DNA from: Bdellovibrio sp.
GTDB lineage: Bacteria; Bdellovibrionota; Bdellovibrionia; Bdellovibrionales; Bdellovibrionaceae
DNA length: 64,000 nt
Assembly (NCBI GenBank): GCA_036676395.1
Contig: JAKFCY010000002.1
Coordinates: 224,001 to 288,000 of the forward strand
Direction of reading: 5' to 3'
A program made the position numbers and the translations under genes. Under the pieces are notes generated by a model. The model did no database searches. It was not told the DNA's origin and worked only from the letters and a program-made list of their open reading frames with translations. Shown here one piece after another: positions 1 to 64,000 of this stretch; the first letter of the stretch is position 1, and each line of letters opens with the position of its first letter.

Positions 1-1
1 A

Positions 2-616
2 TTTATTTATGGTTTATGGGATGAAGCGGGCGGATTTTTAGGTTTAACTCCTGAAACATTAGCCGCTTGGGACGGAAAAAAACTTTCAACGATGGCGCTT
101 GCCGGAACTTGGAGTAACGATCAGTCTTTTGACCAGGTCTCTGATATAGATATGAAAACTCGCGAAGAACATGAATTTGTTATTAATGATATTCGTGAGC
201 GCTTAGGTCAAATCTCGGTCGGAAACACTGAAATACTGACGCTTCCAACCTTAAGCCATTTAAAAACTGAAATTGCGCAAGAGTGTTTGTCCCGGGCTGA
301 ATTTATTTCTGCTGTTGAAAAATTGCATCCAACTGCTGCGTTAGGAATTTACCCGCGTAAACCCGAATTAGCCCACGAATTCTCAAAGTTTAACCTTCAA
401 CAGCAACGCGGATTTTTCGGAGCTCCTTTTGGAGTGATCGGCGAGAATTTTGCCCAGGTCGTTGTCGGAATTCGTGGTCTTATCTGGACCGCCAATCGAG
501 TGAATTTGTATGTGGGTTGCGGCGTAACTGCGCAAAGTGATCAATCTAGCGAATGGCAAGAGCTACAGACGAAAAAGAAGGCCATCTGCGAAGCTTTTTC
601 GTTGCAGATTTTGTAA
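2..616 (+). CDS. menF: Isochorismate synthase / chorismate-binding protein, 5'-truncated by the window edge
   Basis: Frame is open from base 2 (FIYGLWDEAGGFLGLTPETL...MALAGT). Has EH, HL, LHPTAAL, RG and GCG...S...EW.E..K chorismate-binding motifs; lies directly upstream of menD. Confidence 0.85.
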   Translation, partial: FIYGLWDEAGGFLGLTPETLAAWDGKKLSTMALAGTWSNDQSFDQVSDIDMKTREEHEFVINDIRERLGQISVGNTEILTLPTLSHLKTEIAQECLSRAEFISAVEKLHPTAALGIYPRKPELAHEFSKFNLQQQRGFFGAPFGVIGENFAQVVVGIRGLIWTANRVNLYVGCGVTAQSDQSSEWQELQTKKKAICEAFSLQIL

Positions 617-639
617 AATCAAGTTGAATAGAATTGTTC

Positions 640-2241
640 ATGACAAACGCCGAATTAGTTTCTCATTTTTATCAGATTTTAATTAATCTCGAAGTCTCCG
701 AGGTTATCGTTTGTGCTGGTGCTCGCAATGCTCCTTTAGTCGTTGGGCTTGAAAGTCGTTCGTTTAAAGTAAAATCATTTTTTGAAGAACGTTCTGCAGG
801 ATTTTACGCTTTAGGTAAAATCAAAGCCAGCGGTAAACCTGTAGCGATTATGACAACCTCTGGAACTGCGGTGGCTGAATTATTACCAGCGGTGGTTGAA
901 GCTTACTATCAAGGTTTGCCTTTAATCGTTGTCAGTGCTGATCGCCCGAAAAATTATCGCGGTTCAGGGGCTCCACAAGCTATTGATCAGGCGGGTATTT
1001 TTAATTCTTATGTGCACAAATGTTATGATTGGGATGTGACACAAGCAGATTTAAAAATAGAATTCGCTGCAAAAAAACCATTACATTTTAACTTATGTTT
1101 TGATGAACCACTTATTGATGGCGATTTTTCTATTATGACAAATAAATTTGTCGAAGTGAACAAGATCGAATCTTTCAAAGCAAAAGATTTTGACGCTAAA
1201 TACGGCGAAGAAGCGAAATTATTTAAAAATCCATTGGTGATTTTAAGCCAGCTTTCACTTGTTGAAAAAGAACAAGTGAAAGACATTTTGCAAAAATATC
1301 AGATTTATCATTATGCTGAATCTCTTTCTGGTTTGCTTGGTGATGCTGGCTTAGCTCCTTTACAATTAAATAACTGCGAACCTTTGCTGGGTTCTTTTTT
1401 AGAAAAAGATTTATTTTCGTCAGTTATTCGTGTGGGCGGGGTTCCGACTTTACGCTTGTGGCGTGACCTAGAAAAAAAATACGCGCATGTTCCTGTATTA
1501 TCGATTTCTGAATTACCTTTTTCTGGTTTAGCCCGTAAGTCATTACAAACTGGTTTTGAAAATTTAGAGGTCTTATTAAATGCAGCTGAATATCGTAAAA
1601 TCGATTATACAAATTTAAATCAACAGATTCAGGCCAAAAAAGTTACGGCCCTGACTGAGTTTAGAAATTCAGAACAAAATTTTATTTTTTTATTAAGCCA
1701 GCTTATTAAATTTCAGCCAGTTTATATCGGCAATTCATTGCCCATCCGCGAATGGGACCAGTTTTCGCAAGGGGCCTTTCCAGACACTTACGGTAACCGT
1801 GGCGCAAACGGGATAGACGGCCAGATTTCAACCTACCTAGGCTGGTCAAATCAGTTTAATATCTCTTGGGCCATCATTGGTGATCTAACGGCGATGTATG
1901 ACCTTGCAGCTTTAGCAATTAATCGCGATGATAATAAGGCCTCGTGCAAATGTTTAGTGGTGATTAATAACCAAGGTGGGCAGATCTTCAAAAAGGTCTT
2001 TGGCCATCAAAAAGAGAGTGCAAAGTTTTTAAATCCTCACGATATTCAATTTCAGGGGTGGGCGCAGATGTTTGGTTGGAATTACCTCCAAATAGCTGAT
2101 GTCGCTGATCTTCAGCAAGTAGAACAACTGATCGCAAAAAAAGAACAGAAAAATTTTGTGATTGAAATTCAAACAGACCAACTGCAATCGAATGCCGTTT
2201 GGAAATTTATGGAAGAAACATGCAAAACCGTCAAATATTAG
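640..2241 (+). CDS. menD: SEPHCHC synthase (TPP-dependent MenD)
   Basis: GARNAPL, EERSAGFYALG, TTSGTAVAEL, SADRP, GNSLPIR, NRGANGIDG and GDL...NN.GG.IF motifs. ATG at 640 preferred over TTG at 634. Confidence 0.95.
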   Translation: MTNAELVSHFYQILINLEVSEVIVCAGARNAPLVVGLESRSFKVKSFFEERSAGFYALGKIKASGKPVAIMTTSGTAVAELLPAVVEAYYQGLPLIVVSADRPKNYRGSGAPQAIDQAGIFNSYVHKCYDWDVTQADLKIEFAAKKPLHFNLCFDEPLIDGDFSIMTNKFVEVNKIESFKAKDFDAKYGEEAKLFKNPLVILSQLSLVEKEQVKDILQKYQIYHYAESLSGLLGDAGLAPLQLNNCEPLLGSFLEKDLFSSVIRVGGVPTLRLWRDLEKKYAHVPVLSISELPFSGLARKSLQTGFENLEVLLNAAEYRKIDYTNLNQQIQAKKVTALTEFRNSEQNFIFLLSQLIKFQPVYIGNSLPIREWDQFSQGAFPDTYGNRGANGIDGQISTYLGWSNQFNISWAIIGDLTAMYDLAALAINRDDNKASCKCLVVINNQGGQIFKKVFGHQKESAKFLNPHDIQFQGWAQMFGWNYLQIADVADLQQVEQLIAKKEQKNFVIEIQTDQLQSNAVWKFMEETCKTVKY

Positions 2242-2942
2242 CATTACATGGGTTTTTAGGTAGAGGCCGCGACTGGTACAAAGTACAAACTTTAACTCCG
2301 CGCCACGAATGGATTACACCAGAATTATTCGCTCCGAAATCGCCGATTGGTGATATTGATTTAGCCTCGTTTAATGTTCTAGCTGACCGCTTAGTTTCTT
2401 TCATACCTGAAAAAACCCAACCGATTTTTGTGGGCTATTCACTAGGAGCGCGCATTGGTTTATACCTTTTAGAGCGTCATCCAGATCGTTTTAAAAAGTT
2501 TATTTTTTTAAGTGCTCACCCAGGGTTATCGTCTGCGGCAGAAAAACAAGCGCGTAAGCTGAACGATTTAGAATGGAAAGATAAATTGGCCACAATGCCT
2601 TGGGCTGATTTTTGGAATGAGTGGAATTCACAAGACGTATTTAAGCGTGATAATGACCGCGAACTTATGCGTGATGCCCGTGATGTTGATGTTAAAAAAT
2701 TAGAGCTAGGCTTTACAGCATTGTCATTAGCTGCCCAAGAAAACAAAGAAGCTGTGCTGCAAAAGCACGCTGACAAAGTGATTTGGGCTGTTGGCGATCA
2801 GGATCAAAAATTCACTAGCTTTGCTGAGGATTTAAAACGAAAAAAAATCCTTTCAGGTTATGAAAGGATTTTTAATTCAGGACATCGTGTTCTTTTTGAT
2901 CAGCCTTCCGCGGTGGCTGACTTAATTGATTCTATTAATTAG
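2220..2942 (+). CDS. menH: Alpha/beta hydrolase, SHCHC synthase
   Basis: HGFLG, GYSLGAR nucleophile elbow, GDQDQKF and GH motifs; follows menD. Start is uncertain (2199 or 2220). Confidence 0.85.
   Translation: MQNRQILALHGFLGRGRDWYKVQTLTPRHEWITPELFAPKSPIGDIDLASFNVLADRLVSFIPEKTQPIFVGYSLGARIGLYLLERHPDRFKKFIFLSAHPGLSSAAEKQARKLNDLEWKDKLATMPWADFWNEWNSQDVFKRDNDRELMRDARDVDVKKLELGFTALSLAAQENKEAVLQKHADKVIWAVGDQDQKFTSFAEDLKRKKILSGYERIFNSGHRVLFDQPSAVADLIDSIN
2840..2873 (-). terminator. Intrinsic terminator for the minus-strand protease gene, embedded in menH
   Basis: Perfect 13-bp inverted repeat AAAAATCCTTTCA-ggtta-TGAAAGGATTTTT with a U-tract on the minus strand, about 60 nt past the protease stop. 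Confidence 0.65.
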
Positions 2943-3894
2943 CCTTGGCTACAGTGCCTTGATCAGCAACTGGTGTATTTACTTGTTCAATGGCTAAAGC
3001 GATCCAGTCAAGTTGACCAGCAACGCCTGTGTAGATCGCGCCTTCGTTACAGTTACCCAGTAAGTTAGTGCCACGACTAGTAACACCAACTTGGATGTAA
3101 GAACCGTCTTCTAGTTTTAATAAAGCAGGCCCACCTGAATCTCCGTGGCAAGCCCCCCTTAAATTTTTTTGATCAAATGAGATTTCTTTTTGGTCAGCTG
3201 TAATACCAGTCACAGCGATATTAGAAACTCTTCTTAAAGTGCCAGAACCGCGACCTGGAAGTTCGATCGTTGCTGGTTGGCCATTTTTACCGATAACTAC
3301 GTTACCGTTTTTATCTTTAAGAACTTTGCGGATAACAGCGTTTGTGATGCCGTAGCCAGCTAAAGTTAATTTAGAACCTTTAACTAATTGTTTAATCGTT
3401 TCATCAGTAGGTAACACAGCTAATTTGAAATCAGCTGGCGCTTCTTTTTCTAATTTAACAATCGCGATATCATTCCAAACTTTTGTTTTATCATCAGTAG
3501 GTAAAAAATCTGGGTGAACCGCGCCGTTCGTAGCGTAGATCACTTGCTCTTCAGTCACTTTACGATCGTCTAATGAAAACAAGACAGCAATACCACGTAA
3601 ACCTTCGTCCGCAATACAATGGGCCGCTGTTAACACGATATCACGGGCAATAAGGCTGCCTGTGCATGTCGACGTGCCCATGTCGCTGATGATTTTTAAT
3701 TGAACGATACCATTAGCTTTTTGAAAATTAGAGTCTGCTAAAAGACCGCCAAGAATATTTGAATTTTGGATCTCGTTACCAGCGTCTAGATATGAAGGAG
3801 TAGCGCTTTGGCTTTGCGGTGCACATGATGTGAATAACGCGGTAGCCGTGATCGCTAGAACTGCAGCAGTCTTTTTCATCATTTCTTTTTTCAT
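2935..3894 (-). CDS. S1 (chymotrypsin-fold) serine protease, lipoprotein
   Basis: LFTSC lipobox, ILGG activation site, TAAHC / DIA / GDSGGP triad motifs. GGAGG SD before ATG 3894. Confidence 0.92.
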   Translation of the reverse strand: MKKEMMKKTAAVLAITATALFTSCAPQSQSATPSYLDAGNEIQNSNILGGLLADSNFQKANGIVQLKIISDMGTSTCTGSLIARDIVLTAAHCIADEGLRGIAVLFSLDDRKVTEEQVIYATNGAVHPDFLPTDDKTKVWNDIAIVKLEKEAPADFKLAVLPTDETIKQLVKGSKLTLAGYGITNAVIRKVLKDKNGNVVIGKNGQPATIELPGRGSGTLRRVSNIAVTGITADQKEISFDQKNLRGACHGDSGGPALLKLEDGSYIQVGVTSRGTNLLGNCNEGAIYTGVAGQLDWIALAIEQVNTPVADQGTVAKAN

Positions 3895-3972
3895 ATCTTC
3901 CTCCTTGGAACGATTTACGAATTTAAGATCCTCCTGGATGCCCCTCACCCTAGAGGACCCAAATTCGTAGGT

Positions 3973-4012
3973 GCAATAAAACCCATTCTGGAACCAGAGT
4001 CACAACATTAAA
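3973..4012 (-). promoter_or_regulatory. 40-bp conserved upstream element, copy 1
   Basis: GCAATAAAACCCATTCTGGAACCAGAGTCACAACATTAAA; 39/40 identical to 5115-5154. Both copies lie upstream of the protease paralogues. Confidence 0.65.
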
Positions 4013-4067
4013 GATTATGTCGTCTATAAGCTTTGTTTATGGTTTGGTGACGCCCCAAATTTTGGGC

Positions 4068-4106
4068 AAAAAAAATCCCTTCAAGACTTATGAAAGGATT
4101 CTTTTT
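4068..4106 (-). terminator. Intrinsic terminator of the second protease gene
   Basis: AAAAAAAATCCCTTCA...TGAAAGGATTCTTTTT hairpin, homologous to 2840-2873. Confidence 0.6.
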
Positions 4107-4130
4107 CGAGACATTTATGTGTTTAGATTT

Positions 4131-5087
4131 TTATTTCTTATTAACTTGTGCGACAGCTTTATTAATAAAGTCTTGATGGCCAAGTACGCCCGTGTAGATA
4201 ACGCCTTCATTGCAATTTCCTAATTTGTTCGTACCACGACTAGTAACTCCAACTTGAATGTCAGTGCCGTCTTGTAATTGTAATAAAGCAGGCCCGCCTG
4301 AATCTCCGTGGCAAGCCCCCTTCAAATTTCTTTGATCTAATGAGATTTCTTTTTGATCAGATGTAAGATGAGTTACAACCATATCAGCAACTAGTCTTAA
4401 AGTGCCAGAGCCTTGGCTCGGAAACTCAACAACCTGAGGTTGTCCGTTTTTATCAAGTACAGGTTGACCATTTTTATCTTTTTTAAAGTCGCGAACTATT
4501 GCATTCGTGATACCGTAGCCAGCAAAAGTTAATTTTGAACCAACAAGTAACTGTTCAATAGTTTTAGCTGATGGTAACACAGCTAGTTTAAAATCAGCAG
4601 GTGCAGCAGCTGATAATTTAACGATCGCGATGTCATTCTGAATAGCTGTATCGTCGTCAGCTTCAGGATTTTGAACATAAGCAGGATTGATAATCCAGTC
4701 TTTAGCTGCGATCGAAGTAGCTTTTACATTTGTTAAGCCGAAAAGCACATCTACTTTATCAGCTGATGTTTTACTAGACACACAGTGAGCTGCAGTTAAA
4801 ACGATATCACGAGTGATAAGGCTTCCTGTGCAAATTGATTCTGAAAGAGTAATTGTCTTACCTAAAAATTTAAGAACTTTTTTTACTCTTAACTGAACGA
4901 TACCGTGAGATTTTTGGTAATTAGAATCAGCTAATTGGCCGCCCACGATATTTGAATTTTCAACTTCGTTACCAGCGTCTAGATATGATGGCGATGCGCT
5001 CTGAGATTGTGGCGCACATGATGCGAATAGTGCAGAAGCTGTTAAAGCTAAAACTGCGGCAGTTTGTTTCATCATTTCTTTTTTCAT
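4131..5087 (-). CDS. S1 serine protease, lipoprotein; paralogue of 2935-3894
   Basis: LFASC lipobox, IVGG, TAAHC, DIA and GDSGGP motifs; N- and C-terminal segments nearly identical to its neighbour. Confidence 0.92.
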   Translation of the reverse strand: MKKEMMKQTAAVLALTASALFASCAPQSQSASPSYLDAGNEVENSNIVGGQLADSNYQKSHGIVQLRVKKVLKFLGKTITLSESICTGSLITRDIVLTAAHCVSSKTSADKVDVLFGLTNVKATSIAAKDWIINPAYVQNPEADDDTAIQNDIAIVKLSAAAPADFKLAVLPSAKTIEQLLVGSKLTFAGYGITNAIVRDFKKDKNGQPVLDKNGQPQVVEFPSQGSGTLRLVADMVVTHLTSDQKEISLDQRNLKGACHGDSGGPALLQLQDGTDIQVGVTSRGTNKLGNCNEGVIYTGVLGHQDFINKAVAQVNKK

Positions 5088-5114
5088 ATCTTTCCCCTTT
5101 GTGGAACTAAGTGC

Positions 5115-5154
5115 GCAATAAAACCCATTGTGGAACCAGAGTCACAACATTAAA
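5115..5154 (-). promoter_or_regulatory. 40-bp conserved upstream element, copy 2
   Basis: GCAATAAAACCCATTGTGGAACCAGAGTCACAACATTAAA. Confidence 0.65.
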
Positions 5155-5178
5155 ACCTATGGGTGCTATAAGAAATGC

Positions 5179-6114
5179 TTATACCCGATCTGTAGCGGCC
5201 ACTAGGGCGGCTTTGATGCCAGGTTCGCCAGCAGCGTGGCCTGCATCTTGGATAATTTCTAGGCGAGCTTCGGGCCAAGCGGTGTGGAGGTCCCAAGCGC
5301 TTCTTGCGGGGCAAACCACGTCGTAGCGGCCTTGCACGATATCGCAGGGAATATACTTAATTTTTGCAATATTTTCCAAAATCCAGTTGTTGGTTTTGAA
5401 GAATGAATTATTGATAAAGTAATGACACTCAATACGGGCGAATTGCAGAGCGTAAGTAGGATCATCAAAATCATCGATGGCTTTTACATCTACGAATAAT
5501 TTTGAAGTGGCGGCTTCCCACTTACTCCATACCTTGGCTGCAGCTAAACGCACATCTGCATTTTCGTGAGTTAAACGTTTGTAATAAGCTTTGACGAAAT
5601 CACCGCGTTCATCAGCCGGGATGTGGTTGTAATAACTTTCCCACACATCTGGGTAAATTTCTGAAGCACCATGCTGATAGAACCAGTGAATTTCAGAAGG
5701 ACGGCATAAGAAAATTCCGCGTAAAATTAAATGCTGAACTTTTTCCGGATGAGAGATTGCGTAAGTTAACGCTAAAGTTGAGCCCCAGCTGCCACCGAAC
5801 ACCACCCATTTTTGGATGCCTAAGTGTTCACGAATTTTTTCGATGTCAGCAACCAGATCCCAAGTTGTATTTTCTTTTAATTCAGCTGCGGGCGTCGATT
5901 TGCCGGCACCCCGTTGATCAAATAAAACGATGCGAAATTTTTTCGGGTCAAAAAATCTGCGGTGGTCTTCGCTGATGCCGCCGCCTGGTCCGCCGTGTAA
6001 AAATACGACGGGAATGCCTTCTGGGTTTCCGGCCTGTTCGACATACAACGTGTGAAGGTCAGACACTTTGAACATTTCAGTTTTATAGGCGGCAATTTCT
6101 GGATAAAAGCTCAT
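5179..6114 (-). CDS. pip: Proline iminopeptidase
   Basis: HGGPGGG, FDQRGAGKS, GGSWG, LRGIFL, GRYDVVCP and AGH motifs. Confidence 0.95.
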   Translation of the reverse strand: MSFYPEIAAYKTEMFKVSDLHTLYVEQAGNPEGIPVVFLHGGPGGGISEDHRRFFDPKKFRIVLFDQRGAGKSTPAAELKENTTWDLVADIEKIREHLGIQKWVVFGGSWGSTLALTYAISHPEKVQHLILRGIFLCRPSEIHWFYQHGASEIYPDVWESYYNHIPADERGDFVKAYYKRLTHENADVRLAAAKVWSKWEAATSKLFVDVKAIDDFDDPTYALQFARIECHYFINNSFFKTNNWILENIAKIKYIPCDIVQGRYDVVCPARSAWDLHTAWPEARLEIIQDAGHAAGEPGIKAALVAATDRV

Positions 6115-6647
6115 TTGTGGTCCTCGGTAAAATCTTTTATGATAAGGGGTACAAGATACCTGTAAGCAAAGATTAAAAAGCCTAAGGCTAATAAAATTAA
6201 AAATATTCGACCAAAAAGCTTTTCGCTCTTTTCTTTTTTTACTTTCGCTTGATTAATTTTTGTAAAATAATCGACAAGTTTGAAATGGTGCTCTGGGCAG
6301 TACCCATCTTGCAATGCCATATAACTGCAAGCGGGGCAAAAAAGTTCGTTATCAGGTAAATATGTTTCGTTATTTTGTGCAAGCATTCCAAGATCATTAA
6401 GATACTTTTTTAAAGCCAGAAATGATTCGTTGTTAACATCAATATAAAAAAATTCACCTAGCGGTTCAGCCGTTTTCGGTGAACTGGTATCATAGTAACT
6501 TTTCGATGAAATTTTTTCTTGATACTGTTTAACAAGATCCTGATCAATTTCGATTTTGTAAGTATATCCAAGCGGCTCAAGCTTTTCTTTGATTTGGTTA
6601 ATTTGTGCTTCAGAAAAAGGCCCAAGTTTAATCATGTTCATTGTCAA
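6111..6647 (-). CDS. Hypothetical membrane-anchored protein with a CxxC...CxxH zinc-ribbon-like motif
   Basis: CPAC...CPEH and a C-terminal TM helix; overlaps add and pip by 4 nt each. Confidence 0.7.
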   Translation of the reverse strand: MTMNMIKLGPFSEAQINQIKEKLEPLGYTYKIEIDQDLVKQYQEKISSKSYYDTSSPKTAEPLGEFFYIDVNNESFLALKKYLNDLGMLAQNNETYLPDNELFCPACSYMALQDGYCPEHHFKLVDYFTKINQAKVKKEKSEKLFGRIFLILLALGFLIFAYRYLVPLIIKDFTEDHK

Positions 6648-7666
6648 TTGCCTTTAAACGCTGCGGTTTTTTCCGCCAGCGGAATAAAACTTTTCTTAAA
6701 AGCGATTTCATTACAATGAGTGAATTCTTTTAAACCAAAACCTTGGTGTTCTTGCGCGATCACATATTCATCTGTTAAAACTGAGGCAAACATGCCTGGG
6801 TCATCAGAATTTAATGTTAATGGAACTCCCGCATCGTAAAGTTTTTTTAGCGGATGATCTTTATAACTGGCAAAAGCTTGCGTTAAATAATTACTATGCG
6901 GGCAAACTTCTAAAGGAATATCTTTTTCGATAAGCATTTTCATCACATCAGGATGGTGAATGGCTTGCACACCATGGCCGATACGTTCAGCACCTAAAAT
7001 TTCGATAGAATCTTTGATCCAGTTACCTGCGTCTGGAGATGGTGATTCGCCAGAGTGAACAGTAATGTGAAGCCCTGCTTTTTTGGCGCGTTCAAAATCT
7101 TTAGCAAATTTTCTGGGTTCAGAACCTGCTTCGTTATCCGCAAGATCAAGGGCAATGAAAGTGTCTTTGTTTTCAATCGCAAAATCGGTGACTGAAGCTA
7201 CTTTTTCTAAAGGTAAGATGCGCTGTAAAATACAAATTAAGCCTGTGGCGATTTGCATTTGTTTTTTTGCGCGGTTTAATCCACGCACAAATGCTTGATG
7301 AATTTTTTCATATGATAAAGAACTGTGGCCATCAGCAATAAAAGTCGGGGCGTAACGCATTTCGCAAATTCTTACGCCGTCGTTAAACGCATCTTCGCAA
7401 GCTTCAAAAGCTAAACGCTCCAAGATTTCTTCAGAAGCTAAAACCTTTTGCGCGATTAAAAATTTGGATAAAACAGCGTTTAAATCCTTCATTGGCTCAG
7501 TCACCAGAAAGTATGAACGTTGCTGCGCTGAGTTTTTTGGAATTTCGATCTTTAAAGTTGTCGCAATTTCAAGCAAAGTGCTCCATCTCATTGAGCAATC
7601 CATATGGCGATGCAAGTCAATTTTCGGAAGTGAGCGGAGTTCTTGAATAGATAGTTTTGATGACAT
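6644..7666 (-). CDS. add: Adenosine deaminase
   Basis: LPKIDLHRHMD, HSGE, RIGHG, EVCPHSN, HP and NSDDP motifs. Confidence 0.93.
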   Translation of the reverse strand: MSSKLSIQELRSLPKIDLHRHMDCSMRWSTLLEIATTLKIEIPKNSAQQRSYFLVTEPMKDLNAVLSKFLIAQKVLASEEILERLAFEACEDAFNDGVRICEMRYAPTFIADGHSSLSYEKIHQAFVRGLNRAKKQMQIATGLICILQRILPLEKVASVTDFAIENKDTFIALDLADNEAGSEPRKFAKDFERAKKAGLHITVHSGESPSPDAGNWIKDSIEILGAERIGHGVQAIHHPDVMKMLIEKDIPLEVCPHSNYLTQAFASYKDHPLKKLYDAGVPLTLNSDDPGMFASVLTDEYVIAQEHQGFGLKEFTHCNEIAFKKSFIPLAEKTAAFKGN

Positions 7667-7677
7667 AAAAAAGATGT

Positions 7678-9708
7678 ATGACACAAATTAAGCCTCTACA
7701 AGTCAAAACTCACTTAGCCAAACATTCTCAATCAAAACCGCAATTTTCTGTCGACGCAAAACTAGCTGACGGAAAAACCGTGGCTCTTGCTGATCCAAAT
7801 GCGACCCGCGCTCTTGTTGCCTTAATGGACATGAATGCCGTGCTTGGCGGAGCGGCTTCACATTACGGTGGGCCTGCAGCTTTAGCTGAACTTTGGAGCG
7901 CGTTGCATGGTTATGTTTTTGCAGAATCTGATAAGCAGAAAAAAGATTGGTTTGATCTGTTTCATGTGATCAATGATGCCGGCCACTGTGAAAATGGTTT
8001 GTACGCTTTAAAAGCCAACTACAAAATGGCGGGTCTTGATTTAAATTCATTAAAAAAGTTCCGTTCAATTGAATCTAACTTAACTGGCCACGGTGAAGCG
8101 CATTTATTTCCTGAAGGCGTGTACATGAGCAATGGCCCATTAGGTTCTGCTTTTCCACAATCACAAGGGTTAGCCTTAGCTGAAAAATTAGCTGGCACAA
8201 ACCGCACGACGATTTGCACACTTTCTGATGGTGCAGCGATGGAAGGCGAAGCGAAAGAAGCTATGGCTGCTGTTGCAGGATTAGCGGCTAAAGGCAAAGC
8301 GGCTCCATTTGTGTTAATTATCAGCGATAACAATACAAAATTATCTGGCCGTATTGATGCGGATGCGTTTTCAATGAATCCAACGTTTCAATCTTTAGAG
8401 GCTTTAGGTTGGAAATTAATTAAGTTAGAAAAAGGTAATGATTTACAAGCGTGTTTAACAACAATTGAAGACGCCGTTGCTCTTGCGCAAAAAAATCCGA
8501 ACCAACCAGTAGCTATCTGGGCAAAAACTGTAAAAGGGATTGGTACTAAAAAAACGGCAGAATCTGCAAGTGGTGGACATGGTTTTCCATGCAAATCGCC
8601 AACTGAACTGCCTGCTTTCTTAGAAGAAATTTATGCAGGTCAATCATACCCAGAAGTTTTTAAAACTTGGATGGCTGAATTAAATGAAACTGAAAAACAA
8701 ATTAAAGCTAATGCTGTACCTGACACGGGTGAAAAAATCCAAAAAGGGATCGCTAAAGCGATGATCAATTGTTTTAAAAAAGGTTTACCGGTTATTTCTG
8801 TAACTTCAGATTTACCAGGATCAACTGGCGTAGCAGATTTCAGAAAAGAATTTCCGGCAGCTTCAGTTGATGTCGGTGTTGCTGAAAGTAACATGGTTTC
8901 TACGGCTGCGGGTTTATCAAAACTTGGTTACATTCCGGTTGTTGATACATTTGCACAATTTGGTGTAACTAAAGGTGCCTTACCAATTACGATGGCAATG
9001 TTATCTGAAGCGCCATTGATCGGTGTGTTTTCACACACGGGTTTTCAAGATGCGGCAGACGGCGCGTCTCACCAAGCTTTAAGTTATATGTCGATGTTAG
9101 CGACGATTCCGGGAGTTGATTTATACAACTTATCAACAAGTGAAGAAGCTGATGCGATCATGACTGAAGTGATCGAGACTTTTGCTAAGACTGTTGAAGC
9201 CGGTAAAACTCCGCACACCAGCATTTTCTTTTTAGGCCGCGAAAATTTTCCGAAATCTTATTCAACAGAAACAAATAAATTATCTTACAAGGCCGCAGAA
9301 CCACAAATCGTGCGTCAGCATATGGTTGGCGCTAAAAACACGATGATCGTGACTTCTGGATCTTTAGTGGGCGAGGCTATTAAGGCTTCACAAGAGCTAG
9401 AGAAAAAAGGCGTTGGCTCTATTGTGGTAAATTTAAACTCGTTAAACCGTTTAAATGTTTCAGCGCTTAAACCACTTGTGAAAAAATGTGAAGGTCGCAT
9501 TGTGACTGTTGAAGATCATCAAGTGCTTTTAGGTTTAGGTTCTTTTGTAAGTCATCAGTTGGTGCAGTCCGGTGAATTTATCACGATGAAATCACTAGGC
9601 GTGCGCGGTGAATTCGGACAATCGGCTTACAATGCGATTGATCTGTATCGTAAGCACGGTATGGACAGCTCTGCGATTGCAAAAGCTGCCACTGAATTAT
9701 TAGGATAA
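7678..9708 (+). CDS. tkt: Transketolase-family TPP enzyme (single chain)
   Basis: SHYGG, AGH, LTGH, GPLGS, SDGAAMEG...NN TPP motif, KTVKG, GVAESNM, DGASHQ and VEDH. Confidence 0.8.
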   Translation: MTQIKPLQVKTHLAKHSQSKPQFSVDAKLADGKTVALADPNATRALVALMDMNAVLGGAASHYGGPAALAELWSALHGYVFAESDKQKKDWFDLFHVINDAGHCENGLYALKANYKMAGLDLNSLKKFRSIESNLTGHGEAHLFPEGVYMSNGPLGSAFPQSQGLALAEKLAGTNRTTICTLSDGAAMEGEAKEAMAAVAGLAAKGKAAPFVLIISDNNTKLSGRIDADAFSMNPTFQSLEALGWKLIKLEKGNDLQACLTTIEDAVALAQKNPNQPVAIWAKTVKGIGTKKTAESASGGHGFPCKSPTELPAFLEEIYAGQSYPEVFKTWMAELNETEKQIKANAVPDTGEKIQKGIAKAMINCFKKGLPVISVTSDLPGSTGVADFRKEFPAASVDVGVAESNMVSTAAGLSKLGYIPVVDTFAQFGVTKGALPITMAMLSEAPLIGVFSHTGFQDAADGASHQALSYMSMLATIPGVDLYNLSTSEEADAIMTEVIETFAKTVEAGKTPHTSIFFLGRENFPKSYSTETNKLSYKAAEPQIVRQHMVGAKNTMIVTSGSLVGEAIKASQELEKKGVGSIVVNLNSLNRLNVSALKPLVKKCEGRIVTVEDHQVLLGLGSFVSHQLVQSGEFITMKSLGVRGEFGQSAYNAIDLYRKHGMDSSAIAKAATELLG

Positions 9709-9820
9709 TAGCGGGGCAGCTTGCCCTGTGTTTTAGATTCAAATTAAATACATGCGAGATCATTATGGTGCAGTGCTTGCACCAGAGTTTACTTCGAAAA
9801 ATCAACATTCGGAGGTTCGC

Positions 9821-11200
9821 ATGAATTCTTTAAAAAAAACCACATTAATAATCGCACTTTTATTTCTGGCAGGATGTGCAACAAGTTTAAACCCTGTTGA
9901 ATTTGCTGCTGATGCTGATCCAAATAACGAGATCAGCCGTTTAGAGCAAGACATCCGTTCTGCTCGCAGTGAGCAAACTGATATGGCTTCGCCGAAATCG
10001 TTTAAGATGGCTGAAAAATATTTAGCCGACGCTCAGAAAAGTCGCGCGAAAAATAATTCGTCTCGCGATATCTTAAAAGAAGTTGGCTATGGAAGGGCTG
10101 CATTAAATCAGGCGCAAACTGCGCAAAACTTAACTGAAAATGAGTTCTCTGATATTTCGCAGGCTCGTGATGCGGCTATTGCGGCAGGCGCTGCAGACTT
10201 TCAAGAGCGTGGTCTTAAAAAAGCCGATGCTGATTTTAAAGATATAACTGAAGATTTTGAAAGTGAAGCGATCAAACAATCTGCGCAAAGTAAAACGCCA
10301 ATATCATTTTCGCAAGTTTCGTTAAATAAACGTGAAGCTTTAAAAAGAAATTACGCAAAATTAGAATTAGAATCGCTAACGAATAAACATTTAGGTCGTG
10401 CACAAGGTATGATTGAAATGGCTGAAAAAAATCAGGCTTCAAGCTATGCACCTAAAACTTTGAATTCAGCCCGAACTAAATATAGAGATGCACAAATGGT
10501 GATTTCAAATAACCGCCAGGATATTGCGGCGATTGAAGCGGCTGCGCGCGAAGCTAACATGGAGGCTGAAAAACTATTACGTGTAACCAATACCGCCAGA
10601 TCTGCAAAAGGTTTAAGTACTGAAGATTTAGCTTTGGATATCGAAGAAAAAAAAGAGGCCTTATCAGAAGCAGAGATGACAGCTGAAGAACGTGCGCAGA
10701 TGATTAAAGATCGTAATGCGCAATTAGCTGGGGCTTTAAATGAAAATCAAGAGTATCGCCGTAAAGCTGAATTCGATGAAACATTAGCTAAAGCGCAAAA
10801 AACGTTTTCTAAAGATGAAGCCGACGTTTATCGCGAAGGTGATAAAATTTTAATCCGTTTAAAATCAGCAAACTTTGTTTCGGGCAGAGCGGATGTCAGC
10901 CAAAAGGCTTATCCTGTTTTAGGTAAAGTAAAAGATCTTTTAAGTGAAGTCGCCGCAGAAGATATCGTGATCGAGGGCCACACTGATGTGACAGGTTCGA
11001 AAGATATTAATATGAAATTATCAAAAGACCGCGCCGATGCCGTAGCGGCCTATTTAATGAATAATACGGATATTAAACCAGATCAAATTACGACTGAAGG
11101 TTTAGGTTTTGATAGACCATTAGCTCCGAATAATACCAAACAAGGCCGCGCGCAAAATCGGCGCGTAGATATTATCGTAACACCCTCGGTGGTTCGTTAA
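9821..11200 (+). CDS. OmpA-family peptidoglycan-binding lipoprotein with a long helical N-terminus
   Basis: LAGC lipobox; C-terminal IEGHTD...N..LS..RA and GRAQNRRVDI motifs; GGAGG SD before 9821. Confidence 0.9.
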   Translation: MNSLKKTTLIIALLFLAGCATSLNPVEFAADADPNNEISRLEQDIRSARSEQTDMASPKSFKMAEKYLADAQKSRAKNNSSRDILKEVGYGRAALNQAQTAQNLTENEFSDISQARDAAIAAGAADFQERGLKKADADFKDITEDFESEAIKQSAQSKTPISFSQVSLNKREALKRNYAKLELESLTNKHLGRAQGMIEMAEKNQASSYAPKTLNSARTKYRDAQMVISNNRQDIAAIEAAAREANMEAEKLLRVTNTARSAKGLSTEDLALDIEEKKEALSEAEMTAEERAQMIKDRNAQLAGALNENQEYRRKAEFDETLAKAQKTFSKDEADVYREGDKILIRLKSANFVSGRADVSQKAYPVLGKVKDLLSEVAAEDIVIEGHTDVTGSKDINMKLSKDRADAVAAYLMNNTDIKPDQITTEGLGFDRPLAPNNTKQGRAQNRRVDIIVTPSVVR

Positions 11201-12474
11201 TTGTGAGTTGGAGTTGTTTTTACAGAGGGAGCCTGATCGTCTTCAGGCTCTTCAGACAAATCTTCTGAAGAGTCAAAACGACGGTCTTCGCGCGGACGGT
11301 AAAGAACTTCTTCTTTTTCTCGCATCCAGAATACAAAATCTTGTGCCGTTAGTTCACCAGACATTAACCCTAATTTAAGAGCTAAATCAAAGTGATGATT
11401 GGCCAGAAGTGCACGTTTACGGCGTTCACCTTTTTTCAGGTATTGATCGTGTTTTGTTAAAGCGTGAATCAGCTGCATTGATAATTCAATAGCGATTAAT
11501 TCAGCTTTGAACACACCTAGTTCATCTTTGCAAAAAATTTGAAAACTTTGTTTTTCTGAAACTTCGTTGATATTAAAATTATAACCGTATTCAGCGATTA
11601 AAAAGGCATATAGCACAGCTCCGAAAAGTTCGATCGGATCATGCATGTTGATATCAACGACTTCTAAGCGGCGTAATAAACTTAAAAACTCTTCAACTTT
11701 AGCAGGATCAGTAAATAACGTTTCAAAACCTGGAATTACGGCTTTAAAAACGCCAAGGTCATGCATTTCCCATAAGGCTAATTCAGGATTGTAGAGTCTG
11801 AAAAATTTCAGCCATTCTTCGCGGCGACGAGGCAGAACTGTTTTTTTAAGCTCTTCAATGTTTTCTAAAATTGATTTGCGAAGTTCAGTTTCGATTTTGA
11901 AACTTAATTTTTGCGACAAACGAATCGCGCGTAAAATACGAATTGGGTCTTCTTTAAGACGCACATGCGGGTCTCCGATCACACGTAGTGTGCGAGACGC
12001 GATGTCATCAAGGCCTCCGCAGTAATCGACGAGGTCTTCTGATAACGGATCATAAAATAAAGCGTTCACTGTGAAATCGCGGCGAAAAGAATCTTCTTTT
12101 AAGTTTCCGAAAAAATTATCTGCTGTCATTGAAGCTACTGATTCAGTGTCGACAGAATTTAATTCATCTTGGGTGGCTTCACGGCGATATGTAGCCACTT
12201 CAAAAATTTTTTCGCCACGTTTTGCGTGCACTAATTTGAAACGACGACCGATGATAAAGCAGTAAGGAACTTTGCGTTTTACTTCATTAGGTAAGGCGTT
12301 CGTTGCGATATCAAAGTCTTTTGGTTTTAAGCCAACTAACAAATCGCGCACTCCGCCGCCAACTAAGTAACCGTCAAACTTGTTATCTTTTAGCTTTTTG
12401 ATAATGCCGATCGCTTGCGGATCAATGTCCGAATAGGCTTTTCTTAAAATATCTTTAAATTTTTGGATCGACAT
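11197..12474 (-). CDS. pcnB: Poly(A) polymerase I
   Basis: VGGGVRDLL, DFD, IGRRFKLVH (PAP-type motif), RRDFTVNAL and EDPIRILRA. Confidence 0.9.
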   Translation of the reverse strand: MSIQKFKDILRKAYSDIDPQAIGIIKKLKDNKFDGYLVGGGVRDLLVGLKPKDFDIATNALPNEVKRKVPYCFIIGRRFKLVHAKRGEKIFEVATYRREATQDELNSVDTESVASMTADNFFGNLKEDSFRRDFTVNALFYDPLSEDLVDYCGGLDDIASRTLRVIGDPHVRLKEDPIRILRAIRLSQKLSFKIETELRKSILENIEELKKTVLPRRREEWLKFFRLYNPELALWEMHDLGVFKAVIPGFETLFTDPAKVEEFLSLLRRLEVVDINMHDPIELFGAVLYAFLIAEYGYNFNINEVSEKQSFQIFCKDELGVFKAELIAIELSMQLIHALTKHDQYLKKGERRKRALLANHHFDLALKLGLMSGELTAQDFVFWMREKEEVLYRPREDRRFDSSEDLSEEPEDDQAPSVKTTPTHN

Positions 12475-12532
12475 ATATCAGATTATTTTTTAATTGAGGA
12501 AAGGGTTACAGTCGAGTACTTACTTTAACTAA

Positions 12533-13354
12533 ATGAGCTTTTTATCTAACTTTAATTACGCAATCCTGGGCACGAACACGCAAGAACGTGTGGTTTTCAT
12601 TCACGGTTTGATGGCCTTTGCAGCAAATTGGAGAAAGATCGCGAATCGTTTAGAAGATGATTTTCAGTGCTTGATTTATGACCAACGTGGCCATGGACGC
12701 TCATTCAAACCAGAAACTGGCTACAGCCCTGAGATCTTCGCTGAAGATTTAGACAAAATAACGACTGAACTTGGCTGGGATAGCTTTCATTTAGTTGGGC
12801 ATTCAATGGGTGGCCGTAATGCCATGGTTTTTGCCAACCTGTACCCTGAAAAAGTAAGAACTTTAACCATCGAAGACATGGGCCCTGATTCAGATCCAAT
12901 GATGCGTGGCTATTATGAAAATATGTTGGGGCATATTCCGACGCCATTTGCTGATAAAGCGGCCGTTAAATATTTTTTTGATCATGAATTTAAAAAAGCA
13001 TTTGCGTCTAAAGAGCCTCCGGCAGTGCTTTCAACTTTTTTGCAGGCGAACTTAGAAGAAAAAACGGATGGCAGTTATGATTGGCGCTTTTCTAAACACG
13101 CCGTGTTTGAAATTACACGCGAGGGCCATTTAAAAGACCGTTGGCTTGAAGTCAGTAGCTTTAAGATGCCTGTGCTTTTAATTCGTGGTGAAAATTCGCA
13201 CATTCTTAAACAAGAAACCTATGAGAAAATGCTGGCTGTGAATCCCAATATTCAGGGGATTGAGCTTGCTGGCGCGGGGCACTGGGTGCACTACGAAAAA
13301 TTCGAAGAATTTGTTCAAGCCTTTCGTAAATTTGTGAATGAGAGCAACGCGTAA
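12533..13354 (+). CDS. Alpha/beta hydrolase (YbfF-like esterase)
   Basis: HGL, DQRGHGRS, GHSMGG and AGHWVH motifs. Confidence 0.85.
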   Translation: MSFLSNFNYAILGTNTQERVVFIHGLMAFAANWRKIANRLEDDFQCLIYDQRGHGRSFKPETGYSPEIFAEDLDKITTELGWDSFHLVGHSMGGRNAMVFANLYPEKVRTLTIEDMGPDSDPMMRGYYENMLGHIPTPFADKAAVKYFFDHEFKKAFASKEPPAVLSTFLQANLEEKTDGSYDWRFSKHAVFEITREGHLKDRWLEVSSFKMPVLLIRGENSHILKQETYEKMLAVNPNIQGIELAGAGHWVHYEKFEEFVQAFRKFVNESNA

Positions 13355-13400
13355 CAATAAGCGTGACTACGCCCCTCTAAAGACTTACAAAAAAGGCTGA

Positions 13401-14996
13401 ATGAAATACGTAGACCTAAATCTGGACAGCCGCTTACAAACTAACATCTCTAATCTTGGATACGTTGATGCAACGCCAATCCAAGTCCAAGCCTTCGAAC
13501 CGATTATTTCGGGTAAAGATGTGGCGGGTCTTGCGCAAACTGGAACTGGAAAAACGGCAGCGTTTTTAATTCCAATTATTGAACGCATTTTAAAAGCAGA
13601 GACTAACCCTGAAAGCGAACGTGCTTTCGTGGATTGGAAAGCCTTCAATCAAGTTTTGATTTTAGTTCCAACGCGCGAACTAGCTGATCAAATTCATGAA
13701 AATATTTTAAAATTAACTGCCGGCACTGGTTTAAAATCAGCAACGTTTTACGGTGGCACTGGTTACGACAAACAAAAAGAAGCGTTATCTGGTAATTTAC
13801 AATTCATGGTTTCAACACCAGGCCGCTTAATTGATCTGTATAAAGAGCACCATGTTGATTTCAAAAAAGTAAAAGCGATTATCTTTGATGAAGCAGATCG
13901 TATGTTTGATATGGGTTTTAAAGATGATATGAAATACATCTTAAGCCGTATCGAGCGCACTCGCCAGTTTTTAGTGTTTTCTGCAACTTTAAATTTTGAT
14001 GTATTAAATACTGCGTATCAATTTGGTTCTGAGCCTGTTGAAATTAATATTTCAAAAGATGTGGCTAAAGCTGAAAATGTAAAAGATATGATTTATCACG
14101 TTGGTAATGCTGAAAAACCTCAGTATTTGCTTTCGATTTTTAAAAAAGAAAAACCTACGCAAACAATTATTTTTACAAATTTCAAAAATAACGTCGATCG
14201 CGTAGCGCATTTTTTAACAGACAACCAAATTCCTGCTATGGGAATTTCAAGTTTGATGTCACAGGCACAACGCACGCAAGTGATCTCAAAATTCAAAGAA
14301 TCAAATAATCAAAACGTATTAGTAGCTACTGATGTGGCTGCGCGCGGTTTAGATATTTCTGATGTGGATTTAGTTGTGAATTACGAATTACCCCAGGATT
14401 GTGAATCATATGTTCACCGTATCGGTCGTACTGGTCGCGCGGGTAAAGAAGGTAAAGCATTTTCATTAGTAAGTGATCGCGATGTTGAGTCGTTATATCG
14501 CATCGAAGAATTCACTAAAAAGAAAATTGAAGCTGGTTATCTGGAAGACGTTGAATTAGTTAAAGACTTTAAAGCTTTAACTGATCATGAACCTAAATTT
14601 AAAAAATCATTTGATCGTAAACCACAAGGTGGCGGCAGATCAGGTGGCCGCCCAGAACGTGGTGGTAAACCAGGTTTCAACAGAGATCATGATGGTAAAG
14701 CTCACGCGGGTCCTCGTCATGATGGTCCAAGAAAACCGCATCACCGCGACGAACGTCCTCGGGATGAACGTCCTAAGCACGATAAAAAACCAATGCACGC
14801 TAAGCATGAAGGTGTAAAACACGATGTTCATGGTAAGGGAAAACCTAAACATGATCATAAGCGCCCGCACCCTAAAGCAAATGGCGTAACGCCAGGTCAC
14901 TTGGTGCATAAGCGCACGGGATCGCATCGTAAACCTGTACCTCAGGCCGGTCTAGTTAACTCTGTGAAATCGTTTTTCAAGAAGTTATTTACTTAA
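13401..14996 (+). CDS. rhlB: DEAD-box RNA helicase (RhlB/RhlE type) with a basic, His-rich disordered tail
   Basis: AQTGTGKT, PTRELA, TPGR, DEAD, SAT, ARGLD and HRIGRTGR motifs. The rhlB label rests on context beside pcnB. Confidence 0.85.
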   Translation: MKYVDLNLDSRLQTNISNLGYVDATPIQVQAFEPIISGKDVAGLAQTGTGKTAAFLIPIIERILKAETNPESERAFVDWKAFNQVLILVPTRELADQIHENILKLTAGTGLKSATFYGGTGYDKQKEALSGNLQFMVSTPGRLIDLYKEHHVDFKKVKAIIFDEADRMFDMGFKDDMKYILSRIERTRQFLVFSATLNFDVLNTAYQFGSEPVEINISKDVAKAENVKDMIYHVGNAEKPQYLLSIFKKEKPTQTIIFTNFKNNVDRVAHFLTDNQIPAMGISSLMSQAQRTQVISKFKESNNQNVLVATDVAARGLDISDVDLVVNYELPQDCESYVHRIGRTGRAGKEGKAFSLVSDRDVESLYRIEEFTKKKIEAGYLEDVELVKDFKALTDHEPKFKKSFDRKPQGGGRSGGRPERGGKPGFNRDHDGKAHAGPRHDGPRKPHHRDERPRDERPKHDKKPMHAKHEGVKHDVHGKGKPKHDHKRPHPKANGVTPGHLVHKRTGSHRKPVPQAGLVNSVKSFFKKLFT

Positions 14997-15018
14997 ATTT
15001 TATTTACACTAAAGGTGT

Positions 15019-16350
15019 ATGAAAAAAAGTATTCTGACCATTTTGTTAATGGCGGCTTTGCCGTCATTCGTTTTTGCCCAAGAAGACCCTATTCAGACGA
15101 TGAAGTTAACTTCAAATTACATTGTTCGTAATTTGAATGGTGATCAAGTCTGTAACTTACCAAAAGGTGCTGTTGTCGGTGTTGTTGGCGTAGCGCCAGA
15201 TGGCCAGCGTTTAAAAATTATGGCCTTAACGGGTCCATGTGCTGGAGTAATGAATGGTTTTGTCTATGTGAACTATCTTCGTCCAGCTTCAAAAGACGTG
15301 AATAAATACACAGAAACAGCGATGGTTGAAACTGCTGGCTTAAGTTTACGTAAAGAGCCAAGTGTTGAAGATGGAACACATTCTTGCAGTTTACCTGCGA
15401 ACACGAAATTAAATATTATCGGTGAAGTGCAAAAACGCAGTCGTTGGGTGCAAGTTGAAATTCCTAATCCTCCGAAAGGTTGTCCAACGACCGGTTGGGT
15501 TTCAGCCAGTTATTTAAAACCTGATTTCGATTTAAAAACTCTGCCGGTAATTAAAGGTCAGGCCTTAACTGAAGCTCGCACTCCAAAAGATTGCACTGAT
15601 TGCGAACAAGGTGAAACTTCTGGCGGTAAAAAATCAGAAGTTAAAAAAACTGTCGAAACGGCTCAGCAGATTGAAAAATTTGTAAATCAACCCCCAGAGC
15701 TTGCGGCTGGAGTTCCTAGTCCGTTTACCGAGTTTGCTAAAGAATTACAGCGTACAAAAAAATGTCCGAATCCCAAACAATCTGATTACAAATGTAACCG
15801 TGGTTTAATGCAAATGCCTGCCGAAGGCAATGCTGGTTTCTGCGGAACTCATCACTATACTCCAGATCGTCCGCCTGGAGTTGATACGCATGCAGCTCCG
15901 CATACAGCTTGTTCGTTATTAGCTGTCGCGCAAGAATGGAAAAAGACGGCGTGCCCGAATGACAATGCCGGATGCAAAATCGCTTGGGGAGACATCTCGC
16001 ATACAACGCGCCCTTTGTTTAACAAACACAAAGAACACACGCGTGGTGAGTGTATTGATATTCGCCCATTTAATACGGGATCGTTTCGTGATGCTGGTCG
16101 TACGGTGACTGCAAGTGATTATGACCGGGCAAAGACTACAGAATTTTTAAAACTAGCAAAAAAGCATGGCGCAGATATTCGTTACAGTGATCGTAAGCTA
16201 ATGAATGCAAACAAAGATCTGGGTATTGCGTGGGGCGGATCAGCGCATGCCAATCACATGCATATCTGTTTTGAAGCTTCTAATTCAAAAGTGCAGGCAG
16301 CCTGCAATAACTTAACGGTGGATCCAAGAGTATGTTCAGAAGTTCAGTAA
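15019..16350 (+). CDS. Secreted protein with SH3b-like repeats and a MepA/LAS-type Zn murein endopeptidase domain
   Basis: Signal peptide; LSLRKEPS...WVQV...GWVSASYL SH3b pattern; GDIS...HKEHTRGECID (H-x6-D) and HANHMH motifs. Confidence 0.75.
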   Translation: MKKSILTILLMAALPSFVFAQEDPIQTMKLTSNYIVRNLNGDQVCNLPKGAVVGVVGVAPDGQRLKIMALTGPCAGVMNGFVYVNYLRPASKDVNKYTETAMVETAGLSLRKEPSVEDGTHSCSLPANTKLNIIGEVQKRSRWVQVEIPNPPKGCPTTGWVSASYLKPDFDLKTLPVIKGQALTEARTPKDCTDCEQGETSGGKKSEVKKTVETAQQIEKFVNQPPELAAGVPSPFTEFAKELQRTKKCPNPKQSDYKCNRGLMQMPAEGNAGFCGTHHYTPDRPPGVDTHAAPHTACSLLAVAQEWKKTACPNDNAGCKIAWGDISHTTRPLFNKHKEHTRGECIDIRPFNTGSFRDAGRTVTASDYDRAKTTEFLKLAKKHGADIRYSDRKLMNANKDLGIAWGGSAHANHMHICFEASNSKVQAACNNLTVDPRVCSEVQ

Positions 16351-16781
16351 TTTTAGCGTCATTAAGTTTAGTGTTACATGCGCACTCAGCAATGGCTGCG
16401 ACTTGTGGTAATTATGTTCAGGCTTACAGCGAATACACACAAAAAGTAGATGGTAAAATCGTAAAAAAACATTCTATTTTTGAAATGACAGATTGGGCTC
16501 GTAACAGCCGTTTTCAAGGTTTAGTTTTGACTGAAAAAGCTCCGGCCAATGCTGAAGTTATTTTAGAATCTAAATTAAGTAAGAAAGCTAAAACGGTTAC
16601 AACTAAAGCTTCGAAAATTACTCCGTTTATCCGGGATGAAAAATATCGCGTGGTAGAGATAGATTTAAATAAACAATTAGGTTCTGCCCCCACGCAAGAG
16701 GGCAGTTACACTGTGAAAGTCTTAGCTGATGGCAAAGAAGTTTGTTCAGAGAAGAAGTTAATCTACGACGACGGCGATTAA
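16332..16781 (+). CDS. Hypothetical secreted protein
   Basis: Signal peptide (…SAMA); overlaps the upstream gene. Confidence 0.7.
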   Translation: MFRSSVILASLSLVLHAHSAMAATCGNYVQAYSEYTQKVDGKIVKKHSIFEMTDWARNSRFQGLVLTEKAPANAEVILESKLSKKAKTVTTKASKITPFIRDEKYRVVEIDLNKQLGSAPTQEGSYTVKVLADGKEVCSEKKLIYDDGD

Positions 16782-16833
16782 ATCTCATCGGGAAAAATAA
16801 TTATTATTCATAATAATAGCTTAAATTAAAACA

Positions 16834-16889
16834 CTCTGTATTTCGGTTTACAGTTTATTCATTTAAAAAGTGTAAACCGAAATACAGAG
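16834..16889. repeat. Perfect 19-bp inverted repeat
   Basis: CTCTGTATTTCGGTTTACA-18 nt-TGTAAACCGAAATACAGAG. Confidence 0.85.
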
Positions 16890-16912
16890 CGAAAAAAAGA
16901 GTGCGCAGAAAT

Positions 16913-16944
16913 AAAAAAAGGAGCTTGGTTGAAGCTCCTTTTTT
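16913..16944. terminator. Bidirectional intrinsic terminator
   Basis: AAAAAAAGGAGCTT-ggttg-AAGCTCCTTTTTT between convergent genes. Confidence 0.85.
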
Positions 16945-16963
16945 CTTTTTTTAAAAGCACGTC

Positions 16964-19006
16964 TTATTTAACGTGTTTTTTCATTTTTGCTGCTAAGTCA
17001 GATTTCTCTTCAGCAGTTAAAGGAAGCGGGTATAAACGAGAAACCCATTGTGGGGCGTACACTCTGTAGTAGTTGCCTTGAGAGTAATTTTCACCGCGGA
17101 AGCCACGATCGCCTGATGAGCCCATCCACCAACGTGAATGATACGGAAGATCTTCACGCGGGATAGTCATTAATTCGCCGTTGTAGTCAGAAGCTTGAGT
17201 TCCTAAGGCTTGCGCGATTGTTTTGATCGCGGCATTGTCGGCTTCAGCTGAACTTAAATTATCTAACATGACAATTTGCACACCTGATAATTTTAAGCTT
17301 TCAACAACCGCTTTAGCTACCGGGCCTACAGCAACAACAGCTTTGATATCTGATCTGCCAGCTACGGTTTGATAAATGCGTTTGTAAGTTTCAGTCATCT
17401 CAGGTTTAGTTACCCCTGCGATTAAATCAGCAGGATTAAGTCCTAAGGTATCAACCGGTAGTGAACGTTGGATAAAGTAATTTAAGCCAACACCCGTTTT
17501 AGATAACATCGCTTGTAATTTTTGACCTTCAGCGCCAGTTACTGCGCGGGCAGAGAAGAAGTCATCGTGTGAAGTTTGATCTATCACAACATAAACTTGA
17601 GCGTCACGACCACGGCCACGGTATGTTCCTGTGTAACCGAAAGAATCATGACTTACGTAATTGATTCCTAATTGTTTCATATTCGGCCAAGATACTAAAG
17701 CTTCTGATAAAGCACATGCCCCTTGATCGTAACGTAAATATCCGCAAGGGCCGTAATCGAAATCAGGCTTATCAGCAGACCAAGTTTTTGCATTATAACG
17801 AGGAGATTCGTAAGGTAAATCACGAGGTCCCATGCCGATTAATGCGGTTTTCTTAGCGTTCATTCCAGAATCTAAATCTGCTGGTTTGTATGGAAATTGC
17901 GAATTTTTATCATTGTACGCGCCCGCATCAGAATAAACCTGGATCGAGTTTGCGCCCCAACGATTAGACGTTGTGCCTTCAGAACCCATTCTCCAGTTTG
18001 TGTTGAAAGCAAAGTCACGGAAAGGAATCGGCGCATAACCTTTATAAGTGTAACCAGCTTGTAAGCGCGCTACTAATTCTTCAGGAGTTGCTTTTTCATC
18101 GATATCTTGCGGTAACCAGTTTTTGTTAGCTACTTTGTAAGAAGCTACACGTTGAGCCGCACCAGAGAAACCGGCTTTAATGTTTTCCATTGCAGCGTCG
18201 CCACCAAGATTTGGATTAGCGCCACCTGGATGTGGAACTCCGATAGCTAAGATATCATTTTTAACTTCGATATCCATATTTTCTTTAAACCATTTTTTCA
18301 TTCCACGCGTATCACAGTTTTTCATTTCATAAGAAACAGAACATTTACCACCACGAGCATTAACCCATGTTGCCAAAGAGGCTTTACCACCAGAACCGAC
18401 GCCCATGAATAAAGAAACAGTCTGAGAGTTCGTCGCCATCATGTTATCGAATAATTTATGACGGTATTCTACGATCGGAGATTCTTCGCCTTGTTCGATC
18501 CATTTAAAACGAGGATCGTCTTCAAGTTGTCCGTTAATTGTGTAAACGAAAGTATTTAAGAATAAATAACTGCGATGAATTCCTAAGTGATTTAAAAATC
18601 TTTGTGTACGTGTTCCGGTTGACCCCGTAAATGCGCGGTTAGAAACGTTTTCATCCTGAGCGCCTTCTTGGCCCACGACGAAAACTTTTACGCTCTCAGG
18701 AGTCAAACGACCGCGATACCACATCGGACCAAATTCCCAACGAAATTTTTCATCTGTTTTTGCAGTTCCACCTAAAGCTTCGACACCGATTGAACGGTAA
18801 TTCGGAGTTGAACCAAAAAGTTCTACCCATTTAGAATCTGCAGGAGCTCCTGCATCGTATTCTGCTGGTGAACCACGACGGGCATCAAAGGGTAATGCTA
18901 CGTTAATTGATTGCGGGTCACGTTGTTGTGTTGTGAACGGGGCGTGTGTGCACGACGCGATAGTCATCACACCAGCTAATAACAACGCTGTTGGTTTGAA
19001 TTGCAT
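16964..19006 (-). CDS. Lipoprotein with two tandem uracil-DNA-glycosylase-like domains
   Basis: IASC lipobox. Domain 1: YRGR..VFVVGQEGAQDE...RAFTGSTG...LG..RSYLFLN...HPG. Domain 2 (degenerate): YRGR..VYVVIDQ...RAVTGAEG.KLQ..L...G...NY...VVAVG. TAAGGAG SD. Confidence 0.75.
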   Translation of the reverse strand: MQFKPTALLLAGVMTIASCTHAPFTTQQRDPQSINVALPFDARRGSPAEYDAGAPADSKWVELFGSTPNYRSIGVEALGGTAKTDEKFRWEFGPMWYRGRLTPESVKVFVVGQEGAQDENVSNRAFTGSTGTRTQRFLNHLGIHRSYLFLNTFVYTINGQLEDDPRFKWIEQGEESPIVEYRHKLFDNMMATNSQTVSLFMGVGSGGKASLATWVNARGGKCSVSYEMKNCDTRGMKKWFKENMDIEVKNDILAIGVPHPGGANPNLGGDAAMENIKAGFSGAAQRVASYKVANKNWLPQDIDEKATPEELVARLQAGYTYKGYAPIPFRDFAFNTNWRMGSEGTTSNRWGANSIQVYSDAGAYNDKNSQFPYKPADLDSGMNAKKTALIGMGPRDLPYESPRYNAKTWSADKPDFDYGPCGYLRYDQGACALSEALVSWPNMKQLGINYVSHDSFGYTGTYRGRGRDAQVYVVIDQTSHDDFFSARAVTGAEGQKLQAMLSKTGVGLNYFIQRSLPVDTLGLNPADLIAGVTKPEMTETYKRIYQTVAGRSDIKAVVAVGPVAKAVVESLKLSGVQIVMLDNLSSAEADNAAIKTIAQALGTQASDYNGELMTIPREDLPYHSRWWMGSSGDRGFRGENYSQGNYYRVYAPQWVSRLYPLPLTAEEKSDLAAKMKKHVK

Positions 19007-19144
19007 AAAAGGGTCTCCTTAATTGTGTTAATACAACCCTTTTAGTTTATGGAATTTCGTGATTTTTTCATAGGCCTGAAACATAACCCTTAAAGACCTT
19101 GGTCTAGTGAAATGTTTCAAGATTTGGTTAGGACTATTTTTCTA

Positions 19145-20806
19145 TTAATTTAACCGTTCTAACTGTTCAGCAAGCTTATCAAAGCTTTTGCTGTCGGTCG
19201 ACTTTGCCGGAGTTTGTGCAGACCACTCTTTTGAAAAAAGATTCTTAATAACGCTTTTGTAGTTCTCGTCGTTACACGATGTTAACGAGTCTAGTTGTGG
19301 AAACACAGATTTCAAATTTGCCACTAGTTCAGATAACTTAAGCGGTGAATTCATCACCTTTTGTTCGCTGTATTTAGCACAAGCTAAGTTGTTTTGCGTT
19401 TGTTCGGCGCCAACGATTGAATCAGTGTTGTTTTCGGCGTCAGCTAATTTGCCTTGAGCGATTTTTAATTCTCCACCCACCATAACAAATTGAATTTCAG
19501 AGGCTTGAGCAGTTACGATTTGTGTGTACGGGTTTGAATTACGTGATTTTAAACGAATTGCTACGATATCAGCTAAATAGCCTTCTTCAAGGCGGCCTAA
19601 GCGATCGGCTAATCTTAGCGCTTTCGCCGGATTGATCGTCATCATTTCAAAAAGTTTTTTATCAGTTAATGATTTCATCGCTTTTGATTGGCCGTAACGA
19701 CGCGCGATTTTAACTTCGTCTAATAGATTTTTTGTTCCTGATGGAGTCCAATCAGAACCTAAAGTGATATTTACATTTTGTTTTAAAGCTAATTCAGCAT
19801 TTAAGGTATCGCCATAGAGAACTAAATTTGAAAACGGAGACCATACCAGTGAAATATCTTTTTTCGCAGCATCTGCTAAATCTTTTTCATCCATACCTAC
19901 GCCGTGAATGATCACTAAACCTTTTTCAGCCAGGCCTATTTTTTTTGCGAATTTATATTCTAATTTATTGTAAGTGTCTTTTGCACTGCCTTCAGATAAA
20001 TGCACGATCAGGCTTCTGATTTCACCTGTTGTCACAATGCGGGTAAGGTAGCTGATATATTTTGTAACGCCTTCTAAGAATTGCGTTTGACGGGAATTCA
20101 CTGCACCTTCAGTCGCTTGCAGTGAAGTCGTCACTTCAGAGATTGATTTATTTTCTGAAATCACGGTGGGTAAAATTTTATCTTGGTAGAGTAAAGCACC
20201 TTCTTGATTTACGATTTCCATGCTAGAGCGCGCATCTGAAGCAATGCCATAATCGCTTTCGATTTCTACGTTGCGGGCCAAGATGCCTTTTGTACAAGTG
20301 TCGTCTTGTCCGATACCCTGAACACTGGTTACACCACCTGCTAAGGCTTTGATTTCAGCGTACTGGTAAGTTTGGCAATATAAAGAATCTTTGTCGCTGG
20401 CTGTGCCCAGAACAGGGTTATTGAGCGGGCCAGTTACATTTTTTTTGTAACCAGGAAGTCCGCGCCAATTAAAGCGATTACCAAACTGACCATGAGCTTC
20501 TGACCATAATGGAATCACGTTATATTTTAAGTGACCGTGTAAATCGATAAATCCTGAAGATAGGATTACGCGACCGATGTCGGCTTCAAGAATTTTTTTA
20601 ATATCGCGTGAAACTTCAAATGGGGTCGTTGATTTTTTAGTGATTTTGCCATCTTCGATTAATAAATAGATTTTGCGCGAACGTAACTCAGGTTTAGCTG
20701 GATCTGGTTCGTAACCTTCGATGTAAGTGCCAGCGGCCATCGCTGTACTGGTTAAGGCAAATGTGGTGATCAGTGCAGAAAGAACATTAAAAAATGGTTT
20801 TTTCAT
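19145..20806 (-). CDS. Exported metal-dependent amidohydrolase, nucleobase/nucleoside deaminase type
   Basis: Signal peptide (…STAMA); GFIDLHGH, HLSEG (HxxE), IIHG, LGSDW, TINPAKAL and G.LEEGYLAD motifs. Confidence 0.85.
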   Translation of the reverse strand: MKKPFFNVLSALITTFALTSTAMAAGTYIEGYEPDPAKPELRSRKIYLLIEDGKITKKSTTPFEVSRDIKKILEADIGRVILSSGFIDLHGHLKYNVIPLWSEAHGQFGNRFNWRGLPGYKKNVTGPLNNPVLGTASDKDSLYCQTYQYAEIKALAGGVTSVQGIGQDDTCTKGILARNVEIESDYGIASDARSSMEIVNQEGALLYQDKILPTVISENKSISEVTTSLQATEGAVNSRQTQFLEGVTKYISYLTRIVTTGEIRSLIVHLSEGSAKDTYNKLEYKFAKKIGLAEKGLVIIHGVGMDEKDLADAAKKDISLVWSPFSNLVLYGDTLNAELALKQNVNITLGSDWTPSGTKNLLDEVKIARRYGQSKAMKSLTDKKLFEMMTINPAKALRLADRLGRLEEGYLADIVAIRLKSRNSNPYTQIVTAQASEIQFVMVGGELKIAQGKLADAENNTDSIVGAEQTQNNLACAKYSEQKVMNSPLKLSELVANLKSVFPQLDSLTSCNDENYKSVIKNLFSKEWSAQTPAKSTDSKSFDKLAEQLERLN

Positions 20807-20942
20807 AGTGTCAAACTTCTGGCCACAGGCCATTATTTGGCTGTTTGAGCGTAAGTCAAAGCAACCACATTTGTCTTGTTAACGTTTGTGTATCCGCAAT
20901 GGATTAAATGCAAAAACAGAGCTGAGATTTGTCATGGACGTG

Positions 20943-21725
20943 TTAGCGAGTAAGTGACTGAATCACAGCCTGTGTAGCCTTAGGAAGTTTACTTGACGCG
21001 GGTATGGCTAAGTAGAGATTTTTTTTGCGAGTAGCAATATCTTGAGAGTGAAATTTACGTTTTTCTAAGAGGGGAGTTTTCGGAACAATGGCGATTCCCA
21101 CACCTTTTTCAACAAGATCATAAATCTGATAAATAGAACTGACACGAATAAATTTCTGATTCTTTTTTGAACCAGAAACTTGCTTCAATAAATCTCCCGA
21201 ATCACCGTAAATCCAACGGTGTTCAGGTATTTTATCGAGCGCTATTTTTTGCTTCGAAATTAATGCAAAACTTTCTGAAGCTAAAGACAGGTAATTGATC
21301 TGTGCTGATTCTTCTTTGCGATTGACCACCGCCATGTCGATATTTCCTTGCAGCAACAACTCTAAAGCTTGGGTGGATGTCTTTTCCACAATATCTAAGT
21401 CGACCGATTCAATAAGGGAAGGGCTGAGCTTCGGCCAGAAATAGTGTTCTAGAGCTGCTGTTAGACCTGCAATGCGCACAAGGCTTCGCCCTTGAGCCGT
21501 GGTCCAACGTTCTAAAGGTTCAGAAAGATTTACAATCTCTTGTCCTTTTTCAGTCAGGATGACCTTGCGATTATTCCGTATAAATAAGGGCTCACCGACT
21601 GATTCTTCAAACAACTGAATCTGGCGAGTTACAGCGGAAGGGGCAATAGCCAGCTTCGTAGCGGTTTTAGCGAAATTCAGGCTGTGAGCGGCCTCTATGA
21701 ATACTTTCAAATAGCGATAATCCAT
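20943..21725 (-). CDS. LysR-family transcriptional regulator
   Basis: N-terminal HTH (NFAKTA..L.IAPSAVTRQIQ.FE...G..LF.RN.R.V.LT..G) and C-terminal V..G.GIAIVP. Confidence 0.92.
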   Translation of the reverse strand: MDYRYLKVFIEAAHSLNFAKTATKLAIAPSAVTRQIQLFEESVGEPLFIRNNRKVILTEKGQEIVNLSEPLERWTTAQGRSLVRIAGLTAALEHYFWPKLSPSLIESVDLDIVEKTSTQALELLLQGNIDMAVVNRKEESAQINYLSLASESFALISKQKIALDKIPEHRWIYGDSGDLLKQVSGSKKNQKFIRVSSIYQIYDLVEKGVGIAIVPKTPLLEKRKFHSQDIATRKKNLYLAIPASSKLPKATQAVIQSLTR

Positions 21726-21731
21726 TAATTG

Positions 21732-21752
21732 ATATTCTAATAATTAGAATAT
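21732..21752. promoter_or_regulatory. LysR T-N11-A operator
   Basis: Perfect dyad ATATTCTAA-taa-TTAGAATAT overlapping the lysR -10 box; a second half-site ATTCTAAT at 21765-21772. Confidence 0.7.
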
Positions 21753-21824
21753 TGTGTTGTAAACATTCTAATTTAGTTTTTATGCGAAGCGGCCTATAAA
21801 CTAGACCTACAGGAGAAATGAAGT

Positions 21825-22292
21825 ATGAAAAATTTAATGATTATGACTTTTATGGTTTTAGCAACAGTCACAGTTTCTGCTCAGGAATTAACTTTTAAAG
21901 ATATGATGAATGTGCTGCCTAATATGGAGCGCGCAGGAACTGAAGGTAAAGACTATAAGTGTTCAGTTAAAACTGAATGGTTAGCTAATGGTGATTTAAA
22001 AGTCGTAGCAACTCAGCAGTACAAAGACTGGGATCCATCAGCTATGGAAATCGTTTTAACTGCGGCAAAAGATGCTGAAGTGTCTATGGATAAATATGAT
22101 GACACGATTGAATACAACATCAGCCAGTCGACGTTGTTAAAAGAAGAAGATGATTACCGCGTCGATTTATATGAATCGTTTAGCTTTAATGTTGAGAATG
22201 ATGTGATTACTGGTTTTCGGGTTCAGATCGCAGAAGTGGACCACGAGAGTGATCCACATGAAGATACGATTTATTGTAATCTAACGAAGTAA
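21825..22292 (+). CDS. Hypothetical secreted acidic protein
   Basis: AGGAG SD, signal peptide, D/E-rich, two Cys; divergent from lysR. Confidence 0.8.
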   Translation: MKNLMIMTFMVLATVTVSAQELTFKDMMNVLPNMERAGTEGKDYKCSVKTEWLANGDLKVVATQQYKDWDPSAMEIVLTAAKDAEVSMDKYDDTIEYNISQSTLLKEEDDYRVDLYESFSFNVENDVITGFRVQIAEVDHESDPHEDTIYCNLTK

Positions 22293-23534
22293 TTATTTTT
22301 TAGCAACTTCTTGGATCGAGTTTTCATCAAATGGCACGAACGCTTGTGGCTTGTAGTTATCTAAAGGATCTTTACCACCGTTATTTTTGATGATGCTCGC
22401 TAAGAAGTTACGAATGCTTGTGTAGTCTTTAGTTGAAGATGTCGCGTGAAAGAAAACTACGCCGTCATTCGTTAAAGCGGCTCCAGCTAGCGAAACTGAC
22501 TGAGAGATCGTTCCAGTTTTTGCTAATAAAGAATCATCTGTGTTATTTGTTAAGTAGATGTTACTTACCGTTGAATTACCATCTGAACGAGAATCAGCAC
22601 CAGCTACCGGCAATACGTAACGTAAGCCTTTACCTTGTTTAGCAGCAATTTGCGTTAAACGTTTCATTACTTCAACAACTGTACGGCAACTAGCAGAGTT
22701 ATAAACTTTGCGGCCATCAACATACTCTGGGTAACCAGAACCATTGTAAAATGAAAATTCTTTTTCACCAGCACCAACTACTTTAGTTAAGTATGAGCTG
22801 AATTTCTCAGTTCTTTGTAAACGTTCAAATACTTTATCCGCTGCAAAGTTATGTGAGTTACGGTTTAACTCTTTTAAAGTGCGGTGTAATTCAGAAGAAC
22901 GCATCATGAAAGTTGAAGTCGCGTTAGCTGGGTTAAATACTTTCATAGATTGAGCTGCGATATTTTTAACTGAAAGGCTAACTGATTTAGGTAAAGTCAT
23001 TTTAACTAAAGGTTGAGTTTTAGCTAAGTAAGCTGAATAACGTGATTTGATACCTGTAACATCCGCGCGTAATTCACGCATGATTTCAGTTTCAGATTGT
23101 TCTCCGCTAGAGTGAACTAAGTCACCTTTTGTTCTAACAACAGAAGCATACTCAAAGTTTTCATCGTAAGTTAATTCATTGATGGCTTTAACACCGCGTT
23201 TATTTAATTCACCGATTAAAAAGTAGAACATCACGCGGTCAAAGTAAGGAAACGCCGATCCACGCAAATGCACGTTGGCCGTGCCATCGTTTTGTTTTGT
23301 AATATAAACTTGAGTTGGAAAGCGGTAATCTAAACCTAAACGCTCAGCGGCCCATAATGAAGTGAACACTTTAGATACTGAAGCGATCGGCATGCTTGTG
23401 TTAGCGTTGCTTGAACCTTTAAGGCCGCCATTATAGCCTTCTTCTGAACAGCTAGTGATTAGGCGGGCTTGTGCAGTCGTTGTAGCTAAGATAACAAGAC
23501 CTGCGATTAAAGTTTTAAGTACTGGCGCTTTCAT
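22293..23534 (-). CDS. dacB: PBP4/DacB-like D,D-endopeptidase/carboxypeptidase (peptidase S13), secreted
   Basis: SVSK (SxxK), SHN (SxN), NGSG and KTG motifs; signal peptide; AAGGA SD before 23534. Confidence 0.88.
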   Translation of the reverse strand: MKAPVLKTLIAGLVILATTTAQARLITSCSEEGYNGGLKGSSNANTSMPIASVSKVFTSLWAAERLGLDYRFPTQVYITKQNDGTANVHLRGSAFPYFDRVMFYFLIGELNKRGVKAINELTYDENFEYASVVRTKGDLVHSSGEQSETEIMRELRADVTGIKSRYSAYLAKTQPLVKMTLPKSVSLSVKNIAAQSMKVFNPANATSTFMMRSSELHRTLKELNRNSHNFAADKVFERLQRTEKFSSYLTKVVGAGEKEFSFYNGSGYPEYVDGRKVYNSASCRTVVEVMKRLTQIAAKQGKGLRYVLPVAGADSRSDGNSTVSNIYLTNNTDDSLLAKTGTISQSVSLAGAALTNDGVVFFHATSSTKDYTSIRNFLASIIKNNGGKDPLDNYKPQAFVPFDENSIQEVAKK

Positions 23535-23711
23535 AACGTCGTCCTTCCAAAAAGGGTTGGGCTTGGGGTTGGACGAAGAATAAATGAAAGAGTATGGAAC
23601 CGATAGACGCAAACTTTGTCACTACTTTTTTACTCGAAAGTAGTTACAAGTTCGACAATGTCGAACTTGTTTTCTCAGAGACAGTTTCTGTCACTTTTGA
23701 CTATTGTTTTG

Positions 23712-24260
23712 CTATTTTTCGAGTGTGCGCCAGTTATAATTGTTTATAAGCTGGTTACACATATTTGCAGTCATCGAAAAGTAATCTGCTTTATCGATGC
23801 AACTGGCGATCGTGATTTTTTCATCGGCGGCCAAAAAGATTTGGCGTGATTGGGTCAGTTTATTTTTTTGCATTAAATCGATAACCACGGCCGGAATATT
23901 ATTAATTTTAATCGAACGGCTTGAAAGCACTTCAAAGCCATACTGATTATAATCACGTAAATACTTTTTGGCATAAGACTCAAGATTTACTTTACCGCGG
24001 TAAGTTTCGGTTTTTAGGCTTAAGCGGGCTGATTCAGATAAAGTTTTAAAGCCCATATCGATCTGTTGATTGGCAGGCAGGCGGTTTTGCGAAGGGTTTT
24101 CTAAAAACACCCATTCATCCGAGACTAACTTAAAAGAAAATCCCATTTGCGAAAAAGCCGTATTCCATTTCGGAGAATTCACGGCTGATGAGCCCGTCGT
24201 CGGAAGCGGGGCTGCGTTTGCAAATACTGGAAATAAGATAGCAAGGATAATTGATCTCAT
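23712..24260 (-). CDS. Hypothetical secreted protein
   Basis: Signal peptide (…FANA); starts 9 nt downstream of mutY. Confidence 0.75.
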   Translation of the reverse strand: MRSIILAILFPVFANAAPLPTTGSSAVNSPKWNTAFSQMGFSFKLVSDEWVFLENPSQNRLPANQQIDMGFKTLSESARLSLKTETYRGKVNLESYAKKYLRDYNQYGFEVLSSRSIKINNIPAVVIDLMQKNKLTQSRQIFLAADEKITIASCIDKADYFSMTANMCNQLINNYNWRTLEK

Positions 24261-24269
24261 AGAATAAGC

Positions 24270-25295
24270 TTACCTTGATTTTTCCATATGGCTTAAGATT
24301 TTTTTCATTAAGCTTGTGGGATTCACTTTAGAGATATCTGAGCGCTTAGCCCAAAGTCCAGTCGAAGGCTGGCCTTTAACAAGTCCAGCTTTACCTGTTG
24401 GTTTACTGGATTTAAGAGTTACGAAGATTTCGTATTTGGTGACTGCATGTTTAAAATGAAACTCTTTGGGTTTTTTAGTAACTAACTTCGCTTTTGACGG
24501 AGGGAGCATGAGTTTTTTCAAAAACGGGGTTTCTTCGTTGGTTTCTAAATAGATCTGTTCATTTTTTTCTGAAACGTTAAACGTCCATTCCCAGATTTGG
24601 AATTTTTCTTTTTCTTTTTTGCGGGGAATAAGCTGGATAAGATCTTTTTTATTACTGACGCAGTCTTTTTTCCAGGGGCATAGCATGCACATGACTTTTT
24701 TAGGCGTACATACGGTGGCGCCTAATTCCATGAGGCCCTGATTGAGTTCAGAATTAAATTCAGTTTTTGCCATGATATCGGCGATGTCTTGTAATTTTTG
24801 GCGCTCTTTGGTTTCCCACCAATTTGATTGGATGCCGTACTTGCGACTTAACACACGAATGACATTGCCATCTAAGACGCCAACTTTTTCGCCGAAGGCA
24901 AGACTTGCGATCGCACGTGAAGTGTAAGGCCCAAGCCCTGGGTATTCGATAAGTTCTGCGGCGGTTTTTGGAAAACCCGTTTCGGCAAATTGAAGTGCTG
25001 CTTTATGTAAGTTGCGTGCTCGCGAATAATAACCAAGGCCTGCCCAGTATTCGTAAACATCTTCAATAGTAGCGCCAGCTAAATCTTTAACCGTCGGAAA
25101 ACGGTTCATAAATTTTTCGTAGAAAGGAATCACTGCAGTCACAGTTGTTTGTTGCAGCATGACTTCAGAAATCCAAATACGATAGGGGTCTTTTGACCCT
25201 CGCGAACCTGTTGGATTGCGCCACGGTAAAACGCGTTTATTTTCGTTATACCAGGCGATCAGGTTATCGCGATCTTTTTCAAATTGCTTTGTCAT
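24270..25295 (-). CDS. mutY: A/G-specific adenine glycosylase
   Basis: R.LPWR, SEVMLQQT, GLGYYSRARNL, HhH-GPD and C-x6-C-x2-C-x5-C Fe-S motifs. Confidence 0.95.
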   Translation of the reverse strand: MTKQFEKDRDNLIAWYNENKRVLPWRNPTGSRGSKDPYRIWISEVMLQQTTVTAVIPFYEKFMNRFPTVKDLAGATIEDVYEYWAGLGYYSRARNLHKAALQFAETGFPKTAAELIEYPGLGPYTSRAIASLAFGEKVGVLDGNVIRVLSRKYGIQSNWWETKERQKLQDIADIMAKTEFNSELNQGLMELGATVCTPKKVMCMLCPWKKDCVSNKKDLIQLIPRKKEKEKFQIWEWTFNVSEKNEQIYLETNEETPFLKKLMLPPSKAKLVTKKPKEFHFKHAVTKYEIFVTLKSSKPTGKAGLVKGQPSTGLWAKRSDISKVNPTSLMKKILSHMEKSR

Positions 25296-25321
25296 GGTGT
25301 TGTTATATACGATATTCCTCT

Positions 25322-26341
25322 ATGGCAAAAGCACAAAAACCGACGAAAAAATCAGCCGCAAAAACAACACCTAAAACTTCAGCAGCTCCAGCGCCTCAGC
25401 CGGCCGCGCCAAATCGCTATAAACCACTGAGTGGGCGCGAGTTTCCGCGCTTTTCAGCGATTAAAACATTTTTTCGCTTACCGGTAGCCGATCTTAACGA
25501 AGATTTCGACGTCGCTTTATTTGGAACGCCGTATGACGGTGGCGTCAGTTACCGCCCTGGAGCACGATTTGCGCCGACGCTCGTTCGCGAGTGTTCAAGC
25601 TTAGGCCGTGGTTTTCACATGACGCGCGCGATGAGTTTATTTGAAAAATTAAAATTCGCAGATATCGGTGACTGCCCGATTGTGCCGATTGATCAAAAAC
25701 AAACGTATAAAAACATTGAAAAATTTTCTGCAGATATTTTAAAGCACGGTAAAAAATTTATTTCTATCGGCGGAGACCATTCAACAACGCTTCCGTTGTT
25801 ACGCTCGATGCATAAAAAATACGGAAAATTAAATTTTATTCATTTCGATGCCCATTTAGACACTTATCCTGCAGCTTGGGGATGTGAGTATCATCACGGG
25901 GCTTTTGCCCGTCACGCGGTTGAAGAAGGCTTAGTGAATCCGAAAAACATGTTACAAATCGGTATTCGTGGTCCGTTAGCAGCGATTGATGATTTAGATT
26001 TTATTAAAAAACATAAAATCAAAGTTTTAACGGTCGATGATATTAAACAAAAACCATTAGCCGAAGTTTTAAAAGCATTACCGAAATTCACAGGGCCAAC
26101 ATACATCAGTTTTGATATTGATTGTTTAGATCCTGCATATGCGCCAGGAACTGGAACTCCGGTGCCGGGTGGTTTGACGACTTATGAAACTCAACAAATC
26201 TTACGTGCCTTACAAATTGATAACTTAGTGGGTGCAGATATCGTTGAAGTATCGCCTCCATTTGATAGTTCACAGATCACGGGGCTTGCGGCAGTAGATA
26301 CCATGTTTGAATTAATGTGCTTAATGGGCGGAGGCCGCTAA
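25322..26341 (+). CDS. speB: Agmatinase (ureohydrolase family)
   Basis: RPGARFAP, GGDHS, DAHLD, SFDIDCLDPAYAPGTGTP and DIVEVSP motifs. Confidence 0.9.
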   Translation: MAKAQKPTKKSAAKTTPKTSAAPAPQPAAPNRYKPLSGREFPRFSAIKTFFRLPVADLNEDFDVALFGTPYDGGVSYRPGARFAPTLVRECSSLGRGFHMTRAMSLFEKLKFADIGDCPIVPIDQKQTYKNIEKFSADILKHGKKFISIGGDHSTTLPLLRSMHKKYGKLNFIHFDAHLDTYPAAWGCEYHHGAFARHAVEEGLVNPKNMLQIGIRGPLAAIDDLDFIKKHKIKVLTVDDIKQKPLAEVLKALPKFTGPTYISFDIDCLDPAYAPGTGTPVPGGLTTYETQQILRALQIDNLVGADIVEVSPPFDSSQITGLAAVDTMFELMCLMGGGR

Positions 26342-26826
26342 TGGGACGCGAGATTGCTGTTATCGCTGCTGGATGTTTCTGGGGAGTTGAAGAATTACTA
26401 CGTGAATTAGACGGCGTACTTGAAACTGAAGTGGGTTATTGTAATGGTGATGGTGAAAATCCAGTTTATACTTTGGTTAAAACAGGAACAACAGGCCACG
26501 CCGAAGCGGTAAAAATCACTTTTGACCCAGATAAGATTTCATATGCAGATTTAATTCATAAGTTTTATAAACTGCATGATCCAACGACGAAGAATCAACA
26601 GGGTAACGACGTCGGTACTCAATATCGTTCGGCGATTTTCTATGTTTCTGACGCGCAAAAAGCGACGGCTGAAGAAGTGACTAAAGAAGTCGAAGCCAGC
26701 GGTATTTGGAAAAAACCAATCGTGACTGAAATCGTGTTATTAAAAAAATTCTGGAGTGCTGAAGATTACCATCAGGATTATTTGCAAAAAAATCCTGATG
26801 GATACATGTGCCACTTCTGGCGCTAA
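26341..26826 (+). CDS. msrA: Peptide methionine sulfoxide reductase A
   Basis: GCFWG, TGHAE, HDPT, GTQYRSAIF and AEDYHQDYL motifs; TAATG stop/start overlap with speB. Confidence 0.96.
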   Translation: MGREIAVIAAGCFWGVEELLRELDGVLETEVGYCNGDGENPVYTLVKTGTTGHAEAVKITFDPDKISYADLIHKFYKLHDPTTKNQQGNDVGTQYRSAIFYVSDAQKATAEEVTKEVEASGIWKKPIVTEIVLLKKFWSAEDYHQDYLQKNPDGYMCHFWR

Positions 26827-26831
26827 TTTCA

Positions 26832-26875
26832 CGCTCAGGGTTTTAGCTAGCAAATGCTAGCTGAACTCCCGAGCG
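26832..26875. terminator. Long hairpin between convergent genes (probable terminator)
   Basis: CGCTC..GGTTTTAGCTAGCA-aa-TGCTAGCTGAAC....GAGCG. Confidence 0.5.
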
Positions 26876-26886
26876 ATTTTAATGCG

Positions 26887-28617
26887 TTAATCTTTTAACA
26901 GATAATTGAAAAAAGCAACGATCCCTAATACGCCTGCAGCGATGTAGCCGATCACGCTAAATGCCGGCATATCAGCGATCAACCACATTCCAGGAATGTT
27001 TCCAGACATAGCGTAGATCATCGAGCTAGCCAGAATTAACGACGCGATAATTACGCCTAAAAATAATAAGTGAAATGAATTCGAAATCGTTTTTTGTAAA
27101 TGCGGTAAACCATCAAGCTGGATTTTCGTGTGATAATCCGGCGAATTCATTTTTCTCATGATTAAATTAAGCTGTCTTGGAAGCGCGCTTAAAAATGTTT
27201 TTGATTCGCGAAACAGAAGACTTGCTTCATTGGCCATTTTCACAGGTTGAAAGAAGCTTTGGGCCACTTCGCCCACTTGTGAAAGCGTAAAGGCTAAGAA
27301 ATCAAAGTCTTTAGAAATTTTAGAACCTAAACCTTCAATTGAAATGATAGATTTAAAAAACAACATCATTTCAGTCGGTACAACTAACCCCTGAGAAGCG
27401 GCGATGCCTGCTGAAGCCATTAAGATCTTACCCGCATTTACATTCTTAAGAGTTAGTCCGTAGTAAGGTGCAATAACTGCCTGTAGATCTTTAGCAAACA
27501 GATCGACGTTCACATTTTCAGAGAACGGTGCAAGATCAACATATTCGTAGGCCAGGCGCGTGTAGTCTTCTTTTGAAAGAGCTAAAAGCATATTTACAAT
27601 TGCTGACTGGGTTTTTGAATTTAAACGGCCAACGACGCCGAAATCGATCAAGCCGATTTTATCATCAGGCATGATAAAGAAGTTTCCGGCGTGCAGATCG
27701 CCGTGAAAGAAGCCGTCGATAAAAACCATCTTTAAATAAGCTTTTAAACCCTTTTTGATCACATCATCAGGATTAATGCCTAAGGCTTGCAGAGATTCAA
27801 CTTTACTTAAGGGTTTACCTTTAAGTTCTTCCATCACTAACACGCGCTCGGTGGTCATCTCGAAATAAACTTTCGGAATCACCATGGTCGCATCATCTTT
27901 AAAGTTTTCTTTGATGCGGCGAATGTTATTAGCTTCAACCACGAAATTAGTTTCAAGTTCTAAGGTTTTAAAATATTCATCCACCATCGCCACAGGATTA
28001 AAAGAGCGGGTTTCGGGAATATATTTTTCTAAAAGCTCAGCAATAAAATAAAGAACATTTAAATCATCATTAATTTTTTGCACAATGCCGGGGCGTTGGA
28101 TCTTTAAGACGACGTGATCGCCGTTAATCATTGTGGCTTTGTGAACTTGCGCGATACTAGCTGCGCCAATTGGTTTTTCGTCGACAGATTGGAATTTAGT
28201 TTTCCAGTGCGCACCGAATTCTTCAACTAATACGCTTTCGATGGTTTTAAAATCTAATTCTTGCACTTGATCATGCAATAAAGACATCTCTTGAATGTAA
28301 TCATCAGGAACCAAATCAGGACGTGTTGCTAAAAGCTGGCCGAATTTAACAAATGTAGGCCCCAATTCTTCAAAACTTAAACGTAAACGTTGTGGAATCG
28401 TCAGAAGCTCTTTTTCTTCTGACGATTTGTTGTTTGATGAAAGGAAGCTATCTAGATTTAGCTTTTCTACCAGGTTTCGTAGGCCGTGCTTTGCGAACAC
28501 CCCGAGAATCGTCCGAAGACGAGTCACGTTTTTTAGAGTCTTGCCTATTTGAAGAGAACTTATCGCCAGACTTTGCTTTGGCCGGTCCGTTCTTCTTGTG
28601 TGATGAGTGGTTGTCAT
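26887..28617 (-). CDS. ubiB: UbiB/ABC1 atypical protein kinase family
   Basis: LGPTFVKFGQ, AASIAQVHKA, KIQRPG, GFFHGDLHAGN and IDFG motifs; two C-terminal TM helices. Confidence 0.9.
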   Translation of the reverse strand: MTTTHHTRRTDRPKQSLAISSLQIGKTLKNVTRLRTILGVFAKHGLRNLVEKLNLDSFLSSNNKSSEEKELLTIPQRLRLSFEELGPTFVKFGQLLATRPDLVPDDYIQEMSLLHDQVQELDFKTIESVLVEEFGAHWKTKFQSVDEKPIGAASIAQVHKATMINGDHVVLKIQRPGIVQKINDDLNVLYFIAELLEKYIPETRSFNPVAMVDEYFKTLELETNFVVEANNIRRIKENFKDDATMVIPKVYFEMTTERVLVMEELKGKPLSKVESLQALGINPDDVIKKGLKAYLKMVFIDGFFHGDLHAGNFFIMPDDKIGLIDFGVVGRLNSKTQSAIVNMLLALSKEDYTRLAYEYVDLAPFSENVNVDLFAKDLQAVIAPYYGLTLKNVNAGKILMASAGIAASQGLVVPTEMMLFFKSIISIEGLGSKISKDFDFLAFTLSQVGEVAQSFFQPVKMANEASLLFRESKTFLSALPRQLNLIMRKMNSPDYHTKIQLDGLPHLQKTISNSFHLLFLGVIIASLILASSMIYAMSGNIPGMWLIADMPAFSVIGYIAAGVLGIVAFFNYLLKD

Positions 28618-30991
28618 CTTTGTTGCTTCCTTTTTTTGCCATTTGATCTAGGTAATCAGATAAATTTGCATATCTCGGGCGAATCACTTGTTGGCCACCT
28701 GGTGTAGCTGGTTTTTCACCACGATCATCAGCCGGAGCTGATGGTTTAAAACGAGTTTCGTGTTTTTGAATCGCCTGCATTTTTTGAGACTTCGCTGGTT
28801 GATGGCCAGAGCTTCGCCCTGGTCTGAAATCATCGCCGCGTTTTCCTGCAGCAGGTTTTTCTTTTTGAAAGCTCGGAAATTTTTTATCTGTTTTAGCAAA
28901 ACGATCGCCGCCTTTTTCAGGACGACCAGATCTGTCAGGCCTGTCTGACTTTTCAGAGCGGTCATTGCGTCCGCCTCTATGGCCAGATTTTTTAAAGTCG
29001 TCTTTACCGCGAGCATATTTCGAATTGTTTTTTCTGCCCGTAGCTTTAGACTCGGTAGCGCCTTCTAAAAGAAAGTTAACTTGGCCACTTTCGATATCTG
29101 TTGAACTAACGGTAACACGTACGCGATCACCTAAGTTGTAACTTGCGCCTGAACGTTTAGCGACCAAGCGAAGATTTTCTTCGTCGAATTCCCAGTTGTC
29201 TCCACCTAGATCATCAAGGCGAATTAAACCATCAATATTATATTCGCGAAGTAATACGAATACGCCAAACTTAGTGACTGAACTGATCATGCCATCAAAA
29301 GTTTGTCCGACTAAACGTTTCATAAAGCGGGCTTTTTTGATGGCTTGAATCTGGCGTTCAGCTTTTGCCGAACGTTGTTCGCAGGCAGATAGCCAAGTTC
29401 CAGCAGTTTGAATATCTTCATCGGCCATTAAACGATATCCGCCCGGAGCACCGATAATGTTTTTAAGCAGTCGGTGAACGATTAAATCCGGATAACGACG
29501 AATTGGTGAAGTAAAGTGAGTGTAGAAATCAAACCCTAAACCGAAGTGACCAATATTTTCTAAAGTGTAACGGGCTTGGCTCATCGAACGTAAAGTTAAC
29601 ATATGAATCACTTGGGCTTGCGCTTCGTTTGTAAACTCATGCAAAGCTTTCGTTAATTTTTTTTGTAAACGATCGCCTGATAAATGAGTTTGTGCGCCGA
29701 AACTGTTCATGAACTTTTCAAGCATGGCAATTTTTAATGGATCGGGTGGTTCATGCGTTCTAAAGATCGCTGGAATATCTTTTTTGCCAAATTCTTTTGC
29801 CACAGCCACGTTGGCCGCTAACATCATTTCTTCAATCAAACGATGTGCAAATAAACGTTCTGATTTAATCACATCAACTGGTTCGCCCGTGCCATCAATC
29901 ACTAATTCAGTTTCAGGCACTTCTAAATCAAGTGAACCTTCTTTAAAACGTTTAGCCATTAAGACTTTAGCTAAATCTGCACAGCGCATGATGTTTTCTT
30001 TTACGTGCGCAAACTTTTTATGAGTTTCGCTATCGCCTTCAGGGTTATCGACAATTTCTTGCGCCTGACCGTAAGTCACACGCGCTTTACTTTCAATCAC
30101 ACCTTCGTAGAACGAAGACTCTGTCATCACGCCGGTAAAATCAAAGTGCATGTCGGCGACTAAAGCTAGGCGCGGAACATGAGGGTTTAGCGAACATAAT
30201 CCGTTTGATAAAGCTTCTGGTAACATCGGAATCACGAAATTCGGAAAATAACATGAAGTTCCGCGCTCGTAAGCATCTTTATCCATAGAAGTGCCAGGTT
30301 TTACGTAATGACTGACATCGGCGATCGCTACGATTAAATGAAATCCACGCCCATCCATATCCACATGAACAGCATCATCGAAATCTTTTGCGGTAGCTCC
30401 ATCTATAGTAATGATATTGATATTGCGAATATCTTTACGGCCTTCGAAATCTTTTTCAGTAGGATTTGTAGAATACTTTTTGGCTTCTTCTAAAGTTGCA
30501 GGTGCGAACTCTTCAGGAATGTTTTGCGCTATTACAACACGTTTAATATCGTTTAAGGCATCTTGGATATCGCCGATGATTTCAACGACTTCGCCCATGA
30601 ATTCACCTTTATCAGGGTATTCAGTGATACGGGCTACAACTAATTCGCCCTTTTTAGCTTTTAAAGACTTATCTAGGGGTATTTTTAGATCTTTTCCCCA
30701 GCCTTTGCCTTCATCTTTAATCATTCCGAAACGTTCGTTCCAGATGGTAAACGCTCCGGCGATTTTTTTCTGAGAGCGATCATTGATATTCATGATTTCA
30801 CCGCGAAAACGGCCATCACGTTCTTTTTCAGCCGTGATTGAAACTTTATCGTTGGTCATTGCGGTTTTCATAGCTTGGGCAGGAATAAAAACATCGGGAT
30901 GTTCTACATCTTCTGGAATAAAGAAGCCAAAGCCGTCGGGGTGTCGTTTGATTGTACCGTGCAGAAGACGGGGAACACTTTTGTTTTTCAT
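28448..30991 (-). CDS. rnr: Ribonuclease R
   Basis: HPDGFGF cold-shock domain, TIDG..AKDFDDA, IADVSHYV, IEEMMLAAN, HFTSPIRRYPDL, S1 domain and basic tail. Confidence 0.96.
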   Translation of the reverse strand: MKNKSVPRLLHGTIKRHPDGFGFFIPEDVEHPDVFIPAQAMKTAMTNDKVSITAEKERDGRFRGEIMNINDRSQKKIAGAFTIWNERFGMIKDEGKGWGKDLKIPLDKSLKAKKGELVVARITEYPDKGEFMGEVVEIIGDIQDALNDIKRVVIAQNIPEEFAPATLEEAKKYSTNPTEKDFEGRKDIRNINIITIDGATAKDFDDAVHVDMDGRGFHLIVAIADVSHYVKPGTSMDKDAYERGTSCYFPNFVIPMLPEALSNGLCSLNPHVPRLALVADMHFDFTGVMTESSFYEGVIESKARVTYGQAQEIVDNPEGDSETHKKFAHVKENIMRCADLAKVLMAKRFKEGSLDLEVPETELVIDGTGEPVDVIKSERLFAHRLIEEMMLAANVAVAKEFGKKDIPAIFRTHEPPDPLKIAMLEKFMNSFGAQTHLSGDRLQKKLTKALHEFTNEAQAQVIHMLTLRSMSQARYTLENIGHFGLGFDFYTHFTSPIRRYPDLIVHRLLKNIIGAPGGYRLMADEDIQTAGTWLSACEQRSAKAERQIQAIKKARFMKRLVGQTFDGMISSVTKFGVFVLLREYNIDGLIRLDDLGGDNWEFDEENLRLVAKRSGASYNLGDRVRVTVSSTDIESGQVNFLLEGATESKATGRKNNSKYARGKDDFKKSGHRGGRNDRSEKSDRPDRSGRPEKGGDRFAKTDKKFPSFQKEKPAAGKRGDDFRPGRSSGHQPAKSQKMQAIQKHETRFKPSAPADDRGEKPATPGGQQVIRPRYANLSDYLDQMAKKGSNKDDNHSSHKKNGPAKAKSGDKFSSNRQDSKKRDSSSDDSRGVRKARPTKPGRKAKSR

Positions 30992-31596
30992 TATATTGTT
31001 AATACTCGCTTTCAGCTAAATAAAGTCTAACGCCTATATATAGACAGCTCCAACAAAAAACCTGAACCCCTCAGAGGCAAGCAAAACATAAAAAATGAAG
31101 ATAAAAGAATATTTCTGGGGCGTAGAAAGCCCATCGCAATTTGGCGAGCACCGTGTAAAAGCCAAATTCAGAAAGAATTCCTAGACCATTGTCCTGAAAA
31201 TAACACAGCGCAATCGCCGCAGCACAAAAAAGTCAGATTGAAACATAATCATTGTTTCGTTACGTGAAAAAAATCGCCCGAATAAAGAGCAATTGCTCTA
31301 CAACAAAAATTATTGATTAAACAAGATTTTCAGAGACAAAAGTCTGTGTCTATTGTGAAAAAATCGAACAGTAAAAACTAGGCATTTTAGCAAAAAATTT
31401 TTTTTGACCCACGGATTACAATTGATGCAACAAAACCACAAAGCGCGAGATTTTAAACACCTTTATCTACGCTAGACTTTGATCTCAAAACTTTTCCCGT
31501 TGCGCAGGACCAACGACCTTATTACGATTACCTTATAAGTTTAGAAAAAAATTAGCGTTTTATAACGAAACGATATTAACGAAAGGGACAACAACA

Positions 31597-32742
31597 ATGA
31601 AACAACTATTAGTAATAGCAATTGCTTTAGCTTCAACTAACGCATTCGCATCTCGCGCGAGAGTTCAATCTTTAGGAAACTCTGCACACATCACAGATAC
31701 ACAATCGGTATACTCGAACCCAGCAAAAATGTTTTTAATGGGCGACTTTGTTAACCTAGAATCAGGTGCACAAACTACGACTACTCAAAATGCAAATGCT
31801 GAAGGTTTATTAGTGCGCTCTATGGGCGATGCTAAAGCTGGTCTTTCTTTAGGCCACAAATCTGAAAATGCTTCTGCTTTCGGTTTAAGAGCTTTATTAG
31901 TTGGTGGTGCTGGTGCTCCATTAGCAACTATGAACGTATTAGTTGAACAACAAAATCCATTAGAATTATCTTACGGTATGAAATCTGGCGATATGACTTG
32001 GGCTGGAACTTTTGTTTACTCTAACTATAATGATAAAGTTACTGATGCAAAAGAAAACTCTATGGGCGTTCGCTTAGGTGCTTTAACTGGCGCTTGGGAT
32101 TTCTCTTTAGGTTTAGGTTTATTAAATACTGTTAAAGGTAAATCTGCTGTGACTATCGCTCCAGCTGGTGTAACTACTGGTGACGAAATCGAATTCAAAG
32201 GAACAATTGGCGTTTCTGCTTTCGCAGGTTACACAATGGGTTCTCTTTACACATTCGGTGAAGTTGTTTTAGCTGGTGCTAAAATGGAAAACACAACTAC
32301 AGCTACTGAAATGGCTAAAGTTGATTCAACTCAAATCACTATCGGTGCTGTTGAATCTGTTAAAAAAGACGGAAACGAATTTTTCTACGGTGTTAGCTTA
32401 GTTAGCTCTGATCTTAAAAACAAAACTGCTGACGAGAAAACTACTTCTTTATCTTTACCAGTTATCGTTGGTTTAGAAGCAGAAGCTACTTCTTGGATGG
32501 TTTTACGTGGTTCATTAACTCAAACAGTATTAATCAACAACTCTAAAGAGACTGATACTACTGGAACTACTGCTGAAACTTCTCCCGGCTTAAACAATAC
32601 AGTTGCTGCAATCGGCGCTGGTTTAAAATTCAACAAAGTAACTGTTGATGGTTCATTACAAGGTTTAACTGGCACTGCAGCTAACCAACAATTAGATGGT
32701 AACGATTTATTAACTACTGTGGGATTAACTTACGTATTCTAA
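31597..32742 (+). CDS. Major outer-membrane beta-barrel protein (Bdellovibrio major OMP/PopA-like), copy 1
   Basis: Signal peptide followed by SRARVQSLG; amphipathic strands; LPVIVGLEA...W..LRGS; terminal TYVF; strong high-expression codon bias. Confidence 0.85.
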   Translation: MKQLLVIAIALASTNAFASRARVQSLGNSAHITDTQSVYSNPAKMFLMGDFVNLESGAQTTTTQNANAEGLLVRSMGDAKAGLSLGHKSENASAFGLRALLVGGAGAPLATMNVLVEQQNPLELSYGMKSGDMTWAGTFVYSNYNDKVTDAKENSMGVRLGALTGAWDFSLGLGLLNTVKGKSAVTIAPAGVTTGDEIEFKGTIGVSAFAGYTMGSLYTFGEVVLAGAKMENTTTATEMAKVDSTQITIGAVESVKKDGNEFFYGVSLVSSDLKNKTADEKTTSLSLPVIVGLEAEATSWMVLRGSLTQTVLINNSKETDTTGTTAETSPGLNNTVAAIGAGLKFNKVTVDGSLQGLTGTAANQQLDGNDLLTTVGLTYVF

Positions 32743-32758
32743 TCGAATACGTAATTTT
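32730..32758 (+). terminator. Intercistronic stem-loop / weak terminator
   Basis: TTACGTATTC-taatc-GAATACGTAA followed by TTTT. Confidence 0.55.
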
Positions 32759-32774
32759 AAAAGGATATAAACAC

Positions 32775-33881
32775 ATGAAATCATTATTAACATTAGCGAT
32801 CGTATTAGCTTCAACTTCGGCTTTCGCAACTCGCGCAAGAACTGTTGCTTTAGGTAATGCTGCTCACTTAGTAGATTCATCTACAGTTTTCGCAAAACCT
32901 GCTGACATCTTTGCAGTATCTGATTCTTTAACTATCGAATCAGGTCGCCAAGATTTAACTTTAGGTACTCATGCAGCTACTCAAGGTTCTGAAGCATTAA
33001 TGATCCGCTCTGCGGGTGATGCTAAATGGGCTTTAGCTTTAGGTCACGATGATGCAAGATCTTTTGCATTACGTACTGATGCTGACAACGGAGCTGTTGG
33101 TTTAATCGGCCAACAAAATCCATTAGAGTTAACTTACGGCATGAAAACAGGCGATATGGCTTGGGCTGGTACTTTAGTTTACTCTAACTACAACGATAAA
33201 ATTGCTGAAGTTAAAGAGAACACTACTTCTTTAAAATTTGGTGCTGCAACTTCTACTTGGGATGCAACTATCGATTTAGGCTTAGCTGACAAGTGGGAAG
33301 ATAGCGTAAACAATGATGAATTCAAAGGTAAATCTAACGTAGCAGTACGTGCAGGTTTTTGGGTTTCTTCAGATATGTACACTTATGCTGATGTAAGCAT
33401 GACTGGTTATGAAAGAACTGATGCTGGTACAGTAGACAAAGAAATCAAAGCTACTGATATCACTGTTGGAGCTATCAACACGATGAAAAATGAAGGCAAC
33501 GAATTTTTCTGGGGTGCTGGTTTAACTTCTTCAACTTCAAAAGACAGCAAAGCAGTAGCTCCTACTGTTGAGAAGTCTTCTTCTTTATCTTTACCATTCA
33601 TCATTGGTATGGAAGCTAACGCTGCTTCTTGGTTAACATTACGTGGATCTGTAACTCAACACGTACTTATCCAAAATGAAAAATCTGAGTCTTCAGCTGC
33701 AACTTTAACTGAAACTTCTCCTGGTTTAAACAGCACAACTTTCGCAGCTGGCGCTGGTTTAAAACTTGGCAAATTAGCTTTAGATGCTTCTTTATTAAAA
33801 GATGCTACTACTGGTCTTAATACACAAAATGTAAACACAACTGACCTTTTAGGTACAGTTGGTATGACTTACGTATTCTAA
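32775..33881 (+). CDS. Major outer-membrane beta-barrel protein, copy 2
   Basis: Paralogue sharing QQNPLEL.YGMK.GDM.WAGT.VYSNYNDK, ETSPGLN and terminal TYVF. Confidence 0.85.
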   Translation: MKSLLTLAIVLASTSAFATRARTVALGNAAHLVDSSTVFAKPADIFAVSDSLTIESGRQDLTLGTHAATQGSEALMIRSAGDAKWALALGHDDARSFALRTDADNGAVGLIGQQNPLELTYGMKTGDMAWAGTLVYSNYNDKIAEVKENTTSLKFGAATSTWDATIDLGLADKWEDSVNNDEFKGKSNVAVRAGFWVSSDMYTYADVSMTGYERTDAGTVDKEIKATDITVGAINTMKNEGNEFFWGAGLTSSTSKDSKAVAPTVEKSSSLSLPFIIGMEANAASWLTLRGSVTQHVLIQNEKSESSAATLTETSPGLNSTTFAAGAGLKLGKLALDASLLKDATTGLNTQNVNTTDLLGTVGMTYVF

Positions 33882-33906
33882 TTATTAATTAGAAATGTAA
33901 TTCACG

Positions 33907-33938
33907 AAAGGGCTCGGTTTATACCGGGCCTTTTTTTT
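33907..33938 (+). terminator. Intrinsic terminator
   Basis: AAAGGGCTCGGT-tat-ACCGGGCC followed by T8. Confidence 0.85.
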
Positions 33939-34052
33939 GTCCAAAATCAAAATCAGATTTCGCGCTAATCGTCTCACTGGGTGATTTTTTATTCCAGACA
34001 GCAGTAAGTGCTCGGCACGCGAAGATCGCTTCATCGCAAGCCTGCTAAGACC

Positions 34053-34089
34053 AAAAAAATCCCCGATAGACATATCTACCAGGGATTTT
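34053..34089 (-). terminator. Intrinsic terminator
   Basis: AAAAAAATCCC...TAGA-cata-TCTA...GGGATTTT downstream of the nuclease gene. Confidence 0.7.
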
Positions 34090-34113
34090 AATTTTCGTAC
34101 TAAGTCTTAAGAA

Positions 34114-35208
34114 TTATTTCGCCATTTTCTTTTCGTCTTCTGCTTTTACATCGTAGTAGTCAGGCATTACGAAATCAGGAGTGAACGGGTATTTGTAACT
34201 CTTGTAAGCTTTCACTTCAGGAGCACCTGCTTCTAAGTAAATCTTATCCCAGAAAGAAGCTAACAAGATTGCCGCCCTGGCCATTTGTTCGATTTGTAAT
34301 TTTTCGAACTTCTTAAACCCAACTTCTGGTGGTTGGCGTTTGGCTGCTGATTTTAAGCTGATTCCTTTTTCAACCTTGTAAGTTGAAGGAGCCGTCATCG
34401 GATCAAGTTTGAAAACTGTTTTTACTTCTTTAAAAGAAAGTTCAGATAGTGCCTTCATTCTTTCAACAACAGATAACTTATCTTTCATGAAACTTGCGCT
34501 TTTCATTGTTTGCGCTTTTTTCACGATACGATCTTGCATGTCTGGCCCAAAGAATGCCACTGTCGCTTCTTCGTAATAACCATGAATACCACCGTGATTA
34601 CCTTCGTAACCATCGTAATCAGACGTTGAGTGAAATGGTTGAGCGTTGTCGCCAACGAAGTGACCCATTAAACCCATGTTCACGATCATTGAATAAAACG
34701 CTTTATTAAAAGGTAGTTCGTCGTTTTGTTCTTCTTTGCTTGAAGCAGGTGCTGGTTGCATTGCTACTTCTTCGGCTTGTGCTAAAGCTAAACGGTAAAA
34801 TTGATCGGCTCTCCACCAGTTAGATCCAAGGTCTTTAGGCACACTTTGAATGCGCGTGTTGCGTTTGTGCATGTTTTCTTTGCCAGTGTATTTTTCAACG
34901 ATGGCTTTGTAATCTGTCGGAACATCTTTAACTGCGATTCCTAAAATTTCGACGTCGATAAAGTGACCTGGATCACCGTGTTTACGTTCATCAGCAGATA
35001 ATGATTTCCAGTAAGTATCTGGAATGTTGCAAAGGTGACCCATCACTTGCGGTTTATTTAATAAATAATCTTTAAGTGGTTTTGATTGCACTAAGTGAAC
35101 TGCAGATTCACAGATTTGGTGGTGACCGCGGCCACCCCAGGCCATAGCGTTTTGCGCACTGAACGCGAAACCTACAACGGCTAACGAAGTAAAAAGTTTA
35201 AATGACAT
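34114..35208 (-). CDS. Secreted S1/P1 nuclease / Zn-dependent phospholipase C-fold protein
   Basis: Mature N-terminus WGGRGH after AMA; PD, HFID, HFVGDNAQPFH and HGYYE trinuclear-Zn motifs. Confidence 0.82.
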   Translation of the reverse strand: MSFKLFTSLAVVGFAFSAQNAMAWGGRGHHQICESAVHLVQSKPLKDYLLNKPQVMGHLCNIPDTYWKSLSADERKHGDPGHFIDVEILGIAVKDVPTDYKAIVEKYTGKENMHKRNTRIQSVPKDLGSNWWRADQFYRLALAQAEEVAMQPAPASSKEEQNDELPFNKAFYSMIVNMGLMGHFVGDNAQPFHSTSDYDGYEGNHGGIHGYYEEATVAFFGPDMQDRIVKKAQTMKSASFMKDKLSVVERMKALSELSFKEVKTVFKLDPMTAPSTYKVEKGISLKSAAKRQPPEVGFKKFEKLQIEQMARAAILLASFWDKIYLEAGAPEVKAYKSYKYPFTPDFVMPDYYDVKAEDEKKMAK

Positions 35209-35335
35209 AAAAAAGGCTCCCTTTGCTAATTTTAAGCAGGCCTAGTTTTGCTTTGGCGCTTGGCGCTCATCAAGTTATTTCTTTGTTAGTGCTTACGTGT
35301 TGCGCATGGCCGCGTTTTCTTCTATATAAACGGGT

Positions 35336-36073
35336 GTGACCGATACCCCTACAACCTTCACATTCAAACCTATTGGCTTTATTAAAAGCTGCTACCCCGA
35401 TAAATTCGGGGTGCCGAGGCAATCAGGCTTAGTGAAGCAAACGATTTCTGAATTAGCGATCATGCCTGAATGGCAGCCTGAATTTGCTCTGCAAGGTTTA
35501 GAAGAGTACTCGCATGTGTGGGTGACTTGGGTTTTTCACTTAAATTCGAATACTAAATATCATCCGAAAGTTCATCCACCTAGATTAAAAGGTGAAACGA
35601 TTGGCGTGTTTGCAACACGTTCTCCGCACAGACCAAATCCTTTGGGATTATCTTTAGCTACGGTTGAAAAAATTGAAGGCGGGAAGATTTATCTCGGCGG
35701 TTTGGATTTAGTGGATGGGACGCCGATTCTTGATATTAAACCGTATCTTCCGCAGTTTGAATCTTTGTCTGAATCTCGCGGTGGTTGGGCTACGAAAGAT
35801 GAACATCAGGTTAATAAAATACAAGTGAGCTTTACTGATGATGCGCGTGGTGTTTTGCAATCGTGGTCTTCGCGTTTAGAAAAATCAGAGTTAGAATCTG
35901 TGATTGTTGGTGTTATCAAGCAAGATCCGCGTCCTGTGATTTATCGTGGTTTTGAAGGTTCAGCGGATTCTCCGTACCGTAATGAACACGCTTTTAGACT
36001 ATATGATGGAGATATCCATTTCCGCTTTACTGCTCCTGATGCGGCCGAAGTATTCTCGATTAAGATCGTCTAA
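35336..36073 (+). CDS. tsaA: tRNA m6t6A37 methyltransferase TrmO
   Basis: KFGVPRQSGL, GVFATRSPHRPNPLGLS, LDLVDGTPILDIKPY and QDPRP motifs. Confidence 0.93.
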   Translation: MTDTPTTFTFKPIGFIKSCYPDKFGVPRQSGLVKQTISELAIMPEWQPEFALQGLEEYSHVWVTWVFHLNSNTKYHPKVHPPRLKGETIGVFATRSPHRPNPLGLSLATVEKIEGGKIYLGGLDLVDGTPILDIKPYLPQFESLSESRGGWATKDEHQVNKIQVSFTDDARGVLQSWSSRLEKSELESVIVGVIKQDPRPVIYRGFEGSADSPYRNEHAFRLYDGDIHFRFTAPDAAEVFSIKIV

Positions 36074-36281
36074 TTCGAGTTTTACCTGCAGGATTAAGAA
36101 AGTAAATTCAAAAACTCAGCAGAGTATAAATTATTAATATGAGAAACATGGCAAAATCTTGGCCAAGTATTTTAGGCGCGTAAACAAATTTTTTTGATAA
36201 ATCTCATTTTGTGTCTAAAGGTTTTTATATTTACTTCCGCTAAATATACTATCGTCCAACGGAACGTCGATAGGGGAAGAG

Positions 36282-36536
36282 ATGAAGCTGATTCAGGTTG
36301 CTATTGTATTGTGCTTTTTTACATTATTAGGTTGTACAGTAGGCAGTGGCGGAGGATTCAGCGCCATGTTCACAGAAAAAGAACCAGAAGCTAAGGAAGC
36401 TCGAAAGCAAATCGAAGATATTCAGTCCAACATTAATACAGATTCACGTTACGTCTTAAATTCAGACGAAGTTGTTTTTTTATCCGAACAAGGTGTTGTT
36501 ACTGATGAAGTAGAATTAAAAGGCTGGGTGAAATAA
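36282..36536 (+). CDS. Small lipoprotein, translationally coupled to the Rhs gene
   Basis: LLGC lipobox; GGGGA SD; TAATG overlap with the next gene. Confidence 0.75.
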   Translation: MKLIQVAIVLCFFTLLGCTVGSGGGFSAMFTEKEPEAKEARKQIEDIQSNINTDSRYVLNSDEVVFLSEQGVVTDEVELKGWVK

Positions 36537-39500
36537 TGAGAACACCAAGCTTATTTATTATATCCATCCTGTTCTTAGTTTCCCCCTTTGTAAGCGCAAG
36601 TAGTTTTCAAGGAAAAGCTCCAGAAAGTGGAATAATAATATCTATAAATCCGGAAAAAATTCCTTCTAAATCAGGCGAAAGTATACTGATTAACGGGACT
36701 ATTAAGTATGTCAAAAAGTCTCAATCTAAACCAAAGGATGATGTGTCTAATGGAAGTGATAAGAAAAATGGTCTACTTGAAGAATTTAAAGCTCAGGGTA
36801 TAGACATTGTAGGGGCATTTCCAAGCTCTGCAGTGGATATTTCAAGTGAATTGACTCTTGAAAGTTCATCAGACAACGAAATTCGATTCAGCTATCAAAG
36901 TAAAAATATTATTGCAGATGATCTTAATCAATTTTCATTAAAAGTTTATAATAATCATACTAATAAGAGCGCACTTAAAAAGTTATCTATCATTCAAGGA
37001 AAAATAGAAAAGCGCATACAGCTTTTGACCAAATTAAAAAACAAATTTGAAAGTGGTAAAGCTAAAAAGGAAGCTATCGCAGTTATTGAGAAAGAAATTG
37101 CCAAGCTTACTGCAATTTCCAGCAAAATCGCGAATAAGCTAAATACCAATGGAAATCTAATGGCAGAAAATACGTATGCTATTCAGGTTGATAATTTAAC
37201 TGCAAATTTCAGTAAAATTTCGACTGTTATGAATGATTTTCGCTTTGTCATTGATTCAAATATCGGCAGTGTTATTCAGGGCATGAGTGTGAATTTTAAA
37301 GCAAAAATAGTAAGTCTTTCTCATGCTAATGAAAACAGTGACTCTACTGAAGGCGGTGACGGTTATTTGGCTGAGTTTTATTTTAATGACCAAAAAGTAT
37401 CTTCGCAAAAAGTTATTGAACCGCGAAAAAATTTAAATATAGTTTTTGATTATGCAACAGCATCATTACAGTCAGCTGATCAAAATGTTTTCTCAATAGC
37501 ATTGTATCATCTTGATGATGCTGGTCAAAAAGGTCGAAAAATAGGAAGTTTAAATTATAAAATTCCTGTTATTACTGATTCTGTTAAACCAACTTGGTTA
37601 AGTGGCGCTGTGCCAAATCATCAAGATCGCTACGTTCAGCTATTAAGAACTATTAATCTTAAAACACAAGATAGCTTTGGTCGAATTGATCCACAGAGCT
37701 TTAAATTATTAGTGAATCGTCAGGGAGCGATCACGAATTTAAGTCATCTGATTTCCACAACAAAATTTGATGATGGGTCACGGTATGAATTTACTGGTGA
37801 TATAAATCCTCTGGAAGAGGGAGAATATAGTCTTTCAGCTAAAGTTTCAGATTTTGCGGGAAATGCTGCAGATACTTATAATGTGATGATTCATATTGAT
37901 CGAACAGTGCCTGTTGTTAATACCACGTTAGTCAATAATACATTAACTAACCAGACCAGCATTGAAGTCCCAATTACTGTAAATGATCTAAGCCCGACGG
38001 CTACAGATATTTATGTAAATAATGAACTTACCATGACCAGCGGACTTAAGGTTTTTTCAGCGAGTGCGACATTAACCATAGAAGGTAATAATATTGTTCG
38101 TATTGAAAGCCGTGACGCTGCGGGAAATGTCGCTCTCGTAAGAGAAATAGTTGTGGTGCGGGATACAACGCCACCAGTATTAAGTAATATATTACCTATC
38201 ACAAATTCAACCATCGACACAATTCAGTTCCCTGTGTCCGCAAATTCAAATGAAAAATTAGGATTCGTAAAAATAAATGACATGGCTGTTGCATTGACTG
38301 GCGAAAAAGTATCTTTTAGTGCAACTTATGCAGCAAAAAGCGAAGGTAATTTGTTGCTTAATATTACTTATGCTGATGAAGCTGGAAATGAAGGTTCAGA
38401 TTCTTATACGGTAAATATTAAAAGTAAGCTTTTAAATATCGATTTAGTGAATATCGGTACTTATGAAGATACTAAACTTTTAGTCACTGGTTTAGAGTAC
38501 GCTACAAGACCAGGCTCTAGAGTAGAAATTAGCACAGGATTTTTTGGATTTAATTCTGCCGAAATGGAATCCAATGAACATAATGGTTCATTTGCCCTAA
38601 CAATGAATTATTTTGAGAGTGCTATTCTCAAAGTAACGGATCTAAGCACCGGGGAAACGGCGCAAGGCACTTTAAGCTTTGATACAACTAAAACGAAATT
38701 GTCTGGAATCGTAAAAGATTCGAATAATGTACCATTGCCTGGTGTAACTGTAAGAATAACGGGCTCTGTGAGTACTTATGTTACTGATGGTGCAGGAATG
38801 TTTTCAATTAATAATGCTCCATCGGGGGATCAAAGTTTATTAGTAGATGGTAGTACAGTTTCCACAGCTGTTGCTGGTCCGAATAATAAATTTTTTGCGA
38901 CGAAAGTTTCGATAAATGTTGGACTTGGACAGAATAATGTTCTCGATAATCCTATTTATTTAACGCCTTTATATCTGGATGGCACGCAAACCGTTGTGCA
39001 AGCTGGTGTTGCAACAACGGTTAGTAGTGTGCATGCACCCGGTGTTGAGTTAAGAGTTCCAGCTAATATAGCAGTTTTTCCAAATGGGTCTAACATTGGA
39101 GCAATTAACGTTGTGAAGTTAAATGCAGATTTCGCTACAATTCCAGTTCCAGATTTTGCTGTACCCAACTTTGTATACGCTTTCGAGCCTTCGGGATTAA
39201 CTTTTAAACAAAGAGTTGAACTAAAGCTACCTAATGAAAATGAACTGCCTCCAGGAATGGAACTTCTTATTTATTCTATGAATAGTGCCAAAGGTAAATG
39301 GGAGGTCGATGGTGCAGCGAAAGTTTCTGAGGACGGCTTGAGTGTCGTGTCGAAACCAGGCTTGGGGATATCACATTTTAGCCCACTATACGCAGTACCA
39401 CTTGCCCCATTAATGTACGAAGTAAAAAATCCTAAATTGGCAGGAGTAGATGCATCGGAAGGAAGTCTTACGAAAAGTATTACGCTTCCAAGTTATAAAT

Positions 39501-42500
39501 CTCTAGGTATCGACATTACGCCGTCCTTAACATATAAAAGTGCATGGGCTGCGCCTTCGACAATCGTTTCAAATATCTTGGGATTACCTGAAACAAAAGT
39601 AGAAATGAATGGTTCATTTATTGATTCGGTATTTCAAGCAAAAACTGTAAATAGACTTTACTGCACGTACGATGAGTCAAACGTACAAACTTGCACTACG
39701 ATAGTAAGAAATTATTTAGATAGAATTGATAGCTCGTTTGTAGGTAATGTAAAAAGCTTTTACGAGCCGGAAGAAATTAAATCGCAATATTTTGTTGGAG
39801 GAATTGGAAACAGTTTAGCAAATGTCAATTTCACCAATTCAGTTTCTACACCTGTTCTGGGTGATTCCAAGTTCGCTGATAGTAATATAGTTTCTAAAGT
39901 TGGGACTTATCCGACCAAGCAGGAACGCAGGCCTCTTAAGTCCCAAGTTGGGTATTTTATCGAGTTAAAAAATCCTGAAAACGACGAATATTTGGAAACT
40001 GGAATTTATCCTAGTTTTGCAAGATACCAAATTACTTTCAAAAATATTCGTATTCTCACGGGCACCCAAGTTGTAACGGCGTATCGAAATGGAAAACGAA
40101 TTGGAGCGATTCGAAGAACCTACGATAATCGAGTTGAGACTCAAGTTTTGGATCAGGCGATGCCAAAAGATGTTTTGGGATCGTTGCTTGTACAATCAAA
40201 AGTTAAATCTAGTTATGGGCGTGGCTGGGATTTAAACGGTGTTCAGCAGATTGTTAATCCAGAAGGAAGTCGAATTCTGATTGAGAATGAAGACAATAGT
40301 CTTGCCACTTATGTACTAAATAATACGATTGAAAATGTATTCAATGCGAATGGAACTGAATTTGATCTTACGACAGCAGTAGATCTTTCACATTGGCCAA
40401 ATGCTTTGTTACAGAAAACGAGTGGTAGCACTAACTCAGTCATTAAATACAACTTATCGACTGGAAGTTGGAGTTCGGTCGGTTTAATCGATAGATATAA
40501 TGGGACAATTGGATCAGAAGGTTTAGATCAATGTCAGGCTCAATATACTGGTCCAACTTGTAGCGGTAGATATGGTCAATGTGGAGCTAGTTATAATGAA
40601 CTAAAGCAGCTGTCTTACATGCCAGTAGCATATAAATATGGCGTAAAACCTAATCTTTCTGGTGTAATTCAAGGGCAAGATGGGAACTATTACGGTTTAG
40701 ATTCGAAAAGCCATATGCTTTTTAAGTTACAGCAAGGAACAATTTCGAAGATGGCTGGTAACAGGTCGTCAGTATATGACTTTGTGAAAAGCAACACTGG
40801 CCTTTGGCGGTTGGAAATGAATCAAAACCAGATGTCTCAGCTTTGTCAGAATATTTTTGGCAAAGACTGTCCGTTTCAGCGCTACGAAACCGAATGGAAG
40901 TGGAAATGTGCGGATATGTCTGGATCCACTTTTTCTCCCGCTATATTCAGAAATGGTAAGAGCGTGTATTATAGGGGTAATTATCGTTTTTGTCCTACCT
41001 TCAATCAAATGGTTGAGAGTGGAGATTATTATGTGAATAATATCGAAGGTATCCAAGCGGTATATGATATTGAATCAAGTTGCGTGTCCCGAGGCGGTCA
41101 AAATGGTTATCATCCAAACCTTATTGCTCCGTTAGCTAATTTTACTGGTGATGTGGGCATCAGCGGATTTGCAGATGGTAATATTGCTAATCCGGACGTG
41201 ATTGGTTTGAATAATCCCCGTTCAATGTTAACTGATTTCGCTGGCAATATTATTTTTGCCGATTATGGTAATAATCGGGTGCGAAGAGTTAATTTAGCTG
41301 GGAATACAATTCAAACAATCGCAGGAAATGGTGCTACTAGCGACTCCGGAGATGGCGGTTCTGCTACATCTGCATCAATCTACCATCCGACAGGCTTAGC
41401 TATTGATGGTTTGGGTCAAATTTATATAGCTACAGAAAATGGTTACATTCGTAAAATTGATGTGAATGGCAATATTTCAACAGTTGCTGGGCGACCATTT
41501 GCTCATGGTGGATTATTAGCAAGTGAAGGAATAGCTACTGAGATGGTTTTGAATAATCCATCTGGACTCGTAGTCGATAGTGACAATTCACTTTTATATA
41601 TTGCTGATACAGGCAATAATAGGATTTTGCGTGTTGATCTTGTGACTAATGCCGCTATTACTGTTGCTGGAACTGGGAATTGCGATCTGTCTGGGCTTGG
41701 AAACAATACACCAGCATTGTCTGCATCACTTTGTGCGCCGTCGAATATCGGTTTAGATACCAACAAAAACTTGATCGTAGTAGATTCTGGCCACAAGATG
41801 ATTCGCCGTGTGGTGCTACATAGTGGTGCCGATCAACTTACGTATCTTCCGTCTAATAAGGATTTATCAAAATTAGTTAAAAGTTCAGATGGCACGTGGA
41901 CTCGTCATTACAGAAATGGATCTAAAGCTTATTTCAATGCAAGTGGTGCGCAGACTTCGATTGCAGATCGGGCAGGTCGTACAATCTCATTTAATTACGA
42001 TGCTGATGGCTTATTAGTGCAAATTAAAAATAATGTCACGAATCAGACTACTATTTTGGATTACAATTCAAATAATCAGCTTAAGAGTTTTAGGGATCCT
42101 GCGCTTCGTACAACAAAATTTTCCTATAGTGGAGAAATGTTAGAGCGGGTGGAATTTCCAGACACCTCTTCAAGATCTTATGCATATGACCTCAAAGGAT
42201 TAATGCTCAGCGAATTTGACCAGCTGTCTGCAGAAACTAAATTTGAATTTAACAAGTTCAACAGAGTTTCGAAAGTTATATTCCCGAATCTAACCGAGAC
42301 AAATGTAACTGATCAAGAAAGTGCGTCACTTTTGGCTGCAGACTTGGGTGACTTAAAAAGCTTCGGTTCCTCTCAAGATAACGTTAAAAGCCAAGTTATT
42401 GATTTAAGAGGCGTGAAAACTGAGTTTGTTAAAGGTTTTGATGGATTAGTAACTGAGGTATCAGATAGTAATGGAGTAGTTTCAAAAATTTACCACGATT

Positions 42501-45178
42501 TAGATGGTCGCATTATAAAAACTATTGATCCCGAGGATAAAGAACTTCAAATGAAGTATGATCCGAATAGTGGTGATCTAATTCAAGCTATTGATGTTGA
42601 AAATGATATAAAAACTTCTTTTACATACAATGTGTTCGGTCAGCCTGTTTCTGCAACTGATGGTTTGGGTACGATTGCATATGCTGAATATGATCCAGTC
42701 AGCGGGTTTTTATCTAAAACTAAATCAAGCGTTCCAGGTGTTGAAACAGAATATTTTTATAATCCCAATGGAACACTTTCTTTAAAAATAAGAAAAAAAG
42801 ATAACGAGAGTTTCAATACATCTTATGTATATGATTCCCTAGGAAATCTTAAAGAAGTTACTGATGCCGATAATAAAAAAGTAACATATCTATACGATGA
42901 TGCCGGTAATGTCGTGAAATCAATTCGACAGATTAGTGGATCTGTATCATCAGAAGTGAATTATGAATACGATGAAATGAATCGTCTGAATAAAGTAACT
43001 TCATCTAAAGGCGAGATTACTACATATAATTACTATCCGTCAGGCAAATTACATAAAGTAACAGATCCAAAAAGCAAAATATCGACATATGTTTACAACA
43101 ACATGGGACAGCTGCTTAGCAAACAACGATCTTCTGGCGAAGTGCAAACATTTGCATATGATCCTCATGGACAGTGGATTCACGAAACTGATCCAAATGG
43201 AGTTGTAAAGAAATACAACTACAATGGGATCAATCGACTATCTAGAGTTGAGCTTCCAGACGATCTAATTACTTATACATATAATTTAAACGGGGAATTA
43301 AAAACAGCCGCTAATAAAAATTCCAAAGTTTCATATGATAGGGATTCAATGGGAAGGTTGGCTGGTGATTATTTTGAGGGACAAGGGACCTTTGAAAATT
43401 TAGAGCCGCTTGCTATTACTTATGAGTATGATAAAAATAGCAATAGAACGAAGACTACGTTAAATGGCATTCAATCATATAATTATGCTTATGACGGATT
43501 AAATCGTTTGACACAAATTTCAAATCCATATGGTGATGTTTTTACATATGAGTATGATTCTTTAAATAGAGTTACTCGTCTAGCGCGCCCAAATGGTGAA
43601 ACGAAATATTCATACAAAGCTAATCACTTAATATCTGAGATTCAGCATAAGCTTAATGGTTTAGTGAAGAGTCAGTATCAATATGATTACGATTTGCGAA
43701 ATTTTATTACTCAAAAAAGGGATCTCGCATCTACTCAATCTTATTCATATGATTTAAATGGTCAACTATCTGGCGTACAAGGGGCAGAATCAGAGGCGTT
43801 CACTTATGATTCAGTTGGTAACCGCATATCCGATCAGGATGGGACCTACTCATATGATGCCACAACTGATAGGCTCATAGAGGATTATAAATATAGTTAC
43901 ATCTACGATAACAACGGTAATTTAATTGCTAAGAATCCTAAGAATCAGTCTGAAAAAGCATATCGTTATGAATATTCATCAACCAATCAGTTAAAACAAG
44001 TCTCTAGGTTTTCTGGACCTTTTGGAGCGGTCGAACAACAAGTAAAATTTGAATACGATGTCTTCGGAAGAAGAATGAAAAAGGAAATTGTAGATTCGAC
44101 AACAACTTCAAAAAATAACTACGCTGTGTATCGGTATGACGGTGATAACGTTATTAGAGAACTGAAATATACTTCTCAACGTTCTTCACTTGATGTAGTT
44201 GCTAACTACACTTATTCGATGGGTACTGATGACGTGCTGGCAGTTAATATTCCGACAACAGGTGAAATAAATAAAAAAGCAAAACAAGCAGGTAATTATT
44301 ATTTCTTAAAAGACCATCTTGGCAGTATCGTAGCTGTTTCGGATGTTCAAGGAGAGATTAAACAGCAGTATTCGTATTCTAGCTATGGAAATATTGTACA
44401 AGTAAAAGATGGTGCTGGAGTGGACATTTTATCAGATCCATTCATTGATAATCAATTTACATATGCCGGACGTGAGTTTGATTCAGAACTAAATCTGTAT
44501 TACAATCGTGCAAGATATTACGATTCTGCAATTGGTCGTTTCCTACAACAAGATCCTTTTCCAGGTAAGATTGGCATACCAAACTCAGTTGTAAACTCAT
44601 ACATATATGGATTAAATAACCCAACAATGTTCAGAGATCCATCTGGAAAATTTCCAGCTTTACTTGTTGCATTTGCTGTTGGGGCAATACTGGGTGGTTT
44701 CATGGCCGCATACCAACCTGGTGCAACATTCGGATCAGTTGTTGCGGGTGCATTGACTGGAGGAGCGCTTGCCGCTGCGGGAACGGCAATTGTTACACTG
44801 GGCGCACTTGGTGGGGCGGGGATAGCTGCAAAATTAGGTGCGACTGCGGGCTCAGCTGGCATGTTTTTAGGTGGAGCAATTGGTGGTGGTCTCGCAAACG
44901 TAGCATGGGGAATGTTTTTAGGTGTTCCCAAGGAATTACTTGCGTTATATGCTATTCAGGGATTTATCGGTGGCGGGATGCTTGCGCAAAGTAATTTCGG
45001 AGGCGCCTTTACAGGTAACAGAGTGGAAAATGTAGCTGAAGGTGTATCGACTGCAAATCAAAGTGCTGTTGGTGTTGCTACAGAGACTACGAATCCGATG
45101 CAAACGATTGAACTTAAAGTTACAGAACAAATAGATAACTGGGTTCAACCAGATGTAAAAGTTAATGTTCTGCCATAA
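36536..45178 (+). CDS. Giant teneurin-like Rhs/YD-repeat protein with a hydrophobic C-terminal toxin domain
   Basis: Signal peptide; Ig-like D.AGN repeats; carboxypeptidase-regulatory-like domain; G.GWDLNG; NHL repeats; YD repeats; RHS core RYYD..IGRF.Q.DP...PTMFRDPSG; Gly/Ala-rich C-terminus. Confidence 0.9.
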   Translation: MRTPSLFIISILFLVSPFVSASSFQGKAPESGIIISINPEKIPSKSGESILINGTIKYVKKSQSKPKDDVSNGSDKKNGLLEEFKAQGIDIVGAFPSSAVDISSELTLESSSDNEIRFSYQSKNIIADDLNQFSLKVYNNHTNKSALKKLSIIQGKIEKRIQLLTKLKNKFESGKAKKEAIAVIEKEIAKLTAISSKIANKLNTNGNLMAENTYAIQVDNLTANFSKISTVMNDFRFVIDSNIGSVIQGMSVNFKAKIVSLSHANENSDSTEGGDGYLAEFYFNDQKVSSQKVIEPRKNLNIVFDYATASLQSADQNVFSIALYHLDDAGQKGRKIGSLNYKIPVITDSVKPTWLSGAVPNHQDRYVQLLRTINLKTQDSFGRIDPQSFKLLVNRQGAITNLSHLISTTKFDDGSRYEFTGDINPLEEGEYSLSAKVSDFAGNAADTYNVMIHIDRTVPVVNTTLVNNTLTNQTSIEVPITVNDLSPTATDIYVNNELTMTSGLKVFSASATLTIEGNNIVRIESRDAAGNVALVREIVVVRDTTPPVLSNILPITNSTIDTIQFPVSANSNEKLGFVKINDMAVALTGEKVSFSATYAAKSEGNLLLNITYADEAGNEGSDSYTVNIKSKLLNIDLVNIGTYEDTKLLVTGLEYATRPGSRVEISTGFFGFNSAEMESNEHNGSFALTMNYFESAILKVTDLSTGETAQGTLSFDTTKTKLSGIVKDSNNVPLPGVTVRITGSVSTYVTDGAGMFSINNAPSGDQSLLVDGSTVSTAVAGPNNKFFATKVSINVGLGQNNVLDNPIYLTPLYLDGTQTVVQAGVATTVSSVHAPGVELRVPANIAVFPNGSNIGAINVVKLNADFATIPVPDFAVPNFVYAFEPSGLTFKQRVELKLPNENELPPGMELLIYSMNSAKGKWEVDGAAKVSEDGLSVVSKPGLGISHFSPLYAVPLAPLMYEVKNPKLAGVDASEGSLTKSITLPSYKSLGIDITPSLTYKSAWAAPSTIVSNILGLPETKVEMNGSFIDSVFQAKTVNRLYCTYDESNVQTCTTIVRNYLDRIDSSFVGNVKSFYEPEEIKSQYFVGGIGNSLANVNFTNSVSTPVLGDSKFADSNIVSKVGTYPTKQERRPLKSQVGYFIELKNPENDEYLETGIYPSFARYQITFKNIRILTGTQVVTAYRNGKRIGAIRRTYDNRVETQVLDQAMPKDVLGSLLVQSKVKSSYGRGWDLNGVQQIVNPEGSRILIENEDNSLATYVLNNTIENVFNANGTEFDLTTAVDLSHWPNALLQKTSGSTNSVIKYNLSTGSWSSVGLIDRYNGTIGSEGLDQCQAQYTGPTCSGRYGQCGASYNELKQLSYMPVAYKYGVKPNLSGVIQGQDGNYYGLDSKSHMLFKLQQGTISKMAGNRSSVYDFVKSNTGLWRLEMNQNQMSQLCQNIFGKDCPFQRYETEWKWKCADMSGSTFSPAIFRNGKSVYYRGNYRFCPTFNQMVESGDYYVNNIEGIQAVYDIESSCVSRGGQNGYHPNLIAPLANFTGDVGISGFADGNIANPDVIGLNNPRSMLTDFAGNIIFADYGNNRVRRVNLAGNTIQTIAGNGATSDSGDGGSATSASIYHPTGLAIDGLGQIYIATENGYIRKIDVNGNISTVAGRPFAHGGLLASEGIATEMVLNNPSGLVVDSDNSLLYIADTGNNRILRVDLVTNAAITVAGTGNCDLSGLGNNTPALSASLCAPSNIGLDTNKNLIVVDSGHKMIRRVVLHSGADQLTYLPSNKDLSKLVKSSDGTWTRHYRNGSKAYFNASGAQTSIADRAGRTISFNYDADGLLVQIKNNVTNQTTILDYNSNNQLKSFRDPALRTTKFSYSGEMLERVEFPDTSSRSYAYDLKGLMLSEFDQLSAETKFEFNKFNRVSKVIFPNLTETNVTDQESASLLAADLGDLKSFGSSQDNVKSQVIDLRGVKTEFVKGFDGLVTEVSDSNGVVSKIYHDLDGRIIKTIDPEDKELQMKYDPNSGDLIQAIDVENDIKTSFTYNVFGQPVSATDGLGTIAYAEYDPVSGFLSKTKSSVPGVETEYFYNPNGTLSLKIRKKDNESFNTSYVYDSLGNLKEVTDADNKKVTYLYDDAGNVVKSIRQISGSVSSEVNYEYDEMNRLNKVTSSKGEITTYNYYPSGKLHKVTDPKSKISTYVYNNMGQLLSKQRSSGEVQTFAYDPHGQWIHETDPNGVVKKYNYNGINRLSRVELPDDLITYTYNLNGELKTAANKNSKVSYDRDSMGRLAGDYFEGQGTFENLEPLAITYEYDKNSNRTKTTLNGIQSYNYAYDGLNRLTQISNPYGDVFTYEYDSLNRVTRLARPNGETKYSYKANHLISEIQHKLNGLVKSQYQYDYDLRNFITQKRDLASTQSYSYDLNGQLSGVQGAESEAFTYDSVGNRISDQDGTYSYDATTDRLIEDYKYSYIYDNNGNLIAKNPKNQSEKAYRYEYSSTNQLKQVSRFSGPFGAVEQQVKFEYDVFGRRMKKEIVDSTTTSKNNYAVYRYDGDNVIRELKYTSQRSSLDVVANYTYSMGTDDVLAVNIPTTGEINKKAKQAGNYYFLKDHLGSIVAVSDVQGEIKQQYSYSSYGNIVQVKDGAGVDILSDPFIDNQFTYAGREFDSELNLYYNRARYYDSAIGRFLQQDPFPGKIGIPNSVVNSYIYGLNNPTMFRDPSGKFPALLVAFAVGAILGGFMAAYQPGATFGSVVAGALTGGALAAAGTAIVTLGALGGAGIAAKLGATAGSAGMFLGGAIGGGLANVAWGMFLGVPKELLALYAIQGFIGGGMLAQSNFGGAFTGNRVENVAEGVSTANQSAVGVATETTNPMQTIELKVTEQIDNWVQPDVKVNVLP

Positions 45179-45186
45179 GGAGCTGA

Positions 45187-45795
45187 ATGCTAGAAATCTC
45201 CCCTGAAATTTATGCTCCTTCATATCCAGATTTTTTATGGCGGCGGCTATTTTCTGGCGCCGCCTTTACTTTTACCTCAGCCATGAAATATTACTTAATT
45301 TGTGTTGGCGCATTTTTTTTTCTTTTAACGATAAGTCCTTATGAGGTCGCAGCTAAGGGCATTGCTGAAAGAGTAATATTTTCTTTAATTGGTACTTTTG
45401 TGTTCTTATCTATATTGATTGTAGCAATTGCGATTCCTTTTTATTTTTTGATTTGGAAGAAAAAATGGCTTTATGGTTCGGACGAAGTAATCATAGTTTC
45501 CAAATCATCAAGTTCAACTCTTTCATATCAGAAACTTCAGAAAATAGTTTTAGATACTCCACGTTCTGCGACATTAGTTTTTGGAGATCCTAATTCAACA
45601 TTTGTGGTAAATACTTTTTGGTATGGTAATGGCGAAAAAGATTGGCTAGAGTTTATCAAATTTATTACGGCAAAACTTCCTTCTGTTGAAGAAAAGATTA
45701 GGGTACAGACTGGAAATGGTTTTCCTCCAGAAGAAATTCAGCTTCCTCCTTTAGAAGCTTACAGGACGATTGTAAGTCGGCTTAAACCTGTCTAA
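45187..45795 (+). CDS. Membrane protein, candidate immunity protein
   Basis: TAAGGAG SD overlaps the Rhs stop; two TM helices; no recognisable family. Confidence 0.65.
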   Translation: MLEISPEIYAPSYPDFLWRRLFSGAAFTFTSAMKYYLICVGAFFFLLTISPYEVAAKGIAERVIFSLIGTFVFLSILIVAIAIPFYFLIWKKKWLYGSDEVIIVSKSSSSTLSYQKLQKIVLDTPRSATLVFGDPNSTFVVNTFWYGNGEKDWLEFIKFITAKLPSVEEKIRVQTGNGFPPEEIQLPPLEAYRTIVSRLKPV

Positions 45796-45916
45796 CCCCT
45801 ATACACCCCTGAAAAATCGTCATATTCGTGCTTAACACGTCGCCATTCTCTAGAGATTCTGCTCAAATTGTGGTTTATTGGTCAGGTTTAGAAAAACATA
45901 AGGTTAGGGGAGTCTC

Positions 45917-46906
45917 ATGCAACAGCAGGATAAAAACGCCGACAATAAAGCTCAAGCGACGTTACGTAAAGTTCCAACATTAAGCCTTGGTAGCTACACT
46001 CGTGGCTCTGAAGCTGACAAAGTTAAGTTCATCGAACAACTTTTTACTGGAATCAAAGATTACGGCTTTATCGTATTAAAAGACCATGATGTTGATCCTG
46101 CTCTTCTTAAACAAGCTTACGAAGTTTTAGAAAAATTCTATGCATTACCTGATGCAACTAAGCGTTCTTACATTTCTGAAAAAGGTGGCGGTCAACGCGG
46201 CTACACAGCTTTCGGAACAGAGCATGCTAAAGGCGCTGAAGTAAAAGATTTAAAAGAATTCTGGCATGTCGGTCGTGAAGTTCCAGACGATCACCAGTTT
46301 TCTAAATACTATCCAAAAAATATTTGGCCAGATGATAATGTTGGTGAATTTCGTCCAGTGTTCGAGAAATTATTTTCTCAGTTAGAAACTGCCGGCATTC
46401 AAATGATGGAAGCTTTAACTTATCCATTAGAAGTTGAAAAAACTTATTTCAAAAATATGGTGCAAGAAGGTAATTCGATCTTACGTTTACTTCATTACCC
46501 ACCGATTCCTGAAGGCACTGATCCTCGTTGTATCCGAGCTGCAGCTCACGAAGATATTAATTTTATCACGATCTTACCTGCGGCCACGCAATCAGGTCTG
46601 CAATTAAAAGATCGCGATGGCACTTGGTTAGATATCGAATCTGATTTCGGTACGTTAATCGTTGATGCTGGTGACATGTTAGCGCGTATTACGAATGAAG
46701 TGATTCCTTCGACTACACACCGTGTGATTAACCCGCAAGATGGTACGAATAAATCGCGCTACTCAATGCCGTTCTTCATGCATCCACATCCTGAAAGCTT
46801 ATTATCTTGTTTGCCTTCATGCCGCGGTACTGGGGCTAAATACCCAGACATCACAGGTCACGAGTTCTTAATGCAAAGACTTCGTGAAATCGGCTTAATC
46901 AAATAG
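45917..46906 (+). CDS. 2-oxoglutarate/Fe(II) dioxygenase (IPNS/PcbC-like)
   Basis: RGY, DLKE, LRLLHYP, HED (HxD), HRV and RYS motifs. Confidence 0.9.
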   Translation: MQQQDKNADNKAQATLRKVPTLSLGSYTRGSEADKVKFIEQLFTGIKDYGFIVLKDHDVDPALLKQAYEVLEKFYALPDATKRSYISEKGGGQRGYTAFGTEHAKGAEVKDLKEFWHVGREVPDDHQFSKYYPKNIWPDDNVGEFRPVFEKLFSQLETAGIQMMEALTYPLEVEKTYFKNMVQEGNSILRLLHYPPIPEGTDPRCIRAAAHEDINFITILPAATQSGLQLKDRDGTWLDIESDFGTLIVDAGDMLARITNEVIPSTTHRVINPQDGTNKSRYSMPFFMHPHPESLLSCLPSCRGTGAKYPDITGHEFLMQRLREIGLIK

Positions 46907-46934
46907 TTTTAATTGTTACTCAAGCAAAAAAAAT

Positions 46935-46968
46935 AACGCAGGGTCTAGTAAGGCTTCTGCGTTTTTTG
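46935..46968 (+). terminator. Intrinsic terminator
   Basis: AACGCAGGG...TTCTGCGTTTTTT. Confidence 0.65.
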
Positions 46969-47000
46969 CTTTTGGCCACCAGTAATGGTTTGATTAAGGC

Positions 47001-47663
47001 ATGAAGACATTTCTTTTAATTTTATTATCATTAATATCAATTACTCAAAACTCTGTAGCTGCTGACGAGCCAGCTTACTGTGATCCAGAAACTTTTTTTC
47101 AAAAAGAAATTGAGACACAAGCTGGAATTTGGCGCCATCACACCTTTAGATTTGGCGATGTGATTTTATTAGGCGGAGCCATTGGCTATAGTAATCCATT
47201 AAAGGTCACAGGCTTTGCCGAAGAAAATTCGACAGCAACATCAGCAGAGAAGTACTGCACTTGGTATTACAACGACGGAAATGATTTTGCTTCTACGTTG
47301 TTTAATCATCATTACGTTACTAATCCGCAAAAAGTGACAGAAGTCACTGGCCCGCAAGAATATCGCGAAGTTTTAAAAGATCAGTTTGCAAAAGCTAACA
47401 TGAGTTTTTTATCGTGTTTAGAAAATCATAAATATCTGGCGATGGGCTGCAATGGCCAAATGCACCGCGGACCTACAGTTTTTGGAATGTTGTTAAGCTT
47501 TTCAGGCTGTAGCTCGAAAAATTCTTTAGCTATCGTGAATAAGTTGTGGGGTAAGAACGGCGTTAAGCCAGAAGTTCGCCAAGCCATTATCGAAGAAGGT
47601 TACAAGCTAGGAAACGACGACCCACAGGCTCGTCTAAGAATGCAAAAAGTTCTGGGCTATTAG
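47001..47663 (+). CDS. Secreted protein with a CX5R phosphatase-like loop, copy 1
   Basis: Signal peptide; LAMGCNGQMHRGPTVFGMLL (beta strand, CX5R, helix). Confidence 0.7.
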   Translation: MKTFLLILLSLISITQNSVAADEPAYCDPETFFQKEIETQAGIWRHHTFRFGDVILLGGAIGYSNPLKVTGFAEENSTATSAEKYCTWYYNDGNDFASTLFNHHYVTNPQKVTEVTGPQEYREVLKDQFAKANMSFLSCLENHKYLAMGCNGQMHRGPTVFGMLLSFSGCSSKNSLAIVNKLWGKNGVKPEVRQAIIEEGYKLGNDDPQARLRMQKVLGY

Positions 47664-47759
47664 TTCAAAGGCTAGTTTTCTAGCCTAAGGTCTGCTGAAT
47701 TTACGCGACTTTCATACCGATAGGATAGGGATTCAATAACCCTAACCATCGGATGTGTG

Positions 47760-48419
47760 ATGAAAGCATTTCTATTAATTTTATTATCTGTAGTTACTTT
47801 AGCCCAGGTCGTCGCTGCTTCAGAGCCGGCTTATTGTGAACCTGAAAACTTTTTTAAGAAAGAATTTGATCCACACGAAAATATTTGGCGCGATCATGCG
47901 TTTAAGTTCGGTGATGTTGTTTTATTAGGTGGAGCGATCGGCTACAGTAACTCGCGCAAAGTGGCTGAATTTGCAGAAGAAAATTCAACAGCTTCGGCAG
48001 CCGAAAAATACTGTACTTGGTACTACAACGAAGGCAATGACAATGCGGCGGGGTTATTTAACCATCATTTCGTTTCGAATCCTAAAAAAGTCACGACGGT
48101 TACAGGCCCTAAAGAGTATCGCGCAGTTTTAAAAGATCAGTTTGCAAAATCAAAGAACAGTTTTTTATCGTGTTTAGAAAAACATAAAATTCTAGTGATG
48201 GGCTGCAATGGCCAAATGCACCGCGGCCCAACCGTGTTCGGAATGTTATTGGGTTTTTCGGGCTGTAGCTCAAAAAATGCGTTAACGATCGTGAATAAGC
48301 TTTGGGGTAAAAATGGTGTTAAACCAGAAGTTCGCCAGGCGATTATCGAAGAAGGCTACAAGTTAGGAAACGAAGATCCAAAGGCCCGCCTAAGAATGCA
48401 AAAGGCTTTAGGTTACTAA
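47760..48419 (+). CDS. Secreted protein with a CX5R phosphatase-like loop, copy 2
   Basis: Close tandem paralogue with an identical GCNGQMHRGPT motif. Confidence 0.7.
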   Translation: MKAFLLILLSVVTLAQVVAASEPAYCEPENFFKKEFDPHENIWRDHAFKFGDVVLLGGAIGYSNSRKVAEFAEENSTASAAEKYCTWYYNEGNDNAAGLFNHHFVSNPKKVTTVTGPKEYRAVLKDQFAKSKNSFLSCLEKHKILVMGCNGQMHRGPTVFGMLLGFSGCSSKNALTIVNKLWGKNGVKPEVRQAIIEEGYKLGNEDPKARLRMQKALGY

Positions 48420-48472
48420 GAGCAGGTAGTCTAGGGTTGTTCGTAAAGTAAAATAAGAGTAATCTTACTTGC

Positions 48473-49249
48473 ATGAGAAAAGATCTATTATTAGGAATTG
48501 GAGCCACGTTATTAGCGATGGCTCTTTTTTATTTCGCGGATAATCCAACTGCAAAATTAAATATCGGAAAAAATAAAATTGATTCTGATTCTGATTATGG
48601 CGTGCCGGCCAATAAAAAAATATTAAATGACGAAGTCGTGCAAGCGCAGGAGATTATAGCTGCACGTTCGGCAGTTTCTGCACCTTCGGAGGCTTTAAAA
48701 GCCGGTACGGCTCGTGATATCATTTCAAAAAATTTCGTAGAGCATTTAAAAACTATCGGCACCTGTTTAAAAATTAATCCTGCGATTGATAACCCAACAA
48801 TCGAACCCACATACGATAACCTATTGATTAGCCTTCGCCCGGCCATTGGTGAGCTTGTGGTGCAAATGGATGATTGGACGCAGATGGATCTACAAAGTCC
48901 CGATGGCAGCCGTAAGCGCATTCGTACAGAGGTAAATTACGAAAATCCGAATGCTCCGGTTAAGTACGTGCAGCTTTATCATATCAACGATCAGGGCTTT
49001 CCTGAAATGCAGCCAGTTGACGCTGAAAAAGCGCGTAACCCATCAGATGATTATATTAATTATTTACGTGGTGGTGCTGATTTAATGTTAAATGAACGCG
49101 GAAGCCGCGTGTATTTTCAAGAGGGCGAAGAGATCGTACTTGTTGAAAGATCTGGTGTGATCGAATCTTTTTCATTAAGCAAAAACGGAAAAACAGTCAG
49201 TTGCACTGGCTTAGACGCCATCAATTCAAACTGTCAGTGTGTTCAGTAG
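48473..49249 (+). CDS. Hypothetical N-terminally anchored protein
   Basis: N-terminal TM segment, C-terminal Cys cluster; long ORF with genome-typical codon use. Confidence 0.75.
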   Translation: MRKDLLLGIGATLLAMALFYFADNPTAKLNIGKNKIDSDSDYGVPANKKILNDEVVQAQEIIAARSAVSAPSEALKAGTARDIISKNFVEHLKTIGTCLKINPAIDNPTIEPTYDNLLISLRPAIGELVVQMDDWTQMDLQSPDGSRKRIRTEVNYENPNAPVKYVQLYHINDQGFPEMQPVDAEKARNPSDDYINYLRGGADLMLNERGSRVYFQEGEEIVLVERSGVIESFSLSKNGKTVSCTGLDAINSNCQCVQ

Positions 49250-49280
49250 CGTGTTTGCAACACAACAATAACGTGATCGC

Positions 49281-49352
49281 TTAAGCGATCACGATGTGAG
49301 TTACGATAAGAGCAGCAAGTACAACCATTAATGACATATTTAAGTTATTCAT
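49281..49352 (-). CDS. 23-aa hydrophobic small protein MNNLNMSLMVVLAALIVTHIVIA
   Basis: AAGGGGA SD 8 nt before ATG; a single hydrophobic helix; the stop codon sits in a 22-bp palindrome. Confidence 0.5.
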   Translation of the reverse strand: MNNLNMSLMVVLAALIVTHIVIA

Positions 49353-49573
49353 AGGATTATTCCCCTTTCTTGGATCTATACATAGAACTATTTTTACGAC
49401 ATTTCCACTGTCATAATCCTGACAGGCATTAACTTCATGAAGTGACAAATATCGAAAATTAGATGTCATCTGATTAGACGATTGGCTTTCTATGCCCGTT
49501 AAAATTAAGCTCACTCTGGCCAGTAAACTGCTTTAATCCTTGCGGAACCTTAAAAGGGCTGAAGGACGTATTT

Positions 49574-51127
49574 GTGAAAAAGCTTGGAATTTATCTATTT
49601 TTAGCGATTTTATTGCAGAGTTTTACTGCCTCAGCAGATCTTTGGACTGTGACCCAACAGTGGTCGCCAGAGCTTGAAACTCAGTATCAAGAGTGGGTAA
49701 AAACACATGCAAAAGTCGACATGTTTTCGCGTGAATTTTTAGATACAAAAAAGACTGTTAAAAATCCTTATTACGGCATGACAACTGACTGTGCTGATAC
49801 GGTTTATGCTTTGCGGGTGATTTTTTCTTTCGAAAATGGCCTTCCGTGGGCCATTAGAAATCCAGCAAATCCCAGAAAAGTTATCGCACAATCGATGACA
49901 CGTTTTGATAGTTACCCAGAGGGTGTTGCGCGCTTGCGTGCTTTTTTTAATATGCTATTTGATATCGTAAGCACAACAAGTTTACAGCACGACACGTATC
50001 CTGTTTCGATTAATAAAATTCACCCAGGTGTGATTATCTTAACTGCGAAAATCAATCATCACTCATGGACAATTGCAGGCATCGACGCTAAAGGAAATCC
50101 CCGTTTAGTGTATAATTCGGTTGTTGGTAAGGCGTCAGGTTCTAAATTACAACAGCGTTCAAGCTGGCCAAACCCGTTCTGGGTTTTCCAGCCAGATGAA
50201 AAGTTAACTGATCCAAATGATCCATTGTCGGCAAAATTTAAAGTTCCGGTCTATGTACCTGACAGTTACGCGGGATTTCGCTACTGGATCCCGGTTGATA
50301 AATTAACAACTGACATGCGCTTACTTCCTGAATACAGCAATGATCAGTACGAGCTAGATTTAAAATCGTGGAAACAAACTATTCAAACTAAATTAGCGAC
50401 TAAAAAAGAATCTCTACAAGAAGTGGTAGAACGTCTACTAAAAGATGCTTGTGACGATGTTAAGCAGCGTATCACAGCAGTTGAAGAAGCTGATCACTAT
50501 AGAAAATTATTAAAACAAGCCCAAGAAAAAGAAGCTAGTTTAATTCTAGCCAAAGCTAGCATGCTGCCGATTACCGAAAATGATCAAGACTTATTAGATA
50601 TTTTAAAAGAATACAATGCTGATAAAAATACTCTGGCTAATCCGCAGTGTTTAACAGCAAAACAATACGACCAGCTTTCTACGCCAAGCCGTGATAAACG
50701 TTTATTTGATGCGGTGATGTTAGCGCGCGCTTACTTTGTACACGCAATGGAAGCCGGTGGCACAAAAGCATTCAGCGTTATTCGGTTAAAACAGTTTAAA
50801 AGAATTTTTGCTCATCATGATAAACCTGCACGCGTTGAATCCGATTTAGCAACAGCTCCGATCGCCGCCGGTGAACTTTCAATTTGTCGTGTAAAAATCG
50901 GTAAAGAAACTTTAGACATGGCTGAAATTAAACGCCGCTTATTTAAAAGTTACCTTTCTTCGAATCCGAATGAAGATTTACTTGGCCGCTGGGGCGGTCG
51001 CGCAGATAAGCCATCAGAACTAGCGGCTAGCTGTTCGACTTACGGCGAAGTTTATAAGGCGTATGATTTAGATCAGGCCGAAGTTGAAGCACAGCATGAA
51101 ATTCAAACTTTTAAAGGTATGAACTAA
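49574..51127 (+). CDS. Hypothetical secreted protein, possible papain/NlpC-like Cys-His hydrolase
   Basis: Signal peptide; TDCAD and NHHSW motifs; AAGGA SD before GTG. Confidence 0.7.
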   Translation: MKKLGIYLFLAILLQSFTASADLWTVTQQWSPELETQYQEWVKTHAKVDMFSREFLDTKKTVKNPYYGMTTDCADTVYALRVIFSFENGLPWAIRNPANPRKVIAQSMTRFDSYPEGVARLRAFFNMLFDIVSTTSLQHDTYPVSINKIHPGVIILTAKINHHSWTIAGIDAKGNPRLVYNSVVGKASGSKLQQRSSWPNPFWVFQPDEKLTDPNDPLSAKFKVPVYVPDSYAGFRYWIPVDKLTTDMRLLPEYSNDQYELDLKSWKQTIQTKLATKKESLQEVVERLLKDACDDVKQRITAVEEADHYRKLLKQAQEKEASLILAKASMLPITENDQDLLDILKEYNADKNTLANPQCLTAKQYDQLSTPSRDKRLFDAVMLARAYFVHAMEAGGTKAFSVIRLKQFKRIFAHHDKPARVESDLATAPIAAGELSICRVKIGKETLDMAEIKRRLFKSYLSSNPNEDLLGRWGGRADKPSELAASCSTYGEVYKAYDLDQAEVEAQHEIQTFKGMN

Positions 51128-51187
51128 AGTCCAGATTAAAGATGTAACCTCTGGGGAAATTCTCATGACTTCGATAAACTAGAGGTC

Positions 51188-52291
51188 ATGAAGTATTTAT
51201 TATTTTACACGATGGTTTTACTTTCGACTGCGGTCAAAGCTGAGATCGTCGAATTCAAATTACAAACTGAAAATCAAGCCTGCAAAGGTCTTTCACAAGT
51301 TGTCATCACTCAGGATAAAGTGGTGTTGTATCAACTTGAAGTTCCAATGTATGGAACGGGCCAAATCCACTTACTCACTGGCAACTACCAAATCGATGTG
51401 ATCAATAAAGCAGGTTGCACTTATCAGAACATCATTCAAATTTCTGATCTGCCAAATAAATTAATCGACGTAAAATTAGAAATGCAACCGCGTAAGCCTG
51501 CAATGACTTTAGAAGCTTCGGGCGGCATGGGTCAGGGCTTTAATCCGATGAGCTATAATTTATGGCCGTCACCCTGGTGGGGTGGTTGGGGTTATAACCA
51601 ATTCAACACGCCATTTTATTCTCCGTGTGGTTGGAGCATGTATGGCTGTAGTGGCAACTCTTACCCGCACAGTGGCAATATCGCTATGGGAAAACCAAAT
51701 ATTTATTTTAGTGGAAAAGATGAAGGTAAATTTAAATTAAAATTTACCGACGATAATTTTAACTTTTTAGCCACAGTGCCTTCATTTAAGGGAAAAGAAA
51801 TTGGTGGCGAACTTCGTAAAGGCAGTATCTATTCAGAAAACACCTGGTATCCGTATTTATTTTACGATGCCCGTATTAGCGATGACCACTTACAAAATAA
51901 CCAAGGTTTTTGCGGAACCCGCAAAGAAATCTTTCAATTTATGATGGAAGGTTTAAAAAAATATGAGTTTCCAAACGAAGCCAGAACCGATTTTGCCGAA
52001 TACTGGTCAGTAAAAATTCCTGAAGCCCTACGCTACTGCGTTTTTCCACAAGCCAGTGCACAGTTAGATAAAGCGGCGCCACTAGAAATTACTTTTGATG
52101 ATAAATCACAAGTGCGCACTGAACGATTATTCTATTTGGTGATTCCCCAAGATTACAAAGGTAAACGAATTCCTGCTAAGTCGAACAAATTCTCTGATAA
52201 ACCAAAAAATCAATGGAAGCACTATTCGCGCACCGTGATTCCAAAGGTCGCTTACATCTATGAATGGGGAGTCGGTTTTATTTTCGAATAG
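51188..52291 (+). CDS. Hypothetical secreted protein
   Basis: Signal peptide; low-complexity G/W/Y linker; C-terminal domain with KPNIYF, YPYLFYD, DFAEYW and EWG. Confidence 0.75.
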   Translation: MKYLLFYTMVLLSTAVKAEIVEFKLQTENQACKGLSQVVITQDKVVLYQLEVPMYGTGQIHLLTGNYQIDVINKAGCTYQNIIQISDLPNKLIDVKLEMQPRKPAMTLEASGGMGQGFNPMSYNLWPSPWWGGWGYNQFNTPFYSPCGWSMYGCSGNSYPHSGNIAMGKPNIYFSGKDEGKFKLKFTDDNFNFLATVPSFKGKEIGGELRKGSIYSENTWYPYLFYDARISDDHLQNNQGFCGTRKEIFQFMMEGLKKYEFPNEARTDFAEYWSVKIPEALRYCVFPQASAQLDKAAPLEITFDDKSQVRTERLFYLVIPQDYKGKRIPAKSNKFSDKPKNQWKHYSRTVIPKVAYIYEWGVGFIFE

Positions 52292-52349
52292 TGCCAGGCC
52301 GTCTTTCTGGTCGCAGAGCAACAAGAAAGACGGCCTGGCACCTTTTTTT
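52291..52349 (+). terminator. Long GC-rich hairpin terminator / REP-like palindrome
   Basis: Perfect 18-bp inverted repeat GTGCCAGGCCGTCTTTCT / AGAAAGACGGCCTGGCAC followed by CTTTTTTT. Confidence 0.75.
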
Positions 52350-55047
52350 ACTGAAAGCGGGTTAAAGCTTCTTTAAGTGAAACTGCCTGAACTTTTGATT
52401 GCGCCAACAATAATCTGTCAGCCGCAATTACATCTTCATCAGCATTAGCTACAAACTTCTCGTTGGATAATTTGTTCGTAAGTAAGTTGATGTCTTTATC
52501 AAGCTTTTCGATGGTTTTTTGAATACGTTTTAGCTCTTCATCAAAATCGACTAAACCTTCAAGCGGGATAATCACTTTCACTTGTGTGTCTTTTACCGAT
52601 ACCGAAGTTACGGCACATTTCATTAAATCGCCATCAGCGCCGATATCTAAAGTTTCTAAACGACCGATCGTCATTAGCGCGGTACGGTTTTCGCTTAACG
52701 TTTTTTGAACAGCCTCATCAGTTACGCCCAGACGAACTTTAAGTTTAATAGCCGGGCTAATGCGGTTTTCACCGCGAATATTACGCATTGCTGTGATTAC
52801 TTCTTTAACGATATCAATTTCGTGCTCTGCTTTTTTACTGCCGAACGCTAAGAATTCACGATCATTAGCCGGTGTTGGGTAATTATCAATAATGCAGGCT
52901 TCTGCTTTTAACGGAAGTTTGGCATAGATCTCTTCAGTGATAAACGGGCAGAACGGGTGCAGAAGTCTTACGATGCGATTTAAAACATGCGCCATCACTA
53001 ATTGCGTCGCTTGTTTTTGTTCGGCGTTTTGGCCAGCCATAATTGGCTTTGAAAATTCAATGTACCAATCACAGAATTGATTCCAGATAAATTGATAAAG
53101 TTCTAAAGCGGCTTCAGAGAACTTTTCGCCCTCTAAGGCTTCTTGCACTTTTTTCTCGGTATCGCCTAGTTTTGAAATAATCCATTGGTCAAATACGCTG
53201 ATATTCGCTTTAGCTGGCATAGCTTTAAGGCCTTCAGCTGGAATCTGCATATCAGAAATGTTTGATAAGACAAAACGAGACGCATTCCAAACTTTATTCA
53301 TAAAGTTACGGTAGCCCTCTAAACGTTGTTCAGAGAATTTAAAATCTTTACCGCTAAATAAATGCGCTAAGAAACTAAAACGTAAAGCATCAGCTCCGTA
53401 TTTATCGATCATTTCAATTGGATCAATCGAGTTACCTAAAGATTTAGACATCTTACGGCCTTGAGCATCGCGAACTAATCCGTGAACATAAACTGTTCTA
53501 AACGGAACATCTTTTTTAAACTCAACGCCCATGACAATCATTCTAGCCACCCAGAAGAAAATAATGTCGTGCCCCGTAACTAAGTAATTTGTTGGGTAAA
53601 ACGTTTTTTGTGTTTCAACAGAGTGTTGATCTTCATTTGGCCAACCCATTGTTGAAAATGGCCAAAGGGCAGATGAAAACCAAGTGTCCAACACATCTTC
53701 TTCCTGAGAAATTTTTGTGCTGTTGCAGTGATCGCAGTGAGTCGGCGTAGTTTCAGCAACCGTGTGCTTTTCGCAATCATGGCAGTGCCACGCGGGAATA
53801 CGATGTCCCCACCATAATTGGCGTGAGATACACCAGTCTTCAATAATATTCATCCAGTGAAGATAAACTTTTGTCCACGATTCTGGTTCAAAACGGATAG
53901 TGCCAGATTCAACCACACGTTTTGCAGGAACAGCGAGCTCTTCCATTTTAAGAAACCATTGCTCAGACATAAATGGTTCAACGATAGCGTCTGTACGCGA
54001 ACAGTGACCCACTGAATGCATGTGTGGTTCTTCTTTAACTAATAGGCCTTGTGCTTTTAAGTCTTCACAAACTTTTTTGCGAGCTTCTATAACTTTTAAA
54101 CCCTGGTAAGGACCAGCGTTTTCATTCAATAGAGTTTTTTTAGTTAAAATATTAATAAATTCTAATTTGTGAGTTTTACCGATTTTGTAATCGTTAAAAT
54201 CATGGGCTGGAGTAATTTTCACCACACCTGAACCAAACGCAAGATCTACATAAGTGTCAGCGATGATTTTAATTTTACGATTGATCAACGGAACAGTTAC
54301 AGTTTTTCCGATCAAGTGTTGGTAACGAGTATCGTCCGGGTGAACACATAATGCTGTATCACCTAACATGGTTTCTGGACGAGTCGTAGCTACAGTTAAC
54401 ATTTCACCAGTGCTATCAACAGGATAGTTGATGTGGTAAAGAGTACCTTTAACTTGTTTGTGTTCAACTTCTAGATCAGAAATTGCAGACTCTAACGGGC
54501 CTGACCAATTGACTAAACGTTGACCTTTGTAGATTAAATTCTTTTTATATAAAGAAACAAAAGTTTTACGAACGGCTTTTGAAACGCCTTCATCTAATGT
54601 GAAAGTTGCGCGTTCCCAATCACATGAATCACCTAAACGACGCATTTGATTGTAAATACGATCGCCGTATTCATGTTTCCATTGCCAAACTTTTTCTACG
54701 AATTTTTCGCGGCCTAAATCATGACGGGTAACGCCGCCGTTTTTCTTTAATTCTTTTTCAACTACGGTTTGCGTAGCAATCCCTGCGTGATCTGTTCCTG
54801 GTAACCACATGGCATTGAAGCCAGACATACGCTTCCAGCGGATTAACAAATCTTGAATGGTGTGATCAAGTGCATGGCCTAAATGTAAAAAGCCAGTGAC
54901 GTTTGGAGGAGGTAAAATAATAGAAAACGGAGGTTTTGTTGATTGATCTTGGGCTTTGAAATAGCCTTTGTCTTCCCACTGTTTGTAAACAGTAGCTTCA
55001 ACGTCTTGTGGATTATATCTATCGGCCAATGTAGTTGGATTTGTCAT
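52348..55047 (-). CDS. valS: Valine-tRNA ligase
   Basis: PPPNVTG, HLGH, DWCISRQLWWGH, DTWFSS and KMSKS motifs; C-terminal coiled coil. Confidence 0.98.
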   Translation of the reverse strand: MTNPTTLADRYNPQDVEATVYKQWEDKGYFKAQDQSTKPPFSIILPPPNVTGFLHLGHALDHTIQDLLIRWKRMSGFNAMWLPGTDHAGIATQTVVEKELKKNGGVTRHDLGREKFVEKVWQWKHEYGDRIYNQMRRLGDSCDWERATFTLDEGVSKAVRKTFVSLYKKNLIYKGQRLVNWSGPLESAISDLEVEHKQVKGTLYHINYPVDSTGEMLTVATTRPETMLGDTALCVHPDDTRYQHLIGKTVTVPLINRKIKIIADTYVDLAFGSGVVKITPAHDFNDYKIGKTHKLEFINILTKKTLLNENAGPYQGLKVIEARKKVCEDLKAQGLLVKEEPHMHSVGHCSRTDAIVEPFMSEQWFLKMEELAVPAKRVVESGTIRFEPESWTKVYLHWMNIIEDWCISRQLWWGHRIPAWHCHDCEKHTVAETTPTHCDHCNSTKISQEEDVLDTWFSSALWPFSTMGWPNEDQHSVETQKTFYPTNYLVTGHDIIFFWVARMIVMGVEFKKDVPFRTVYVHGLVRDAQGRKMSKSLGNSIDPIEMIDKYGADALRFSFLAHLFSGKDFKFSEQRLEGYRNFMNKVWNASRFVLSNISDMQIPAEGLKAMPAKANISVFDQWIISKLGDTEKKVQEALEGEKFSEAALELYQFIWNQFCDWYIEFSKPIMAGQNAEQKQATQLVMAHVLNRIVRLLHPFCPFITEEIYAKLPLKAEACIIDNYPTPANDREFLAFGSKKAEHEIDIVKEVITAMRNIRGENRISPAIKLKVRLGVTDEAVQKTLSENRTALMTIGRLETLDIGADGDLMKCAVTSVSVKDTQVKVIIPLEGLVDFDEELKRIQKTIEKLDKDINLLTNKLSNEKFVANADEDVIAADRLLLAQSKVQAVSLKEALTRFQ

Positions 55048-55066
55048 AGCTATCTAAGATAGCAAT

Positions 55067-55396
55067 TTAGCCTCGGTCAGTCACCATTTGCTGATAACCG
55101 CCATCAATTAGATAGACGTTTGTATAACCTTTTTTTTCTAAACTATTCGCGATGCGCTCAGATTGCTTGCCATCAGGGCATAATAATAAAAGGGCAAAGT
55201 CTTTGGGGATCTTGCGGTCGTCTAATTCTTGCTGGAGCTGGCTTTCGGTAGTCATGACCTGCCAAGCTTCGACATGCATTTTTTGAATCGAAGAATACCA
55301 AGGGGCAATATCGGTTCCAAAATTAAAGAACATAAAGGGAACGCGGTTTTCGATCAGATTATTTAATTGGTAATAGCCGATTTTATTAAAACTCAT
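55067..55396 (-). CDS. Rhodanese-like domain protein
   Basis: LLLCPDGKQS and GYTNVYLIDGG motifs. Confidence 0.8.
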   Translation of the reverse strand: MSFNKIGYYQLNNLIENRVPFMFFNFGTDIAPWYSSIQKMHVEAWQVMTTESQLQQELDDRKIPKDFALLLLCPDGKQSERIANSLEKKGYTNVYLIDGGYQQMVTDRG

Positions 55397-56622
55397 ACGT
55401 TTACCTTTTTCGCATGATCTGGAAGATCTTTAAAAATCATAAAAATAATCGTTAATGCAAATAACGTGAAAGCACCAGCCAATAAAAATGGAGATCCTTT
55501 GAACGCGCTTTGTAGCAAAAAGCCGCCAATCGGTGGCCCAATGACTCGGCCTAACGCCGATAAACTTTGCGTGGTTCCCATAGCTAAGCCTTGTTCTTCT
55601 GGCGGAACAAGAAGTGAAACACTTCCCATAAAGGCAGGGTTTGTTAAGCCGTGACCTAACGATAACAGCGTCATCGTAATACCCATCGCCGGAATACTTG
55701 GTGCAAATGCAATTCCTGCAAGCCCTAAACCTAATAAAAGTAACCCCAGGCAAAGAACTTTCTTTTCGCCCACTTTAGGTAAAAGACGGCGCACTAAAAA
55801 GCCTTGCGTGAAAACAATGATTACGCCGATATAAGCAAATCCAAAACTGACTTCTTTGATGTTCCAGTTAAAAATTTCTTTCATGTACAGCACCAAAGAA
55901 GATTCCATTAAAGCCATCGCCAGTGTTGCTAGCGCAAAGCAGGTCATCAGGGGGCCAACAGTTTTGGTTTTAAAATAACGAGCTAAGTGTGATAGCTTTT
56001 TTTGTTTTTCAGCGCTGTTCTTAGCGCGTGTTTCTGGGCTGATAGATTCTTTTAAATTAAAGTAAGCAAAAATAAATGTAAATAAACACAATAAAGCTAC
56101 GCCGAAAGAAGAAAAGCCTGCGATAAAGCCCATGTCTGTAGACATTGTCTCGGCCCAAATAGTTAAGCCGCCACCGATCGCTGGTCCGAATAAAAATCCT
56201 AAACCAAAAGCAACGCCGATCACGGCCATACCTTTAGATCTATTTTCTGGAGTCGTCACATCTGAAACATAAGCCGATGCGGTTGAGATTGAAGCTCCGA
56301 AAAAACCGGTTAAAATACGCGCAACAAAAAGCATTTCTATTGAACGCGAATAGGCCAGTACCAAATAAGAAATCATTTCGCCCAAAAGGCAGTACATTAA
56401 AATAGGTCTGCGGCCGTAGCGATCTGATAGTTTTCCCCAAAACGGAGCAAAGATAAATTGCATCAATGAGTAAGACGCCATTAGTAAGCCCGCGATCCAA
56501 GGGGTTGCGCCGTAGTGAACACTTAAAAGCGGAATCACTGGAATGATCATTCCAAAACCTAAAAGGTAAATGAAAACTGTGAAAAATATTACGATAAGTG
56601 GTTTTGAATTTGGGTTGCTCAT
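55393..56622 (-). CDS. MFS transporter, TetA/DHA1 family
   Basis: WGKLSDRYGRRP motif A, GF..GPAIGG motif C, about 12 TM helices. Confidence 0.92.
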   Translation of the reverse strand: MSNPNSKPLIVIFFTVFIYLLGFGMIIPVIPLLSVHYGATPWIAGLLMASYSLMQFIFAPFWGKLSDRYGRRPILMYCLLGEMISYLVLAYSRSIEMLFVARILTGFFGASISTASAYVSDVTTPENRSKGMAVIGVAFGLGFLFGPAIGGGLTIWAETMSTDMGFIAGFSSFGVALLCLFTFIFAYFNLKESISPETRAKNSAEKQKKLSHLARYFKTKTVGPLMTCFALATLAMALMESSLVLYMKEIFNWNIKEVSFGFAYIGVIIVFTQGFLVRRLLPKVGEKKVLCLGLLLLGLGLAGIAFAPSIPAMGITMTLLSLGHGLTNPAFMGSVSLLVPPEEQGLAMGTTQSLSALGRVIGPPIGGFLLQSAFKGSPFLLAGAFTLFALTIIFMIFKDLPDHAKKVNV

Positions 56623-56686
56623 ATTAGCCGATCTAGACCTTTGTCTTCTGCTTTTCATATATAAACTCGGTTACACTGGTGTGGCT

Positions 56687-57889
56687 ATGAAAAAAACATC
56701 AAATACACTGCGTTCTAAGATTAATTTTGTCGTCTTAACGATGACACTTTTTTCAACTGCTCAAAGCTGGGCGTTTTTTGATCCCTATCAGGTGTATCGC
56801 CAGCAAAGATTCGATTTGGCCGTAGATGCCCAATTTTATAAAACCACAGCCAATTTTGATTCAGGTGGTGAAAAAATCGACTTACCTTTTGAAAATAGCT
56901 TTCAAATTATCGATGTGAATCCCCAATTACGCTGGGGGATGTTTCGTGACCTTGGGGTTCGTTTAGGCACTAACATTGGTTCTTCTGAATCCGTTGACCC
57001 AATTAATACACGCAATAATTCTACCGTAAATCGTGTCGATGTCGGTGCCGATTACCAATTATTAAATTATGAATCTTTCCAAACGATCGTCGATTTTGAA
57101 TATTCTCATCCTATGGAAAAAGTCGACGTCGCTACTGATTCTTCATTAAACAGTAACGGGGCTTCTGAAATTAAACCAACGCTGATCATGAGAATGGATT
57201 TAGGAAGTTTTTATCCGTACGCTTATTTGGGCGCAAACATTCGCAATGAAGGCTTATCAACATTATTAACTTATGGTGTGGGCGGGGAATTTCGCTTTTC
57301 AGAATTAGGATTAGGCGCCGTTGTTGAAGGTTTTAGTTCTGTTAAAGATGATGAATTCACTAATTCAGCTTCACGCCGTGATTTAATCACGACACGAGTG
57401 AATGGTGGCAGTAAAAAGTTTTATTCAATTAATCCAAATGCATTAGCCGCAGAAGTATTTTTAAATTTTGCGATGACAGAATGGATTAAGTTTAAAGCTT
57501 ACGGTGGAGCGGATGTAACAGGGTCAAATACCTCACAAGGATTTTTTGTCGGTGGTGCGCTGACATTGACTCTTGATTATGGCAATGGCAGTGATGATCT
57601 TGAAGAACAACGTGTGATTCGTCGTTCGCAGCGCCCGGCAAAGAAAGTAAAAAAACCAGTCGATAACGGTTTCAAAGAAAGCACTGATGATGGCGTAGAT
57701 CAAAATTATTTTAAATCTGTAGATCCAAGTAATGATGATTACGTGCAACCCATTGAAGAAGAAGAACAGCAGGCAGTACCCCAAAATGGAACCAGTTCTA
57801 GTGTTAATCCAAGTACACAAGGCGATTTGGATCAACTCGGTTACCAAATCAAATTAAAGAAACTTAAAAAGAAAAAGAAAAATCAGTAG
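56687..57889 (+). CDS. Putative outer-membrane beta-barrel protein with an acidic then poly-Lys tail
   Basis: Signal peptide (…QSWA), alternating amphipathic strands, disordered C-terminus. Confidence 0.7.
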   Translation: MKKTSNTLRSKINFVVLTMTLFSTAQSWAFFDPYQVYRQQRFDLAVDAQFYKTTANFDSGGEKIDLPFENSFQIIDVNPQLRWGMFRDLGVRLGTNIGSSESVDPINTRNNSTVNRVDVGADYQLLNYESFQTIVDFEYSHPMEKVDVATDSSLNSNGASEIKPTLIMRMDLGSFYPYAYLGANIRNEGLSTLLTYGVGGEFRFSELGLGAVVEGFSSVKDDEFTNSASRRDLITTRVNGGSKKFYSINPNALAAEVFLNFAMTEWIKFKAYGGADVTGSNTSQGFFVGGALTLTLDYGNGSDDLEEQRVIRRSQRPAKKVKKPVDNGFKESTDDGVDQNYFKSVDPSNDDYVQPIEEEEQQAVPQNGTSSSVNPSTQGDLDQLGYQIKLKKLKKKKKNQ

Positions 57890-57905
57890 GACGCTTCGTG
57901 GCTAT

Positions 57906-57933
57906 TTGCCACAGTAGCCTTTCTTATTACAAT
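57906..57933 (+). promoter_or_regulatory. Sigma70-type promoter
   Basis: TTGCCA-16 nt-TACAAT. Confidence 0.6.
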
Positions 57934-58006
57934 CATAACAAAATAAATAATGACAAGTTTTATAAGCCTTGATAGCTTGTCTCTATTCTATTGAAAGGAG
58001 AATCAC

Positions 58007-58090
58007 ATGATTACAAATATTAATACGCACGCCTTAGAGCAAACATTAGCCGTCGAAATGTCCGATTCTCCTATGGCACATCAATTCTAG
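58007..58090 (+). CDS. 27-aa small ORF MITNINTHALEQTLAVEMSDSPMAHQF
   Basis: AAAGGAG SD 6 nt before ATG; the SD is complementary to GATTCTCCT inside the ORF. Confidence 0.4.
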   Translation: MITNINTHALEQTLAVEMSDSPMAHQF

Positions 58091-58259
58091 CAGTCTTGCC
58101 AGAATACAAAAGAGAATCCAAACAAATTTAAAGAATGAATCGCGATAATTAACATTATCGTCAAAGCTCATTGTGGCTTTTTCATTCTAAAATTTCAAAA
58201 AAACAGATCAATTATTTTTATTTAACCGCACTCGGAAACGAGGGCAAAAAGGATATTTT

Positions 58260-58511
58260 ATGAAAAATGCTAAAAATTATTTAGCAGTGTACGAAAATTG
58301 GGAAAACTCAAACGCGGAGGAGCTTTGGCGCCTTTGGAAAAGCGTTCTAAAGTGTATTAGCCTGATCGCTTACTCATTTCACGCTATCGTGAAACTAGCG
58401 ATCGGGTTTTTATTAAATTCTAATTATTTAGTTAAGCACAACGAATTCGGAAAACTACCAGAAGAAATTTCTGGTAGTTTTTCTAACAATCAGAACTGGT
58501 ATCGTAACTAA
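58260..58511 (+). CDS. 83-aa hypothetical ORF, doubtful because it overlies strong RNA helices
   Basis: AAGGA SD; no recognisable motif. Confidence 0.3.
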   Translation: MKNAKNYLAVYENWENSNAEELWRLWKSVLKCISLIAYSFHAIVKLAIGFLLNSNYLVKHNEFGKLPEEISGSFSNNQNWYRN

Positions 58512-58534
58512 TACCAGTTCTGATTTCTTTTTTT
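58488..58534 (+). terminator. Intrinsic terminator
   Basis: Perfect 15-bp stem AATCAGAACTGGTAT / ATACCAGTTCTGATT followed by TCTTTTTTT. Confidence 0.85.
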
Positions 58535-58584
58535 ATGTCGGACAAGGGAGGGACGATGAAGTATGTATTTTATTTTTGTAAGAA

Positions 58585-59070
58585 CTATTCCAGATCCATG
58601 TTTTGCATGCGCATTTTCGGCATGTAAGTTTCAGCTTGTTCTAATAATGACAAGTGGGCCTGAGCCATGGCTTTAAGATTGGCTTCGAATTGCATTCTTG
58701 ATTTTTTAAGATCAGAAATTTCAGTGTAGATTTTACGTAAAGAATCTTTTGCATCACAAGTGATTGTTTCTGCCTTTTGTTGGGCCTCAGCAATGACTAA
58801 TTTGCATTCGTGTTCTGCTTCTTGTTTCATTTGATCTGATAACTTAGTCGCTTGCGTGATAGCGCTGCGTAAGACATTATCGCGATCACGAAATTCGTGA
58901 AGCTGTAATTCTTTTTCTTTAAGTTCTTCAGTTAGTGTTTGAATTTGTTGTGCAAGATTTTCAGTTTGCGCAGCAATAATCGTCAGAAAATTCACAACTT
59001 GTTCAGGATCAAAGCCCATCATCTTGCGATCAAAGGTCTTATTGATAATCTCAGTTGGGTAAAATTTCAT
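58585..59070 (-). CDS. divIVA: DivIVA domain protein
   Basis: P.EI.NKTF.RKMMGFD.EQV..FL N-terminus plus coiled coil; GGAGG SD. Confidence 0.92.
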   Translation of the reverse strand: MKFYPTEIINKTFDRKMMGFDPEQVVNFLTIIAAQTENLAQQIQTLTEELKEKELQLHEFRDRDNVLRSAITQATKLSDQMKQEAEHECKLVIAEAQQKAETITCDAKDSLRKIYTEISDLKKSRMQFEANLKAMAQAHLSLLEQAETYMPKMRMQNMDLE

Positions 59071-59222
59071 TTAATTCCTCCATGAATCAAATTACGAACC
59101 CGTTGGTCTCTATTTAAGTATAGGCAATCCTTGCCCTAAAAAAAAGTCGAGTCCAAGGATGTGGTCATATCCTGTACTTTAGGAGGAGGGCCAAAAGTCG
59201 TGCTGAATTGTGTCGTTTAAAC

Positions 59223-60068
59223 TTAGCTTAGACCTAAGTCTGTCTGGCGTGAGATTTCGCGTGAGCGAAGGGCGGCTTTTTCAAAGCTGATGCGTAAAGC
59301 ACGTTCGATCTCTAATTCGCGCATTGAATTTAAACCAGCTGCTGTAACCCCTTTTTTAGAAGTCACTCGCTGTTGTAATTCTTCGATATCTACACTTGAA
59401 GATTGCGCCGCTAATAGTGATGCACCAACAAACGTTTCGATCGTCATTACTTTGGCCTGTTCAGGTGTAAAGCCATGTTCAATGATCCAATCCTGCCAGT
59501 ACATCATCATTTCAAAAACAAAACCTGTACCGCTAGAGCAAGAAATCATTAAAGCATCAAATTGGTCTTCAGTGTCTAATTCTAAAATTACGCCTAACCC
59601 TGAAAACAGATCTTTCGTGATTTCAATAACAGCAACATCTTTTTTGTGCGCCAGTAATCCTAAAACACCGCGACCGATTAATGATGGCGTGTTTGGCATA
59701 AGTCGAACAAGGCGACCTTGGGGAATTAATTTTTCTAAGGAGTGCATCGGAATGCCAGCAGCTAATGAAATGATGATTTGATTTTCATCGAAAGCAGAAA
59801 CTAAATTTGCCATCGCTGCAGGTAAGTCTTGCGGTTTCATCGCTAAAATCACGATGTCACATTCTTCGACGATCTGTTCGTTATGTTCACGAATTTCGAT
59901 TTGATATAATTCTTTAAGCTTAAGTGGTTTACCCGGAGTGCGGTTCGAGACAAAAATCTGATCAGGTCTCATGAGCTTTGACTCAATCATTCCTTTAATG
60001 AGGGCCTGAGCCATGTGTCCTGCGCCGATGAAACCAATTTTGTAAGACCGAAGTAAAGGGTGAGTCAT
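59223..60068 (-). CDS. proC: Pyrroline-5-carboxylate reductase
   Basis: IGFIGAGHMA, LAMKPQ, SLAAG, RLMPNTP and VTSKKGVT motifs. Confidence 0.92.
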   Translation of the reverse strand: MTHPLLRSYKIGFIGAGHMAQALIKGMIESKLMRPDQIFVSNRTPGKPLKLKELYQIEIREHNEQIVEECDIVILAMKPQDLPAAMANLVSAFDENQIIISLAAGIPMHSLEKLIPQGRLVRLMPNTPSLIGRGVLGLLAHKKDVAVIEITKDLFSGLGVILELDTEDQFDALMISCSSGTGFVFEMMMYWQDWIIEHGFTPEQAKVMTIETFVGASLLAAQSSSVDIEELQQRVTSKKGVTAAGLNSMRELEIERALRISFEKAALRSREISRQTDLGLS

Positions 60069-60078
60069 ACTCGTTAGG

Positions 60079-61299
60079 CTACTGTACTTTTTGCCGTTCG
60101 CCAAATAAAACCGTGCCGATTCTGATCCATGTCGCACCTTCTTTGAGGGCGACTTGATAATCGTGGCTTGTGCCCATTGAAAGTTCTTTGACTTGTAAGC
60201 GATCCGCCAAGTTTTTTAATTTTTTAAAATGAACTTGATTGTCTGCAGCGACGTTTTGCAACGGCGGCATGGTCATTAATCCCACAATTCTAACATTTGA
60301 AAGTTTTGTCAGTTTTTCCCATGCGGCAATAACGCTGGCTTCGTCAAAACCCGCCTTAGTAGCCTCGTTCGCAAGGTTGACCTGAATAAAAATCTTTTGC
60401 ACATGGTTGATTTCTGAAGCCTTTTTTGAAACTAATTCGGCTAACTCGAGCGAGTCTATGGCATGTAAATAGGCAAAATGATTTTTTAAAAATTTTATTT
60501 TGTTTTTTTGGATCGGGCCGATCAAGTGCCATTCTAAATTTAAATCTTTCAAGGCTTCGATTTTTTCTAACGCCTCTTGAATATAGTTTTCGCCGAAAGC
60601 GCGCTGACCTTGGCTGGCTAAATCGCGAATTTTTTCGATCGGCTGAAGTTTGCTGACCGCGAGCAAATTCTGACCAGAAGAAAGCTGAGCTTTGATTTGC
60701 GCCAAAGGTGATTTTTCAAAAGTCCAATTTTTACCAGCAAATAATTTTTCTAAAGCTGTCAAAGGCAAGCCCACAACGTTGTTGTAGTCACCCACAAATT
60801 TTTCCACAAATTTTCCGCCCAAACCTTGGATGGCGTAAGAGCCCGCTTTATCCATCGGTTCGCCGGTTTTGATGTAATCCCAGATGTCTTGATCAGTTAA
60901 ATTTTTAAAATAAACCTGCGATGTCTCAATATGAGAAATAATATGACCATTACTTTGGTCCAGAAGGATGATCGCGGTTTTTACTTCGTGCATTTTGCCT
61001 GAAAGTTTTTTCAAAGTATCAAACGCATCCTGTTCGTTTTCAGGTTTTCCGATCGCTAAATTTTCTAAACAAACCATCGTGTCTGAAGCCAAAATAATAC
61101 CGCCTGGATTTTTGTCAGGACATTGGTCTAGGCAAGCCAACGCTTTTCTTTTTGCGATGTCGATTATTTGCTCGTCTAAGCTTAGGTTTTCATTCGGGAT
61201 TTCCGATATAAAGACTGGGAATGAGACAAAATAATATCCGGCTTTTTTTAAGATTTCAGCGCGGCGTGGAGATTGCGAAGCTAGGACAATTTTTTTCAT
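60079..61299 (-). CDS. Maf-family nucleotide pyrophosphatase fused to YggS (PLP homeostasis protein)
   Basis: N-half: LASQSPRR, SDT, GKP, LSG..H, DKAGSYAIQ, NVVGLP. C-half: AVSK, FGENYIQE, WHLIG.IQ.NK, GLMTMP, LSMG, GAT.IRIGT. One continuous frame. Confidence 0.9.
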   Translation of the reverse strand: MKKIVLASQSPRRAEILKKAGYYFVSFPVFISEIPNENLSLDEQIIDIAKRKALACLDQCPDKNPGGIILASDTMVCLENLAIGKPENEQDAFDTLKKLSGKMHEVKTAIILLDQSNGHIISHIETSQVYFKNLTDQDIWDYIKTGEPMDKAGSYAIQGLGGKFVEKFVGDYNNVVGLPLTALEKLFAGKNWTFEKSPLAQIKAQLSSGQNLLAVSKLQPIEKIRDLASQGQRAFGENYIQEALEKIEALKDLNLEWHLIGPIQKNKIKFLKNHFAYLHAIDSLELAELVSKKASEINHVQKIFIQVNLANEATKAGFDEASVIAAWEKLTKLSNVRIVGLMTMPPLQNVAADNQVHFKKLKNLADRLQVKELSMGTSHDYQVALKEGATWIRIGTVLFGERQKVQ

Positions 61300-61329
61300 T
61301 CAAATTAAATTTAAACCAAAAGAGGATCT

Positions 61330-62235
61330 ATGGGTAGTGCTGAACTCATGTTATTTACCGGGCTCATCTTAGCGGGTGTGTCGGTTTATCTTTTCATGAC
61401 GTCGATTCTGGCGGGTAAACCCGGCGAAGCTCAATTGCAATGGGCCAGCGGCACTGAACCAGTTAAATCTAAAAATGGAATCATCAATCTTTGTCGTCCG
61501 ATGGTGCATCAGTTCACTCTGCAGCATGCGGCAAAATTTAAATCAGAACAGTATCGTAAAAAAATTCGCCATTTGATCAAAACCGGCGGCATGTCATCAG
61601 AGATGAACGAAGATGAATTTATTGGTTACCAATTGTTTTTAGGAATCGCGTTTCCGATTTTTATTAACATCATGAATTTTTCTTTGGATCTTGGTTTTTC
61701 GCCATTGGTTTTATGTATGCTTGGTGTGGTGGGCTGGTTCATGCCACAAATGCACTGTAAGGCGCAAAAAAATGCCCGCACAATGAGTGTACAGGCCGAT
61801 ATGCCGTTTTTTATTGATCTATTAGCCTTGTCAGTCGAAGCCGGTCTTGATTTTTTCGGAGCCATTCAAAAAATCGTCGATAAAGTCGCTGATCCAAATT
61901 CAGTTTTGGCTGATGAATTAAAAACCGTTTTGAAAGATATTAAAGTCGGTTCGTCAAAAACAGATGCATTAAAAGAAATGGCAGCCCGTTTAGATATGCC
62001 CGAAATCACCAGTTTCGTGGCGGTGTTAATCGATGCTGAAGCCACCGGTGCAAGTATCGCGCAAGTGTTAAAAGATCAATCAGTGCAAATGCGTTTAGAA
62101 CGGTTTGTGCGCGCAGAAAAAGCCGGAGCACGCGCTTCGCAATTAATTTTATTACCATTAATGGGTTTTATTTTACCAGCGGTATTTATCATGGTGTTTG
62201 GCCCAGTGGTATTAGGATTTATTTACGGAAAATAG
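61330..62235 (+). CDS. tadC: Tad pilus assembly protein TadC (T2SS-F domain)
   Basis: P.FIDLLAL.VEAGL.F..A, G.S...L, R..RAE.A...L.LPL..FILPA motifs. Confidence 0.88.
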   Translation: MGSAELMLFTGLILAGVSVYLFMTSILAGKPGEAQLQWASGTEPVKSKNGIINLCRPMVHQFTLQHAAKFKSEQYRKKIRHLIKTGGMSSEMNEDEFIGYQLFLGIAFPIFINIMNFSLDLGFSPLVLCMLGVVGWFMPQMHCKAQKNARTMSVQADMPFFIDLLALSVEAGLDFFGAIQKIVDKVADPNSVLADELKTVLKDIKVGSSKTDALKEMAARLDMPEITSFVAVLIDAEATGASIAQVLKDQSVQMRLERFVRAEKAGARASQLILLPLMGFILPAVFIMVFGPVVLGFIYGK

Positions 62236-62248
62236 GAAAATAAGAACT

Positions 62249-62605
62249 ATGGCAAAACTTTATAAAATACAACACGGCGATAAAGCTGAGCTTTTGATTG
62301 AAAATCTAGAGCTGGCCGAATCATTTTTTGCCCGTGGTAAAGGTTTGTTAGGCAGAAAATCTTTAGCGGTTAACAACGCGCTTTGGATCAAACCCTGCAA
62401 CAACATTCATACCTGTTTTATGAATTTTGCTATTGATTGTATTTTCGTAAATAAAAAAATGGAAATTGAAAAAATCGTATCAGGTGTAAAGCCCTATAAG
62501 ATTGTAGGTCCATATTGGAAGTCGGCTTCAGTTTTTGAAACTGCAGCAGGATGTGCGCAAAAATGGAACCTTCAGGTAGGAGATCAGTTATATGTGGTCA
62601 GTTAG
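62249..62605 (+). CDS. DUF192-family protein
   Basis: AESFFARGKGLLGR, IHTCFMNFAIDCIF and V.E..AG motifs. Confidence 0.85.
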   Translation: MAKLYKIQHGDKAELLIENLELAESFFARGKGLLGRKSLAVNNALWIKPCNNIHTCFMNFAIDCIFVNKKMEIEKIVSGVKPYKIVGPYWKSASVFETAAGCAQKWNLQVGDQLYVVS

Positions 62606-64000
62606 AGTCTTATCCGGTCCACAAACCGGACAAATCTTTGATTTAAAAATGGGTAAAAATCTACTGGGTCGGGGAATGAACTGTGATTTCAAAATCACTT
62701 CGGGTGGTATTTCTAAAGATCACTGCGAGATTCATGTTTATAAAGATAAAGTGATCGTGGTTGATTTAAAATCAAGCAACGGAACCTTCGTCAATGGCGT
62801 AAAAATTCAAAATTCAATTATTAAACTGGGTGATAAAGTCAGCGTATTCGATGTGATTATGGATGTGATTCCGTCTCCGGATATTCGTCCAAAACCAGCC
62901 GCACCCCGTCCGGTCGCATTGCGTCCGCGGCCAGCAGCGCAACAACGCCAAATGCCTCCACAAATGTACAACCAGCAACCTCCGGCGTATCCAATGCAAG
63001 GCGGAGCGGCGATGCAAGCGCAAATGTATCAACAACCACTGAATGGAGTTCCACCACAGCAAAATAATTTTGGTGCGGCTATTGAAGTGCCAAAAACCTT
63101 TGGCGAGCGCATTGATGATTATATGGAAAACGTGGTGATGCCGGTATTTTATAAAATGTCGGTGGTGTTTCCATTTAAACAAGTTTTATTGGGCATGATG
63201 ATTTTATTTGTCGTGTTCGTGACGATAGCTTCGATGTTTCCTTTAACAACAATTTTGCGCGAATCTAATTTTAATGAAGCCGCTAAACGAGCAAAAAGTG
63301 TAGCGCGTGCTATGGCGCGTATTAATGAACAGGCCTTATTATCAGGACAAATTAATAACTTAAATGTGAGTGAAGCTTTAAAAGAAGATGGCATTAAAGA
63401 AGCTATCATTATTATGCAATCAGATGGTTCGGTTGTTGCTCCGACTGAAAAAGTCGGTCGTGATATGTCGAAATCTTTTGTGATTCAAGCGCGCAAAGAA
63501 CCGCGTGCGATGGCGGCTCCCGTTGATGATAATACCATCGGGGCAAGTCATCCGATCGCAGCTTATGATCCACTATCAGGTGAAACGACTGTTAAATACG
63601 TAGCGATTGTTTTTTATGATATCAGCTCATTAAATGTGGATGATGGCCGTGTGGTCAGTTTATTTATGCAGACGTTAGTCATCTCGGCGTTATTTGGTAT
63701 TGGATTGTATTTATTGTTTTCGCGTTTAATTGAATTTCCAATTCGTCAGCTGAACAAACAAATCGATACGGCCTTGCGCGAAAAATCTGATCGCACTGAA
63801 GTTGCCTTTGATTACCCAGAATTACAAAAAGCTGTAGCCAATGTGAATCTGCTTTTAAATCGTATGTGGAATGGTTTAAATGATTCTGAAACCATTAAAC
63901 CAAGTCAAAATCGTGATGTCGAATTTTCACAAATGGTGAATATGCTAACTCAGCCTGCTGCTGTCATTTCTGCAAATGGATCAATTACTTCGTGTAATCA
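62592..64000 (+). CDS. FHA-domain inner-membrane protein (FHA, P/Q-rich linker, TM, periplasmic domain, TM, HAMP-like), 3'-truncated
   Basis: Absent from the ORF track because it has no stop in the window. MWSVRVLSGPQTG...LGR...ISKDH...DLKSSNGTFVNG is an FHA signature. Confidence 0.88.
   Translation, partial: MWSVRVLSGPQTGQIFDLKMGKNLLGRGMNCDFKITSGGISKDHCEIHVYKDKVIVVDLKSSNGTFVNGVKIQNSIIKLGDKVSVFDVIMDVIPSPDIRPKPAAPRPVALRPRPAAQQRQMPPQMYNQQPPAYPMQGGAAMQAQMYQQPLNGVPPQQNNFGAAIEVPKTFGERIDDYMENVVMPVFYKMSVVFPFKQVLLGMMILFVVFVTIASMFPLTTILRESNFNEAAKRAKSVARAMARINEQALLSGQINNLNVSEALKEDGIKEAIIIMQSDGSVVAPTEKVGRDMSKSFVIQARKEPRAMAAPVDDNTIGASHPIAAYDPLSGETTVKYVAIVFYDISSLNVDDGRVVSLFMQTLVISALFGIGLYLLFSRLIEFPIRQLNKQIDTALREKSDRTEVAFDYPELQKAVANVNLLLNRMWNGLNDSETIKPSQNRDVEFSQMVNMLTQPAAVISANGSITSCN

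Follow-up and report, generated by a model that had tools for sequence, protein, structure and literature searches.

Why would a bacterium carry, side by side, the genes of a deaminase-like amidohydrolase and of a UDG-superfamily protein, both apparently destined for export? The question is raised by a 64,000-nucleotide stretch of Bdellovibrio sp. DNA (the window), in which no composition anomaly was detected. The amidohydrolase ORF spans 19145-20833 of the minus strand. Translation from its in-frame ATG at 20833 would yield 562 aa, and the likely real start at 20806 gives 553 aa beginning with MKKPFF. The second gene, also on the minus strand (16964-19006), encodes a 680-aa lipoprotein with two BdiUng-type UDG-fold domains, named UDG2x here. 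Tandem stops (TAA TAG) precede the minus-strand spacer of 138 bp (19007-19144), within which a hairpin scan found no terminator-like hairpin on that strand, and sequence inspection placed AAGGAG 8 nt 5' of the UDG2x ATG at 19006. A consensus scan indicated a promoter-like -35/-10 pair just 5' of the amidohydrolase start (TTGACT, 16 nt, AATAAT; 20832-20859, minus strand, 10/12 matches). This site is weak evidence, because the region has fewer such sites than its shuffles; it overlaps the ATG at 20833, and the start at 20806 is therefore favoured. The only strong terminator candidate 3' of the pair is a hairpin at 16909-16949, between convergent genes, which has A- and T-runs at both sides and would therefore act on both strands. 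The layout thus agrees with the first-pass annotation of this DNA, which described co-oriented genes 138 bp apart with one common downstream terminator.

The same annotation saw two UDG-superfamily folds in the lipoprotein, and sequence comparison, Foldseek, VIA-align and hhalign concur. The predicted AF2 model (pLDDT 87.1, pTM 0.87) has the alpha/beta/alpha UDG fold, and in the Foldseek search its top match was 5gn2 (E 2.8e-11), followed by family 4 UDGs, UdgX and SMUG1. Entry 5gn2 is BdiUng (Blr0248) of Bradyrhizobium diazoefficiens, the only characterised relative of UDG2x. As described in the main text of PMC5449639, it is a UDG that prefers ssDNA, excises U, 5-hmU and xanthine from ssDNA, and does not rescue an E. 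coli ung mutant. Domain 1 (18107-18886, minus strand, about residues 41-300) also matched BdiUng by phmmer (E 2.7e-18, residues 70-220 against 14-155). Domain 2 (17036-17800, minus strand, residues 403-657) superposed on the full 5gn2 chain with Z 19.7 and an rmsd of 2.5 A over 233 residues, and on family 4 UDGs with Z about 10. Comparison of one half with the other by hhalign showed them to be homologous (probability 98.4%, E 1e-14). UDG2x homologues are numerous (793 with E <= 0.001 among 8000 scored candidates), and identity is 40-90% throughout whole Bdellovibrionota families. Since a separate canonical UDG is encoded in the same genome, UDG2x is not the housekeeping repair enzyme.

The active-site residues of BdiUng listed in the main text of PMC5449639 are Q56, D57, P58, A59, E62, L69, G71, A73, M92, N94 and H168. 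Alignment to 5gn2 and to this list identified a complete active site in domain 1, consisting of G112-Q-E-G-A-Q-D-E119, F126, G128, T130, F149, N151 and H259-P-G. The GQ, F.G..G, N and HP motifs that had first been read here are therefore retained. Q113-E119, R124, F126, G128, T130, N151 and H259-G261 were invariant in 71/71 homologues from both compartments, and the F149 position held F in 64 of the 71, Y in 4 and I in 3. The aligned active-site residues are thus identical in forms predicted to be cytoplasmic and exported. N151 and H259 correspond to Asn94 and His168 of BdiUng, the latter match being made by motif position. Motif A differs: it reads GQEGA (Glu114, Gly115) in all 71 tandem homologues instead of GQDPA with Asp57. 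With Asp and Pro replaced by Glu and Gly in all tandem forms, the substrate of UDG2x may differ from that of BdiUng. Single-domain UDG neighbours of the amidohydrolase retain GQDP[AGS].

Domain 2 had been called degenerate. Its catalytic positions are indeed altered, with D476-Q477 at the motif A position and R514 at that of the base-reading Asn in the hhalign register between the domains. However, it keeps the UDG fold and has near-invariant residues of its own (D476, Q477, R487, G494, Q495, R514 and D519), so that degenerate is not a sufficient description. The reported lack of a visible Fe-S Cys motif also held. UDG2x has five Cys (C19, C222, C231, C421 and C431) and no four-Cys motif of the family 4/5 UDGs. 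The mature protein would keep only C222/C231 and C421/C431, which cytoplasmic homologues frequently replace with Ala or Gly; the Cys222/Cys231 pair occurs in 55-56 of 56 exported forms versus 6-7 of 15 cytoplasmic ones. These cysteines look more like disulfides of exported forms than like Fe-S ligands.

The amidohydrolase matched Pfam Amidohydro_1 (E 4.6e-25). Its best NCBIfam matches were COG0402-type deaminases and chlorohydrolases, mainly over the C-terminal half, but it reached no curated cut-off. The best score was 83.4 bits against a required 617, and all 25 models listed were far short; the named equivalogs compared include guanine deaminase, 5'-deoxyadenosine deaminase and 8-oxoguanine deaminase. 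Foldseek with its AF2 model (pLDDT 90.7) gave AtzA, MTA/SAH/adenosine deaminase homologues, TrzN and guanine deaminase as best matches, at 15-18% identity. The HxH, HxxE and terminal Asp noted at first are family-invariant: in 553-aa numbering, H90/H92 of strand 1, H269-x-x-E272 of strand 5 and D352 of strand 8 were the same in 30 sequences. What had been overlooked is Trp322 (VWSPFSN), which replaces the strand-6 His; in the alignment it stands opposite the His of the 4dyk and 4gbd segment IHCPESN. Deaminases of the COG0402-type clade keep this His, and nearly all members of the present family have Trp. The protein therefore belongs, by its sequence motifs, to a distinct deaminase-like, mononuclear-type subfamily with HxH, HxxE, Trp for the strand-6 His, and Asp. 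Given this divergence and the missing His, even the deaminase label is one that we infer, and the reaction may not be deamination. To our knowledge, no amidohydrolase-fold deaminase acts inside a polymer.

If the window protein misses the Pfam UDG PF03167 gathering threshold (18.4 bits against 24.3), could the two genes be unrelated neighbours and UDG2x an inactive structural lipoprotein? Homologues from other phyla exceed this threshold (37-44 bits), and many database homologues carry PF03167. Among 201 sampled Bdellovibrionota genomes, a strong UDG2x orthologue (E <= 1e-90) was present in 22, and all 22 also had the amidohydrolase subfamily; conversely, 25/25 amidohydrolase bearers had a UDG2x-family match, and 159 genomes had neither. 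Of the 80 genome loci seeded with UDG2x, 48 had an amidohydrolase homologue within the fetched flanks, and the genes stood in four or more different orders and orientations. Where at least 5 kb was available on both sides, such a homologue lay in the flanks of 19/32 Bdellovibrionota-type loci and of 16/16 loci from other phyla. In 10/10 genomes tested in which the genes were not adjacent, the amidohydrolase was found elsewhere in the genome. A reverse search from the amidohydrolase found an adjoining UDG-like gene in 34/80 metagenome loci (14/24 of those with enough flank). These neighbours include full-length single-domain BdiUng orthologues (at locus L130, E 1.8e-96 against 5gn2), and in one natural case an 834-aa in-frame UDG-linker-amidohydrolase fusion has kept its motifs intact. 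A marine amidohydrolase branch fused to a lamin-tail domain had no UDG gene nearby in the 5/5 loci examined. The adjacency is far beyond chance, and UDG2x and the amidohydrolase are obligately co-inherited and in one case fused. Perfect co-occurrence, linkage retained through rearrangements, and the fusion make them a functional pair; together with the invariant active site they contradict a chance neighbourhood with an inactive UDG2x, a reading that is hardly credible. No published description of a UDG-amidohydrolase pairing was found, and the main text of PMC5449639 mentions neither an amidohydrolase, nor an operon, nor a deaminase. The pairing suggests that two enzymes work on nucleobases in a pathway not described before.

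Both proteins had been said to bear export signals, and this was upheld by heuristic calls, made by eye and with a hydrophobicity script rather than with SignalP. The amidohydrolase translation begins with residues 1-24, MKKPFFNVLSALITTFALTSTAMA (20735-20806, minus strand), which end in a cleavage-type site, AMA|AG. The UDG2x signal (18950-19006, minus strand) starts MQFKPTALLLAGVMTIASC and has an n-region with K, a hydrophobic core and the lipobox I-A-S-C, which fits [LVI][ASTVI][GAS]C and predicts lipidation at Cys19. Of 56 aligned homologues of the exported type, 42 have a Cys at the same column. An N-terminal pattern scan found a lipobox in 27/57 Bdellovibrionota-type UDG2x ORFs versus 1/15 from other phyla, and an N-terminal hydrophobic 11-mer in 57/57 versus 0/15. 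By the same heuristic, Bdellovibrionota-type amidohydrolase homologues also have a hydrophobic N-terminal segment. The median pI of UDG2x is 8.8 in exported and 9.5 in cytoplasmic forms. In Bdellovibrionota, both proteins thus bear predicted export signals. Signal peptides do not accompany the pair everywhere: only the Bdellovibrionota-type forms are predicted to be exported. In all 16 other-phylum loci the pair forms an operon whose products lack signal peptides, and an S41 peptidase usually accompanies it, either as a fusion or as a neighbour (at least 11/16 loci). The module is predicted cytoplasmic in Acidimicrobiia, Chloroflexota, Acidobacteriota, Saprospiraceae and other MAGs. Since the relatives of both proteins in other phyla lack signal peptides, export is a derived state. 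The proposal that the pair harvests prey DNA or nucleotides is weakened in its predator-specific part, because the module is cytoplasmic in other phyla and was not found in 11/11 near-complete genomes of a sister genus in the same family.

The flanking genes vary from locus to locus, and only one flanking cluster recurred, in two of the 16 other-phylum loci. This variation is expected of a self-contained cassette, and one invariant active site serves cytoplasm and envelope alike. Both observations suit a pathway for small conjugates of a nucleobase, for example an antibiotic of the peptidyl-nucleoside or -nucleotide type or a wall precursor linked to UDP. A peptidase would trim the peptide, the amidohydrolase would alter either the base or an amide, and cleavage of the glycosidic bond would fall to the UDG-fold protein. 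The whole would serve detoxification or catabolism and would have moved to the envelope in Bdellovibrionota. The frequent S41 association, a C11 peptidase adjoining the module in 4 Bdellovibrionota-type loci, and a reprolysin-like metallopeptidase between the two genes in one further other-phylum locus would also be explained; a purely nucleic-acid pathway leaves the S41 and C11 links unexplained. However, DNA is the substrate of every characterised UDG-superfamily enzyme, BdiUng included, UDG2x is basic, and genes to make or transport such compounds were not seen. Other neighbours point to nucleic acids or nucleotides: an EEP-family gene divergently adjacent in 8 Bdellovibrionota-type loci and another upstream in one Saprospiraceae locus, a type I phosphodiesterase/nucleotide pyrophosphatase gene in 4 loci, and a weak NADAR-like N-glycosidase match in 7. 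A conjugate substrate is thus rather doubtful.

The presence of caspase, CHAT, subtilase, patatin and STAND-like ATPase genes among the other-phylum neighbours raises the question of a conflict system. The three cytoplasmic proteins (UDG2x, amidohydrolase and S41) would then serve as an effector of phage defence or abortive infection, deaminating invading DNA and removing its purines or pyrimidines, and the exported form would hit foreign DNA or competitors at the envelope. The spread is patchy (42/201 genomes of the phylum, sporadic in other phyla), and the UDG-fold glycosylases Brig1 and Brig2 are proven in defence (PMC11078745; 10.1101/2025.10.29.685425). Nevertheless, PADLOC-DB 2.0 gave 0 families for both window proteins and for the UDG2x and amidohydrolase-S41 proteins of locus L068, and only one weak match (PDC-M02B, E 3.7e-4) for the separate S41 protein of locus L058. 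Only 4/44 neighbours had matches, all weak and generic, and no relative was found in viral contigs. Identities of 40-90% across Bdellovibrionota families and the unremarkable composition look more like a stable metabolic trait, and a defence role appears quite improbable.

The order of the two steps could also be reversed. UDG2x would then remove a base from nucleic acid or oligonucleotides outside the cytoplasm, and the amidohydrolase would deaminate or ring-open the free base, giving a nucleobase or nitrogen salvage route and not a DNA-damaging one. The close relatives of the amidohydrolase, by structure and by sequence, all have free bases, nucleosides or small heterocycles as substrates, enzymes of consecutive steps are often fused or inherited together, and the exported neighbours of the phosphodiesterase and EEP types would suit an island for scavenging. 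Against this order, the invariant Asn151 and His259 and the BdiUng spectrum (U, hmU, xanthine) point to bases that are already deaminated and therefore leave the deaminase no amino group, and no nucleobase transporter was found among the conserved neighbours. We regard excision as the first step as unlikely.

Taken together, these features lead us to favour, tentatively and at somewhat less than an even chance, the view that the pair is the exported envelope version of a widespread, previously undescribed UDG-amidohydrolase module that would deaminate and then excise. Deamination followed by excision on nucleic acid seems the most coherent and likeliest mechanism of those considered, because BdiUng removes U, hmU and xanthine, all of them deamination products. 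UDG2x would be a BdiUng-type N-glycosylase duplicated into a pseudo-dimeric lipoprotein, and its partner a dedicated amidohydrolase of the deaminase/chlorohydrolase clade. The amidohydrolase would turn a base that bears an amino group (C, 5-hmC, G or A) into its oxo form. Domain 1 would then cut the N-glycosidic bond: Glu114 would be the general base, and Asn151 and His259 would read and stabilise the oxo base. Domain 2 would be the non-catalytic substrate-binding half. The pair probably acts outside the cytoplasm on oligonucleotides or single-stranded nucleic acid, for example prey or environmental DNA, and the abasic product could afterwards be cut by an exported EEP-family nuclease/phosphatase that is encoded alongside in several lineages. 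The first-pass proposal, in which the deaminase makes U, hypoxanthine or xanthine and the glycosylase releases them outside the cytoplasm, therefore stands as to the functional pair, the export signals and the coherent chemistry; its deamination step is less secure, the strand-6 His being absent.

Among known systems, the COG0402-type enzymes AtzA (4v1x), TrzN, guanine deaminase (6ohb), MTA/SAH deaminase (4f0r) and isocytosine deaminase (8is4) are nearest to the amidohydrolase by sequence and structure and share its fold, HxH, His-x-x-Glu and strand-8 Asp. It differs from them in its low identity (15-18%), in scores below every curated family cut-off, in Trp for the strand-6 His, in a helical insertion at about residues 200-260, a C-terminal extension and a signal peptide, and in being fused to an S41 peptidase, a lamin-tail domain or a UDG in other lineages. 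Vertebrate AID/APOBEC cytidine deaminases work with UNG, deamination preceding excision. The window pair would follow this logic too, with a deaminase making a base that a UDG-superfamily glycosylase removes to leave abasic DNA, but the deaminase-like fold of the window is a TIM-barrel metallo-hydrolase instead of a CDA fold, and the pair is bacterial, obligately co-inherited and predicted extracytoplasmic, its action on DNA being only proposed. APOBEC3G and UNG2 are mentioned in 10.1101/2025.10.29.685425. Brig1 and Brig2, UDG-fold anti-phage DNA glycosylases, resemble UDG2x as UDG-superfamily proteins of patchy distribution in a non-repair role, whereas they are single-domain, cytoplasmic, stand-alone enzymes that target hypermodified phage bases, with no amidohydrolase partner described. 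BdiUng is different again in that UDG2x combines two domains in one chain behind a lipoprotein signal, with domain 2 devoid of catalytic residues, motif A reading GQEGA and Phe at the Leu69 and Met92 positions. Nevertheless, both UDG2x domains share the BdiUng fold, domain 1 keeps the equivalents of Q56, A59, E62, G71, N94 and H168, and BdiUng orthologues adjoin the same amidohydrolase subfamily. BdiUng is a homodimer, and the tandem UDG2x plausibly mimics that dimer.

The two genes are co-oriented on the minus strand and are separated by 138 bp. The upstream ORF (19145-20833, minus strand) encodes the amidohydrolase and has an in-frame MKKPFF start at 20806, which is the likelier one because a promoter-like -35/-10 pair (20859-20832, minus strand) overlaps the earlier ATG. 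The downstream ORF (16964-19006, minus strand) encodes the tandem UDG lipoprotein, hereafter UDG2x, with AAGGAG 8 nt 5' of its ATG. From position 20806 the amidohydrolase begins with a classical predicted signal peptide (KK, hydrophobic core, AMA|AG), and the N-terminus of UDG2x, MQFKPTALLLAGVMTIASC, is a predicted lipoprotein signal with the lipobox IASC; these calls were based on inspection of the N-termini by eye and a hydrophobicity script. No terminator-like hairpin was found on the minus strand of the 138-bp spacer, and the only strong hairpin (16909-16949) follows the second gene, its A- and T-runs on both flanks making it able to serve both convergent genes. The first-pass annotation had described a co-oriented pair 138 bp apart, with export signals on both proteins and a single downstream terminator, and these features were all recovered.

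GC content is about 40% and composition is flat throughout the window. Rfam revealed no riboswitch or leader 5' of the pair in the window and 10 related loci; the only SAM riboswitch among those loci, at the other-phylum locus L068, was rejected as a leader of the pair as it belongs to a divergent OsmC gene. Four short contigs from one soil RNA run align with parts of both genes (91-98% identity), and were not counted as proof of expression since they derive from relatives and DNA carry-over is possible. The LysR-type regulator gene upstream (20943-21725, minus strand) and the gene for an exported 155-aa protein (21825-22292, plus strand) are each present in 1 of 80 related loci, and a groundwater metagenome contig, 98% identical, diverges at 20923. 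The LysR gene was therefore rejected as the regulator of the pair and both genes were placed outside the module; the segment 20943-22292 looks like a recent insertion or deletion. On the other side, the interval between the convergent genes contains, beside the terminator hairpin, a 23-nt inverted repeat (16834-16889, 96% complementary, 10-nt loop), which may be a dispersed palindromic element, as parts of it have matches on a second contig of a related metagenome. The segment 15019-16781 encodes two exported proteins common to the six closest relatives only: one of 443 aa, which combines an SH3_3 domain with a C-terminal part rich in Cys and His, and one of 149 aa without family. A DEAD-box helicase (13401-14996) ends in a long C-terminal tail, about 130 aa and very basic, that is rich in His, Lys, Pro and Gly.

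The Pfam UDG score of UDG2x is sub-threshold (18.4 bits against 24.3). A PDB sequence search nevertheless matched its residues 70-220 to Blr0248 (BdiUng, 5gn2; E 2.7e-18), the ssDNA-preferring UDG of Bradyrhizobium diazoefficiens and the sole characterised relative. A confident AlphaFold2 model built from 38 homologues (pLDDT 87.1, pTM 0.87) also retrieved 5gn2 first in Foldseek (E 2.8e-11), ahead of family 4 UDGs, UdgX and SMUG1, and its residues 403-657 superposed on the whole 5gn2 chain in VIA-align (Z 19.7, rmsd 2.5 Å, 233 residues). ESM Atlas returned solely "hypothetical / UDG family" clusters. In a profile-profile comparison the two halves matched each other with a probability of 98.4% (E 1e-14), so UDG2x is an internal duplication. 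BdiUng is described as a homodimer held by a C-terminal hairpin (PMC5449639), and the tandem would naturally be read as a pseudo-dimer echoing it.

The BdiUng pocket is reported to comprise Q56, D57, P58, A59, E62, L69, G71, A73, M92, N94 and H168 (PMC5449639). On the basis of this published list and the UDG2x-5gn2 sequence alignment, the counterparts in domain 1 were assigned as Q113, E114, G115, A116, E119, F126, G128, T130, F149, N151 and H259. All of these except F149, as well as Q117, D118 and R124, are invariant in 71/71 full-length homologues from all lineages examined; the F149 column contains F in 64 of the 71, Y in 4 and I in 3. The reported catalytic Asp of BdiUng is always Glu in the 71 tandem homologues, and the next Pro is always Gly. 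Domain 2 carries D476-Q477 at motif A and R514 at the Asn position, and has near-invariant residues of its own. Thus the two UDG folds and the retained motifs of the first domain, both proposed from the sequence at first pass, are borne out, and the four-Cys Fe-S signature is absent from UDG2x, as had been noted. The description of the second domain as degenerate stands for its catalytic positions, which are changed, and fails in so far as its own near-invariant residues indicate a domain that is altered and not decayed. A canonical single-domain UDG (PF03167, 73.8 bits) is encoded about 20 kb upstream of the window (G000:C2:203478-203951, in the source genome), so the exported tandem protein is not the only UDG of this bacterium.

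The amidohydrolase matches Pfam Amidohydro_1 (E 4.6e-25), and in NCBIfam, PDB-sequence and Foldseek searches its top-scoring relatives are without exception of the COG0402 type, including the AtzA and TrzN chlorohydrolases, MTA/SAH/adenosine deaminase homologues, guanine deaminase and isocytosine or 8-oxoguanine deaminase. Its HxH, H-x-x-E and strand-8 Asp, already recognised in the first reading, are invariant in the family. The strand-6 motif is VWSPxSN instead of the usual (I/V)HCPxSN, with Trp for His family-wide and in all phyla. This replacement, the identity of 15-18% to the COG0402-type relatives and scores far under all curated cut-offs define a distinct subfamily, here called Trp-type. 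By analogy with these relatives, the protein may act as a deaminase. A marine branch of the subfamily (P0239, L109, L124, L134, L138 and L139; P0239 is labelled Candidatus Poseidoniaceae) combines a signal peptide with a lamin-tail domain at the N-terminus and adjoins CysRS and S15 peptidase genes, with no UDG gene nearby. P0239, the sole sequence read, has a C-terminal hydrophobic stretch resembling a membrane anchor.

The pairing of UDG2x with the amidohydrolase is real and obligate. A search seeded with UDG2x kept 80 genome loci of 200 confirmed relatives, 64 of them Bdellovibrionota-type by record title (including the oddly labelled MAGs L061 and L064) and 16 from Acidimicrobiia and other Actinomycetota, Anaerolineae, Dehalococcoidia, Acidobacteriota, Saprospiraceae, Woeseiaceae, a gammaproteobacterial MAG and a campylobacterial MAG. 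An amidohydrolase homologue was present within the fetched DNA at 48/80 loci: 16/16 from other phyla and 32/64 of the Bdellovibrionota type (19/32 among the latter that had at least 5 kb on both sides). It lies upstream on the same strand, upstream divergent, downstream on the same strand (in some cases separated by one or two small exported genes) or downstream convergent. When the UDG2x locus had no amidohydrolase, the gene was found elsewhere in the genome in 10/10 cases (E 2e-86 or better). The adjacency in other phyla that the first-pass annotation had proposed looking for is thus observed, with predicted signal peptides in the Bdellovibrionota-type pairs only, save at locus L055. No fused forms above 1190 aa were found in the protein database, which is weak evidence.

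The association reappeared in 201 genomes sampled evenly across the phylum (thresholds E <= 1e-20 for the UDG2x family, E <= 1e-90 for strong matches and E <= 1e-30 for the amidohydrolase). A UDG2x-family match occurred in 42 genomes, 22 of them strong, and the amidohydrolase in 25. All 22 genomes with a strong match encode the amidohydrolase and all 25 with the amidohydrolase have a UDG2x-family match, for which no P-value is given because related genomes are not independent. A weaker UDG2x-type match alone was seen in 17 genomes and neither gene in 159; in a sister genus of the same family, neither was found in 11/11 genomes (99-100% complete). The non-strong matches mostly represent a more distant paralogue family with open frames of about 780-950 aa. 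This tandem-UDG family (G024:C1:473956-476313 and 17 other sampled genomes) usually occurs without amidohydrolase, and in G024 an amidohydrolase gene is about 1.5 kb distant.

A metagenome contig scan seeded with the amidohydrolase kept 80 loci of at least 359 confirmed relatives, mostly distant (27-33% identity) and many on short contigs. Among the matches listed, a UDG-like gene lies beside the amidohydrolase at 34/80 loci, and at 14/24 of those whose flanks reach 1.5 kb or more upstream and 3 kb or more downstream. These neighbours, among the matches listed, are 9 tandem GQEGA-type, 16 single-domain (about 270 aa, GQDP[AGS]) and 9 other UDG-like proteins. One single-domain ORF (L130:171-980) matches the BdiUng chain end to end (E 1.8e-96). 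At this locus and about 15 similar ones (L093, L095, L117, L128, L149 and others), single-domain BdiUng orthologues stand directly 5' of the amidohydrolase subfamily. On another metagenome contig, L156:1807-4308 encodes a natural fusion of 834 aa in which an Ala/Thr/Pro-rich linker joins a complete BdiUng-like domain to a Trp-type amidohydrolase, without any stop and with GQDPA, HxH, HLSEG and VWSPLSN intact (Pfam UDG 29.5 bits, above threshold; Amidohydro_1 E 7.7e-17). The main text of the BdiUng paper contains no mention of amidohydrolase, operon or deaminase (PMC5449639). Ten flank-sufficient loci among the matches listed have no UDG gene, and five of these carry the marine amidohydrolase with signal peptide and lamin-tail domain, so UDG dependence is not universal in the wider subfamily.

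The pair also differs in compartment between lineages. Of the UDG2x ORFs from other phyla, 15 could be evaluated, and none has a hydrophobic N-terminal segment ahead of RGxPxEYDxG, the first conserved motif (highest 11-residue Kyte-Doolittle mean 1.28); in 9/15 this motif begins within 12 residues of the start. Such a segment is present in 57/57 Bdellovibrionota-type ORFs (mean at least 1.98). The amidohydrolases show the same split on inspection of their N-termini; with the script their separation is less sharp, as a beta-sandwich forms part of the region preceding HxH. The exception is L055:5944-11519, where a UDG2x without signal peptide is followed by a reprolysin-like metallopeptidase and then an amidohydrolase with a lipoprotein-like signal. 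Cys222/Cys231 occur in 55-56/56 exported versus 6-7/15 cytoplasmic UDG2x forms, and Cys421/Cys431 in 24/56 versus 0/15, the pattern that would be expected of disulfides gained after relocation. The catalytic residues are unchanged between compartments. Substrate chemistry is therefore identical inside and outside the cell, and cannot depend on polymerases or other machinery of the cytoplasm.

Outside Bdellovibrionota, an S41 C-terminal-processing-type peptidase (Pfam E 1e-14 to 1e-18) resembling D1 protease CtpA is either part of the amidohydrolase protein, as a fusion, or encoded directly after it; the further flanks are almost all unconserved, with one small cluster common to two loci. In Bdellovibrionota, a gene for an exported protein of the EEP nuclease/phosphatase family (Exo_endo_phos_3) divergently adjoins in 8 loci, and the Saprospiraceae locus has another such gene upstream. 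The neighbouring EEP protein matched nothing in a PDB sequence search. Seven Bdellovibrionota loci encode a small exported protein whose resemblance to NADAR/YbiA is weak (Pfam NADAR E 9e-4, Phage_30_3 E 3e-5, YbiA E 0.005), four a type I phosphodiesterase/nucleotide pyrophosphatase (L043 and L053 among them) and four a C11 peptidase. At Halobacteriovorax-like loci two small exported proteins of no known family are inserted between the pair. At L041, genes for an exported NADAR/YbiA-like protein of about 220 aa (3898-4575, minus strand; weakly N-glycosidase-like) and an exported Exo_endo_phos_3 nuclease/phosphatase (4583-5698, minus strand) lie divergently beside the tandem UDG gene, and the same two occur in L030, L038, L053 and L054.

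We infer that the two enzymes work in succession on a single substrate that carries a nucleobase. A nucleic acid or nucleotide is favoured by the basic pI of UDG2x and by the neighbouring genes of the EEP, phosphodiesterase and NADAR-like kinds; a small-molecule conjugate seems an unlikely substrate by comparison. As for the order of events, we tentatively favour, at somewhat under even chances, a mechanism in which the amidohydrolase would deaminate the base first and the BdiUng-type glycosylase would then excise it. The Asn and His by which oxo bases are read and stabilised are retained in the glycosylase, and BdiUng is reported to excise U, 5-hmU and xanthine (PMC5449639), the deamination products of C, 5-hmC and G and exactly what a deaminase of the amidohydrolase's clade would make. 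The reverse order, with excision before deamination, is judged improbable. Against deamination followed by excision stand the amidohydrolase lacking the strand-6 His, motif A of UDG2x being unlike that of BdiUng, and the recurrent peptidases, which it leaves unexplained. Moreover, no enzyme of the amidohydrolase fold is known to act inside a polymer. PADLOC gave no match for the window proteins and weak, generic matches for 4/44 neighbours, and 34 pattern matches in viral contigs included no relatives; a dedicated defence role appears very unlikely.

UDG-superfamily enzymes are textbook cytoplasmic repair proteins, and an exported tandem UDG with a predicted lipid anchor and an intact active site is unexpected. 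Both components belong to known superfamilies. The searched literature contained no description of the tandem UDG architecture or a dedicated Trp-type amidohydrolase partner, of S41, UDG or lamin-tail fusions of the amidohydrolase, or of a joint relocation of the pair to the envelope. Searches for periplasmic, lipoprotein or eDNA-linked UDGs returned nothing relevant among the matches listed, and nothing was found joining uracil-DNA glycosylase, amidohydrolase and Bdellovibrio. The obligate pairing of a UDG with a dedicated amidohydrolase, which spans at least six phyla, is once fused and also occurs beside orthologues of BdiUng, defines a pathway not found in that literature, and there is a real chance that it is categorically new. 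For BdiUng, whose physiological role is so far unexplained, it suggests a concrete function that can be put to the test, and the cultured carriers "Bdellovibrio sp. qaytius" and "Pseudobdellovibrio sp. HCB154" offer experimental access.

Taken further, deamination followed by excision could belong to a bacterial pathway of DNA destruction that deaminates, excises and cleaves, a possibility we consider rather doubtful. Here the amidohydrolase would deaminate ssDNA bases directly and the dedicated BdiUng-type glycosylase would remove them; the cytoplasmic form, with the S41 peptidase as regulator, would act against invading DNA, and the exported Bdellovibrionota form would dismantle prey or environmental DNA, helped by the exported EEP nuclease. 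If so, it would supply the missing physiological role of BdiUng, and the amidohydrolase could be the first enzyme of its fold working with a DNA glycosylase. Such a pathway would share with APOBEC/UNG the logic of deaminating and then excising, although it would be built from unrelated folds.

Follow-up and report, generated by a model that had tools for sequence, protein, structure and literature searches.

Comparative sequence analysis points to a compact, highly folded mRNA with two small genes in a predatory Pseudobdellovibrio subclade

Comparison of seven orthologous loci leads us to propose that the + strand segment from about 57940 to 58534 of a 64-kb stretch of DNA (hereafter the window, meaning the whole stretch analysed) is probably a self-contained mRNA of ~600 nt, carrying two small genes and subject to selection both on its fold and on its two reading frames. 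A preliminary description of the locus had proposed a large non-coding RNA beside divIVA. Because ORF2 is coding and an overlooked frame, ORF1, is likewise conserved, we class the object as a structured mRNA and would go no further than calling it a dual-function RNA.

The physical outline of the unit is much as it had been described. Direct reading and a consensus scan recovered every element, from the promoter-like site through the helices to the terminator, where the preliminary description had put it (Table 1), among them the TTGCCA-16-TACAAT promoter and the 15-bp terminator stem, and the unit looks self-contained and structured, in keeping with the stand-alone transcript then suggested. 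In alignments of the seven orthologues the -10 element and the 20 nt that follow it are almost unchanged, and transcription presumably starts at about 57940. A sigma-28-type promoter near TAAAGAAT...CGATAA was dropped, as in our own reading of the alignment its spacing differs between orthologues. At the 3' end the terminator is merged with the second gene: its 5' arm is made of the final ORF2 codons (NQNWY) and the ORF2 stop codon lies in its loop. This hairpin forms in the folds of all seven orthologues, with changes on both sides in 3 of its 13 pairs.

Table 1. Features of the unit, in window coordinates
Feature	Position	Strand	Basis or detail
Sigma-70-like promoter, TTGCCA-16-TACAAT	57906..57933	+	Consensus scan, 10/12 matches
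H1, 5'-proximal hairpin, GACAAGTT/AGCTTGTC	57952..57981	+	GACAAG 57952-57 pairs with CTTGTC 57976-81
SD1, Shine-Dalgarno site of ORF1, AAGGAGAATC	57995..58004	+	Perfect; 6-8 nt 5' of ATG; unchanged in 7/7 orthologues
ORF1, 27 aa, MITNINTHALEQTLAVEMSDSPMAHQF	58007..58090	+	Frame kept in 7/7 orthologues
Anti-SD, GATTCTCCT	58064..58072	+	Within final ORF1 codons; 9 perfect pairs with AGGAGAATC (57996-58004)
SD look-alike, GAGAATC	58112..58118	+	Second- or third-best anti-SD duplex partner in 6/7 orthologues, -9.3 to -10.3 kcal/mol
Multi-helix junction	58132..58188	+	Closing helix AGAATGAA 58132-39 / TTCATTCT 58181-88; inside it CGATAAT/ATTATCG (58143-49/58154-60) and AAAGC/GCTTT (58163-67/58176-80)
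GNRA-type hairpin, GCACTCG-GAAA-CGAGGGC	58228..58245	+	Immediately 5' of SD2; CTCG-GAAA-CGAG at 58231-42
SD2, Shine-Dalgarno region of ORF2, AAAAAGGA	58246..58253	+	Mostly unpaired: 0-3 of 7 nt paired over 7 orthologue folds
ORF2, 83 aa	58260..58511	+	Frame conservation, dN/dS, codon periodicity
Central ORF2 hairpin, AGCCTGATCGCT/AGCGATCGGGTT, nested TTCACG/CGTGAA	58359..58408	+	100% and 97.6% of cells paired, 7 sequences
Penultimate hairpin, 13-15 bp, in codons for KLPEE/ISGSF	58449..58483	+	Present in 7/7 orthologues; stems differ, registers shifted
Intrinsic terminator	58488..58534	+	Scan: 15 pairs at 58488-58525, then T run

RNA libraries contain the unit. In one from a close relative, a 432-nt contig spans 58004-58422 and bridges ORF1, the spacer and ORF2, and three more RNA runs contain portions of this region; such contigs are strandless and libraries of this kind can contain DNA. 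The contigs show three differences within ORF2, all at third codon positions and synonymous by codon reading. Their left ends lie at 58004, 58006 and 58016 and their right ends at 58422-58442. Among the four runs (X1-X4) no contig fell on 58443-58588 or on 56500-58003, an interval covering an OMP-like gene plus the predicted 5' leader, and a piece of divIVA (164 nt) occurred in X1 only. These ends and flanking gaps say nothing about transcript ends or relative expression, because inverted repeats interrupt contigs and the selection of runs was itself based on their containing this region.

The fold is far more stable than chance would give. On the + strand, RNAfold assigned 57935-58534 an energy of -160.2 kcal/mol, where shuffles averaged -112.1 (z -8.44) and none of 100 did as well; the - strand of the same stretch gave a z of -5.66. 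The seven orthologous units scored between -5.3 and -8.95, with 0/25 shuffles as good for each. The hairpins reappear when each orthologue is folded independently, and the helices are conserved, with some compensatory changes. Of 444 cells, 93.7% are paired, as against 30-46% with slid partners, and 9 of 64 pairs are changed on both sides, as against 0-5 with slid partners. The covariation score of 0.167 (at most 0.073 with slid partners) was reached by none of 500 shuffles, a control that ignores relatedness, and the covariation counts come from only seven orthologues of about four lineages, hence few events. The claim that G-U pairs favour the + strand also stood, since the conserved helices contain 29 G.U cells and only 7 A.C cells (of 448), which supports that strand. 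Similarly, the earlier failure to recognise any tmRNA, RNase P, SRP or 6S signature agrees with the searches: across the 64-kb window Rfam gave no match at gathering thresholds, an E-value search was topped by rli41 with 20.7 bits against a threshold of 55, the others being terminator look-alikes, and ARAGORN found no tmRNA or tRNA.

Individual helices upstream of ORF2 vary in how widely they are kept. H1 appears in the independent minimum free energy (MFE) structures of five of the seven orthologues; G041 is unpaired there and G052 adopts another fold. The closing helix of the junction and its CGATAAT hairpin form in the MFE structures of all seven, the second arm is variable, a third arm occurs in some, and the 3' arm is found as TCATTCT, TCGTTCT or CATTCT. 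Just before SD2, the GNRA-type hairpin is recovered in every independent fold on stems that differ among orthologues (CTCG/CGAG, CTCTG/CAGAG, GCTT/AAGC, TTCG/CGGG), one of its pairs being changed on both sides. Several loops and single-stranded blocks hardly vary, for example ACAAAATAAAT 3' of the -10 and ATTTTTATTTAACCG 5' of the pre-SD2 hairpin. Two long-range helices proposed by RNAalifold were not adopted: that at columns 12-18/373-379 would fall upstream of the likely start site, and that at columns 63-69/321-326 competes with the junction helix of the 7/7 single-sequence folds.

The first of the two genes, ORF1, encodes an acidic peptide of 27-41 aa across orthologues with the constant ending ..SP(M/K)(A/S)xQF-stop. 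Its span takes five lengths between 84 and 126 nt, all multiples of three, and contains no in-frame stop in any of the seven orthologues, as against 1-6 stops in every other frame; the alignment is too gapped for dN/dS. By comparison among the orthologues, its ribosome-binding site is locked in a 9-bp SD1/anti-SD helix flanking the conserved 27-aa frame. The anti-SD is paired at 8/8 positions in the MFE structures of all seven orthologues, in each of which SD1 is also its top duplex partner (-14.6 to -15.9 kcal/mol), and in G016 and G067 a GAT>GGT change in the anti-SD preserves a U.G pair. ORF1 translation would then be self-limited, with ribosomes able to load only as long as the anti-SD has yet to be synthesised or during its melting by another ribosome. 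The downstream GAGAATC is a possible alternative partner of the anti-SD and may serve in that role. The preliminary description had listed this helix without recognising it as an SD/anti-SD pairing, and neither ORF1 nor the exposed SD of ORF2 had figured in it. As far as can be read from the DNA, both ORFs have canonical, correctly spaced SDs.

ORF2, judged by its substitution pattern, is a real gene under purifying selection. Its frame is open in 7 of 52 genomes of the genus, with a length of 83-84 aa in all seven orthologues, and survives one 3-nt indel. Between-clade dN/dS ranges from 0.10 to 0.31 (17 pairs), and within the trio G016/G067/G062 from 0.18 to 1.0, the latter values derived from just 1.5-5.5 synonymous differences. 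Variable sites make up 0.41-0.54 of codon position 3, 0.26-0.33 of position 1 and 0.16-0.23 of position 2. The family comprises 17 protein clusters (74-100% identity, 82-93 aa), and a profile search of 1.84 billion representatives returned three matches, including a 91-aa relative of 45% identity that retains YLAxYxNWE, LLNxNYLV, LPEE and NQNW. In dS, ORF2 falls below the OMP-like gene in 21/21 pairs and below divIVA in 15/21.

The product is modelled as a small protein with a single membrane-type hydrophobic segment in one long helix: residues 33-51 reach a Kyte-Doolittle value of 1.80 (19-aa window), and the AlphaFold model is a single helix over residues 2-63 (pLDDT 76.8, pTM 0.39). Pfam held no family at E<=1 for either ORF, NCBIfam, PHROGs and PADLOC gave no matches for the proteins of the unit, and the ESM Atlas offered no usable match. 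A prediction of an ORF1 + ORF2 complex scored 0.00; we take no verdict from it and count it neither way.

Superimposed on this coding constraint is a second one. The coding region of ORF2 folds into five conserved hairpins, and in each of the seven orthologues the native MFE is lower than that of all 100 synonymous-codon shuffles (z -3.1 to -4.4); the same test on 18 windows from five neighbouring genes gave a mean z of -0.01 and a minimum of -2.62. In the central hairpin one pair is altered on both sides and several one-sided changes yield G.U pairs. The penultimate hairpin has both-side changes in 3 of 8 pairs, synonymous changes in its 5' arm being matched by changes in variable residues of the 3' arm. 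No covariation is seen in helix 58332-39/58345-52 of the preliminary description, which is 89% paired and overlaps an alternative helix. Variability at third positions is 0.41 in stems and 0.54 in loops (Fisher p=0.27), so these positions are not significantly more conserved in stems. By the codon-shuffle comparison, selection on RNA structure extends into the coding region, on top of coding. The preliminary interpretation is half upheld. Selection on structure is borne out by the synonymous-codon shuffles, but the claim that it replaces selection on the 83-aa ORF is not supported, given the frame conserved in 7/7 orthologues, the between-clade dN/dS, the codon bias and the 45%-identical relative. 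Together, the 5' hairpin, the junction, the coding-region hairpins and the double 3' hairpin would give a long-lived message, and the same helices would pace translation of the membrane protein ORF2.

The unit has a narrow distribution. On the genomes compared, it is limited to a few predatory Pseudobdellovibrio species of one subclade, where it forms a lineage-specific insertion with the OMP-like gene on one side and divIVA on the other. Records named Pseudobdellovibrio sp. HCB154 and Bdellovibrio sp. qaytius contain it. The OMP-like gene occurs in 47 of the 52 genomes, and its protein is at least 81% identical in the seven carriers of the unit and in no other genome, the next best reaching 53%. 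In other members of the genus the OMP-like gene is convergent with divIVA, either 44-168 nt away or separated from it by an additional gene, and the two adjoin without the unit; in G018 and G052 a further gene separates the unit from divIVA. The position beside divIVA, which the preliminary description had taken as the setting, is therefore best read as incidental, the unit being a clade-specific insert between these two neighbours. A DNA search of its own genome for extra copies or a REP-like spread of hairpins returned the locus itself and one 33-nt match at chance level, a JGI metagenome scan added no orthologues, and the ORF2 family was absent from 26 searched genomes of genus g17, which we tentatively take to be Bdellovibrio. 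Neither a search of viral contigs nor a blastn search of phages found the unit, which leaves a phage origin without support. Literature searches returned nothing on this element.

Type I toxin systems such as hok/mok/sok, AapA1/IsoA1 and TisB/IstR combine a leader ORF with SD sequestration, and the unit could be read as a module of this kind, in which ORF2 (or ORF1) is a membrane-active toxin, the mRNA is silent and stable, and control is exerted by an antisense RNA from the - strand. The resemblances are several: a small protein with one hydrophobic segment and a modelled single long helix, a compact, extremely structured and probably stable mRNA, a ribosome-binding site sequestered by a distal complement, a short ORF upstream, and the narrow, patchy occurrence of an orphan, clade-restricted insertion at a variable intergenic site. 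Weak promoter-like sites on the - strand (8-9/12 matches) also recur at two alignment positions in 6/7 orthologues. We nevertheless consider such a module unlikely. Its locked SD serves the upstream peptide, whereas that of the membrane protein is open; the ORFs do not overlap but lie 169-245 nt apart; the 83 aa of ORF2 exceed the 19-60 aa of typical type I toxins; and the unit is single-copy. Pfam covers the Hok, Ldr, Fst and TisB toxin families, and the search described above matched no sequence family; the - strand promoter candidates are weak and sit in sequence already constrained by coding or hairpins, the G.U pairs point to the + strand, and an antisense gene and its RNA are hypothetical only.

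A dual-function regulatory RNA, acting mainly by base-pairing with mRNAs or by protein binding while also encoding peptides, would account for the conservation of structure past coding needs and for the near-invariant blocks ACAAAATAAAT and ATTTTTATTTAACCG. Like Staphylococcus RNAIII/hld, SgrS/SgrT and SR1/SR1P, stand-alone transcripts of 0.2-0.6 kb, the unit has many conserved hairpins, a peptide ORF close to the 5' end and structural constraint over coding sequence; its ~600 nt, the placing of a short ORF within the 5' third, and a double hairpin at the 3' end followed by a U tail are RNAIII-like, and RNA-library contigs contain it. We rate this reading as improbable, however, given two ORFs of which the larger makes up 42% of the RNA and is under purifying selection, so that coding is not vestigial; moreover, no Rfam family matches, the targets and pairing regions are hypothetical, and the RNA contigs give no abundance. 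A purely non-coding RNA with accidental or untranslated ORFs would fit the strong fold z-score, the conserved helices and the failure of either ORF to match a protein family. It would leave unexplained two frames open in all seven orthologues with indels in multiples of three, dN/dS well below 1, codon-periodic variation, a 45%-identical homologue that retains amino-acid motifs, and canonical, correctly spaced SDs before both ORFs, and we judge it very improbable.

The preferred reading, a structured mRNA with two small genes, also shares traits with leader-peptide (uORF) attenuators of the ermCL, tnaC and mgtL type, namely a short, strongly initiated uORF 5' of the main ORF, a conserved peptide C-terminus and stop context (..SPxxxQF-TAG-CA), and repeats of AGAAU/AUUCU whose alternative helices could exclude one another. 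Unlike in those systems, the SD of the main ORF is open in every fold, the scan gave no terminator between the ORFs, there are no tell-tale regulatory codons, and the spacer varies from 169 to 245 nt. Another comparison is with merRNA, a c-di-GMP-riboswitch-type RNA, from which the unit differs in having no Rfam family match. The unit resembles the attack-phase ncRNAs of B. bacteriovorus, including merRNA (Karunker et al. 2013, PMC3627812), in being a structured stand-alone transcript of a predatory bacterium of the same phylum.

More speculatively, and in our estimate with little likelihood, the predator lineage may have in this transcript its own equivalent of RNAIII or of a type I toxin mRNA, a long-lived and tightly folded RNA in which regulatory helices and invariant single-stranded blocks, devoted to sensing leader-peptide translation or to RNA pairing, are combined with delivery of a small membrane protein. 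If so, a single 600-nt molecule would have been selected for three things at once, its two proteins and its fold.

What the unit would offer is a natural case of overlapping constraint, in which codon choice in the gene of a small membrane protein preserves five hairpins in its message, and in which variable C-terminal residues co-change with synonymous sites of the opposite hairpin arm. This bears on the origin and control of small-protein genes, and on gene annotation: ORF1, at 27-41 aa, is the type of frame that gene callers would miss, and a region of this kind is at risk of being mis-filed as non-coding RNA. The RNA biology of predatory bacteria is almost unexplored, and the unit adds to it; should the RNA also prove to be regulatory or toxin-controlling, it would represent the first element of that kind reported from this group.

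The unit lies in a 695-nt intergenic gap between divIVA and an OMP-like gene, the latter named from its look only, its 439-aa ORF having zero matches in Pfam and NCBIfam. The preliminary description had proposed a large non-coding RNA here, and its observation of a helix-packed stretch is real and far beyond chance, since the helices were all found in place on direct reading, consensus scans recovered both the promoter-like site and the terminator, and the + strand of 57935-58534 folds in RNAfold with a minimum free energy of -160.2 kcal/mol versus -112.1 +/- 5.7 for dinucleotide shuffles (z -8.44, 0/100 as good). The opposite strand gave z -5.66. The description had seen no tmRNA, RNase P, SRP or 6S signature, and no known RNA family was found: an Rfam scan of the whole window returned 0 families at threshold, a relaxed search gave sub-threshold matches only, most of them terminator-like, and ARAGORN found zero. 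At its longest, the OMP-like reading frame overlaps the start of a divergent MFS-type gene (55393-56658, - strand), and relatives match it from an internal start, MKKTSNTL, at about 56687, past region 56570-56686.

Features of the unit, in 5' to 3' order, and its flanking genes (window positions)
Feature	Position	Strand	Remarks
OMP-like gene	56570-57889	+	439-aa ORF
Promoter	57906-57933	+	TTGCCA-16-TACAAT
A-rich leader		+	invariant
Hairpin H1		+	forms in 5/7 single-orthologue folds
SD1	57996-58004	+	AGGAGAATC, paired with anti-SD
ORF1	58007-58090	+	27 codons, begins six nt past SD1; closed by anti-SD helix
Anti-SD	58064-72	+	GATTCTCCT, within final codons of ORF1
SD look-alike	58112-18	+	GAGAAUC
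Multi-helix junction	58132-88	+	variable arm has extra hairpin in five species
ATTTTTATTTAACCG block		+	invariant; between junction and pre-SD2 hairpin
Pre-SD2 hairpin		+	GNRA-type, covarying, just ahead of SD2
SD2	58246-53	+	AAAAAGGA; open, 0-3/7 nt paired in orthologue folds
ORF2	58260-58511	+	coding region folded as five hairpins
Terminator	58488-58525	+	15 pairs with T run; 5' arm = last ORF2 codons (NQNWY), stop codon in loop
divIVA	58585-59070	-	Pfam DivIVA, E 2.4e-32

Only the 83-aa ORF, here ORF2, had been recorded previously, and selection was held to act on RNA structure rather than on it; the region holds two ORFs, and that opposition does not stand. ORF2 is 83-84 aa long in 7/7 orthologues, the sole indel being one codon, and its dN/dS (Nei-Gojobori) is 0.10-0.31 in 17 between-clade pairs; over the same genomes the OMP-like gene lies at 0.04-0.11 and divIVA at 0.03-0.08. 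Within the close trio G016, G067 and G062, three pairs range from 0.18 to 1.0 on only 1.5-5.5 synonymous differences. Variable columns follow codon position (third 0.41-0.54, first 0.26-0.33, second 0.16-0.23), and by its pattern of substitution ORF2 is a gene. From an alignment of 18 rows AlphaFold2 predicts a single long helix spanning residues 2-63 (mean pLDDT 76.8, pTM 0.39), and the most hydrophobic 19-residue window, 33-51 (Kyte-Doolittle 1.80), is compatible with one membrane-spanning segment.

The other half of the earlier claim, a selected + strand fold, fared better, and the RNA structure is probably under selection alongside the coding function of ORF2 and the second frame, ORF1. 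Across seven orthologues the whole unit folds with z -5.3 to -8.95 (0/25 shuffles as good in each). When synonymous codons of ORF2 were shuffled with protein and codon composition held constant, the native sequence was more stable than every shuffle in 7/7 orthologues (0/100 as good, z -3.1 to -4.4); the same procedure on 18 control windows, each 252 nt long and drawn from five genes nearby, gave a mean z of -0.01 (range -2.62 to 1.94). All seven single-orthologue folds contain two helices, SD1/anti-SD and the one that closes the junction (3' arm TCATTCT, TCGTTCT or CATTCT), and two hairpins, CGATAAT and pre-SD2. For eight helices named on the alignment, the first being the pre-SD2 hairpin and the last the terminator, 93.7% of 444 cells are standard pairs versus 30-46% with partners slid by 1-3 columns, both-sided changes occur in 9/64 pairs versus 0-5, and the covariation score is 0.167 versus at most 0.073, with 0/500 shuffles attaining 0.167; the seven sequences amount to about four lineages. 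There are 29 G.U cells to 7 A.C cells, which marks the + strand as the one that folds, in line with the earlier G-U argument. The clearest covariation is in the penultimate hairpin, whose stem has four versions by lineage (ACTACCAGAA/TTCTGGTAGT, GCTACCG/CGGTAGC, GGCTGC/GCGGCC and GCTGC-AGA/TCT-GCAGC): its 5' arm, coding for the conserved (K/R/E)LPEE, changes only synonymously, and its 3' arm tracks these changes through variable residues (ISGSF, INGSY, ICGQY, ICSNY). ORF2 dS is below that of the OMP-like gene in 21/21 genome pairs and below that of divIVA in 15/21, the pairs not being independent. The excess of third-position conservation in stems over loops is non-significant (p=0.27), and covariation is absent from helix 58332-39/58345-52.

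Upstream, SD1 is a classic Shine-Dalgarno sequence, sequestered by its pairing with the anti-SD. The ATG-to-TAG spans of ORF1 in seven genomes (84, 84, 96, 126, 108, 96 and 99 nt) are all multiples of three with 0 in-frame stops, the remaining two frames carrying 1-6 stops each, and SD1 is without variation; ORF1 is thus presumably a gene or, at the minimum, a frame that is translated. In alignment the mid-peptide varies freely in sequence and length; the two ends of the peptide are kept, the C-terminal one as ..SP(M/K)(A/S)xQF-stop. The C-terminal conservation is owed partly to the anti-SD itself: an Asp>Gly change (GAT>GGT) in G016 and G067 preserves a U.G pair with SD1. The look-alike GAGAAUC ranks second or third among anti-SD partners in 6/7 orthologues (duplex energies -9.3 to -10.3 versus -14.6 to -15.9 kcal/mol for SD1). 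An SD-like GGAGGAG within ORF2 (58317-58323, AEE codons), kept in 6/7 orthologues (AGAAGAG in G041), is among the four best partners in 5/7 (-9.6 to -10.7 kcal/mol). The leader (57985-58188) contains seven recurring, mutually complementary short segments, three of AGAAU type (SD1, GAGAAUC and AAAGAAUGAA) and four of AUUCU type (one ahead of SD1, another being the anti-SD, and the last two at the ORF1 end CAAUUCUAG and in the 3' arm of the junction), which could form alternative helices.

Near-identical sequence is present in four metatranscriptome runs. One 432-nt contig spans 58004-58422, bridging ORF1, spacer and ORF2, with three differences from the window within ORF2, all at third codon positions and synonymous by codon reading; because neither strand nor transcript ends can be read from contigs, and libraries of this type may include DNA, this is consistent with co-transcription of ORF1 and ORF2 and not proof of it. 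Contigs of a close relative in three runs (X1, X2, X4) have a 14-nt insertion right after the ORF1 stop (58090), and G018, a genus genome, has a different one inside the junction; both frames remain intact, and the spacer therefore tolerates indels.

The unit is single-copy and narrowly distributed. Searched at the DNA level, 41 related genomes gave its region in G018 (95% identity) and G016 (82%, two pieces), and no more than 25-37-nt matches in three others (E about 1e-4), and a protein search found ORF2, stop-free each time, in 7/52 genus genomes. Named records with the unit are Pseudobdellovibrio, including 'Bdellovibrio sp. qaytius', and a profile run against 401 genomes of the phylum gave matches in this genus only, save one of 38 residues (E 2.3e-4). 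A 5.8-billion-protein collection holds 17 ORF2 clusters (74-100% identity, 82-93 aa), one labelled 'hypothetical protein'; among 1.84 billion representatives, searched exhaustively with a profile, 3 proteins matched, including a 91-aa relative (45% identity) that retains YLAxYxNWE, LLNxNYLV, LPEE and NQNW. A 148-aa database protein, P0018, matches ORF2 over its first 42 residues, beyond which the two are unrelated; a copy altered by frameshift or rearrangement may explain it, or else a join made in assembly. Family searches in Pfam, NCBIfam, PHROGs, PADLOC and ESM Atlas gave zero matches, and the unit was not found in JGI metagenomes, viral or phage collections, nor in the accessible portions of the literature on Pseudobdellovibrio, Bdellovibrio exovorus small RNA and Bdellovibrio non-coding RNA or transcriptomes.

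The OMP-like gene occurs in 47/52 genus genomes, and an OMP-like protein of at least 81% identity is present in the seven carriers and in no other genome (next best 53%). In non-carriers this gene and divIVA are convergent, separated by 44-168 nt or by an unrelated gene; G003 is without the OMP-like gene at this site. The setting beside divIVA is not general, a lipoprotein-like gene intervening in G018 and G052. Seen across the genus, this context makes the unit a lineage-specific insertion into a variable site; it is linked to the 3' end of the OMP-like gene and not functionally tied to divIVA. Comparison of the gap (57890-58585) with seven other loci (L012, L016, L038-L042) marks it as a variable insertion site, holding the unit in seven species (joined in G018 and G052 by the lipoprotein-like gene, 221 or 187 aa long), a 236-242-aa gene in G055, G057 and G006, and none in G007 and G048 (gaps 44-168 nt).

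Type I toxin mRNAs with leader ORFs resemble the unit as structured messages for small membrane proteins, and under such a reading ORF2 would be the candidate toxin; however, one defining feature fails, the ORF2 ribosome-binding site not being occluded in the folds, and another, an antisense antitoxin gene, is hypothetical here. Dual-function RNAs such as RNAIII are likewise structured messages, and on that model the RNA itself would also be regulatory, an activity that is putative for the unit. By sequence or covariance model the unit is outside all known families, an orphan and new. In its working it would come closest to structured mRNAs that encode small membrane proteins. Translation of ORF1 would be self-limiting or ribosome-gated, flanking and internal hairpins would shield the message, and ORF2 would be translated off a long-lived mRNA from an accessible site.
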